In this document: positions 1-22,610 of the stretch, piece by piece
Layout: the number at the start of each line of letters is the position of its first letter
How positions within the stretch are numbered: position 1 is the stretch's first letter
Origin: a virus
Taxonomy: Duplodnaviria > Heunggongvirae > Uroviricota > Caudoviricetes
Length of the DNA stretch: 22,610 bases
Reading direction: 5' to 3' (one strand)
IMG/VR virus record: IMGVR_UViG_2526164650_000003
Translations under genes and position numbers: made by a program
The notes under the pieces: model-generated
Database searches by the model: none
Told to the model about the DNA's origin: nothing
What the model saw: the letters and a program-made list of their open reading frames with translations, nothing else

Positions 1-610
1 TGCCGGTCAGCGCAGCATCAATGTCATTTTGGTCCTGTTCTGCTGCGCGGGCATAACCTGCGGCATCCTGTGCGCTCTGTCCGGCTGCGGCTGCATTTGC
101 TCCTGTGCTTGTCACATCTTCCGCAGTGGCCTTTCTGTCCTCAGCTGTGACGGTTGCATCCTGTCGGGCTTTCTCCGCAAAACGTTGTGCATCATCACGG
201 GCCGTTGCGGCTGCCGCCACATCCTGCGCCGTCTGCTGTGCGTTTCCGGCTGCAGCCCCGGCACTCTGCTGCGCCTGCGCCACCATTTCCTCAAAGCGCT
301 TCATCACCTCCGGACGTAAATCACCATCCTTTGGTGCATTCAGAAACGCGTTCAGTGTCCCCGGTGCATCAGTCGGTGCCACATCAATATCCCCGACACG
401 GGTTGGCTGCCAGCCGTTACAGTGAAGCGCAACCTCGTAATACCCCGGCTCAGCCTCAATCACATAAGCACCGTTATTGTCCGTCACGCAAGTGGCAACA
501 ACGTGTGCCACAACGGTCGGACTGGTTCTTCTGGCCCGCAGTTCAATCGCACAATTTACGACAGGTTTACCCGCCCCATCTTTCAGTACACCTGAAATCT
601 TTACTGCCAT
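1..610 (-). CDS. stf: Side tail fiber protein Stf, N-terminal part only (gene runs off the left edge of the window)
   Basis: Minus-strand ATG at 610..608 opens a frame reading MAVKISGVLKDGAGKPV..., the conserved N-terminus of lambda Stf (orf-401), with no stop before position 1. Position directly after lom matches lambda order J-lom-stf. Not in the ORF track because it is edge-truncated. Confidence 0.75.
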   Translation of the reverse strand, partial: MAVKISGVLKDGAGKPVVNCAIELRARRTSPTVVAHVVATCVTDNNGAYVIEAEPGYYEVALHCNGWQPTRVGDIDVAPTDAPGTLNAFLNAPKDGDLRPEVMKRFEEMVAQAQQSAGAAAGNAQQTAQDVAAAATARDDAQRFAEKARQDATVTAEDRKATAEDVTSTGANAAAAGQSAQDAAGYARAAEQDQNDIDAALTG

Positions 611-620
611 ATTCACCCCA

Positions 621-647
621 CAAAAAGCCCGCCTGAACCAGCGGGCT
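621..647 (-). terminator. Candidate intrinsic terminator downstream of lom
   Basis: 7-bp GC-rich inverted repeat agcccgc/gcgggct (626-632 / 641-647) with an 8-nt loop, followed on the minus strand by a U-tract (plus-strand a-run 621-626). Confidence 0.4.
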
Positions 648-673
648 GTCATAACACTGTGTTACCTGGCTAA

Positions 674-1273
674 TCAGAACTTATAACCGACACCCACGAT
701 GAAACCGTCAGTGCGCCAGTCGCCACTGCCGGAACCTTCATAAGCAAGGTCAATGGCCACGGATTCGGTCGGGTTAAACTGCACGCCAGCCCCCCACGCC
801 AGAGACGTGTTGCTGTGGCGGTTGTCATCACTCCCGGTCAGCACATCGTGCGTTTTCCCCTTGTTGTCAGTTACGCGGAGATAATCCCCGGAGAAGGTCG
901 ACACACGGCTGTAAGCCACGCCCGCCATCGCATACGCGCTGAACCATTCATTCACGCGCACAGACAGCCCCGCCATCACGCTGAACCAGCGGTTACGCAC
1001 GGAATCCTCATGCCAGCGGGTATCACTGTAATGCGTTTTTTGCTCATCTTCAGCGTTGGCATAGCTGAATGACGTCACCAGCCCCAGCGTGTCCGTAAAC
1101 TCATAACGGTATTTCACGTTAATCCCGTTCAGATCATCACTGCCGGGAGCGTTCGTCGAGGCATGAAGATACCCCGCGCTCAGCGTGGACTGATGTTCAG
1201 ACGCCCATGCAGGCGCACCGGATACAGCCAGACAGATGGCTGCGGACAAAATGGCAGCATAAAGTTTACGCAT
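674..1273 (-). CDS. lom: Lom outer-membrane protein (Ail/PagC/Lom family), lysogenic-conversion moron
   Basis: 199-aa ORF with a signal peptide ([24 protein letters not shown]) and a C-terminus ...[23 protein letters not shown] that matches lambda Lom as I recall it. Sits immediately downstream of J. Confidence 0.9.
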
Positions 1274-1297
1274 AATTACCTCTCGCTTTTCTGCAAT

Positions 1298-1321
1298 AAA
1301 AAAGGCACCATTTCTGGTGCC
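1298..1321 (-). terminator. Candidate intrinsic terminator between J and lom
   Basis: Inverted repeat ggcacca-tttc-tggtgcc (1304-1321) followed on the minus strand by a U-tract (plus-strand a-run 1298-1303). Confidence 0.4.
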
Positions 1322-1340
1322 CGTATCTGGGTTATAAAAT

Positions 1341-4300
1341 TCAGCTGATACTGATACCTGCTGTGGATTTCTTCATCACAACAACCAGCAAATCGCTGAT
1401 ACTTGCTGTGGGATACCAGCCATTTACCAGCCATGCCGATACAGAAAACTCCAGCGTCATGTGACCGTGACCGGCAGGCATATCAATAACACCCGTATAT
1501 ATCAGCGTATTATCCAGGGTCGTTCGGTTATAAATTTCAGCACCGTTTTTCTTCACTATCAGGCGGCATGACGAATAAATATTGTTATTCTTCCGCTCAT
1601 GTTTAGCACCGCGAAACGCCACCGCGGGAATAACAATTTGCCGATCAAACGGCTGATCGTCATAAACCCTGACGGTAATGGTCCCTGATGGCCACCTCTC
1701 CGGTGCCCGGGAGTCCCGTGGGAAAGGTTTGCCCACTGTTTTAACGAGATCGCCTTCAATCTGGTTCGCGGACAATTTTCCCAGAACCCGACAGTTCTTA
1801 TTAATCGTGACGTTGTTGAGCGTCCCGGAGTTCGCGTTCACGTTACCGCTGATATCGGCATTTTTCGCCGTCAGCCGTCCGCCAGGTGTCAGGGAAAATG
1901 CCGGAGGATTACCGCCGCTGGTAATGGTCGGAGCCGTCAGGCGTTTCAGGAACACGTCGTTCATGAATATCTGATCGCCCTGACCAACAAACATCGGCTT
2001 TGTGTTGCCATTCGCAGGATTAATCATCGCAATCCTGTCTGCCGCCAGCAGCACCTGACTCTGCATTCCTGCTGGCGTATTCTCAATACCGGCACCGATA
2101 CCCGCAATATAAAGGCGTCCGTCCTTCATCTGTTGCAGCTTCACAGCCCACATGCTGTTCAGGTTATTATTTGTATCAACCTGAACTTTCTGTATCTGCT
2201 GGATTGCAGCACTCTGATTTTCCAGTTTTTTATTGACGGTTTGCGTGATTTCATTGCTGACATTCGTAATGGACGTCCTGATTTCAGTCAGGTCCGGCGC
2301 AAGCTGACCGTTATCAATCTGCGTCCACAACTCCTTGCCGAGATGCGTTTTATTGATCAACCCTTTATAAAAACTCAGATAACCTTCCGCATCATCGCTC
2401 GCCCGACCGACGGCCTCCACAAATGCCGATTTGCCAACGGTGTTCACACTGCGAACGTAAAAATAATAATCATGGCCCGGCCTGATATTGATACTGGCGG
2501 CTATCCAGTACAGCGCCGTGCCAAGATAGCGGGCGCTGGTTTCAACCTGCCTGATATCCGCAATCCGCTTTTCCGAAAACCAGAACTCAAACTGCACCGT
2601 CGGGTCATATACAGCCAGTTTCGGGACCACCGTTATCTGAAAATACCCCGGTATCAGTTCAATAGTGACAGGCGCTGCCGGTGCCGCAATCCGGAACGAT
2701 ACCGACGCCGGATCGCCCTGCTGCCCCCGGGCATTTACCGCCCGGACTGTCAGACTGTAATTCCCCAGCGCCAGCTGCCTGAAGCGGTATGTGGTTTCCG
2801 TCGTCCTGGCTGTGCTGACCAGCCGCTCACTGCCGTCGTCCGCTGCCACGGTCAGGCGAAGCAGGAAGCTCACACCCTTCACCACCTTCGGCGTGTCCCA
2901 TCGCGCCAGCACCTGATATTCCCCGCTGTCTGCGGTGACTTCGGCGGTCAGATGCTGCACCGCTGGCGGCGTGACACCATTCACCGTGCCGCGCCGGTCA
3001 CCGTCAAAGTGTGCCCCGTTATCCACGATGGCCTCTTTTTCCGGCACATGCTGCACGGCGGTGATGGCATACGTGCCGTCGTCGTTCTCACGGATACTCA
3101 CGCAGCGGAACAGGCGCTGGCGCAGCGTCGGCAGCTTCAGCCCCCACACGCTGTATTCTGCAACGCCGTCAGGAACCCGGCTCACTTTCACCTTCACGCC
3201 GTCGGTGACGGACTGAACCTCCACGCTGACCGGATTGCCATTTCCGTCAACCAGGCTTATCAGCGTGGTACCGGAGGACGGCAGCGTGATTTCACGGTCG
3301 AGCGTCAGCGTCCGGGTCTGGCTGTTCACCGCCAGTACGCGACCACCGGTGCTGATACCGGCATAATCATCATCGCAGATTTCAATGACATCACCCGGTA
3401 CATGGCGAAGCCCTTCTGCGCCGACGCTGAAGTCCACGGTCTGCGTTTCCAGCAGTTCCGTTTTAATCAGCCACAGCCCGGCGCGGTGCGCCTGTCCCCG
3501 GCTGGTACAGCCAAAGGCATCCATCTTCGTGACGTTACGACCGTAACGGACAATGGCCTGCGTGTCCTCCACAAGCTCTGTCGCCGTCTCATGACCGTTG
3601 TCCGGATCAATCCAGTTCACCTCAACGACATTATGGCGGTCCTTCAGGGCGCTGAAGCTGTAGCGGAACGGCGCGCCATCATCCGGCATCACCACATTAC
3701 TGCGGTTATAGGTCCACACTTTATCCGACGGTCGGTCCTGCACGAACGTCAGCGTCTGCCCGTTCCATACCGGCATACAGCGCATCGCCGAGCAGAAATC
3801 ACTGAGAACATCCCACGCCTTACGCTGTGTGGTCAGGTAAGCGTTACAGGTGATGCGCGGCTCCGTGCCGCCAAATCCGTCCGGCACTGACTGGTCGCAG
3901 TACTGGCCGATGACATACAGCGCCCATTTGTCCACATCTGCCGCACCAAGACGTTTCCCCATGCCGTAGCGCGGATGAGTGAGCATGTCCCACAGACACC
4001 AGGCCATGTTGTTGCTGTATGCTGGCTTAAGCGTTCCGTCCCAGATACCGCTGTATTGCCGCGTCTGCGGGTTATAGTTCGACGGCACCTGCAGAATGCG
4101 CCCGCGAAGATGATAATTGCGACTCACCTGCTGGTTACCGAACTGCTCTGAATCCACCTGCACGCCGACCAGCGCCGTGTTCGGGTAGCACTGTTTCACA
4201 TCGATGATTTCGGTGTACGACGACCAGAGCGTTTTGTTCTGCAGCTGGTCTGTGGTGCTGTCCGGTGTCATCCTGCGCATCCGGATATTAAACGGGCGCG

Positions 4301-4820
4301 GCGGCAGGTTACCCACCACCACCGAGGCCAGATACTGCGAAGTGGTTTTGCCCTTAATGGTGATGTCTTTTTCCGTCACCCAGCCACCGTTACGCTGTAT
4401 CTGAACCAGCAGGCGGACTTCCGACGGATTCCGGTCCCCCTTTGAGGTGGTTTCCACCAGTGCCTGCACACCGAAGGTCAGGCGCAGACGATCAATGTTT
4501 GCCGACGTGATGGTCCGGGTGATCGGCGTGTCGTATTTCACTTCCGTACCCAGCACAGTCTCTGAGCCGGAAGATTCAAACCCCTCCGGCGGTGTCTGCT
4601 CCTGCTCGCCGGCGCGGAACACCACCGTAACACCGGAAAAGTTTGTCTTCCCCTCGCTATCCAGGACCGGCGTACCGTTCAGCAGCACGCTTTTTAATCC
4701 ATCCACCGGACCGTCAACCGGCCCTTCGCTGATGGCATCAATCACACTCAGCAACTGCGTGGATTTCAGGTTGTCCTTCGCTTCGCGCGGGGTATGCCCC
4801 TTACTGCTGCCTTTACCCAT
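1341..4820 (-). CDS. J: Tail tip host-specificity protein J (central tail fiber)
   Basis: Uninterrupted 1159-aa ORF, size and position as lambda J (recalled as 1132 aa); N-terminal [14 protein letters not shown] motif resembles lambda J; follows I in lambda order. Confidence 0.9.
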
Positions 4821-4880
4821 TCCTCACGCTCCATAAACGACAAAACCGCCCGCAGGCGGTTTCACATGAAACATTTTGCA

Positions 4881-5522
4881 TCAGCGACCAATCACCACAA
4901 CCTGACCACCATCCCCTTCGTCTGCCGTGCTGATCTCCTGAGATACCACCCGCGACCCCACGCGCATTTCACCGTACAGAACAGGCAGAACATTGCCCTG
5001 GGCAACCATGTTATCCAGTGAGGAGAAACAGGTGTTCTGTTTGCCGTTATCCGTTGTCTGTGTACGGGGAGTTCTGGCTTTCGGTGCCAGCATCTGTGCA
5101 ACACCGCCAAGCGTCATACTGGCACCGAGAGAAAACAGCAGATTACTCGCCATAATTCCTACCCCCGGCATCCATATAGCAACCGCCATAACAGCTGCCC
5201 CCAGCACCGCCTGAAACACACCGCCACTTTTAGCTCCCACCAGACGCGGTACTATGTGGATCACTGCACCATTTGCCAGCGGCTCATTAAGACGGGCAGA
5301 CAATTCGGTTTCACCTGCATCACGCCCGGCAATGCGCACCTGATACCAGCCGTCACTCAGTTTCTGACGAAACGCCGGGAGCTGTGTGGCCAGTGCGCGG
5401 ATGGCTTCAGCCCCCGTTTTCACACGAAGGTCGATGCGGCGGCCAAATCGTTGCAAATCCCCGTAAAGGCAGATGCGTGCCATTCCCGGTGACGCCAGAG
5501 GGAGTGTGTGCGTCGCTGCCAT
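4881..5522 (-). CDS. I: Tail assembly protein I
   Basis: 213-aa ORF starting MAATHTLPLASPGMARICLYGDLQRFGRRIDLRVKTGAEAIRALATQLPAFRQKLSDGWYQVRIAGRD, recognisably lambda gpI; position between K and J. Confidence 0.85.
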   Translation of the reverse strand: MAATHTLPLASPGMARICLYGDLQRFGRRIDLRVKTGAEAIRALATQLPAFRQKLSDGWYQVRIAGRDAGETELSARLNEPLANGAVIHIVPRLVGAKSGGVFQAVLGAAVMAVAIWMPGVGIMASNLLFSLGASMTLGGVAQMLAPKARTPRTQTTDNGKQNTCFSSLDNMVAQGNVLPVLYGEMRVGSRVVSQEISTADEGDGGQVVVIGR

Positions 5523-6163
5523 TTGTCGGTATACCTCTCTCGTTTACTCAGTTGTTCAGGAATATGGTGCAGCAGCTCACCATCGCCGCAGTAAATGGCG
5601 GCATGATTCGGCACCGATGAACCAAAACAGCACAGCAGCACATCGCCCGGTTGTGCTGATGACAACGGCACCTGATACAGCCCTGTGGCCTCCAGATTAT
5701 CCAGATAGAGATTCTGACCGTGACGCCACCAGTCATCCCCGCGATGAAAATCCGGCATCTCGATCCCCGCCAGATGATAAGCATCCCGGAACAGCGTGTA
5801 ACAGTCCGTCACCCCGTGCTCAAAGCGCCGCCCGGTGAGATGCGGCACACAGCGGAACTTGTGAATCGTCCCCCGGCAGACCAGCCACCACGGCAAATCA
5901 CTCTGCACCTGCAGCCGCCGGTCAGCCTCACTCAGCCAGGGCAGACCACCGGGATGACTGTGGACCAGTGCCACAATCTCACCCTGCATTTGTGCCCGCA
6001 GCCAGTCCTCCGGAGCCATCCGGAACCGTTCCTCCGGCTCACCGGAGATATTCTCGCTGGGAAGATACCTGTCTCCCTCCGGCGTTCTCACCACGAAGCC
6101 ACACGACTCCGCTGGCGCACATCGCCGGGCGTGCGCCAGAATCGCTGATTCTGTCTGTGTCAT
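5420..6163 (-). CDS. K: Tail assembly protein K (probable MPN/JAB plus NlpC/P60-like domains)
   Basis: ATG at 6163..6161, 4 nt after the L stop, reads MTQTESAILAHARRCAPAESCGFVV...HSHPGG... (247 aa). The ORF track's 335-aa version is an upstream extension running into L. The 3' end overlaps I by 103 nt. Confidence 0.8.
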   Translation of the reverse strand: MTQTESAILAHARRCAPAESCGFVVRTPEGDRYLPSENISGEPEERFRMAPEDWLRAQMQGEIVALVHSHPGGLPWLSEADRRLQVQSDLPWWLVCRGTIHKFRCVPHLTGRRFEHGVTDCYTLFRDAYHLAGIEMPDFHRGDDWWRHGQNLYLDNLEATGLYQVPLSSAQPGDVLLCCFGSSVPNHAAIYCGDGELLHHIPEQLSKRERYTDKWQRRTHSLWRHREWHASAFTGICNDLAAASTFV

Positions 6164-6167
6164 GGAT

Positions 6168-6866
6168 TTACTGAGAAAGTTTATTGATGGAAAGGAAACC
6201 GCCGAAATTACCGGTATTGTTGCGCAACTCACACCCGCGCATACACTTGCTGCATTTGTCCTTCCGGATATCCGTTGTTGGTTTGTCGAACTCGTCAGCC
6301 ACTGCCCTGCCCGTGTAACCACACTCATCAGAACGGTAAGTCCACATACAGGTATTCGCCAGCATGATACGCCCCGGGAAAACCGCGCCATCCGTCTCCG
6401 TTGGTGTGGCCAGCACAAAAGAGGCACTGACCGCGCTCAGTTCGCTGCACTGCTCGATGCGCCAGCGGCTGATCACCTCCTGTTCCGGATCGGCGTCGCT
6501 GTTTCCGTTGACGAAGTTCACCGCATCCAGAAAACGGGCGTAAACCTTACGCCGGACCACCGTTCCGCCGACCAGACTCTGCAGATCTTCCGCCATCCCG
6601 GTGACCATGCCGTGCAGGTTAGAGACCGTCAGTGTCGGACGGGCAGCACAGCCCCTGCCGTTCAGTTCAAACCCCGACCCCTGAATGGGGTATGCCTGAT
6701 ACTGCCGCCCCTGCCAGGTGACCGGCTCACCTTTTTCGTTCTGCTCATTACAGAAAAAATAACGCTCACCACCGACCTCTGTCAGATCGATTTCCCAGAG
6801 CTCCACCCGGGCTGACTGCTCCGCACGGGTGCATTCATTCAGTGTTTCCTGCCGGATATCCTGCAT
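6168..6866 (-). CDS. L: Minor tail protein L
   Basis: 232-aa ORF (MQDIRQETLNECTRAEQSARVELWEIDLTEVGGERYFFCNE...) of the same length as lambda gpL and in the M-L-K position; start overlaps the M stop. Confidence 0.9.
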   Translation of the reverse strand: MQDIRQETLNECTRAEQSARVELWEIDLTEVGGERYFFCNEQNEKGEPVTWQGRQYQAYPIQGSGFELNGRGCAARPTLTVSNLHGMVTGMAEDLQSLVGGTVVRRKVYARFLDAVNFVNGNSDADPEQEVISRWRIEQCSELSAVSASFVLATPTETDGAVFPGRIMLANTCMWTYRSDECGYTGRAVADEFDKPTTDIRKDKCSKCMRGCELRNNTGNFGGFLSINKLSQ

Positions 6867-7195
6867 CAGTTCACCACCTGTTCAAAATCGGCCGTTACAG
6901 TCACCCATAACGCCCCCACGCTTGCCGACCATTTACGACAAACCACCCTGATCAGTTTCCAGTCATAAGGTGGCGTCCACTGAAATGCGCGGACGCCACC
7001 GTGCCGTTCCAGAAAGGCTTTTAAAGATGGGTGTTCACCTTTACGAACACGTATCGTCACGCTGTAAGTCGACAACTGGTTATTCAGTCCCGCCGCACGA
7101 CGCTGTTCATAACCATCGCCCAGCTTCACTGTCACCACTTTCGGCTCTGATACCACATTCATATCCGGGCGCACTTTCCAGTGAAACGTCTCCAT
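6866..7195 (-). CDS. M: Minor tail protein M
   Basis: 109-aa ORF (METFHWKVRPDMNVVSEPKVVTVKLGDGYEQRRAAG...) of the same length as lambda gpM; start overlaps the end of H. Confidence 0.9.
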   Translation of the reverse strand: METFHWKVRPDMNVVSEPKVVTVKLGDGYEQRRAAGLNNQLSTYSVTIRVRKGEHPSLKAFLERHGGVRAFQWTPPYDWKLIRVVCRKWSASVGALWVTVTADFEQVVN

Positions 7196-10100
7196 TACCG
7201 GTATGCTCCACTTAACCGGCCACCATCACGGGCCTGCTGTTGCATAAAGTCCGCGGCCGCTTTTTTCCCGAGGTCATAAACCACCTTCAGGGCAGCCGGA
7301 CCTATCTGCCCGTTCGTGCCGTCGTTATTGATCTCAATGTTGTACTGCGGGGCAAACATCACCATGCCTGAACCACCAGTATCCGCCACAACCCCCAGCT
7401 TACCATCAGCACCGCGACGCAGTGGCAGAATGGCTTCAGGTCCCGCTTCCCTCATCACACCCGCGCCTTTTGCAAAAGCAAAAAACGTCGGACGGTTAAC
7501 CACCGTGCCACTGTAGCGACTCAAATCAGCAGACTGGTAAACACCGCCATCAGCATTAGTCGTGAAGCCGAATAAAGAACCGACGCCCTTTACCGCCTGC
7601 ATCATGGCCATCTGTGCCATAATTCTGGCCATATCTGACAACAGGGAAGAGGTGAAGGATTTAAAATTCAGCTTACCGGTGGTACAGAATGTCGCCAGTG
7701 CATTACCGGCACTGCTGAATGCCACTGTAAACATCTGTTCTGCCGTTCCCGCCGCATTATCCGCATCCGCCGTAAAATTCTGAAACGCCCGCATGGCACC
7801 GTTTTTCCAGTCGCCCTGCGCCACTTCCAGTTCCTGCCAGTAGCGTTTGTTTTCATTCAGTTGTCGCTTCAGGCTCCCCTTCAGCACCTCCTCAGCCCTC
7901 CGGTAGTCCTCCGTCCCGTAAGTGCCTTTCTGGCGACTGTCATTCTCAAGCTGTTGCAACTGTTGCCGGTATTCCTGCCGGATGCGCAACTGTGCCTGGT
8001 AGCGCTGCCGCTGCTTATCCCCCATACCTGCAGTGGCAATATCCAGATTGTGCTGCTCACGCAGTGCACGTTCTTTGTCTGCCAGCTGGCTGGTCAGCTG
8101 TAACCGTTTTTTTCTCTAGGTCGTTAAGCGTCTGTCTGTTTCTGTCAGCTCCTGTCTGTTTCACATCCAGCAGCGTCAGCGCCTGAATCAGCTCATTCTT
8201 ACGGGCCAGCACACTCTTTTCATCTGCCGTCAGCTTTTTCCCGTCCAGGTCGCTGATGCGCTGCTGCAGGGCCAGAAGCTGTTTATGCGCTTCAGTCATC
8301 CTTTCAGTGGCAATGCCTGCTGACTGTCTGGCAGCAGCAATCTGCCCTTCCACCTGTGCCTGCTGCTGACTGTACTGCAGCAATAACCGGGTGGCCTCAT
8401 CATTACGGGTTGCCCGTGTATTTTTCTTAATGGCTTTTTCGTAACGTTCATTTTCACGCTGTATCGCCGCATCCCTGACAGCCTGGTCGGCGTACTGCAT
8501 GGCATTAATACGCGCAATTTCCCGCTGATGTCGTGCAGCTTCCGTTTCATTCATCCGGTTCAGCGCGGCATTTTCAGCATTCCGGCGTTTCTGTTGCTCC
8601 TGGTAATTCCGTTCTGCCTGCGCTTTTGCATCCTGCAAATCCTTCCGGCGTTTTTTCTCCTGAAGATCGTTAAGACGCTGCTGATCGTACTCCACCTGTG
8701 TGGAGGCGTTTGTCCACGGATATTTTTTCGCGCGCTGAATTTTTTCCTGTAACGCATCAATCTGCGCATCCAGCGAGTCTTCACGACCAATATTCATGGC
8801 CGCATCCCAGAACTGCTTCCACCAGTCAGACAAGGTTTGCAGCGTACTACCCAGCGCATTGAGATTATTATCAATATCAGATGTGCGTTTACCGGTTTCC
8901 TCTGCCAGCGCAGACATGGCGATCCGGGCCGCATCACTGGACCGCCCCTGCTCCCCAAGGACGCGTATCTGCTCAAGCTGAGTGGCATTCAAAAAATGCA
9001 GCGCATTGTCCAGCGCCTTCGCGGCATTTACAGGATCATCCTTCAGCCGCTTAAACTGATTTATGGTATCGCTGACCGACTGGCCAACCGATCGCTCCAT
9101 CTGTGCGGCAGCTTTCGCCACCATACCAATATCGTTTGCATGAAATGCCCCACTCGCCCACCACCTGTGCCAGCGCACCGGCTGCCGCATGTTGCGTGAT
9201 ACCATTCCCGGATATGGCCCGGCTGAGTTTCCACAACTGCCCGACAGTGACACCGGCATAATGTCCCGTCAGCGCCAGCTGACGGTTAAATTTCTCGCCC
9301 TCCTTCCGGCCGTCATGCCAGGCTTTACCCAGACCCAGGACCGCCGCGACAAGTCCGCCAATAACGCCGCCAGTCATCATGCCTTTCGGTGACATCAGTG
9401 CGCCTGTCCATCCGGCACGGTTAGCCAGCGTTATCCCGGATCCCCTCAGCGCACCAAAATTGCCTCGCGCCATCTGACTGATTAACACCCCCAGCTCCCG
9501 CCGGGCTGCCGCACTTTTCAGCCCCAGCGAATGTGTGGCTTTTCCTGCCCGCTCCATTTTGCGGATATACACTTCTGCAGCACTGCTTACCCCCAGCTGA
9601 GCCGCCCTGGCGCGAAGCAACTCAGAAGACGACAGATTCTGGCGGGTTGCCTGCTCTTTAAGCTGGCGGATAAACGCCGCTTTCTGCCGGGTGGCCTGTT
9701 CCTCTGCCTGCGTCAGGGCACGGGTTTTCGCCGTGATCTCCGAAATCAGCGCCAGATAATCCTGCTGACCAACCCCGCCACTGTTTCTGGCCTGTCGGAT
9801 CTGCTGCTGAATACGCTGTAATTCCTGAAGCCCCGCACCGGCCTGTTTCACACTGTCAATCTGGCGATAAAAGGCGGCAGCCGCTTTATCCTGCGCCTCC
9901 GCCAGTGCCCTGGCCTGCGCCTGTTCCTCGCGCATTTTCTGATTCAGGGTCATCCACGCGCAGACGGGTTTGTTCCACCTCACGGGCCATGCGTTCATGA
10001 GCCCGTGCATTCTTCTCCACCGTCTGCGCATGGGCTGATGCTGCTGTTGCAGCCGAAGAAGCCGCCTGCATTGTCTGCCGGGCCGCCTGAGTCTGACGCT

Positions 10101-10242
10101 CCATAAAACGCTGCATACGGGCAGAAGACCGTTCTGCATCGCTGGCTGCACCATTCAGAAGGTTTTTGATACGGGGAATTTCATTTTTAAACTCTGCCGC
10201 ATCAATCCCCAAATCAATGACCAGGTTGGCTATCTGGTCCAT
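7195..10242 (-). pseudogene. H: Tail tape-measure protein H, disrupted by three frameshifts (about 1015 codons if restored)
   Basis: Four consecutive minus-strand ORFs (9886-10272, 9051-10154, 8057-9259, 7195-8025) in frames 0,2,1,0. The C-terminal piece ends ...NNDGTNGQIGPAALKVVYDLGKKAAADFMQQQARDGGRLSGAYR, close to the lambda gpH C-terminus. Frame changes map near 9940-9960, 9140-9160 and 8107-8113. Confidence 0.8.
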
Positions 10243-10543
10243 AACGCACACCTCCGGAAATACCTTCCCCAAGATGCATCAGTTCTTCGTCCGTTCGCTC
10301 CGGTATCCCGTTCTCTTCCGGTAAAAGGCTGAAATCAGCCACCGCAGCATCGCTGCTGCCGGACACCATTCTCACGATCAATGCCTTCAGCGAGGCAAAC
10401 TGCGCATCCATCCACACATCACTGAAGCTCTGCATCCGGAAATAATCGCCCCACTCACCAAGCTCAGTGGCCGACATATCCGACAGCATCCGCCGCCAGT
10501 CTGCCCGCCGGAACTCCCGGGCAAGCCGCATGACAAACTGCAT
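10214..10543 (-). CDS. T: Tail assembly chaperone T, expressed as a G-T fusion by programmed -1 ribosomal frameshift
   Basis: 109-aa ORF in the -1 frame relative to G; the T frame is open from 10582 through the G stop. Slippery-type heptamer G_GAA_AAG sits 2 codons before the G stop. Arrangement conserved in lambdoid tail modules. Confidence 0.75.
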   Translation of the reverse strand: MQFVMRLAREFRRADWRRMLSDMSATELGEWGDYFRMQSFSDVWMDAQFASLKALIVRMVSGSSDAAVADFSLLPEENGIPERTDEELMHLGEGISGGVRYGPDSQPGH

Positions 10544-10551
10544 TTCCCGCG

Positions 10552-18615: not shown

Positions 18616-18789
18616 AAGCGTTTTATCTTCAACGGGAATGAGATATGGAAACGTGGAGAATCAACCACAGAGTATACCCGCGCACACCAGCGAACAATCA
18701 GACGACTGCGCAGACTCATCGCCAGGAAACAGTATACAGAAAAATGGTTCAGAAAATATGACACATGGAGCGCCGGATATTACGAACTG
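18616..18789 (+). pseudogene. Start-less ORF fragment immediately right of the IS600-like element
   Basis: Open frame ...EYTRAHQRTIRRLRRLIARKQYTEKWFRKYDTWSAGYYELMATKPF with protein-like composition but no ATG/GTG start after the upstream stop; likely 5'-truncated. Confidence 0.25.
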
Positions 18790-18870
18790 ATGGCAACAAA
18801 ACCATTCTGACGTAAACGAAATTAACCATGACGCAATTAAATAAGGCAAGCCGAATACATCAGGAGGACC

Positions 18871-19059
18871 ATGAACATTTATTTCAGAATAGTTATATCA
18901 CTGGCAATTATCGCATGTATTTACGGATTAATCGTTCCGGCCCTCATATCAATGAAGGATACGGTAGCAGTGATTTCTGGCTTTGCTCTGGCGTGTCTGA
19001 CCCCGCCCTGCATTTATGCCATTTATAAGGGTCTTTCTTTTTCTAAGGATAAAAGATGA
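18871..19059 (+). CDS. Small two-pass membrane protein (62 aa)
   Basis: Strong SD caggagg 6 nt upstream; two hydrophobic helices (IVISLAIIACIYGLIVPALI and VAVISGFALACLTPPCIYAIY); its stop overlaps the ATG of the next gene (ATGA). Confidence 0.6.
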   Translation: MNIYFRIVISLAIIACIYGLIVPALISMKDTVAVISGFALACLTPPCIYAIYKGLSFSKDKR

Positions 19060-19883
19060 AAAAAGTTATTCCTGCTTTAGCCCTTGTTCTGCTGACCACC
19101 GGACTTGTCGGTTGCGATCGCGTTGAGCCTGGTAATGTTGGCATCAAGGTAAACAAACTGGGCGACGATAAAGGCGTCGGAGAAGTGGTCGGTGTTGGGC
19201 GCTACTGGACGGGATGGAACACTGAGGTTTACATCTTCCCGACCTTCAAACAAATGAAGACCTACGATGAGCCATTCAGCTTCCAGATGAGTGACGGTAC
19301 AACCATCGGCTATCACATCGGCGTGGCCTACAAAGTTGATCCATCCAAAGTTACCACAGTCTTTCAGACCTACCGCAAAGGCGTGGACGACATTACCGAC
19401 ACCGACCTGCGCCAGAAGATAGCCGACGCACTCAACCGACTGGCCAGCAAAATGACCACCGACAAATTTATCGACGGCGGCAAGTCTGAGCTGCTGGATG
19501 CAGCTCTTAAAGACATTCAGGAAGAAATGACGCCCATCGGTATTCAGGTAATGAGCCTCTCATATGTGGGTAAGCCGGAGTACCCGCCTACTGTTATCGA
19601 CAGCATTAATGCCAAAGTCACGGCGAACCAGAAAACCCTGCAATGCGAGCAGGAAGTAAAACAGCGCGAAGCGGAAGCCAACATGTTGCGCGCGGAAGCT
19701 GCCGGACAGGCAGATGCGATTCGCACAAAAGCCCAGGCCGAAGCCGATGCTATTCGTTTACGCGGTGAAGCTCTGCGCCAGAACCCAAACGTTATGGAGC
19801 TGGAAGCCATCAACAAGTGGAACGGTACACTGCCGCAATACATGACCAGCGGTGCCAACACACCATTTATTCAGGTTAAGTAA
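19056..19883 (+). CDS. SPFH/band-7 (prohibitin/HflC-like) domain lipoprotein
   Basis: 275-aa ORF with a lipoprotein signal peptide and lipobox (LLTTGLVGC, Cys20), a band-7-like core and an Ala/Glu/Arg-rich coiled-coil tail (EQEVKQREAEANMLRAEAAGQADAIRTKAQAEADAIRLRGEA) typical of SPFH proteins. Confidence 0.65.
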   Translation: MKKVIPALALVLLTTGLVGCDRVEPGNVGIKVNKLGDDKGVGEVVGVGRYWTGWNTEVYIFPTFKQMKTYDEPFSFQMSDGTTIGYHIGVAYKVDPSKVTTVFQTYRKGVDDITDTDLRQKIADALNRLASKMTTDKFIDGGKSELLDAALKDIQEEMTPIGIQVMSLSYVGKPEYPPTVIDSINAKVTANQKTLQCEQEVKQREAEANMLRAEAAGQADAIRTKAQAEADAIRLRGEALRQNPNVMELEAINKWNGTLPQYMTSGANTPFIQVK

Positions 19884-19926
19884 TACATATGCCCGGTATT
19901 ACACGCCGGGCTGTCTGGAGATAAAA

Positions 19927-20676
19927 ATGAATACTGTAACCATCAACAACAAACAGTTTCCGGTAATCGAATATCGCGGTCAGCGTGTTGTGACGCTGGC
20001 GATGATTGATGAAGTCCACCAGCGACCGGAAGGAACCGCGCGTGCAGCATTCAACCGAAACCGTGAGCATTTCATCAGCGGTGTGGATTATGCCGAATTA
20101 GGTGCGGACGTAATACGTACGGACCTCCCGGAAGGAACATTCTCTAAATTTGCACCATCGGGGATTGTACTTTTTGAATCAGGTTACCTGATGTTGACGA
20201 AGCCATTCAATGACGCCCTTGCCTGGCAGGTTCAGCGCGAACTGGTTAACAGCTACTTCCGCACTCGCACACCGCTAACGGAAATCGAGATGATCGCTGC
20301 GATAGCCGCCGACGCTGTTCGTCAACAGAAGCGCCTGAATCATGTGGAAGAACAGCTCGAAACAGTCACAGAAGCGGTGGAAACCATCAAACGCGGAAAT
20401 ATGCGCGCCGGATATGTCGGTTACCGCCAGGTGGTAGCCAAAAGTGGAATGAGTGACACCAAGTGTCGGAATCTGGTGAACGCATATCAAATTCCTACAG
20501 ACACCCACGAATTCATGACTCCGGACGGTCTGTTGTCTCGCAGGGCTATCGTCGAGCTTGAGCCATTTATGGCGGCGTTCCACCAAATGATGTCAGAGGC
20601 TGACCCACGCGGCACACGCTGGTATCACCCGAAGATGGGGCTTTTCCAGGTGATCGGATGGGAGGATAAAGCATGA
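19927..20676 (+). CDS. KilA-N/ORF6N-family DNA-binding protein (antirepressor-like) with unknown C-terminal domain
   Basis: Start at MNTVTINNKQFPVIEYRGQRVVTLAMIDEVHQRPEGTARAAFNRNREHFISGVDY, a pattern typical of KilA-N/ORF6N N-terminal domains of phage antirepressors; SD ggag upstream. The ORF-track version carries a 25-aa upstream extension. Confidence 0.55.
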   Translation: MNTVTINNKQFPVIEYRGQRVVTLAMIDEVHQRPEGTARAAFNRNREHFISGVDYAELGADVIRTDLPEGTFSKFAPSGIVLFESGYLMLTKPFNDALAWQVQRELVNSYFRTRTPLTEIEMIAAIAADAVRQQKRLNHVEEQLETVTEAVETIKRGNMRAGYVGYRQVVAKSGMSDTKCRNLVNAYQIPTDTHEFMTPDGLLSRRAIVELEPFMAAFHQMMSEADPRGTRWYHPKMGLFQVIGWEDKA

Positions 20677-21242
20677 TCATCCAGTCAAAACTTATTCGCG
20701 CCGCTCTGGTGTGCGCTGCTAAAAACGACGTTCGTTATTACCTGAACGGTCTTCACATCACGCCGAAACATATTGAGGCAACCAATGGTTCCGTGGCACT
20801 GCGCATGGCTCACGGCATCCGGACGAAGAAAAACATCATTGTCCAGTTCGAAGGGGGCGTCCCGGCCAAAGCCGAAACGACAGAGCTGATTTTTAGTAAA
20901 GAGCCGATCGCTGTTCATCGCGACCAGTTTCAGCGACGACTGTCCATTACCGGCATTAAACTGGTGGACGGTTGTTTTCCGGATTTGGATCGCATCATTC
21001 CGAAAAAGTTTGACCGCTGTACTCACCCGGTGCTCCAGGCGGGTTACCTGAGTTATCCAGAGAAGATGTTTGGTCGTGAGCGTAAATTTATTCCCGTCCA
21101 GTTACGTCCCTCCGGTGACGGGCAAGCGGTCAGAATTCAGTTTGATTCCATCATCAACTCAATGTATGGCAATCCTGAATTTGTTGTGATGCCTTGTCGT
21201 GATCATGGCGATTTCAACGTGGCTCAGGAGCATCCGGAATGA
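20673..21242 (+). CDS. Truncated DNA polymerase III beta sliding-clamp (DnaN) homolog, 189 aa
   Basis: Three collinear DnaN-like motifs: KNDVRYYLNG (cf. DnaN QDVRYYLNG, start of domain II), IKLVDGCFPDLDRIIPKK (cf. SKLVDGRFPDYRRVLPKN, domain II-III linker) and EFVVMPCR near the C-terminus (cf. AYVVMPMRL). Start overlaps the upstream stop (ATGA). Confidence 0.6.
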   Translation: MIIQSKLIRAALVCAAKNDVRYYLNGLHITPKHIEATNGSVALRMAHGIRTKKNIIVQFEGGVPAKAETTELIFSKEPIAVHRDQFQRRLSITGIKLVDGCFPDLDRIIPKKFDRCTHPVLQAGYLSYPEKMFGRERKFIPVQLRPSGDGQAVRIQFDSIINSMYGNPEFVVMPCRDHGDFNVAQEHPE

Positions 21243-21361
21243 AAATCGAATACCAGGACGCCGCAGGAGGTGAATCAATGAGCTGGCCTGATGCAATCGT
21301 AACTCTGGGGATGGTATTCGCAGTAGCGTTTGTTGTGTACTCGATTTGTCGATGGGGATAA
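21239..21361 (+). CDS. Small membrane peptide (40 aa from ATG 21239, or 27 aa from ATG 21278)
   Basis: MKIEYQDAAGGES-MSWPDAIVTLGMVFAVAFVVYSICRWG. The first ATG overlaps the DnaN-like stop (ATGA); the internal ATG has a perfect SD aggaggt 6 nt upstream. A single hydrophobic helix. Confidence 0.4.
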   Translation: MKIEYQDAAGGESMSWPDAIVTLGMVFAVAFVVYSICRWG

Positions 21362-21365
21362 CCAC

Positions 21366-21608
21366 ATGTTCGCTTTGATTCAACGCGGGCAGATATACAC
21401 AGACAGAGCCGGATACCCAGTAGAAATTACTCGCAGTACTGAGCACTCAGTGTTCTTTCGGAGGATGGACGGACGTACCGGGCGAGTACGCATCGGTGAA
21501 TTCAGTAGCCTGTTCGAGCATATTGACCACCTGGAATATCACAAGATTCTGGCTGAAACAGAACAAGAAAAGCACCTGAAGAAATTACGCGCAATGCAAA
21601 GGAAGTAA
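21366..21608 (+). CDS. Small phage protein of unknown function (80 aa)
   Basis: MFALIQRGQIYTDRAGYPVEITRSTEHSVFFRRMDGRTGRVRIGEF...; tightly packed in the operon 4 nt after the preceding stop. Confidence 0.5.
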   Translation: MFALIQRGQIYTDRAGYPVEITRSTEHSVFFRRMDGRTGRVRIGEFSSLFEHIDHLEYHKILAETEQEKHLKKLRAMQRK

Positions 21609-21611
21609 AAA

Positions 21612-21758
21612 ATGAATAAAGCGTTTGAGCTATGGGTCCACCAGCGTTACGGCAACCACTACGACCTGACGCGAGATGTTGACGGTTTCTACTGTCGTGA
21701 AATTGTGAAACGAATGTTTGAGGTCTGGTGCCACTGCCGTGGGCTGAGTGTTGTGTGA
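21612..21758 (+). CDS. Small Cys/Trp-containing phage protein of unknown function (48 aa)
   Basis: MNKAFELWVHQRYGNHYDLTRDVDGFYCREIVKRMFEVWCHCRGLSVV; SD aaggaag 8 nt upstream; below the ORF-track length cutoff. Confidence 0.4.
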   Translation: MNKAFELWVHQRYGNHYDLTRDVDGFYCREIVKRMFEVWCHCRGLSVV

Positions 21759-21766
21759 GGTAATGC

Positions 21767-22610
<844 letters not shown>

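What the first reader, a model, noticed from the sequence alone, without database searches (positions are those of the whole stretch)
7195..10242. Tape-measure gene H is broken by three same-direction +1 frameshifts, each at a homopolymer, that sum to zero
The H reading frame steps 0 to 2 to 1 to 0 across four ORF pieces. Each shift is repaired by removing one base from a short run: a C-run near 9947-9949 (restoring ...VDDLNQKMREEQ...), a G-run near 9148-9151 (...GEWAFHANDIG...) and the 7-T run at 8107-8113 (...LEKKRLQLTSQLADKERALREQ...). The 3.5-kb J gene and every other tail gene are intact, so damage is concentrated in H. This could be real pseudogenisation or homopolymer sequencing/assembly error. 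If real, the prophage cannot build a tail even though the rest of the module looks functional.
Basis: partly seen in the sequence, partly recalled or inferred. Interest (0 to 1): 0.6.

Follow-up and report, generated by a model that had tools for sequence, protein, structure and literature searches.

The report
Artefactual frameshifts in prophage tape-measure gene
The lambda-type tail tape-measure gene on this Shigella flexneri draft contig really is split into four pieces, but the eight one-base indels that split it occur in no other assembly and look like pyrosequencing consensus errors, not gene decay, so the finding is ordinary.

Summary
The window is the whole 22,610-bp contig of the Shigella flexneri 2930-71 draft genome. 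Gene H (10242..7195, minus strand) does read in frames 0, 1, 2, 0 as four ORF pieces.

Against the orthologous gene in complete S. flexneri genomes (3042 nt, 1013 aa, identical in several genomes and seen on at least 1000 contigs), the window carries eight indel events, not three:
- Seven single-base insertions, at 9950, 9155, 8155, 8145, 8131, 8117 and 8101. None of them lengthens a run.
- One lost base in the 8107-8113 run, which is therefore one base too short, not too long.

All eight are private to this assembly. The other 18.4 kb of the contig has no indels and nine substitutions against the same reference genome.

A sibling draft (strain K-671) has its own eight or so private indels in V and H. 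These include the same motif: a run loses one A and a stray A appears a few bases on.

This pattern matches pyrosequencing phasing and homopolymer errors in a locally poor consensus. My confidence in the artefact reading is about 0.85, and about 0.1 for real decay. Either way the prophage is already defective, because an IS110-family element replaces its head and lysis genes. Interest is low.

The parts
7195..10242 (-). Lambda-type tail tape-measure gene H. It is 3048 nt here against 3042 nt (1013 aa) in intact orthologues.
   Evidence: Pfam TMP_2, TMP_4 and Tape_meas_lam_C are found in order.
9886..10242 (-). Piece 1 (118 aa, frame 0), ending at a stop created by the insertion at 9950.
9051..10154 (-). 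Piece 2 ORF (frame 1). The deposited CDS is 9051-9935, 294 aa, EGJ96940.1.
   Evidence: Covers TMP_2 profile positions 2-143.
8057..9259 (-). Piece 3 ORF (frame 2). The deposited CDS is 8057-9100, 347 aa, EGJ96939.1.
   Evidence: Covers TMP_2 profile positions 163-208 plus TMP_4.
7195..8025 (-). Piece 4 (276 aa, frame 0; frame open from 8115). Deposited as EGJ96938.1.
   Evidence: Tape_meas_lam_C hit.
9950..9950 (-). Private extra A (T on the + strand), GATG[A]CCCTG. It sits next to the CCC run, not within it. Causes the shift from frame 0 to 1.
9155..9155 (-). Private extra G (C on the + strand), GGGC[G]AGTGGGG. It sits 3 nt upstream of the GGGG run and one base after a GGG run. Causes the shift from frame 1 to 2.
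8131..8155 (-). Three private extra A's at 8155, 8145 and 8131 (CAG[A]CAG, CTG[A]CAG, CAG[A]CGC). Together they add +3, so the frame is restored after a garbled stretch.
8101..8117 (-). Extra A at 8117 (CCT[A]GAG); the A run at 8107-8113 is A7 where the intact allele has A8; extra A at 8101 (GTT[A]CAG). The net effect is +1, which causes the shift from frame 2 to 0.
   Evidence: The same 'run loses one, stray base appears nearby' motif occurs in the K-671 draft.
7452..9390 (-). Three private substitutions in H: 9390 (synonymous), 9138 (G368A) and 7452 (G929R).
   Evidence: No intact protein carrying either change is in the collection.
10214..10956 (-). Tail assembly chaperone genes G (10552-10938) and T (10214-10543), immediately upstream of H. 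Both are intact.
6866..7195 (-). Gene M, immediately downstream of H and intact. Its exact protein is indexed in 8410 blocks of the collection.
13771..14967 (+). IS110-family transposase lying between FI and Q. It marks the loss of the head, packaging and lysis genes.

Best explanation
The tape-measure gene of this defective lambdoid prophage is most likely intact in the living strain. I think the four-piece appearance comes from consensus errors in a 2011 draft assembly of S. flexneri 2930-71.

A stretch of about 1.85 kb inside H (9950 to 8101) carries seven spurious single-base insertions and one under-called homopolymer base. The proposed mechanism is inferred, not shown. Pyrosequencing-type phasing errors (carry-forward and incomplete extension) near homopolymers survived into the consensus because usable read support was locally poor. 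This module is present in at least two nearly identical copies per S. flexneri genome, which may explain the poor support.

Shown: the lesions, their privacy to this assembly, their restriction to H, and the same class of defect in a sibling draft.

Inferred: the sequencing platform and the low local coverage.
For: 1. All eight indels are private.
- Copies of H from complete Shigella genomes lack them. Most are 3042 nt, and those at the orthologous locus in six genomes are identical to each other.
- The exact intact 1013-aa protein is on at least 1000 contigs.
- The three deposited fragments are each seen on one contig only, this one.
- No E. coli complete genome carries the site-3 sequence; the best match is 96.5%.

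2. The spectrum is unlike natural divergence.
- Against CP026788 over 21,462 collinear nt, H has 8 indels and 3 substitutions. The other 18.4 kb has 0 indels and 9 substitutions.
- Fisher exact p = 0.0014.
- Substitutions are not enriched in H (p = 0.24).

3. Six of the eight events lie within 55 nt (8101-8155). Seven of the eight are non-homopolymer +1 insertions.

4. The error signature fits pyrosequencing.
- A8 becomes A7 with a stray A at the next A-less position downstream (AAAAAAA CGGTT[A]CAG), and GGG-C-[G].
- The literature describes carry-forward errors as single-base insertions near but not adjacent to a homopolymer of the same base (PMC3764156).
- In 454 Titanium reads, insertions are the commonest error and rise towards the 3' end of reads (PMC3116506).

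5. A sibling draft shows the same class of defect.
- S. flexneri K-671 contig AFHA01000061.1 has V in three pieces and H in three pieces.
- It has roughly eight private indels between L022 positions 2148 and 4958, and none in M through lom.
- These include AAAAAACTGG becoming AAAAACT[A]GG.
Against: - No reads, quality values or platform record could be inspected. The 454 attribution rests on the error signature and on my own recollection of that sequencing project.
- Random consensus errors would not by themselves concentrate in one gene. The explanation offered (repeat copies, poor local support) is inferred.
- H does suffer genuine lesions in other S. flexneri genomes, so real decay of this gene is not implausible. 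Examples are +T in strain 8401, a widespread 323-aa truncation on 624 contigs, and an in-frame 303-bp deletion.
- The two private nonsynonymous substitutions in H show that this copy differs somewhat from the standard allele.
Confidence: 0.85

Rival explanations
1. Genuine pseudogenisation. In strain 2930-71 the H gene of this already defective prophage has really acquired the eight indels and is decaying under relaxed selection.
For: - The prophage lacks head and lysis genes, so H is presumably not under selection for virion production.
- Other S. flexneri genomes carry their own H lesions.
- The window has a few private substitutions, so it is not identical to the sequenced relatives.
Against: - Eight indels against three substitutions in 3 kb, with zero indels and nine substitutions in the neighbouring 18.4 kb of equally unselected remnant.
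- From general knowledge, natural single-base indels concentrate in runs, yet seven of the eight here do not.
- Six events lie within 55 nt.
- All are private, while the intact allele is on at least 1000 contigs.
- A sibling draft from the same batch shows the same class of defect at different positions.
Confidence: 0.1
2. A localised mutagenic or recombinational event. This could be a gene-conversion patch from a diverged H paralogue, or error-prone repair synthesis, that rewrote part of H.
For: The differences are clustered and confined to one gene.
Against: - No donor was found. The site-3 sequence has no exact match in 5,426 E. coli genomes, in GTDB species representatives or in metagenome contigs.
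- Those last two collections barely contain even the intact form, so they add little.
- A conversion patch would bring substitutions, not pure +1 insertions into otherwise identical sequence.
Confidence: 0.03
3. Programmed translational recoding. The ribosome shifts +1 at three sites and makes full-length H from the sequence as deposited.
For: The three net shifts are all +1 and restore the frame.
Against: - Orthologues are uninterrupted single ORFs at every one of these sites, so the shift sites are not conserved features.
- Reading through would still give garbled residues at 8131-8155.
- No known +1 shift motif was seen.
Confidence: 0.01

Closest known systems
Tail length tape-measure protein gpH of lambda-like siphoviruses (closest phage records: mEp460, cdtI, Ayreon, about 87% nt identity)
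   Same: - Same Pfam architecture: TMP_2, TMP_4, Tape_meas_lam_C.
- Same position between G/T and M in a Z-U-V-G-T-H-M-L-K-I-J-lom module.
   Different: - The repaired protein is 1013 aa, longer than lambda's 853-aa H (name of record J02459). Only a 61-nt stretch reaches megablast similarity to lambda itself.
- In this contig the frame is interrupted.
Pyrosequencing (454) carry-forward, incomplete-extension and homopolymer miscalls
   Same: - Single-base insertions near but not adjacent to a same-base run.
- An under-called long run.
- Indels far outnumber substitutions, and the events are clustered.
   Different: - Such errors normally vanish from a consensus at normal coverage. Their survival here needs locally poor read support, which I could not check.
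- The platform of this assembly was not verified.
Genuine H-gene lesions in other Shigella flexneri prophage remnants
   Same: Same gene and same locus, in a defective, IS-ridden prophage.
   Different: The genuine lesions are single events:
- The 323-aa truncation from loss of one C is shared by many independent assemblies (624 contigs).
- There is a +T in strain 8401 and a 303-bp in-frame deletion.
None is a pile of eight private indels.

Membership tests
Lambda-type tail tape-measure protein (gpH) | Pfam TMP_2, TMP_4 and Tape_meas_lam_C domains in that order | tested here: met
   The pieces carry TMP_2 (split between pieces 2 and 3), TMP_4 (piece 3) and Tape_meas_lam_C (piece 4). The intact orthologue carries all three.
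Lambda-type tail tape-measure protein (gpH) | Gene lies between the G/T tail chaperone genes and M in the tail module | tested here: met
Lambda-type tail tape-measure protein (gpH) | One uninterrupted reading frame encoding the whole protein | tested here: not met
   One search shows four pieces in the window as deposited. The feature is met in orthologues.
Lambda-type tail tape-measure protein (gpH) | Determines tail length during assembly | not testable with these tools
   Requires experiment.
Pyrosequencing consensus error (carry-forward, incomplete extension, homopolymer miscall) | Indels dominate over substitutions and are local | tested here: met
   8 indels to 3 substitutions in H, against 0 to 9 in the other 18.4 kb. 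Fisher p = 0.0014.
Pyrosequencing consensus error (carry-forward, incomplete extension, homopolymer miscall) | Stray single base of the same kind as a nearby, non-adjacent homopolymer, and under-called long runs | tested here: inconclusive
   - Clear cases: A8 to A7 plus [A] at 8101, GGG-C-[G] at 9155, and AAA-CAG-[A] at 8155.
- Sites 8145 and 8117 fit only if read on the other strand.
- Site 9950 fits weakly (criterion from PMC3764156).
- Allowing either strand makes the test lenient.
Pyrosequencing consensus error (carry-forward, incomplete extension, homopolymer miscall) | Differences private to one assembly, with the intact allele elsewhere | tested here: met
Pyrosequencing consensus error (carry-forward, incomplete extension, homopolymer miscall) | Sibling assemblies of the same project show the same class of defect | tested here: met
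   The K-671 draft has V and H each in three pieces, with roughly eight private indels, mostly at runs. Only one sibling was examined.
Pyrosequencing consensus error (carry-forward, incomplete extension, homopolymer miscall) | Read-level evidence (low coverage or quality at the sites) and a platform record | not testable with these tools
   No reads or assembly metadata were available. Literature searches did not give the platform.
Programmed ribosomal frameshift site | Shift site and two-frame arrangement conserved in orthologues | tested here: not met
   Orthologues are single uninterrupted ORFs.
Genuine prophage pseudogene | Lesion reproduced in an independent assembly or in related strains | tested here: not met
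   All lesions are private. No second assembly of strain 2930-71 was found, so reality is not excluded.

The most novel reading that the evidence does not exclude
The eight indels are real. On this reading, strain 2930-71 (and, independently, K-671) underwent a localised burst of single-base insertion mutagenesis. The burst was confined to the V-H part of a resident prophage tail module and left the flanking 18 kb untouched. That would point to an unknown targeted or repair-associated indel process acting on repeated prophage DNA.
Probability: 0.04. Interest if true: 0.5.

Novelty: not a real feature. Interest (0 to 1): 0.05.

Why it matters
The value is mainly data hygiene.
- GenBank holds three separate proteins (EGJ96938.1, EGJ96939.1, EGJ96940.1) that are almost certainly fragments of one intact 1013-aa tape-measure protein.
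- Counts of pseudogenes or 'decayed prophages' drawn from such early Shigella drafts will be inflated.
- The case also shows a limit of reading ORF structure alone. It localises frame breaks to within a few bases, but it cannot identify the actual lesions. Plausible-looking homopolymer repairs can be wrong, and here one run is actually too short.
- No new biology follows.

Tried and rejected
- **Exact look-up of ORF pieces with first-start coordinates.** Only the start variants used in the GenBank annotation were on record. Each was on a single contig.
- **Fetching the contigs of other drafts directly.** The tool turned these look-ups away. I got round this by looking up exact neighbours (M and RusA) and by one homology search that made the K-671 fragment eligible.
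- **Exact look-up of Q with its GTG start.** Not on record.
- **Intact H proteins carrying the window's private amino-acid changes.** None were found, so no sister strain is available as a control.
- **Exact scans for the lesion-bearing 31-mer.** Metagenome contigs and GTDB representative genomes gave 0 hits. The intact 30-mer control gave only 1 and 4 hits, so these collections say little.
- **Literature searches for the sequencing platform of strains 2930-71 and K-671.** These gave no information on the sequencing platform. One paper's table gives the same assembly accession for 2747-71 and 2930-71, so I do not cite an accession.
- **A flow-order (TACG) consistency test of the inserted bases.** I considered this by reasoning and dropped it. 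Almost any non-homopolymer insertion passes, so it has no discriminating power.
- **'The three shifts sum to zero' as a signal.** Rejected: the chance expectation is 1 in 3, and the real total is +6 from eight events.
- **Programmed recoding and a gene-conversion patch.** Rejected; see the rival explanations.

Full report
**What is there.** The region 7195..10242 holds one gene on the minus strand. Translating it in three frames gives four long open pieces: frame 0 (10242..9889, 118 aa), frame 1 (10154..9054), frame 2 (9268..8060), and frame 0 again (8115..7198, ending at the normal stop). The length is 3048 nt. Pfam places TMP_2 on pieces 2 and 3 (profile positions 2-143 and 163-208), so one domain is cut by the second junction. 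TMP_4 falls on piece 3 and Tape_meas_lam_C on piece 4. The gene sits between the tail chaperone genes G/T and M, in the order lom-J-I-K-L-M-H-T-G-V-U-Z-FII-FI. It is a lambda-type tail tape-measure gene. The closest phage records (mEp460, cdtI, Ayreon and others) are about 87% identical in DNA.

**Where the window comes from.** An exact protein look-up shows that three of the pieces are deposited as EGJ96940.1 (294 aa), EGJ96939.1 (347 aa) and EGJ96938.1 (276 aa) of Shigella flexneri 2930-71. They sit on a contig of 22,610 bp, which is the window itself. Each fragment sequence is seen on that one contig only.

**The actual lesions.** Looking up the exact neighbouring proteins M and RusA brought in the same locus from several complete Shigella genomes, including CP026788, CP055138, CP012735, CP182555 and CP000266. 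At the orthologous locus of six of these genomes, H is a single 3042-nt ORF of 1013 aa, and those copies are identical to each other. Against them the window carries the following on the coding strand:
- An extra A at 9950 (GATG[A]CCCTG).
- An extra G at 9155 (GGGC[G]AGTGGGG).
- Extra A's at 8155, 8145 and 8131 (CAG[A]CAG, CTG[A]CAG, CAG[A]CGC).
- An extra A at 8117 (CCT[A]GAG).
- An A7 run at 8107-8113 where the intact allele has A8.
- An extra A at 8101 (GTT[A]CAG).
- Three substitutions: 9390 (silent), 9138 (G368A) and 7452 (G929R).

That makes eight indel events with a net change of +6, not three. None of the seven insertions lengthens a run. Within the third cluster, the three insertions at 8155-8131 add +3 and the pair at 8117 and the run cancel out. 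The uncompensated shift is therefore the A at 8101.

They leave 16 residue differences from the real allele around the junctions.

**Privacy and distribution.**
- The exact intact 1013-aa protein is on at least 1000 contigs, which is the counting cap.
- Versions of the intact protein carrying the window's amino-acid changes are absent.
- No complete E. coli genome matches the 8060-8200 stretch better than 96.5%.
- The whole contig (window 866-22326) is collinear with CP026788 over 21,462 nt, with 12 mismatches and 8 gaps. All eight gaps are in H.
- H therefore has 8 indels and 3 substitutions. The other 18.4 kb has 0 indels and 9 substitutions (Fisher p = 0.0014).
- Substitutions are not enriched in H (3 of 12, p = 0.24).
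- If the three lesion clusters were placed at random, the chance that all fall in H would be about 0.003.

**Interpretation.** Low, evenly spread substitution divergence with a local overlay of +1 insertions is not what neutral decay of a prophage remnant produces. The flanking genes are equally unselected and have no indels. From general knowledge, spontaneous single-base indels favour runs, which seven of these eight do not.

The pattern does match what is described for pyrosequencing:
- Insertions are the commonest error and increase towards the 3' end of reads (PMC3116506).
- Carry-forward errors are single-base insertions near but not adjacent to a homopolymer of the same base (PMC3764156).

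The clearest case is AAAAAAAA-CGGTT-CAG read as AAAAAAA-CGGTT-A-CAG: the run loses one A and an A appears at the next position where an A could be called. GGG-C-[G] at 9155 and AAA-CAG-[A] at 8155 are similar. Other sites fit only on the opposite strand or weakly, so I rate this signature test as suggestive, not conclusive.

**Sibling control.** One homology search made a fragment from another draft of the same series eligible for look-up. This is S. flexneri K-671, contig AFHA01000061.1. That contig carries the second copy of the same tail module.
- V is in three pieces and H is in three pieces.
- Against three complete-genome copies it has roughly eight private indels between locus positions 2148 and 4958 (V through mid-H), and none in M through lom.
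- Most are run-length miscalls (AAA to AA, TTT to TT, GG to GGG).
- One is the same motif as in the window: AAAAAACTGG read as AAAAACT[A]GG.

So two strains from one early draft series each have a private pile of indels in V-H at different positions. More than a thousand contigs from other projects carry the intact allele. That is a batch effect, which points to an artefact.

**Why H.** This part is inferred. S. flexneri genomes carry at least two copies of this module. In CP182555 the stretch that is identical between the two copies is exactly V-G-T-H; in CP026788 it runs from V to lom. Assemblers handle such exact repeats with reduced or ambiguous read placement. That could leave a consensus resting on few, poor read ends. 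I could not inspect reads, and I could not confirm the platform from the literature.

An IS110-family transposase gene (13771-14967) lies between FI and the antiterminator Q/RusA block. IS3-family fragments lie further on. No lysis, terminase, portal or capsid genes are present. The same arrangement is found in all complete S. flexneri genomes retrieved. The element cannot make virions whatever the state of H.

**Rivals.**
- Real pseudogenisation keeps about 0.1. H does have genuine lesions elsewhere: a 323-aa truncation on 624 contigs, a +T in strain 8401, and a 303-bp in-frame deletion. No independent assembly of strain 2930-71 exists in the collections searched.
- A conversion patch or a local mutagenic event gets about 0.03. 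No donor was found, and the changes are pure insertions.
- Programmed +1 recoding is effectively excluded by the uninterrupted orthologues.

**Verdict.** The ORF pattern is real in the deposited sequence. The homopolymer anatomy proposed for it is wrong. The most likely cause is sequencing or assembly error in an old draft (confidence about 0.85). Nothing here is new biology, and interest is low.

Noticed in passing
window 13771-14967 (+), with Q at 16153-16848 (-) and FI at 13106-13507 (-): An IS110-family transposase gene sits where the lysis, terminase, portal and capsid genes of a lambdoid prophage belong. The same junction is present in every complete S. flexneri genome retrieved (for example CP026788, CP055138, CP012735, CP000266), so the remnant is old and fixed. 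In the complete genomes where they are uninterrupted, the tail genes remain at full length.
   Followed up: partly
window 8107-8113; L009 (CP026788, second copy); L020 (CP102230): The A8 run of H varies between assemblies: A7 here, A9 in the second copy of CP026788 (which splits H into 726 + 276 aa), and A6 in CP102230 (which also has other run deletions). It is either a true slippage hot spot or a recurrent sequencing-error site.
   Followed up: partly
L011 and L012 (LR213452), corresponding to window 9612-9914: Both copies of H in this complete genome carry the same in-frame 303-bp deletion (912-aa protein). It is flanked by an 8-bp direct repeat, GCCAGGGC. If expressed, this would be a tape measure 101 residues shorter.
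   Followed up: partly
P0003 (323 aa, 624 contigs); corresponds to about window 9300: A truncated H ending ...GKAWHDGGRRARNLTVSWR is widespread in S. flexneri, including in chromosome-length contigs. It is explained by loss of one C in GGCCGG. This looks like a genuine, inherited frameshift in one prophage copy, in contrast to the private lesions of the window.
   Followed up: partly
L019 (CP000266, S. flexneri 5 str. 8401), corresponding to about window 9206: The orthologous H of this finished genome has a private +T insertion and four private substitutions, giving a stop at codon 397.
   Followed up: no
L022 (AFHA01000061.1, S. flexneri K-671), positions 1864-2605 and 3360-6398: The sibling draft has the major tail gene V in three pieces and H in three pieces, caused by private, mostly homopolymer indels. 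Its other tail genes have no indels.
   Followed up: yes
window 10540-10560 (-), end of G and start of T: T is in the -1 frame relative to G, as expected for the conserved G/GT programmed frameshift. However, the canonical GGGAAAG heptamer is absent from the end of G, and the sequence before the G stop is CCGGAAAAGTCCTGA.
   Followed up: no
window 2133-3890 (+): A 585-aa ORF runs antisense inside the J gene. It is probably a chance open frame and was not examined.
   Followed up: no
window 1-673 and 21939-22610: The contig ends inside the tail-fibre gene downstream of lom at one end and inside IS3-family transposase fragments at the other. Repeated sequences at contig ends are typical for a draft assembly.
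   Followed up: no
P0011 (EFS15020.1, draft of S. flexneri 2a 2457T): A draft re-sequencing of strain 2457T also has a fragment of H that goes out of frame within about 20 nt of the window's site 2 (...AAGALSRGGGQWGISWKRYWYGG...). Comparing it with the finished 2457T genome would measure that project's error rate directly in this gene.
   Followed up: no

Follow-up and report, generated by a model that had tools for sequence, protein, structure and literature searches.

What do a phage-encoded SPFH protein and the very small membrane protein encoded immediately upstream of it do for the genomes that carry them? This question is raised by a locus in a 22,610-nucleotide stretch of DNA from a tailed phage (IMG/VR record IMGVR_UViG_2526164650_000003), which in its entirety is called the window below. 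The first-pass annotation of this locus had proposed an SPFH/band-7 lipoprotein translationally coupled to a two-pass membrane protein, and had stated that no function was known for such a pair in lambdoid phages. Indeed, we found no functional study of an SPFH lipoprotein/hairpin pair of this kind, or of phage SPFH proteins, in the searchable literature. The features of the two genes are listed below.

18862..18867, plus strand: Shine-Dalgarno-like AGGAGG ahead of the small ORF (read from the sequence)
18871..19059, plus strand: small-hairpin gene (from the ORF list), encoding 62 aa, MNIYFRIVISLAIIACIYGLIVPALISMKDTVAVISGFALACLTPPCIYAIYKGLSFSKDKR
19045..19049, plus strand: Shine-Dalgarno-like AAGGA preceding the SPFH start, within the last part of the small ORF (read from the sequence)
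19056..19059, plus strand: ATGA start/stop overlap, with the small-ORF stop TGA at 19057-19059 and the SPFH ATG at 19056-19058
19056..19883, plus strand: SPFH lipoprotein precursor gene, 275 aa (Pfam, PHROG, AF2 model, Foldseek)
19056..19115, plus strand: lipoprotein signal peptide with lipobox L17-V18-G19-C20 (sequence; Cys20 invariant)
19119..19679, plus strand: SPFH/Band_7 domain, residues 22-208 (Pfam; beta-sheet and helices in the model)
19587..19781, plus strand: long Ala/Glu-rich helix, residues 178-242 (DSSP of the AF2 model; aligns with the HflK coiled-coil region)
19815..19835, plus strand: C-terminal motif K-W-N-G-T-L-P, residues 254-260 (alignments A1, A2 and A4)

The SPFH lipoprotein

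The 275-aa protein matches the Pfam Band_7/SPFH profile PF01145 with an E-value of 6.3e-31 (108.2 bits for a cut-off of 23.6), its residues 22-208 aligning with positions 2-176 of the 176-position profile. It thus belongs to the SPFH family, as first proposed. It is also a member of phrog_200 (E=6.4e-114), a PHROG labelled 'lipoprotein'. The exact sequence is on record in Shigella flexneri as a 'putative serine protease'/SPFH protein (Q7UAC9_SHIFL). The serine protease label is to be rejected, as the Pfam search revealed no protease domain.

The N-terminus of the precursor, MKKVIPALALVLLTTGLVG followed by C-D-R, is basic, then hydrophobic, and ends in a lipobox: L17-V18-G19-C20 conforms to the bacterial pattern [LVI][ASTVI][GAS]C, in agreement with the initial description of the protein as a lipoprotein. 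Cys20 is invariant in the SPFH-family alignments A1, A2 and A4, and 113 of the 143 full-length family representatives have a lipobox-like signal. The dipeptide D-R directly follows the lipobox cysteine in 104 of 153 cluster representatives. Most enterobacterial members have Asp at position +2, and outside Enterobacterales this position varies (S, T, G, E). Asp at +2 is the inner-membrane retention signal of enterobacterial lipoproteins. The mature window protein, in which Asp at +2 is followed by Arg, would therefore be kept at the inner membrane through Asp21.

The AF2 monomer model of the 275-aa protein (pLDDT 76.6) contains strands up to residue 175 and a 65-residue helix spanning residues 178-242. 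Foldseek searches with this model returned full-length matches (E=1e-13 to 1e-7 over 250-300 columns) to prohibitin (8rrh), HflK/C (7vhq, 9cz2 and 7wi3), erlin, stomatin, flotillin and QmcA (8z5g). The predicted fold is that of a full-length SPFH protein of the cage-forming type, and the long helix of the model most likely corresponds to the coiled-coil wall of SPFH cages. A search of BFVD yielded only uncharacterised viral Band 7 proteins. Within the C-terminal motif, alignments A1, A2 and A4 all keep W255 and G257 without exception; the same holds for P260 in A2 and A4, and in A1 its conservation is at least 90%. In solved SPFH cages, the C-terminal region closes the top of the cage, and the K-W-N-G-T-L-P motif falls in the corresponding region.

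The small membrane protein

The 62-aa protein has two hydrophobic segments, residues 7-26 (mean Kyte-Doolittle hydropathy of 2.75) and 32-52 (1.75), connected by the five-residue loop SMKDT, with a single Arg at the N-terminus and a C-terminal tail of charge +3. By applying the positive-inside rule to these charges, we infer an N-in/C-in hairpin with a periplasmic loop. The two hydrophobic helices agree with the original proposal of a coupled two-pass partner, and the ATGA overlap is an arrangement consistent with translational coupling of the two genes.

We asked whether the small ORF is genuinely coding by counting codon changes among 54 distinct variants of the block. Read in its own frame, it shows 398 synonymous and 389 non-synonymous changes, versus 95/694 and 91/660 for the two other frames of the same region; the SPFH gene shows 2314 and 465, respectively. 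This in-frame synonymous excess, together with the presence of homologs adjoining SPFH genes across bacterial phyla, argues that the small ORF is more than a chance occurrence.

The 62-aa protein is a member of phrog_1130 (E=6.6e-24), as is the small protein of N4. This PHROG is labelled 'membrane protein' and is placed in the category 'moron, auxiliary metabolic gene and host takeover'. The entries phrog_200 and phrog_1130 give no function and do not link the two families as partners. Pro23 and Ser27 are invariant in the small-protein family (alignment A6). The exact window sequence, on record as an 'uncharacterised protein', has no Pfam match at E<=0.01, and no PDB chain, YbbJ included, matches the small-protein profile at E<0.07. 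A search with NfeD profiles had been suggested at the outset; as none of 16 family members matches NfeD (PF01957) at E<=1, we reject this identity for the partner.

Cassette limits and prophage context

Comparison of the window with related loci defined the surroundings of the pair, as follows.

17579..18599, plus strand: 3' part of an IS3-family element (rve and HTH_21 domains; orfB at 17740-18558), co-oriented with the pair and replacing upstream prophage DNA
18880..19896, plus strand: mosaic cassette limits, 1,017 bp (blastn of the window against loci L002-L085)
19927..21242, plus strand: optional neighbours, namely an ORF6N/antirepressor-like gene (19927-20676) and a 189-aa gene (20673-21242) (Pfam, PHROG, blastn)

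Most of the approximately 80 phiP27-like IMG/VR loci share exactly positions 18880-19896 with the window in blastn comparisons, and their flanks differ; the two genes form a discrete mosaic cassette. These loci were collected by a search of IMG/VR viral contigs with a single protein and are near-identical; hence they inform on the limits of the cassette rather than on its diversity. The ORF6N/antirepressor-like and 189-aa genes are missing from the phiP27-type relatives, whose homology to the window resumes at 21366.

Homology to an intact prophage, that of Escherichia coli SCU-106 at yecE (L001), begins at 18600, the IS3-family element ending around 18599 inside the upstream gene. Q and RusA adjoin this first IS, and a second IS fragment is found from 21931 onward, so that a 3.3-kb block (18600-21930) is flanked by IS sequences on both sides. 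The window contains no repressor, early promoter, xis or int. A crude consensus scan of the window and of an intact relative detected no promoter or terminator of the pair's own, the signature of a 'moron'. In addition, in S. flexneri SFBU1023 and E. coli ECMA0423 (L086 and L087), whose region is otherwise 99.9% identical to the window, an IS1 with a 9-bp duplication is inserted exactly at the junction of the two genes. Since the pair is split in these sister strains, the Shigella host can dispense with it.

The window copy is an intact passenger in a decayed S. flexneri prophage remnant, deprived of its native promoter. It may even be inert, i.e. intact frames left in a prophage fragment with neither dedicated expression nor a current host function. 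The IS-bracketed block lacking phage control genes, the result of the promoter scan and the IS1 insertions all favour this idea, which we regard as a serious possibility, albeit not the likelier one. Against it, both ORFs are intact, their exact protein sequences are each found on at least 1000 contigs, and the pair could be transcribed by read-through from the IS3 transposase gene, which has the same orientation. Furthermore, it concerns activity in this particular genome, and does not conflict with a role of the module in phages.

Gene position in relatives

In intact relatives such as L001, phiP27 (L002) and Fraca (L005), the pair is located between a LexA-like repressor gene and xis/int, on the repressor/int strand. 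The early-left operon position first attributed to the locus therefore holds by homology with these prophages but not in the window itself, where the upstream part has been lost to the IS3 element and repressor, xis and int are lacking. In P88, the pair belongs to a P2-type early operon, between cox and a replication gene, and in N4-like phages it lies beside the RNAP2 genes. These early-gene positions in lambdoid, P2-type and N4-like phages suggest early expression of the pair. In an N4-species phage, the immediate upstream neighbour is a member of phrog_1510, annotated 'superinfection exclusion'. In seven Leptospira genomes, the pair occupies a core chromosomal position adjoining sdhCAB, with a gene for an EAL protein also nearby.

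Conserved partnership and distribution

Relatives in genome contigs were collected with a profile built from a 10-sequence alignment. In 43 of 75 loci, the small-protein HMM matches immediately upstream of the SPFH gene and in the same orientation; only three of the loci with an SPFH score of E<=1e-81 are not among them. The paired loci span Pseudomonadota, Spirochaetota, Bacteroidota, Actinomycetota, Dependentiae and Fibrobacterota, and the junction falls within -19 to +23 nucleotides in 38 of the 43. The HMM also matches in five lytic phages; in three lytic phages, the partner is encoded 169-455 nucleotides upstream, with other small genes in between. The same HMM detects no partner in a more distant SPFH clade of Cytophagales, Bacteroidia and Binataceae.

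Homologs of the small protein are encoded upstream of SPFH genes in lambdoid, P2-like, P1-like and SSU5/pMT1-like elements, as well as in lytic N4-like, Vequintavirinae, Bruynoghevirus and Ounavirinae phages. Obligately lytic phages with the pair include the N4 species, Pylas, VIK251, U47 and Fifi318, and chromosomal copies are found in Leptospira and Bacteroidota. The pair is common in Shigella, in the Stx phages of STEC and in pMT1 of Yersinia pestis. A match is present in approximately 13% of complete E. coli genomes and in approximately 1% of sequenced phage genomes, the latter figure counting all tblastn matches at E<=1e-5 and thus including SPFH proteins outside this subfamily. All-against-all clustering of the neighbours in 66 genome loci revealed lineage-specific synteny only and no third conserved partner. 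Similarly, no recurrent neighbour emerged from Pfam and PHROG searches of 124 neighbours, a mix of phage and cellular genes. The pair was correctly described at first as phage-borne; as judged from gene neighbourhoods, the two genes travel together in numerous phages, both temperate and strictly lytic, and also on certain bacterial chromosomes.

The two parts also occur as single proteins. Among the best 150 representatives at 50% identity, 20 contain the hairpin, the signal and the SPFH part in one frame, and P0002 from a P1-like plasmid is a further case. The model of a fused form (pLDDT 83.5) has three N-terminal helices followed by the SPFH part, which predicts an inner-membrane, periplasm-facing topology. 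The lipobox cysteine is invariant in all 21 fused proteins (alignment A5), and hence the fused precursors probably remain substrates for lipidation and for cleavage by signal peptidase II. The new elements of this analysis are the 1,017-bp cassette, the presence of a small-protein homolog directly upstream of nearly every closer SPFH relative and the one-frame forms in about 20 distant ones.

Proposed function and alternatives

We propose that the pair is a self-contained, two-subunit membrane module carried by phages as a cassette. The first gene would encode an inner-membrane hairpin of 62 residues whose termini are both cytoplasmic and whose periplasmic loop is very short. The second would encode a lipoprotein that, once processed, comprises all parts of an SPFH protein, namely the SPFH domain, the long coiled-coil helix and the C-terminal cap motif. 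This lipoprotein would reside in the periplasm, anchored in the outer leaflet of the inner membrane. The overlap of the stop and start codons would fit the production of matched amounts of the two proteins, which the one-frame fusions may achieve in other lineages. If they behave like HflK/C, QmcA-YbbJ, prohibitin and stomatin, the SPFH subunits may close into a ring or cage that covers a small area of the inner membrane, with the hairpins as its membrane-embedded part. Transcribed with the early lytic genes, the phage module might fence off or control a component of the host inner membrane during phage development. Candidate clients would be, in decreasing order of preference, FtsH-type membrane quality control, the DNA-entry route of superinfecting phages, and a general stabilisation of the membrane until lysis. 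We consider it rather probable that the pair forms an inner-membrane, periplasm-facing SPFH ring or cage with the hairpin as a 1:1 subunit, made along with the early lytic genes.

A more specific role had been put forward initially, in which a phage SPFH lipoprotein tunes FtsH and thereby the lysis-lysogeny decision. According to this scenario, the pair mimics or perturbs HflK/C and alters the activity of FtsH on CII/CIII in lambdoid phages. The SPFH protein is predicted to have the same periplasmic orientation as HflK/C, its best sequence matches in NCBIfam and the PDB are to HflK and HflC (HflK being the best in the PDB, E=3e-4), and intact lambdoid relatives have the pair at the early-left position. 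A similar FtsH idea has been floated for the Pseudomonas satellite prophage AH14b_p02 (PMC4936722). Nevertheless, the SPFH protein scores only 15-24 bits with TIGR01933, TIGR01932, NF008181 and NF008259, far below the HflK/HflC equivalog cut-offs of 134-660; this range includes scores of 22-24 bits for cut-offs of 134-159. Moreover, the same pair is found in phages that make no lysogeny decision, from the N4 species to Fifi318, and on Leptospira chromosomes beside sdhCAB. These lytic-phage and cellular copies make a lambda-style lysogeny switch improbable, and the original suggestion is weakened accordingly; a general FtsH role not tied to CII is possible, and corresponds to the first of the candidate clients named above. 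The other function envisaged at the outset, superinfection exclusion or abortive infection, would have the complex block genome entry at the inner membrane, or kill or depolarise the cell upon infection. The mobility of the cassette across unrelated phage types and phage-plasmids, the PHROG category of the small protein and the phrog_1510 neighbour in the N4-species phage point in this direction, and early expression would fit exclusion during infection. Yet no PADLOC-DB v2 family matches the SPFH protein, the hairpin, the ORF6N protein or the 189-aa protein at E<=0.1, so that the defence claim found no support there, and the literature search returned no paper tying SPFH proteins to anti-phage activity. 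Stable chromosomal copies in conserved housekeeping synteny rather suggest a generic membrane function. In addition, judging from gene order only, the lambdoid and P2-like position implies repression in the lysogen, which the pair would therefore not protect. We consider exclusion unlikely, although less so than the CII scenario.

Two further roles seem less plausible still. As a surface or virulence factor of lysogenic conversion, the lipoprotein would reach the outer membrane or outer-membrane vesicles and act on an animal host. A possible precedent is PM0222 (Pmorf0222) of Pasteurella multocida C48-1, described as an HflK/C-like protein of a prophage island and reported to be present in outer-membrane vesicles, to trigger TLR1/2 signalling and to affect virulence (PMC9872710). 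The frequency of the pair in Shigella, STEC and Y. pestis elements is compatible with such a role, but its presence in lytic phages of environmental bacteria is not what one would expect from it. TLR2 activation is a generic property of bacterial lipoproteins, and the enterobacterial Asp at +2, the three-helix fused forms and a hairpin partner located in the inner membrane each speak for that membrane as the place of the lipoprotein; virulence is thus a very improbable function. We are equally sceptical of a lysis pair, in which the hairpin would be a class II holin or pinholin-like pore restrained by the SPFH cage, or the two proteins a spanin-like couple. The size of the 62-aa protein, its N-in/C-in two-helix topology and its basic C-terminal tail are those of pinholins, and Pfam holin families gave weak, non-significant matches (E=0.04-0.06). 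Spanins can likewise be encoded by overlapping genes, a membrane protein followed by a lipoprotein. However, the pair lies among early genes and never in a lysis cassette in the relatives examined, and the lipoprotein is a 255-residue SPFH protein with Asp at +2, unlike o-spanins, which are short, proline-rich and located in the outer membrane. A periplasmic coiled coil is lacking in the hairpin, the fused forms join it covalently to the SPFH part, and cellular copies exist. We thus reject a spanin (Rz/Rz1) identity on gene position and domain content, and a class II holin or pinholin identity because, despite a compatible topology, the holin matches are non-significant and lysis-gene neighbours are absent.

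The inner-membrane SPFH module therefore remains our preferred interpretation. A bolder extension, about as unlikely in our view as exclusion, would make it a general early-infection device of lytic and temperate phages, in which an SPFH cage built by the phage in the periplasm would capture some universal machine of the inner membrane. This machine would be FtsH, with the cage replacing HflK/C and shielding membrane proteins of the phage, or the genome-entry channel, resulting in exclusion. The hairpin would then represent a new, non-NfeD class of SPFH partners, used also by Leptospira and Bacteroidota.

Several SPFH cages (HflK/C, prohibitin, stomatin, flotillin and erlin) have lately been solved, and what determines their clients is a question on which this pair could bear. 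It represents a compact phage and bacterial version of SPFH proteins, with a minimal partner and a lipid anchor. Its carriers include tractable models, namely the phage N4 species, P1-like and P2-like phages, Stx-converting phages and Y. pestis pMT1-type plasmids. Should it form a cage with a defined client, it would provide a simple system to study SPFH function, and a widespread gene pair would gain a role. In terms of annotation, the 'serine protease' label that recurs in GenBank records is corrected, and the microprotein ORF upstream, which is left unannotated or called 'hypothetical', turns out to be a genuine gene under conservation.

Comparison with known systems

Two known systems that offer functional or descriptive parallels are more remote. 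T4 Imm and Sp and HK97 gp15 are small membrane or periplasm-facing anchored phage proteins that mediate superinfection exclusion at the inner membrane; their likeness to the pair would be functional only, as they are unrelated in sequence and fold. PM0222 (OAZ06802.1) resembles the SPFH protein by its description alone, that of a prophage-island HflK/C-like SPFH protein, and differs in that it was reported in vesicles and as a virulence factor.

The SPFH-NfeD operons (QmcA-YbbJ, 8z5g; YqiJ-YqiK; FloA/FloT with NfeD) similarly combine an SPFH gene with that of a small membrane protein, the two parts are fused in some genomes, and QmcA is a fold match (E=7e-8). In contrast with their NfeD partners, which have an NfeD/OB-fold domain, the partner described here is a two-helix hairpin only, and its SPFH protein uses a lipoprotein anchor. 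Furthermore, the SPFH domain of QmcA faces the cytoplasm, whereas that of the pair is predicted to be periplasmic.

The closest parallel is the HflK/HflC-FtsH complex of E. coli (7vhp/7vhq, 7wi3 and 9cz1/9cz2). HflK/HflC are the closest solved relatives of the SPFH protein by sequence and are among its top fold matches. They share with it the succession of SPFH domain, coiled coil and C-terminal cap, and a periplasmic location of the SPFH part at the inner membrane, which for the pair is suggested by the signal peptide and the three-helix model of the fused forms. They differ in their anchor, an N-terminal transmembrane helix in HflK/HflC versus a lipobox cysteine in the window protein, and in their composition, since HflK/HflC consists of two SPFH paralogs and the pair of a single SPFH protein with its own two-helix partner.

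Architecture of the gene pair

The first-pass annotation had proposed an SPFH/band-7 lipoprotein and a two-pass membrane partner at 18871-19883. This identification stands: the 275-aa protein matches Pfam Band_7/SPFH over the whole profile (E=6.3e-31) and has a lipobox, the two genes overlap by an ATGA, and the small protein has two hydrophobic stretches.

Features of the pair
18862-18867, + strand: AGGAGG ahead of the small ORF (sequence)
18871-19059, + strand: small ORF, 62-aa hairpin protein (ORF reading)
19045-19049, + strand: AAGGA within the end of the small ORF (sequence)
19056-19059, + strand: ATGA overlap of the small ORF and the SPFH gene (sequence)
19056-19883, + strand: SPFH gene, 275-aa protein (ORF reading)

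The hydrophobic stretches of the hairpin protein are residues 7-26 (mean Kyte-Doolittle 2.75) and 32-52 (1.75). A single Arg stands ahead of the first, the five residues SMKDT form the loop, and the C-terminal tail has a net charge of +3. Following the positive-inside rule, both termini would be cytoplasmic. We counted codon changes among 54 distinct ungapped variants of a 1,010-nt block, taken from related prophages. Synonymous vs non-synonymous counts for the small ORF were 398/389 in its own frame and 95/694 and 91/660 in the other two; for the SPFH gene they were 2314/465. The small ORF is thus under purifying selection, weaker than that on the SPFH gene.

The small protein belongs to PHROG phrog_1130 (E=6.6e-24), and its BFVD matches are uncharacterised N4-like phage proteins. 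NfeD, a profile singled out in the first-pass annotation, did not account for it, as no Pfam family gave a meaningful E-value with the small protein or 15 relatives; nor did a 16-member profile retrieve any PDB chain below E=0.07. Two residues alone are invariant in the family alignment, Pro23 and Ser27, both located where helix 1 reaches its periplasmic end. As judged by profile comparison, the hairpin partner is outside known families.

The SPFH lipoprotein

The N-terminus of the 275-aa protein, MKKVIPALALVLLTTGLVG-C20-D21-R22, is a canonical lipobox, and the protein is a member of phrog_200 (E=6.4e-114). Its AF2 model (pLDDT 76.6, alignment of 35 sequences) comprises an SPFH alpha/beta domain, an unbroken helix at 178-242, a short helix at 244-254 and a low-confidence C-terminal tail. 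Full-length Foldseek comparison with the PDB retrieved the human prohibitin complex, HflK, HflC, erlin1/2, stomatin, flotillin and QmcA (E=1e-13 to 1e-7), all of which build closed rings or cages. Sequence relatives in the PDB were limited to HflK chains (best E=3e-4), and the NCBIfam hits, confined to HflC and HflK, scored 22-24 bits, well short of the cut-offs of 134-159. Family alignments revealed a specific C-terminal motif, K-W-(N/D)-G-x-L-P, in which W255 and G257 are invariant; P260 is invariant in the two closer alignments and present in at least 90% of sequences in the third. By analogy with solved cages, this motif would lie in the C-terminal region that seals the cage top.

The lipobox cysteine is followed by D-R in 104 of 153 cluster representatives, Asp +2 being a feature of the enterobacterial proteins. 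The Asp +2 rule is established for Lol sorting in E. coli; applied to the enterobacterial SPFH lipoproteins, it predicts an inner-membrane tether.

Public records already contain annotations of the SPFH gene, often under the label 'serine protease'. In Shigella flexneri records, the exact SPFH sequence is called 'putative serine protease'/SPFH (Q7UAC9_SHIFL) and that of the small protein 'uncharacterised protein'. Labels of 'serine protease' or 'SPFH serine protease' recur in GenBank for phiP27 (AJ298298 L05), Stx2-converting phages (LC5678xx), Pylas_029, and Kosakonia and Yersinia records. We rejected this label, which looks like a propagated misannotation since no protease domain was detected. 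The hairpin gene upstream is present but unannotated in phiP27 and in the P1 variant MH422554.

Fused forms

Of the 150 best representatives, 20 begin with an extra 55-100 residues that are the hairpin itself, including its conserved P-x-(L/M)-(I/V)-S motif; a signal-like segment comes next, and then a cysteine, invariant across an alignment of 21 fused forms. One such in-frame fusion, a 347-aa protein from a P1-like plasmid, has an SPFH part that shares 91% identity with the window protein. Modelled in AF2 (pLDDT 83.5), the fused form has N-terminal helices at 5-38, 43-68 and 74-89 ahead of the SPFH protein. The hairpin-SPFH partnership is therefore backed by gene fusion as well as synteny. 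Because the topology of the fused forms runs N-in, out, in, out, the SPFH domain is most likely periplasmic and tethered to the inner membrane, in agreement with Asp +2. Retention of the lipobox suggests that the fused forms probably continue to undergo lipidation and signal peptidase II cleavage; the two products would then arise in equal numbers.

Distribution in phages and plasmids

A tblastn search (E<=1e-5) matched 491 of 50,697 phage records. The more distant matches, those in haloarchaeal viruses among them, are SPFH proteins outside the subfamily. Strictly lytic phages with the gene include the Schitoviridae Pylas and vB_EcoP_3HA13 (species Enquatrovirus N4), VIK251 (Vequintavirinae), U47 (Bruynoghevirus) and Fifi318 (Ounavirinae); crAss-like, Lak, phiCbK-like, Mx1 and haloarchaeal viruses were matched more distantly. 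All five lytic loci examined have a hairpin homolog upstream on the same strand (profile, E=3e-17 to 4e-4), overlapping or abutting the SPFH gene in Pylas and N4 and lying 169-455 nt upstream of it in the other three. The Pylas small protein is annotated '2 TMDs N in C in', and that of N4 is also a phrog_1130 member. In vB_EcoP_3HA13, the gene immediately 5' of the pair (1847-2161 of the locus) is a member of phrog_1510, annotated as 'superinfection exclusion' (E=1.4e-50); it does not recur beside the pair in the remaining lytic loci examined.

In temperate phages, the pair behaves as a mobile cassette. Among ~80 phiP27-like IMG/VR loci, the block that most have in common with the window is exactly 18880-19896, i.e. 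the two genes plus 13 nt, with variable flanks; many lack ORF6N and the 189-aa gene, and their homology to the window resumes at 21366. The overlapping pair also occurs in unrelated phage types, namely the P2-like P88, the P1 variant and Fraca (Hendrixvirinae). In P88, gp11 is annotated as 'membrane protein' and gp12 as 'lipoprotein', and the two stand between cox and the replication gene of the early operon.

The SPFH protein was also matched in 672 plasmid records (tblastn). Most are non-mobilisable replicons with a size of 95-115 kb, and their hosts are E. coli, Yersinia pestis, Salmonella, Enterobacter and Klebsiella. We take them for P1-like and SSU5/pMT1-like phage-plasmids, a reading that comes from size and host and not from typing. 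Among complete E. coli genomes, 724 of 5,426 have a match.

Cellular homologs

An exhaustive HMMER search of 1.84 billion representatives yielded 229 clusters at E<=1e-30; at the looser threshold of E<=1e-10 there were 998. A lipobox-like signal directly precedes the SPFH domain in 113 of 143 full-length representatives, the rest having an uncleaved hydrophobic N-terminus. A scan of one genome per species gave 66 loci, from Enterobacterales, Xenorhabdus, Morganella, Sutterella, Leptospira, Bacteroidota, Iamiaceae, Dependentiae, Fibrobacteria and others. When phage loci are counted in, a homolog of the small protein is encoded 5' of the SPFH gene, on the same strand, in 43 of 75 loci, and in 38 of these the junction falls within -19 to +23 nt. 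All but three loci whose SPFH protein scores E<=1e-81 against the family profile have this homolog; no partner was detectable among the scanned loci of a more distant Cytophagales/Bacteroidia/Binataceae clade. One uncultured Sutterella locus (L100) has a 60-aa ORF (5759-5941) that overlaps the SPFH start by 4 nt and matches the hairpin profile at E=2 only, and a second (L101) has no hairpin candidate whatever, which may reflect a divergent partner or loss.

No other neighbour recurred across lineages among the examined loci, the surroundings being a mix of phage genes (GPA, gp32-like, UvsX-like, primase, NinX) and cellular genes. Seven Leptospira genomes share chromosomal synteny in which the pair adjoins sdhCAB, and the module is thus cellular as well as viral. 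These sdh genes code for the Fe-S subunit, flavoprotein and cytochrome b-like subunit of a succinate dehydrogenase/fumarate reductase; the neighbourhood also includes a CSS-motif EAL protein and, immediately 3' of the pair, a conserved 155-aa gene whose family is unknown.

The prophage of the window

The window is a decayed prophage, and its host is almost certainly Shigella flexneri.

Other features of the window
to ~13.5 kb, - strand: tail and head genes (J-like protein 1341-4820, FI 13106-13507)
13771-14967: IS110-family transposase
16153-16848, - strand: Q antiterminator
16839-17198, - strand: RusA
17579-18599: IS3-family element (orfB 17740-18558; orfA apparently truncated)
20673-21242, + strand: 189-aa ORF, 4-nt overlap with the ORF6N gene
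21939-22313, - strand: integrase-core fragment

The three IS-derived segments (13771-14967, 17579-18599 and 21939-22313) split the prophage into pieces; the early-left fragment now lies directly against Q and RusA, and nothing is left of the immunity and replication regions. In an intact relative, the prophage at yecE of E. coli SCU-106, the genes on one strand run from a LexA-like repressor and an HTH protein through several small genes to a ParE-like toxin gene and a single hypothetical one; next come the hairpin and SPFH genes, then ORF6N, the 189-aa gene, DUF4222, xis and finally int. The layout is the same in phiP27 and Fraca. Homology to the SCU-106 prophage resumes only at 18600, inside the gene preceding the small ORF, and stops at 21930, where the integrase-core fragment follows, so that the repressor, early promoter, xis and int are absent from the window. 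The early-left placement initially proposed is thus supported by homology but is not visible in the window itself.

In the SCU-106 prophage, the hairpin gene comes straight after a ParE-family toxin-like gene (8598-8816) and a hypothetical gene of 132 aa (8598-9211 for the two); of this hypothetical gene, the window retains just the final 211 nt (18600-18810). A consensus scan, which is weak evidence, found no promoter-like site immediately 5' of the pair in the window or in the SCU-106 prophage, where the nearest plus-strand candidate lies just past the repressor gene. The 189-aa ORF falls in phrog_3007, labelled RusA-like resolvase, a label at odds with its weak matches to DNA polymerase III beta/processivity-factor models (PF02767, E=0.007; phrog_947, E=2e-4).

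Two sister-strain loci, from S. flexneri SFBU1023 and E. coli ECMA0423, correspond to window 13845-22326 at 99.9% and harbour a 780-bp insertion (5212-5991 in locus L086) whose ends are of the IS1 type and which is accompanied by a 9-bp target duplication (GGATAAAAG). Its insertion point, window 19055/19056, is exactly the stop/start junction of the pair, and IS1 therefore uncouples the two genes; the window is without it. The window copy may be silent, as it is cut off from its operon and as such closely related copies are interrupted at the gene junction.

Possible functions

The best-supported model is a two-subunit inner-membrane complex, in which a lipid-anchored SPFH ring or cage would face the periplasm, with the hairpin as a putative stoichiometric membrane-embedded subunit. 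The pair has an early-lytic placement in phages (lambdoid early-left, P2 early operon, beside N4 RNAP2 genes) and probably acts in lytic development rather than as a prophage-expressed conversion gene. Spanin or holin identity was rejected on genomic position and domain content.

Among candidate clients, we rank FtsH-type membrane quality control first, by analogy: the orientation is that of HflK/C, to our knowledge the only known periplasmic bacterial SPFH system, and the universality of FtsH, as we understand it, fits the cellular copies. The narrower idea of the first-pass annotation, tuning of FtsH and lambda CII in the lysis-lysogeny decision, is weakened by the presence of the pair in lytic phages and on chromosomes. 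Exclusion of superinfecting genomes comes next, a possible role suggested by the mobile cassette behaviour and the adjoining phrog_1510 gene in an N4-species phage, followed by a putative general stabilisation of the membrane until lysis. A possible defence role is unsupported, with no match in PADLOC and no backing in the literature searched. A reading as an outer-membrane virulence lipoprotein, as reported for P. multocida PM0222, a protein described as HflK/C-like (PMC9872710), conflicts with Asp +2, the fused forms and the inner-membrane partner.

Comparison with known systems

Phage SPFH genes have been on record since 2006 (PMC1524935), and their function has repeatedly been called unclear (e.g. 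PMC13239085). In the searchable literature, we found no description of an obligate partnership with a conserved hairpin microprotein, of fused hairpin-SPFH forms, of a lipoprotein, periplasmic architecture as a trait of this family, or of a spread over lytic and temperate phages, phage-plasmids and cellular chromosomes. The pair is an SPFH-plus-membrane-partner module, a general kind already known. As modelled, it would be functionally analogous to SPFH-NfeD pairs and, in orientation, to HflK/C.

Follow-up and report, generated by a model that had tools for sequence, protein, structure and literature searches.

The window, i.e., the whole 22,610-nt stretch of phage DNA that was analysed, carries a gene for a small sliding-clamp-like protein (hereafter the mini-clamp) within a run of overlapping genes:

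19927..20676, plus strand: upstream ORF6N (KilA-N-type) antirepressor-like gene, ATG start, 249 aa
20673..20676, plus strand: ATGA overlap of the ORF6N stop and the mini-clamp start, read from the sequence
20673..21242, plus strand: mini beta-clamp gene, 189 aa plus stop; member of PHROG 3007
21239..21361, plus strand: 40-aa hydrophobic ORF downstream of the mini-clamp gene (RefSeq E. coli WP_255625547.1)

The two larger ORFs and the ATGA overlap between them lie where the initial annotation had placed them, and the ATG of the 40-aa ORF in turn overlaps the mini-clamp stop codon (ATGA, 21239-21242). The mini-clamp protein is identical to RefSeq WP_000586688.1, a 'beta clamp domain-containing protein'. 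Its gene is located in the accessory early-left region of a lambdoid prophage, adjoined by an SPFH gene and a ParE-like gene, in an operon that is oriented toward xis and int and has no promoter-like site of its own. The prophage is defective, degraded and broken up by insertion sequences, and an IS3-family insertion cuts the mini-clamp gene off. No promoter-like site was found near the mini-clamp gene in the window, and its expression in this prophage may be absent. The window gene is an ordinary PHROG 3007 member inside a dead prophage.

Profile and structure comparisons revealed that the 189-aa protein genuinely represents part of the bacterial sliding clamp and is conserved. It consists of DnaN domain II and one half of domain III:

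20673..21017, plus strand: residues 1-115, complete clamp domain corresponding to DnaN domain II (DnaN about 132-250), by phmmer, hmmsearch and hhalign
21018..21200, plus strand: residues 116-176, single half-domain, best register DnaN about 316-366 (domain III, second half), by profiles, alignment and Foldseek

The profile matched E. coli DnaN with E=1.3e-16 (hhalign probability 98.6%), and the three DnaN motifs noticed in the initial annotation are real and collinear with DnaN (residues 19-26 with 150-157, 96-111 with 235-250 and 171-176 with 360-365). Both phmmer and hmmsearch aligned residues 5-116 with DnaN 136-255, in agreement with hhalign. In the predicted monomer structure, residues 1-115 form one long helix (5-14) and eight strands, and the C-terminal half-domain comprises a helix (123-133) and strands 142-146, 153-157 and 169-172. 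The clamp fold of beta-alpha-beta-beta-beta repeats is present in this model, and the strong structural matches are all clamps; the better Foldseek alignments had TM values of 0.54-0.61 and spanned 255-265 columns. The model lacks a helix at residues 60-68, the site of helix alpha2 of DnaN domain II, leaving only two long helices for three half-domains, so that one of the three expected channel helices is lacking. The window protein falls below the curated DnaN thresholds (TIGR00663, 21.2 bits against a cut-off of 137.65; PF02767, 17 bits against 27), and no Pfam match to PF00712 or PF02768 was found for it.

The half of domain III that is kept is most likely the C-terminal one. The C-terminal profile scored 10.1 bits on DnaN 305-366 vs -0.1 bits on 245-312, 'IGFNxxY...VVMPxR' runs collinear with DnaN 317-365, and distant family members match positions 69/70-121 of the 121-position Pfam profile DNA_pol3_beta_3. 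In some HMM alignments the C-terminal part falls on DnaN 251-291 instead, because the halves of domain III are internal repeats. The description in the initial annotation, domain II plus a shortened domain III without domain I, therefore holds for domain II and the absence of domain I, whereas domain III is represented by one half-domain, best assigned as the second, and not by a general shortening.

The DnaN dimer interface is formed by I78 and F106 of domain I and I272 and L273 of domain III (PMC11139829). I78 and F106 are lost with domain I, and since the favoured register lacks DnaN residues of about 251-315, I272 and L273 are deleted too. A canonical head-to-tail dimer ring is therefore impossible, as had been supposed. 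The same deletions speak against the suggestion that the protein heterodimerises with or caps the host clamp. As a clamp poison, the fragment would dock at the dimer interface of a host beta protomer, capping or opening the ring; this reading draws on the HMM alignments that set the C-terminal helix on DnaN 254-291, including I272/L273, and on K131 and F133, which are almost invariant in the enterobacterial subfamily. However, the better-supported register (DnaN 316-366) removes the interface helix, domain I, which forms the opposite side of the interface, is absent, and conservation is centred on the partner-binding cleft and not on the edge. Capping is thus rejected for the deleted interface elements, and poisoning appears highly improbable. 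A search for a second clamp-like ORF, or a complementary 'other half', found none in the window, in L001, in a complete Dhillonvirus genome or in the flanks of four other phage loci.

The mini-clamp is about a quarter of the clamp ring by size. Its isoelectric point is 9.2 (family median 8.4) vs 5.25 for beta, and such basicity is no less expected of a tether bound to DNA than of a soluble decoy.

The architecture is shared by a large family. The window protein matched PHROG 3007 with E=5.9e-65, its residues 1-179 aligning with positions 3-188 of the 190-position profile; distant representatives match the family as well. In a library of representative proteins, 11,883 matched at E<1e-3 (2445 at E<1e-10), and the best 150 of these were mostly 170-220 aa long with full-length coverage; 253 isolated phage genomes contain the family. 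Named members include TheodorHerzl gp07 (Escherichia phage), ASO78B gp039, a protein of IME207 (Salmonella phage) and X29 gp0012 (Vibrio phage), which are about 30% identical to the window protein and share the layout of about 180 aa, but come from virulent phages with other neighbouring genes. The family also occurs in lambdoid prophages and in one Ralstonia autographivirus. Full-length phage DnaN (PHROG 947, about 368 aa), with three domains and presumed to form ring clamps with a phage replicase, is twice as long and gave a weak match (E=2.2e-4, profile positions 138-251).

The median dN/dS was 0.078 over 1173 pairs. The mini-clamp is under purifying selection and is not a one-off truncation. 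A decaying, functionless remnant of a full-length phage dnaN could be suspected from the IS-degraded prophage and from the substitution of the H175 equivalent, but such a remnant is scarcely credible given this dN/dS, the full-length ORF and an architecture of about 180 aa kept in thousands of representatives and in the 253 phage genomes. The pseudogene reading was ruled out by dN/dS and family size.

Database names for the family are varied. DnaN homology is already public in the names 'beta clamp domain-containing protein' and 'DNA polymerase III beta subunit', and PHROG 3007 annotations read either 'DNA polymerase III beta subunit' or 'RusA-like Holliday junction resolvase'. The latter was considered and discarded: no RusA match was found in Pfam or NCBIfam, the strong structural matches being clamps, and PHROG 3007 is mislabelled as 'RusA-like'. 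Literature searches on truncated phage clamps, clamp mimics, the RefSeq product name and motif-using defence systems returned only routine genome annotations of the family, and found no paper remarking on the truncation or on pocket-only conservation. A paper on serine-integrase directionality factors proved to be a false lead.

The upstream protein contains an ORF6N domain (PF10543, 47.6 bits against a cut-off of 27.8, residues 13-92), matches PHROG 1726 'anti-repressor' with E=1.4e-69 and ends in a C-terminal domain common to Rha-family regulators. Most of 80 related IMG/VR prophage loci show a 4-nt or 1-nt overlap of the mini-clamp gene with an antirepressor-like gene, and the N-terminal domains of these upstream genes differ among the loci. 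The ATGA coupling is real and kept in enterobacterial prophages, but it is no property of the wider family: no neighbour is conserved across lineages, and the neighbours of distant members are unrelated. The mini-clamp might be an adaptor for the coupled regulator, binding the C-terminal region of the ORF6N/Rha antirepressor-like protein so that the pair acts on transcription or on the lysis-lysogeny decision. T4 gp45 with gp33/gp55 and host beta with Mu MuC are analogues. Persistence of the overlap despite the differing N-terminal domains agrees with such a role, as do the upstream protein tails (...HPKMGLFQVIGWEDKA, ...HPEFGGFVLRKDPKEIF and ...GVDLKSLFGEKK), which loosely resemble clamp-binding motifs, notably in an 'SLF' near the C-terminus, and a 90%-identity cluster that merges both proteins, maybe through fusion ORFs. 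MuC, which binds beta via clamp-binding motifs, provides a precedent (PMC12867686). Two natural fusion proteins, P0015 and P0035, were uninformative, the first being a read-through downstream and the second an artefact at the N-terminus.

However, phages phi467 and CharmingMan carry the same ORF6N gene, C-terminus included, without a mini-clamp, and of 5426 E. coli genomes, 469 encode the ORF6N C-terminal domain, mostly in proteins annotated as Rha family, vs 61 that have the mini-clamp. Beyond Enterobacteriaceae, any genes that adjoin the mini-clamp are unrelated, and in some cases there are none. Furthermore, the 'HPKMGLF' stretch of the ORF6N protein is invariant, aromatic-rich and predicted as a beta-hairpin, at low confidence (AlphaFold2, pLDDT 43, shallow alignment), and is therefore probably part of a folded domain and not a free tail. 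We consider the adaptor role unlikely. The overlap noted in the initial annotation is thus genuine, but the suggestion drawn from it, that the two proteins work together, is not established, because the ORF6N gene occurs without the mini-clamp and distant neighbours are unrelated.

Conservation within the family points to the hydrophobic cleft in which clamp partners dock. In the bacterial clamp, subsite I of this pocket comprises R152, L155, T172, G174, H175, R176, L177, P242, R246, V247, V360 and M362, and subsite II H175, N320, Y323, V344, M362, P363, M364 and R365 (PMC11139829). Counts for the corresponding motifs are from 140 diverse family members with a median identity of 28% to the query:

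20727..20750, plus strand: DVRYYLNG (aa 19-26) = DnaN 150-157, pocket R152 and L155; R21 in 138/140, L24 in 133/140
20778..20792, plus strand: ATNGS (aa 36-40) = DnaN 171-175, pocket T172, G174 and H175; T in 130/140, G in 140/140, H in 125/140
20976..21002, plus strand: FPDLDRIIP (aa 102-110) = DnaN 241-249, pocket P242, R246 and V247; P in 138/140, R/K in 124/140, V/I/L in 125/140
21033..21050, plus strand: LQAGYL (aa 121-126) = DnaN 319-324, subsite II N320 and Y323; N/Q in 114/140, Y in 125/140
21183..21200, plus strand: VVMPCR (aa 171-176) = DnaN 360-365, C-terminal pocket strand V360, M362, P363, M364 and R365; M in 136/140, P in 130/140, R in 116/140

The third motif lies within KLVDGxFPDxxRxIPK (aa 96-111), which matches DnaN 235-250. 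With conservation defined as at least 80% in this sample, ten of the 18 conserved positions are pocket residues (R152, L155, T172, G174, H175, P242, Y323, M362, P363 and R365), an enrichment (hypergeometric P=1.1e-7) that may partly reflect detectability or the structure of the domain II/III interface, because the pocket is the most conserved part of DnaN generally. At the sequence level, most of the family has the clamp residue or a conservative replacement at 15 of the 18 pocket positions; the exceptions are R176 and V344, together with L177, which is A in the enterobacterial clade. Differences from beta include R176 to V/I and M364 to C. The window copy has S at position 40, the H175 equivalent, vs H in most of the family, and the E. 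coli/Shigella clade has S, F or C there; the ligand may therefore differ from the canonical clamp-binding motif. Pocket-rim positions vary even within a near-identical clade.

Set beside E. coli beta (PDB 1MMI/2POL; DNA_pol3_beta_2/3; TIGR00663), the mini-clamp thus has homologous domains, the motifs DVRYYLNG, DGRFPDxxRxxP and VVMPxR and the pocket residues in common with it, but is a basic protein of 189 aa and not an acidic one of 366 aa. Among the proposals of the initial annotation, binding of clamp-loader or polymerase partners is the best backed, the pocket residues being the most conserved in the family.

The explanation that we tentatively favour is that the mini-clamp would be a ring-less module that binds clamp-binding motifs off the clamp, thereby diverting or recruiting host clamp clients. 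The protein appears to retain the hydrophobic domain II/III cleft, the docking site of QLxLF-type motifs. Clients of this cleft include the polymerases, the clamp-loader delta subunit, Hda, MutS/MutL and others. The mini-clamp would capture such a motif away from the DNA-loaded clamp and would either compete with host beta for its clients or hold a single client, so that host replication and repair proteins would be re-routed during phage development. We infer peptide binding from the conserved pocket sequence; the decoy action and the target protein are speculative. Lambdoid phages depend on host Pol III, so the replicase itself is a less likely target than a non-essential client (translesion polymerases, mismatch repair, Hda) or a factor directed at the clamp. 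Considering that its neighbours are not conserved between lineages and that it is carried both by phages with their own Pol I and by lambdoid prophages reliant on host Pol III, we propose that the mini-clamp would act as a single-gene module aimed at the host.

A genuine processivity or tethering factor, independent of the canonical dimer, would use the same cleft to recruit a polymerase, either as a DNA-binding monomer with a basic face, like herpesvirus UL42, or as a new D2 oligomer in which two half-domains III pair into a full domain and four quarter-arcs close a ring. In this exotic variant, the two faces of the tetrameric ring would be equivalent. The clamp fold, the intact cleft and the basic pI, unlike that of beta, are consistent with such a factor, and three contiguous half-domains would make up a quarter of a 12-unit ring; genome papers likewise annotate the family as the phage sliding clamp. 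However, the lambdoid prophages that carry the gene have no polymerase of their own. Dhillonvirus and Kagunavirus do encode their own Pol I, but in both the mini-clamp gene stands alone on the opposite strand among the structural genes, at a distance from the Pol I/helicase module. The termini of the Dhillonvirus replication proteins showed no clamp-binding motif. In the predicted structure, moreover, the second half of domain II has no channel helix. Taken together, the monomer and oligomer forms of this reading are jointly improbable. A survey of protein termini for clamp-binding motifs in the window, L001, the complete Dhillonvirus genome and ASO78B found only spurious ORFs and a GpZ tail protein ending in QLRLHLSK, which we took as chance.

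The cleft could also serve a resident lysogen in anti-phage defence or superinfection exclusion, with the mini-clamp titrating clamp-needing proteins of incoming phages. The accessory early-left lambdoid region, with its SPFH and ParE-like genes, is rich in such functions, and the variable pocket rim would suit this role. In contrast, no model in PADLOC-DB v2 matched the mini-clamp, nor did any match the ORF6N gene, the SPFH gene or three small ORFs nearby, the family is common among strictly virulent phages, and an operon that points toward xis/int without its own promoter-like site would be repressed in a lysogen. The defence role is very unlikely, and the anti-phage effector proposed initially loses ground on the first two of these points.

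The off-clamp cleft module that we favour would resemble known phage strategies. The bacteriophage proteins MuC, Gp168 of Twort and N4 gp8 likewise manipulate the clamp and its clients; N4 gp8 targets the delta subunit. MuC and Gp168 bind the host clamp, whereas the mini-clamp imitates part of it, and the structure of Gp168 bound to the clamp (PDB 7evp) was among the structural matches listed. The herpesvirus factors UL42, UL44, BMRF1 and PF-8 differ in having two full clamp domains of the PCNA lineage and no sequence similarity to the mini-clamp. It is possible, though doubtful, that PHROG 3007 as a whole represents a large overlooked class of clamp-cleft mimics that soak up or re-route motif-bearing host proteins, for host takeover or counter-defence in temperate and virulent phages alike. 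The candidate targets of such mimics would be translesion polymerases, mismatch repair, Hda, the clamp loader and clamp-directed toxins, and position 40 (the H175 equivalent; S/F/C/H/R/Y), with the variable pocket-rim residues, would be the traces of an arms race in which ligand specificity is contested.

Bacterial replication and repair both centre on the beta clamp, whose cleft is a target for antibiotics. Hundreds of phage genomes label the mini-clamp as a functional sliding clamp or a RusA resolvase, and both names mislead. A widespread phage protein with the cleft but without the ring would compete for clamp clients as a naturally occurring, genetically encoded factor. The mini-clamp could therefore reveal which clamp interactions phages silence or borrow, and could provide a minimal soluble cleft scaffold for ligand screening.

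The 189-aa mini-clamp encoded in the window had been described in the initial annotation as a homolog of the sliding clamp DnaN (beta), and profile comparisons bore this out. At the level of sequence, the evidence from the single protein was marginal: TIGR00663 was matched at E=1.2e-4 (residues 6-115 on profile positions 136-254), phmmer against the PDB beta clamps gave E of about 2e-3, and the match to Pfam DNA_pol3_beta_2 (E=0.007, 17 bits) fell under the cut-off of 27. However, a profile built from an alignment of 38 homologs (A1) was clearly significant, matching E. coli beta (identical to PDB 1MMI, residues 1-366) with E=1.3e-16 in hmmsearch and with 98.6% probability and E=4.7e-16 in an HMM alignment by hhalign. 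The DnaN homology is already public. The RefSeq name of the identical protein is "beta clamp domain-containing protein", the UniRef name is "DNA polymerase III subunit beta", and phage genome papers call the family protein a functional sliding clamp. In the literature we found no paper noting the truncation, the loss of ring elements or cleft-only conservation in this family, and no experiment on any of its members.

The mini-clamp had been read as domain II plus a shortened domain III. Domain II is indeed complete, with residues 1-115 corresponding to DnaN ~132-250, but residues 116-176 form only a single half-domain, modeled as a helix (123-133) and three strands (142-146, 153-157 and 169-172). 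Because the halves of clamp domains are internal repeats, HMM alignments can assign this C-terminal part to the first or to the second half of domain III; we favor the second, DnaN ~316-366. Three distant family proteins matched Pfam DNA_pol3_beta_3 in one register (E=6e-4 to 0.04), at profile positions 69/70-121 of 121, and a profile of the C-terminal columns scored 10.1 bits on DnaN 305-366 versus -0.1 bits on DnaN 245-312. The "IGFNxxYL...VVMPxR" motif of distant members aligned almost gap-free with DnaN I317-V324 and V360-R365. Foldseek alignments with TM 0.54-0.61 spanned 255-265 columns, which implies a jump over a gap of about 65 residues, whereas those of ~200 columns reached only 0.38-0.46. 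In beta, the dimer interface consists of I272/L273 with the partner's I78/F106, and the pocket is formed by residues 152-177, 242-247 and 320-365 (PMC11139829). From these positions we infer that the mini-clamp retains three half-domains that adjoin in space and amount to about a quarter of the ring; these would carry the cleft between domains II and III, where the clamp-binding motifs of partners dock, without either side of the dimer interface. That the protein poisons the clamp through this interface is very unlikely. In the model, moreover, strands 55-59 and 69-73 are joined without a helix, whereas the second channel helix of domain II occupies this site in beta.

We searched 1.84 billion representative proteins exhaustively with an HMM; 11,883 matched at E<1e-3, of which 2,445 reached E<1e-10. 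The best 150 of the 11,883 were mostly 170-220 aa long, with a few shorter fragments, and covered the whole profile. In BFVD, numerous phage models (about 180-210 aa) resembled the mini-clamp model with TM 0.7-0.8. The family corresponds to PHROG 3007 (E=5.9e-65) and was found by tblastn in 253 isolated phage genomes, among them Dhillonvirus, Kagunavirus, Vi II-E1 relatives, Vibrio X29-like phages and a Ralstonia autographivirus, under the annotations "DNA polymerase III beta subunit", "sliding clamp" or "RusA-like". The mini-clamp is therefore a member of a family and not an accidental truncation. Among 5426 complete E. coli genomes, just 61 carried the mini-clamp, and the median dN/dS was 0.078 among 61 unique enterobacterial gene sequences; a non-functional remnant is extremely unlikely. 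The PHROG 3007 label, "RusA-like Holliday junction resolvase", has been propagated to many GenBank phage records, including IME207, C1, LPSTLL, Skate, X29 and Anchaing. We found no support for a RusA identity, since Pfam and NCBIfam gave no RusA match and every structural match was a clamp. The exact 189-aa protein (20673-21239) was clustered at 90% identity under a 249-aa ORF6N protein, possibly because read-through or fusion ORFs merged two unrelated neighbors, and the first homology search consequently gave nothing above 82% identity. Mini-clamps are mostly basic (pI 9.2 for the query; median 8.4 for family members P0079-P0225), whereas E. coli beta is acidic (pI 5.25) and its equivalent region has a pI of 6.1. 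This charge favors a true processivity or tether factor, acting as a UL42-like monomer or as a new kind of oligomer, a role that we regard as unlikely.

Subsite I of the beta pocket comprises R152, L155, T172, G174, H175, R176, L177, P242, R246, V247, V360 and M362, and subsite II comprises H175, N320, Y323, V344, M362, P363, M364 and R365 (PMC11139829). When the query was aligned with 139 diverse representatives (median 28% identity), conservation reached at least 80% at 18 query positions, ten of which were pocket residues (R152, L155, T172, G174, H175, P242, Y323, M362, P363 and R365), against about 1.7 by chance (hypergeometric P=1.1e-7). Other pocket positions were mostly exchanged conservatively (R246 to R/K; V247 and V360 to V/I/L; N320 to N/Q), and the L177 equivalent was L, A or M. 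R176 and V344 were not conserved; V344 is one of two pocket residues that are not conserved among real clamps either (PMC11139829). The cleft thus appears to be the part of the mini-clamp kept by selection, although the same residues are the best-conserved of DnaN too and some of them contribute to holding the domain II/III interface. Because selection appears to keep the cleft, we propose that it binds peptides of the clamp-binding-motif type.

H175 of beta bridges both pocket subsites. Of 140 diverse family members, 125 have H at the equivalent position; the window copy has S (codon 40, 20790-20792), and the E. coli/Shigella clade, represented by 15 unique sequences that are at least 93% identical, has S, F or C, never H. 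Three states occurred in this clade at just two further sites, 106 (R245) and 121 (F319), and all three sites lie on the pocket rim. In the enterobacterial set, the most variable position was 150, with 10 states; the V344 equivalent is position 150 in the first alignment and 152 in the larger one. In this small sample, the rim variation may reflect tuning of, or diversifying selection on, ligand specificity.

The mini-clamp gene lies among the following features.

13771-14967, plus strand: IS110-family transposase (IS-related)
17740-18558, plus strand: IS3-family orfB (IS-related)
18871-19883, plus strand: 62-aa membrane-like ORF and 275-aa SPFH/Band-7 lipoprotein-like gene, just 5' of the ORF6N gene
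19927-20676, plus strand: ORF6N-domain protein, 249 aa (PF10543, 47.6 bits versus cut-off 27.8; PHROG 1726 "anti-repressor", E=1.4e-69)
20673-20676, plus strand: ATGA overlap of the ORF6N gene end and the mini-clamp start, read from the sequence
20673-21242, plus strand: mini-clamp ORF, 189 aa
21239-21361, plus strand: hydrophobic ORF, 40 aa, likewise overlapping the mini-clamp stop by ATGA
21767-21964, plus strand: excisionase (DUF1233, profile positions 1-55 of 70), 3' end cut by the adjoining IS3-family remnant
21939-22313, minus strand: truncated IS3-family orfB (IS-related)
22359-22607, minus strand: IS66 fragment (IS-related)

These surroundings are a lambdoid prophage wrecked by insertion sequences. 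The minus strand carries tail-tip J, tail protein GpZ and antiterminator Q; the replication and immunity region and the integrase of this prophage are missing. Because the excisionase is truncated and no integrase follows it, the prophage can no longer excise. The C-terminus of the minor tail protein GpZ (12146-12736, minus strand), QLRLHLSK, matches the hexameric clamp-binding consensus QLxLxL, probably by chance. The ORF6N protein is 100% identical to a protein named from Shigella flexneri, and the window as a whole resembles DNA of that species. In an intact relative, E. coli RMDEC364, the order is SPFH, ORF6N, "beta clamp domain-containing protein" (WP_000586688.1, identical to the window mini-clamp), the 40-aa ORF, DUF4222, a hypothetical ORF, xis and int, which is the accessory end of an early-left operon. 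The 40-aa ORF (MKIEYQDAAGGESMSWPDAIVTLGMVFAVAFVVYSICRWG; RefSeq E. coli WP_255625547.1) is translationally coupled to the mini-clamp stop. The 62-aa ORF overlaps the SPFH/Band-7 gene start; this pair is also kept in the E. coli relative and gave no match in a PADLOC search. Sigma-70 promoter-like sites numbered 0 on both strands of 18400-22000, versus 4.3 expected from shuffles, which agrees with a long operon driven by a promoter further upstream that the IS3-family insertion has since separated from it. The window copy is an ordinary family copy and is probably silent, since it lies downstream of that insertion with no promoter-like site in this interval.

The ATGA coupling to the ORF6N gene, noted initially, is present, and in most of 80 related IMG/VR prophage loci (60-100% identity) the upstream gene overlaps the mini-clamp start by 4 or 1 nt. 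This gene is usually antirepressor-like with a variable N-terminal domain; several of the proteins have a common C-terminal domain with the motif RW(Y/Q/H)HPx(M/F)G(L/G)F, and others end in ...GVDLKSLFGEKK, which hints at a mini-clamp partner with a motif-like tail. The mini-clamp could then be an adaptor for the coupled regulator, by analogy with T4 gp45 and gp33 or with beta and MuC, a phage Mu protein that binds beta through clamp-binding motifs (PMC12867686). We consider this improbable, and the suggestion that the two proteins work together was weakened. Phages phi467 and CharmingMan have other genes after the same ORF6N gene, 469 of 5426 E. coli genomes encode the ORF6N C-terminal domain, chiefly as part of Rha-family regulators and in some cases on ~90-kb plasmids, and the mini-clamp neighbors outside Enterobacteriaceae are unrelated (small ORFs, a Lar-like gene, a Cro-like HTH gene, and ASCH, Dam and SSB genes). 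The ORF6N C-terminal domain (20380-20672; PHROG 6610) is far more conserved than the N-terminal one and constitutes a mobile regulatory module. The mini-clamp genes of Dhillonvirus and Kagunavirus are single opposite-strand genes within the structural module, distant from the phage Pol I, helicase and SSB genes. No neighbor was kept across the whole family in the lineages examined, and mini-clamps were found in phages that rely on host Pol III as well as in phages that encode a polymerase themselves, which points to a self-contained, host-directed function.

Our best-supported reading, about which we are slightly more doubtful than confident, is that the mini-clamp is a ring-less cleft module. 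Its cleft would take up clamp-binding motifs away from the clamp on DNA, and it would thereby compete with beta for host clamp clients or borrow them. Because lambdoid phages need the host replicase, the targets would more likely be non-essential clients or clamp-directed factors than Pol III itself. A role as a defense effector seems quite unlikely. The interest of the mini-clamp lies in the family rather than in the window copy.

What the first reader, a model, noticed from the sequence alone, without database searches (positions are those of the whole stretch)
21239..21361. Micro-ORF for a single-helix membrane peptide with a perfect Shine-Dalgarno, nested in the operon
AGGAGGT lies 6 nt before an ATG that yields a 27-aa peptide, mostly one hydrophobic helix ending in RWG. 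An upstream ATG overlapping the DnaN-like stop would add a 13-residue acidic head. Peptides of this size and shape are typical of type I toxins and small membrane regulators, and are usually missed by ORF callers.
Basis: inference. Interest (0 to 1): 0.4.

Follow-up and report, generated by a model that had tools for sequence, protein, structure and literature searches.

The report
Conserved 27-residue phage membrane micro-protein gene
The tiny ORF is a real, conserved gene for a 27-residue single-helix membrane peptide carried by E. coli/Shigella lambdoid and Shiga-toxin phages; its function is unknown, and nothing in the sequence supports the suggested type I toxin.

Summary
AGGAGGT (21265-21271) lies 6 nt before ATG 21278, giving MSWPDAIVTLGMVFAVAFVVYSICRWG. 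ATG 21239 overlaps the upstream stop and adds 13 residues.

The 27-aa ORF is a genuine gene family:
- I found about 200 copies, 54 DNA variants and 36 peptides, in Escherichia/Shigella temperate phages including 933W, VT2-Sakai and BP-4795.
- It is present in 1113 of 5426 complete E. coli genomes.
- Start and stop are fixed, and the start forms an ATGA overlap with the stops of at least four kinds of upstream gene with different C-terminal tails.
- Interior dN/dS is about 0.35.
- Hydrophobicity survives 19-26 substitutions in 54 nt.

The 13-residue head is a lineage-specific recombination scar: the first seven codons of another gene were fused in frame.

Three type I toxin features fail. There is no antisense promoter or known RNA family, no separate transcription unit and no structured leader.

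No Pfam, NCBIfam, PHROG, PADLOC or PDB match exists. RefSeq lists the 40-aa form only as "hypothetical protein", and the 27-aa form was unannotated in the seven records I inspected.

Best reading: an N-out/C-in single-pass accessory micro-protein of the exo-xis region that probably acts on a membrane partner. The partner and effect are unknown. In this window the prophage is IS-riddled and has lost its native promoter.

The parts
20673..21242 (+). Upstream 189-aa ORF (PGAP: beta clamp domain-containing protein). Its TGA stop at 21240-21242 overlaps ATG 21239.
21226..21230 (+). AGGAG, 8 nt before ATG 21239. It is the ribosome-binding site inherited with the start of a 74-aa gene seen intact in E. 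coli M8.
21239..21361 (+). The 40-aa ORF as given in the finding. It is a lineage-specific chimera, annotated in RefSeq as WP_255625547.1, 'hypothetical protein'.
21239..21259 (+). Seven codons (MKIEYQD), identical to the start of a 74-aa ORF that follows the clamp gene in E. coli M8. This is the left side of the recombination scar.
21243..21281 (+). Vestigial tail of a lost upstream gene, in the clamp gene's frame: KSNTRTPQEVNQ followed by TGA at 21279-21281. In other phages the same ...QEVNQ* tail ends full-length DUF551-type, Ea22-annotated and other upstream genes, and its TGA overlaps the micro-ORF start as ATGA.
21265..21271 (+). AGGAGGT Shine-Dalgarno sequence, 6 nt before ATG 21278. 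Conserved (GGAGGTG or GGAGGAT) across family contexts.
21278..21361 (+). The family-conserved micro-ORF: 27 aa, MSWPDAIVTLGMVFAVAFVVYSICRWG, plus TAA.
21293..21349 (+). Codons 6-24, the hydrophobic transmembrane core (AIVTLGMVFAVAFVVYSIC). Small residues G11, A13, A15 and A17 are conserved. The core is flanked by W3-P4-D5 and R25-W26-G27.
21366..21608 (+). DUF4222 gene (80 aa). It starts 4 nt after the micro-ORF stop. It is the downstream neighbour in about 58% of family copies but not an obligate partner.
21612..21758 (+). 48-aa ORF (phrog_3871), the next gene of the same operon.
21767..21964 (+). Excisionase (DUF1233). Its 3' end has been replaced by an IS3-family fragment. It marks the xis-int end of the exo-xis type accessory region.

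Best explanation
Window 21278..21361 is a genuine protein-coding gene for a 27-residue single-pass inner-membrane micro-protein. It belongs to an undescribed family with the consensus M-[STN]-W-P-[DE]-A-[FIL]-x3-G-x-A-x-A-x-A-[LF]-x-x-[YF]-S-I-C-R-W-G. The family is carried as a tiny accessory gene in the early, exo-xis type region of Escherichia/Shigella lambdoid and Shiga-toxin phages.

Shown:
- The reading frame, start and stop are conserved.
- In most contexts the start is coupled to the preceding gene through an ATGA stop/start overlap plus a strong Shine-Dalgarno sequence.
- The peptide is kept hydrophobic under purifying selection.
- It moves between gene contexts as a unit.

Inferred:
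- It is made together with the other early-left genes after induction or infection.
- It inserts with the short acidic N-terminus (W-P-D/E) outside and the R-W-G end in the cytoplasm (positive-inside rule).
- Through its small-residue face (G11/A13/A15/A17) and its invariant ends it binds a larger host or phage membrane protein and changes that protein's activity, as known bacterial single-helix micro-proteins do. The partner is unknown.

In this window's lineage a deletion fused the first seven codons and the ribosome-binding site of a neighbouring gene in frame. A 40-aa form with a disordered acidic head can therefore also be made. Where DUF4222 follows 4 nt downstream, its translation is probably coupled to termination of the micro-ORF. 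In this window the operon has lost its native promoter to an IS600 insertion, so expression here is doubtful.
For: Family size and spread:
- 201 copies, 54 DNA variants and 32 peptides were found in IMG/VR and phage loci. Further members came from an HMM search of 1.84 billion proteins, most of them starting at the internal Met.
- 0 of 198 pattern matches carry an internal stop.
- In sets anchored on DUF4222, which are not biased by my search pattern, 81 of 82 and 66 of 80 loci have an intact ORF.

Selection on the sense frame:
- Interior dN/dS is 0.34-0.38 in frame, against 0.7-0.8 and about 2 in the shifted sense frames. Third codon positions are the most variable.
- Variants with 19-26 changes in the 54 interior nt keep a mean hydropathy of 1.9-2.8. 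Random substitution at the same density gives 0.75-1.1 and hits a stop in 39-47% of trials.

Start site:
- The start is always ATGA. The second residue varies (S, T, N, I), but its codon always begins with A.
- The overlapped TGA ends upstream ORFs of 100-437 codons with at least four different C-terminal tails.
- 162 of 201 copies have no in-frame upstream ATG.

Membrane helix:
- The 19-residue Kyte-Doolittle mean is 2.1-2.4, and the summed apparent insertion energy is -1.06 kcal/mol for the window peptide.
- AlphaFold predicts a helix over residues 16-39 with pLDDT 87-94, and gives the head pLDDT 54.

The head as a scar: E. coli M8 has clamp-ATGA-MKIEYQDYGAV... as a separate 74-aa gene.

Prevalence:
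- 1113 of 5426 complete E. coli genomes carry it, with up to 5 copies each.
- 90 phage records match at E <= 0.01. All but one ('Actinobacillus phage vB_Apl-pPE4') are named as Escherichia, Enterobacteria, Shigella or Stx-converting phages.

Context: the region lies upstream of xis-int on the same strand. This matches the exo-xis region described in PMC4195576.
Against: - There is no direct evidence of translation, membrane insertion or any phenotype.
- No partner can be named, and conservation does not cluster on one helix face (conservation moment p = 0.5).
- The gene is dispensable in some lineages. A degraded remnant occurs in 14 of 80 loci, an R25-to-stop variant occurs in one genome, and it is absent upstream of a distant DUF4222 subfamily.
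- One antisense frame shares wobble positions and shows an equally low dN/dS (0.26). dN/dS alone therefore does not prove the sense frame. The argument rests on the fixed start and stop, the Shine-Dalgarno sequence, the ATGA overlap and the retained hydrophobicity.
- The many copies are not independent lineages.
- The peptide was not found in the supplementary files of a Sakai ribosome-profiling sORF study or of an Enterobacteriaceae micro-proteome survey. Both searches covered held text only.
Confidence: 0.6

Rival explanations
1. It is a type I toxin: a small membrane-damaging peptide whose translation is held in check by an antisense RNA, serving prophage maintenance.
For: - Size and shape fit: 27 aa and one transmembrane helix, similar in size to known type I toxins such as TisB, DinQ and Ibs (from my own knowledge).
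- In 933W-type phages and one E. coli prophage it lies about 200-300 nt upstream of a real hok/sok locus.
Against: - No sigma-70-like promoter is found on either strand in 20600-22000, where shuffles give a mean of 1.8.
- No Rfam family matches, even at E <= 1.
- The sequence downstream of the ORF is non-homologous between contexts: DUF4222, hok, an opposite-strand toxin-antitoxin pair, or a terminator-like hairpin. A conserved cis-antisense promoter outside the 84 nt therefore cannot exist.
- The ORF is not its own transcription unit. It is joined by an ATGA overlap to upstream genes, and its Shine-Dalgarno sequence is strong.
- The mRNA fold is no more stable than shuffled sequence (z = +1.2).
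- There is no Pfam Hok/Gef or other toxin family hit, and no PADLOC hit.
Confidence: 0.06
2. The peptide has no function. The conserved 100 nt are a gene-junction cassette: a shared linker where lambdoid phage modules recombine, and/or a spacer that passes ribosomes from the upstream gene to the next one.
For: - Homology between otherwise unrelated phages begins a few nt before the Shine-Dalgarno sequence.
- The cassette sits at mosaic boundaries with at least four kinds of upstream gene tail and several downstream neighbours.
- The window itself carries a recombination scar at this spot.
- DUF4222 starts 4 nt after the stop, and its Shine-Dalgarno-like GGGGA lies in the last codons of the micro-ORF.
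- Some lineages have lost the ORF.
Against: - The DNA is far from conserved: up to 31 of 84 nt differ from the window copy. Yet frame, length, W-P-[DE]-A, G11 and Y-S-I-C-R-W-G persist, and the interior stays hydrophobic far beyond random expectation.
- The ORF is kept where nothing needs coupling downstream: before a terminator-like hairpin, before hok, and before an opposite-strand gene.
- Distant members on 55-61% GC contigs keep the peptide motif with different DNA.
Confidence: 0.12
3. It is chiefly a leader/upstream ORF that sets the translation level of the DUF4222 gene by termination-reinitiation. The peptide sequence would matter only for ribosome behaviour.
For: - The 4-nt gap TAA-CCAC-ATG is seen in about 117 of 201 copies.
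- The operon is tightly packed.
Against: - About 40% of copies have no DUF4222 downstream.
- A distant DUF4222 subfamily (80 loci) has no such ORF upstream.
- Selection for a transmembrane helix is not expected of a simple coupling ORF.
Confidence: 0.1
4. The selected product is on the opposite strand, either an antisense ORF or an RNA, and the sense ORF is incidental.
For: - An antisense frame that shares wobble positions has dN/dS 0.26 and is open in 52 of 54 variants.
- The window has a 95-aa antisense ORF at 21159..21446.
Against: - The wobble-sharing antisense frame has no conserved start or stop. In 9 of the distinct sequence contexts examined, including the context with the window's upstream sequence, its open stretch holds no start codon at all, and most of the other contexts lack an ATG start. 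Its ends move with the flanks.
- The 95-aa ORF is in a different frame, one with dN/dS of 1.1 or 2.3.
- All neighbouring genes are on the + strand, and no promoter-like site is found on the - strand.
Confidence: 0.02

Closest known systems
RefSeq WP_255625547.1 (40 aa, 'hypothetical protein', PGAP) and its clusters P0001-P0003
   Same: It has the same coordinates as the finding. The window's 40-aa product was not among the proteins returned; P0001-P0003 are 98%, 93% and 70% identical to it.
   Different: Only the lineage-specific chimeric 40-aa form is called. The 27-aa family form was unannotated in the seven records I inspected. No family, name or function is attached.
Bacterial single-helix regulatory micro-proteins (AcrZ, MgtS, MgrB, PmrR, KdpF, CydX), a functional class known from the literature
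   Same: Size (about 20-50 aa), one transmembrane helix, and short ends carrying the conserved residues. The proposed mode of action, binding a larger membrane protein, is the same.
   Different: No sequence relationship. The best hit is KdpF TIGR02115 at E 0.12 and 12.5 bits, against a cut-off of 26.85. There is no PDB match. This peptide is phage-borne, and no partner is known.
Type I toxins (Hok/Gef, TisB, Ibs, Ldr, DinQ, ZorO)
   Same: A small hydrophobic peptide with one helix, sometimes located next to hokW/sokW.
   Different: No antisense RNA, no own promoter and no structured leader were found. It is translationally coupled inside an operon. Toxicity is untested.
Lambda exo-xis region genes (orf60a, orf61, orf63, orf73, ea22, ea8.5; PMC4195576)
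   Same: The same genomic compartment and strand: non-essential accessory ORFs between the early-left genes and xis-int, thought to be read from pL. Ea22-like and DUF551 genes are its usual upstream neighbours.
   Different: None of the named exo-xis genes is described as a membrane peptide in the parts of that paper I read. In 933W-type phages the gene sits in a different accessory cluster, next to hok.
Phage inner-membrane exclusion proteins (T4 Imm, P22 SieA, HK97 gp15), named from my own knowledge
   Same: Phage-encoded inner-membrane proteins that act on membrane processes.
   Different: They are much larger, there is no sequence similarity, and no evidence here bears on exclusion.

Membership tests
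Type I toxin-antitoxin toxin | Small (<60 aa) hydrophobic peptide with one transmembrane helix | tested here: met
   27 aa. The Kyte-Doolittle 19-residue mean is 2.4, and AlphaFold predicts a helix with pLDDT 87-94.
Type I toxin-antitoxin toxin | Cis- or trans-encoded antisense RNA antitoxin with its own promoter | tested here: not met
   No sigma-70-like site was found on either strand in 20600-22000, and no Rfam match at E <= 1. Downstream flanks are non-homologous between contexts. Consensus scans are weak tests, so experimental RNA mapping is still needed.
Type I toxin-antitoxin toxin | Independent transcription unit with a long structured 5' leader that hides the ribosome-binding site | tested here: not met
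   The start forms an ATGA overlap with upstream genes in most contexts. The Shine-Dalgarno sequence AGGAGGT has optimal spacing. The fold z-score is +1.2.
Type I toxin-antitoxin toxin | Growth arrest or membrane damage on expression | not testable with these tools
   Needs an induction experiment.
Hok/Gef family and other curated small-protein families (Pfam, NCBIfam, PHROGs, PADLOC) | Profile match above the curated cut-off | tested here: not met
   The window peptide has no Pfam, NCBIfam, PHROG or PADLOC hit. Sibling peptides give only weak hits: phrog_4612 at E 0.011 and KdpF at E 0.12.
WP[DE]A...RWG micro-protein family (defined here) | 27-28 aa. M-x-W-P-[DE]-A at the N-terminus, G11, A13/A15/A17, and Y-S-I-C-R-W-G at the C-terminus. 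A Shine-Dalgarno sequence 5-7 nt upstream. | tested here: met
   The window peptide matches every conserved column of the 36 distinct family peptides. The Shine-Dalgarno sequence was checked.
WP[DE]A...RWG micro-protein family (defined here) | Start codon overlapping the stop of a full-length upstream gene (ATGA) | tested here: inconclusive
   The ATGA is present at 21278-21281. In this lineage, however, the overlapped frame is open for only 12 codons, a vestige. The real upstream gene stops 36 nt earlier and overlaps the chimeric start at 21239 instead.
Exo-xis region accessory genes of lambdoid phages (a positional class) | Lies between the early-left genes and xis-int, on the same strand as xis and int | tested here: met
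   Xis is at 21767 on the + strand. Int follows in near-identical relatives.
Exo-xis region accessory genes of lambdoid phages (a positional class) | Transcribed from pL after induction or infection | not testable with these tools
   In this window IS600 (17740-18558) replaces the upstream part of the operon, and no promoter-like site is found in 18400-22000.
Single-helix regulatory micro-proteins (a functional class) | Binds a larger membrane protein and modulates it | not testable with these tools
   Needs pull-down, two-hybrid or multimer modelling.

The most novel reading that the evidence does not exclude
A 27-residue phage micro-protein, present in about a fifth of E. coli genomes and in the major Shiga-toxin phages, is a dedicated modulator of a host inner-membrane machine during phage development. 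Candidate targets are a DNA-entry or exclusion route, the FtsH/HflKC lysis-lysogeny axis, or a transporter. In this reading, its transmembrane length is tuned by slippage of an (Ala-Met)n repeat, and it affects induction efficiency and therefore toxin release.
Probability: 0.2. Interest if true: 0.55.

Novelty: new member of a known kind. Interest (0 to 1): 0.33.

Why it matters
Small membrane proteins are among the least annotated gene products, and phage accessory regions such as exo-xis are conserved but largely unexplained. This family is short enough (84 nt) to be overlooked by routine annotation. Yet it is widespread in pathogenic E. coli and Shigella prophages, including 933W and the Sakai Stx phages. 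A defined family with a clear start site, a motif and several natural variants gives a compact target for testing what such phage micro-proteins do. The natural variants include length polymorphisms, a nonsense allele and degraded copies. The case also shows how a recombination scar can create a plausible-looking longer ORF, which is the only form annotation pipelines pick up. The finding itself is modest: function is unknown, and the window's copy sits in a decayed prophage.

Tried and rejected
- Curated libraries. Pfam, NCBIfam, PHROGs and PADLOC scans and a PDB sequence search for the peptide returned nothing usable.
- Word-indexed protein search with the 40-aa form. Only 4 hits came back, apparently because gene calls in that collection rarely include the 27-aa form.
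- Literature. A search for the motif SICRWG, and searches of the supplements of a Sakai ribosome-profiling sORF paper and of an Enterobacteriaceae micro-proteome preprint, gave no occurrences. The five DUF4222 papers only mention the domain.
- E. coli K-12 prophages. No family member is present in Rac, Qin, DLP12 or e14.
- Obligate pairing with DUF4222. Rejected: a distant DUF4222 subfamily lacks the ORF, and 933W and ArgO145 have the ORF without DUF4222.
- One conserved helix face as an interaction surface. Not supported.
- dN/dS as the sole proof of coding. Rejected after an antisense frame scored equally low. It was replaced by boundary and hydrophobicity tests.
- Species-representative genomes. 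The pattern scan found only E. coli and Shigella flexneri, plus one contaminant contig.
Full report
**Observation**

The sequence is as described.
- The 189-aa upstream ORF (20673..21242) ends in TGA at 21240-21242. ATG 21239 overlaps this stop (ATGA) and opens a 40-aa ORF that ends at TAA 21359-21361.
- Inside it, AGGAGGT (21265-21271) is followed by six bases and an in-frame ATG at 21278. This gives MSWPDAIVTLGMVFAVAFVVYSICRWG (27 aa).
- The 13 extra residues (MKIEYQDAAGGES) are acidic. The upstream ATG also has its own AGGAG, 8 nt before it.
- Four bases after the stop, the DUF4222 gene begins (21366..21608). A 48-aa ORF and an excisionase follow.
- Among 212 ATG ORFs of 20-50 aa in the window, only these two nested starts combine a Shine-Dalgarno core with a strongly hydrophobic stretch. 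Shuffles give 0.02 on average.

**Setting**

The window is a decayed lambdoid prophage. In order it holds:
- tail genes J and tape measure on the - strand;
- an IS110-family transposase;
- four tRNAs;
- Q antiterminator and RusA on the - strand;
- IS600;
- a short + strand operon: a 62-aa membrane protein, an SPFH protein, an ORF6N protein, the clamp-like protein, the micro-ORF, DUF4222, the 48-aa ORF and xis;
- IS3 and IS66 fragments that cut off xis.

Near-identical E. coli loci continue into an integrase next to DUF72/yecN/cmoA. The micro-ORF therefore lies in the accessory stretch that runs into xis-int. This is the compartment known in lambda and Stx phages as the exo-xis region: conserved, non-essential genes thought to be read from pL (PMC4195576). 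Here IS600 has replaced the upstream part, and no sigma-70-like promoter is detected from 18400 to 22000. Expression of this particular copy is therefore uncertain.

**Is it a gene?**

- Anchoring on the neighbouring DUF4222 gene in IMG/VR gave 82 loci. Of these, 81 have an intact 27-codon ORF in the same place, in 16 different upstream sequence versions.
- A degenerate DNA pattern found many more. Together there are 201 copies, 54 distinct DNA sequences and 32 peptides, and none of 198 pattern matches has an internal stop.
- A profile search of 1.84 billion protein representatives added further members. Most begin exactly at the internal Met. The hits include divergent ones on 55-61% GC metagenome contigs: MLAQAMGWPDAFALVGGAFATAFIIYAVCKYA and MLLLLADPMNWPEAFRSVGIAFAIAFAVWALVRYL.
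- Across 36 distinct peptides, M1, W3 and W26 are invariant. P4, [DE]5, A6, G11, A15 and R25 are nearly so, and A13, A17 and Y21-S-I-C24 are strongly conserved. Positions 8-10, 12, 14 and 19 vary among hydrophobic or small residues.

**Selection**

- For the interior codons, which my search pattern did not constrain, dN/dS is 0.34-0.38 in frame. The two shifted sense frames give 0.7-0.8 and about 2. Third positions are the most variable.
- One antisense frame shares the wobble positions and scores equally low (0.26). dN/dS alone is therefore not decisive.
- That antisense frame has no conserved start or stop. In the context with the window's upstream sequence its open stretch contains no start codon at all, and its ends shift with the flanks.
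- The sense ORF, in contrast, has fixed ends.
- Family members that differ from the window copy at 19-26 of the 54 interior nucleotides keep a mean hydropathy of 1.9-2.8. Random substitution at the same density gives 0.75-1.1 and hits a stop in 39-47% of trials. I take this as good evidence for selection on a hydrophobic helix in the sense frame.

**Which start?**

- In every copy the start is ATGA. Residue 2 varies (S, T, N, I), but its codon always begins with A. The overlapped TGA terminates upstream ORFs of 100-437 codons with at least four different C-terminal tails...PEPPQEVNQ*...DDRQEVNQ*...ISVEDILR* and ...IEQEVNR*. This is classic translational coupling, and it pins the start to the position of ATG 21278.
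- 162 of 201 copies have no in-frame upstream ATG. The 13-codon extension exists only in the clamp context (20 copies).
- Its origin is visible in E. coli M8. There the clamp gene is followed, with the same ATGA overlap, by a separate 74-aa gene that starts MKIEYQDYGAV....
- In the window's lineage a deletion joined the first seven codons of that gene, with its ribosome-binding site, in frame to the leader of the micro-ORF. In the clamp's frame it also left a 12-codon vestige of the lost upstream gene's tail (KSNTRTPQEVNQ*).
- The 40-aa product is therefore a plausible but lineage-specific chimera. AlphaFold gives its head low confidence (pLDDT 54), and gives residues 16-39 as one helix with pLDDT 87-94.
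- PGAP annotates only this 40-aa form (WP_255625547.1, 'hypothetical protein'). In BP-4795, 933W, ArgO145 and four other E. coli genomes, the 27-aa gene is an unannotated 84-87 nt gap.

**Distribution**

- 1113 of 5426 complete E. coli genomes carry it, with up to five copies each. 150 places are on plasmids.
- 90 phage records match. All but one ('Actinobacillus phage vB_Apl-pPE4') are named as Escherichia, Enterobacteria, Shigella or Stx-converting phages, and they include 933W, VT2-Sakai, VT1-Sakai, Min27, BP-4795 and YYZ-2008.
- Among 185,579 species-representative genomes, the strict pattern hit only E. coli and Shigella flexneri. One further hit was a 431-nt contig labelled Xanthomonas pisi that resembles the 933W hok region and is probably a contaminant.
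- It is absent from the four lambdoid cryptic prophages of K-12.
- About 58% of copies are followed 4 nt later by DUF4222. Others are followed by hokW/sokW (933W), by an opposite-strand toxin-antitoxin pair (ArgO145), or by a terminator-like hairpin.
- A distant DUF4222 subfamily has no such ORF upstream.
- Fourteen of 80 loci in another DUF4222 set carry a degraded remnant. One genome has an R25-to-stop allele.

The gene thus behaves as a small, mobile and dispensable accessory cassette.

**What it is not**

Three defining features of a type I toxin were tested, and all three fail.
- No promoter-like site is found on either strand, and no Rfam match is found.
- No conserved flank exists that could hold a cis-antisense promoter.
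- There is no separate transcription unit and no stable leader structure (z = +1.2).

Toxicity could not be tested. No defence-system, solved-structure or curated-family match exists.

**Most likely mechanism**

Shown: a translationally coupled 27-codon gene under selection to encode one hydrophobic helix with invariant ends.

Inferred:
- From the positive-inside rule, the acidic M-x-W-P-[DE] end faces the periplasm and R25 faces the cytoplasm. W3 and W26 would sit at the two membrane interfaces.
- The conserved small residues (G11, A13, A15, A17) suit close helix packing. The peptide most likely acts, like AcrZ, MgtS, MgrB or KdpF, by binding a larger membrane protein of the host or phage during early lytic development.
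- Which protein it binds, and with what effect, is unknown.
- Where DUF4222 follows, termination-reinitiation coupling is likely.

I put about 0.85 on 'real coding gene for a membrane helix' and about 0.4 on the partner-binding mode. The overall figure is 0.6.

**Verdict**

It is an undescribed but ordinary kind of gene: a phage single-helix micro-protein. It is widespread and cleanly delimited, and its function is unknown. Interest is modest.

Noticed in passing
window 21243-21281: After the clamp gene's TGA, the same frame stays open for 12 codons (KSNTRTPQEVNQ) and ends in the TGA that overlaps ATG 21278. The same ...QEVNQ* tail ends full-length DUF551-type, Ea22-annotated and other upstream genes in other phages. 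It looks like a vestige of a deleted upstream gene.
   Followed up: partly
P0086, P0090, P0092, P0100: Some family members have an expanded (Ala-Met)n or (Ala-Val)n repeat in mid-helix, for example GIAMAMAMAMAMAVAL. This lengthens the transmembrane segment by 4-8 residues. It could be repeat slippage or an assembly artefact.
   Followed up: no
L083 2501-2950 (phage 933W); L213 2501-2951: In 933W-type phages and one E. coli prophage the micro-ORF lies directly upstream of a hok/sok-type type I toxin locus. In L213 the micro-ORF carries an R25-to-stop (CGA to TGA) allele.
   Followed up: partly
L214-L293 (14 loci): A shortened, frame-broken remnant of the micro-ORF (ATGATGCTTGGCCTGAAGTATTTTATGTAA...) sits between a DUF551-type gene and DUF4222. 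The gene has decayed in one lineage.
   Followed up: partly
window 18871-19883: A 62-aa membrane protein (phrog_1130, 'moron' category) overlaps by 4 nt the start of a 275-aa SPFH/Band-7 protein (phrog_200, 'lipoprotein'). This is a membrane-protein pair in the same operon, and its function was not examined.
   Followed up: no
window 20673-21242: Annotation sources disagree on the 189-aa ORF. PGAP names it 'beta clamp domain-containing protein'. It has sub-threshold DnaN hits. Its best PHROG (phrog_3007, E 6e-65) is labelled 'RusA-like Holliday junction resolvase'.
   Followed up: no
window 13771-14967, 17740-18558, 21939-22313, 22359-22607: Four IS elements or fragments (IS110 family, IS600/IS3 family, an IS3-family fragment and an IS66-family fragment) break up the prophage. 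Xis (21767..) is truncated and int is missing. The window's micro-ORF and its immediate flanks are identical to two Shigella flexneri loci (L205, L208).
   Followed up: partly
window 15670-15976 (- strand): A cluster of four tRNA genes lies immediately downstream of the Q antiterminator gene (16153..16848, - strand).
   Followed up: no
L207 (NZ_JPLE01000323.1, 'Xanthomonas pisi', 431 nt): This contig carries a 933W-type micro-ORF with the same peptide as 933W, followed by a Mok/Hok-like ORF. It is almost certainly E. coli phage contamination in that assembly.
   Followed up: partly
P0007, P0009, P0095, P0103: Public gene calls include artefactual or frameshift fusions. Some are 109-aa 'DUF4222' proteins that start in or across the micro-ORF. 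Others are upstream genes fused in frame to the micro-peptide.
   Followed up: partly
H61 (PP818812.1, Actinobacillus phage vB_Apl-pPE4, 13106-13186): A phage recorded with an Actinobacillus host carries an E. coli-type copy of the micro-ORF. The host assignment or the origin of the sequence may deserve a check.
   Followed up: no
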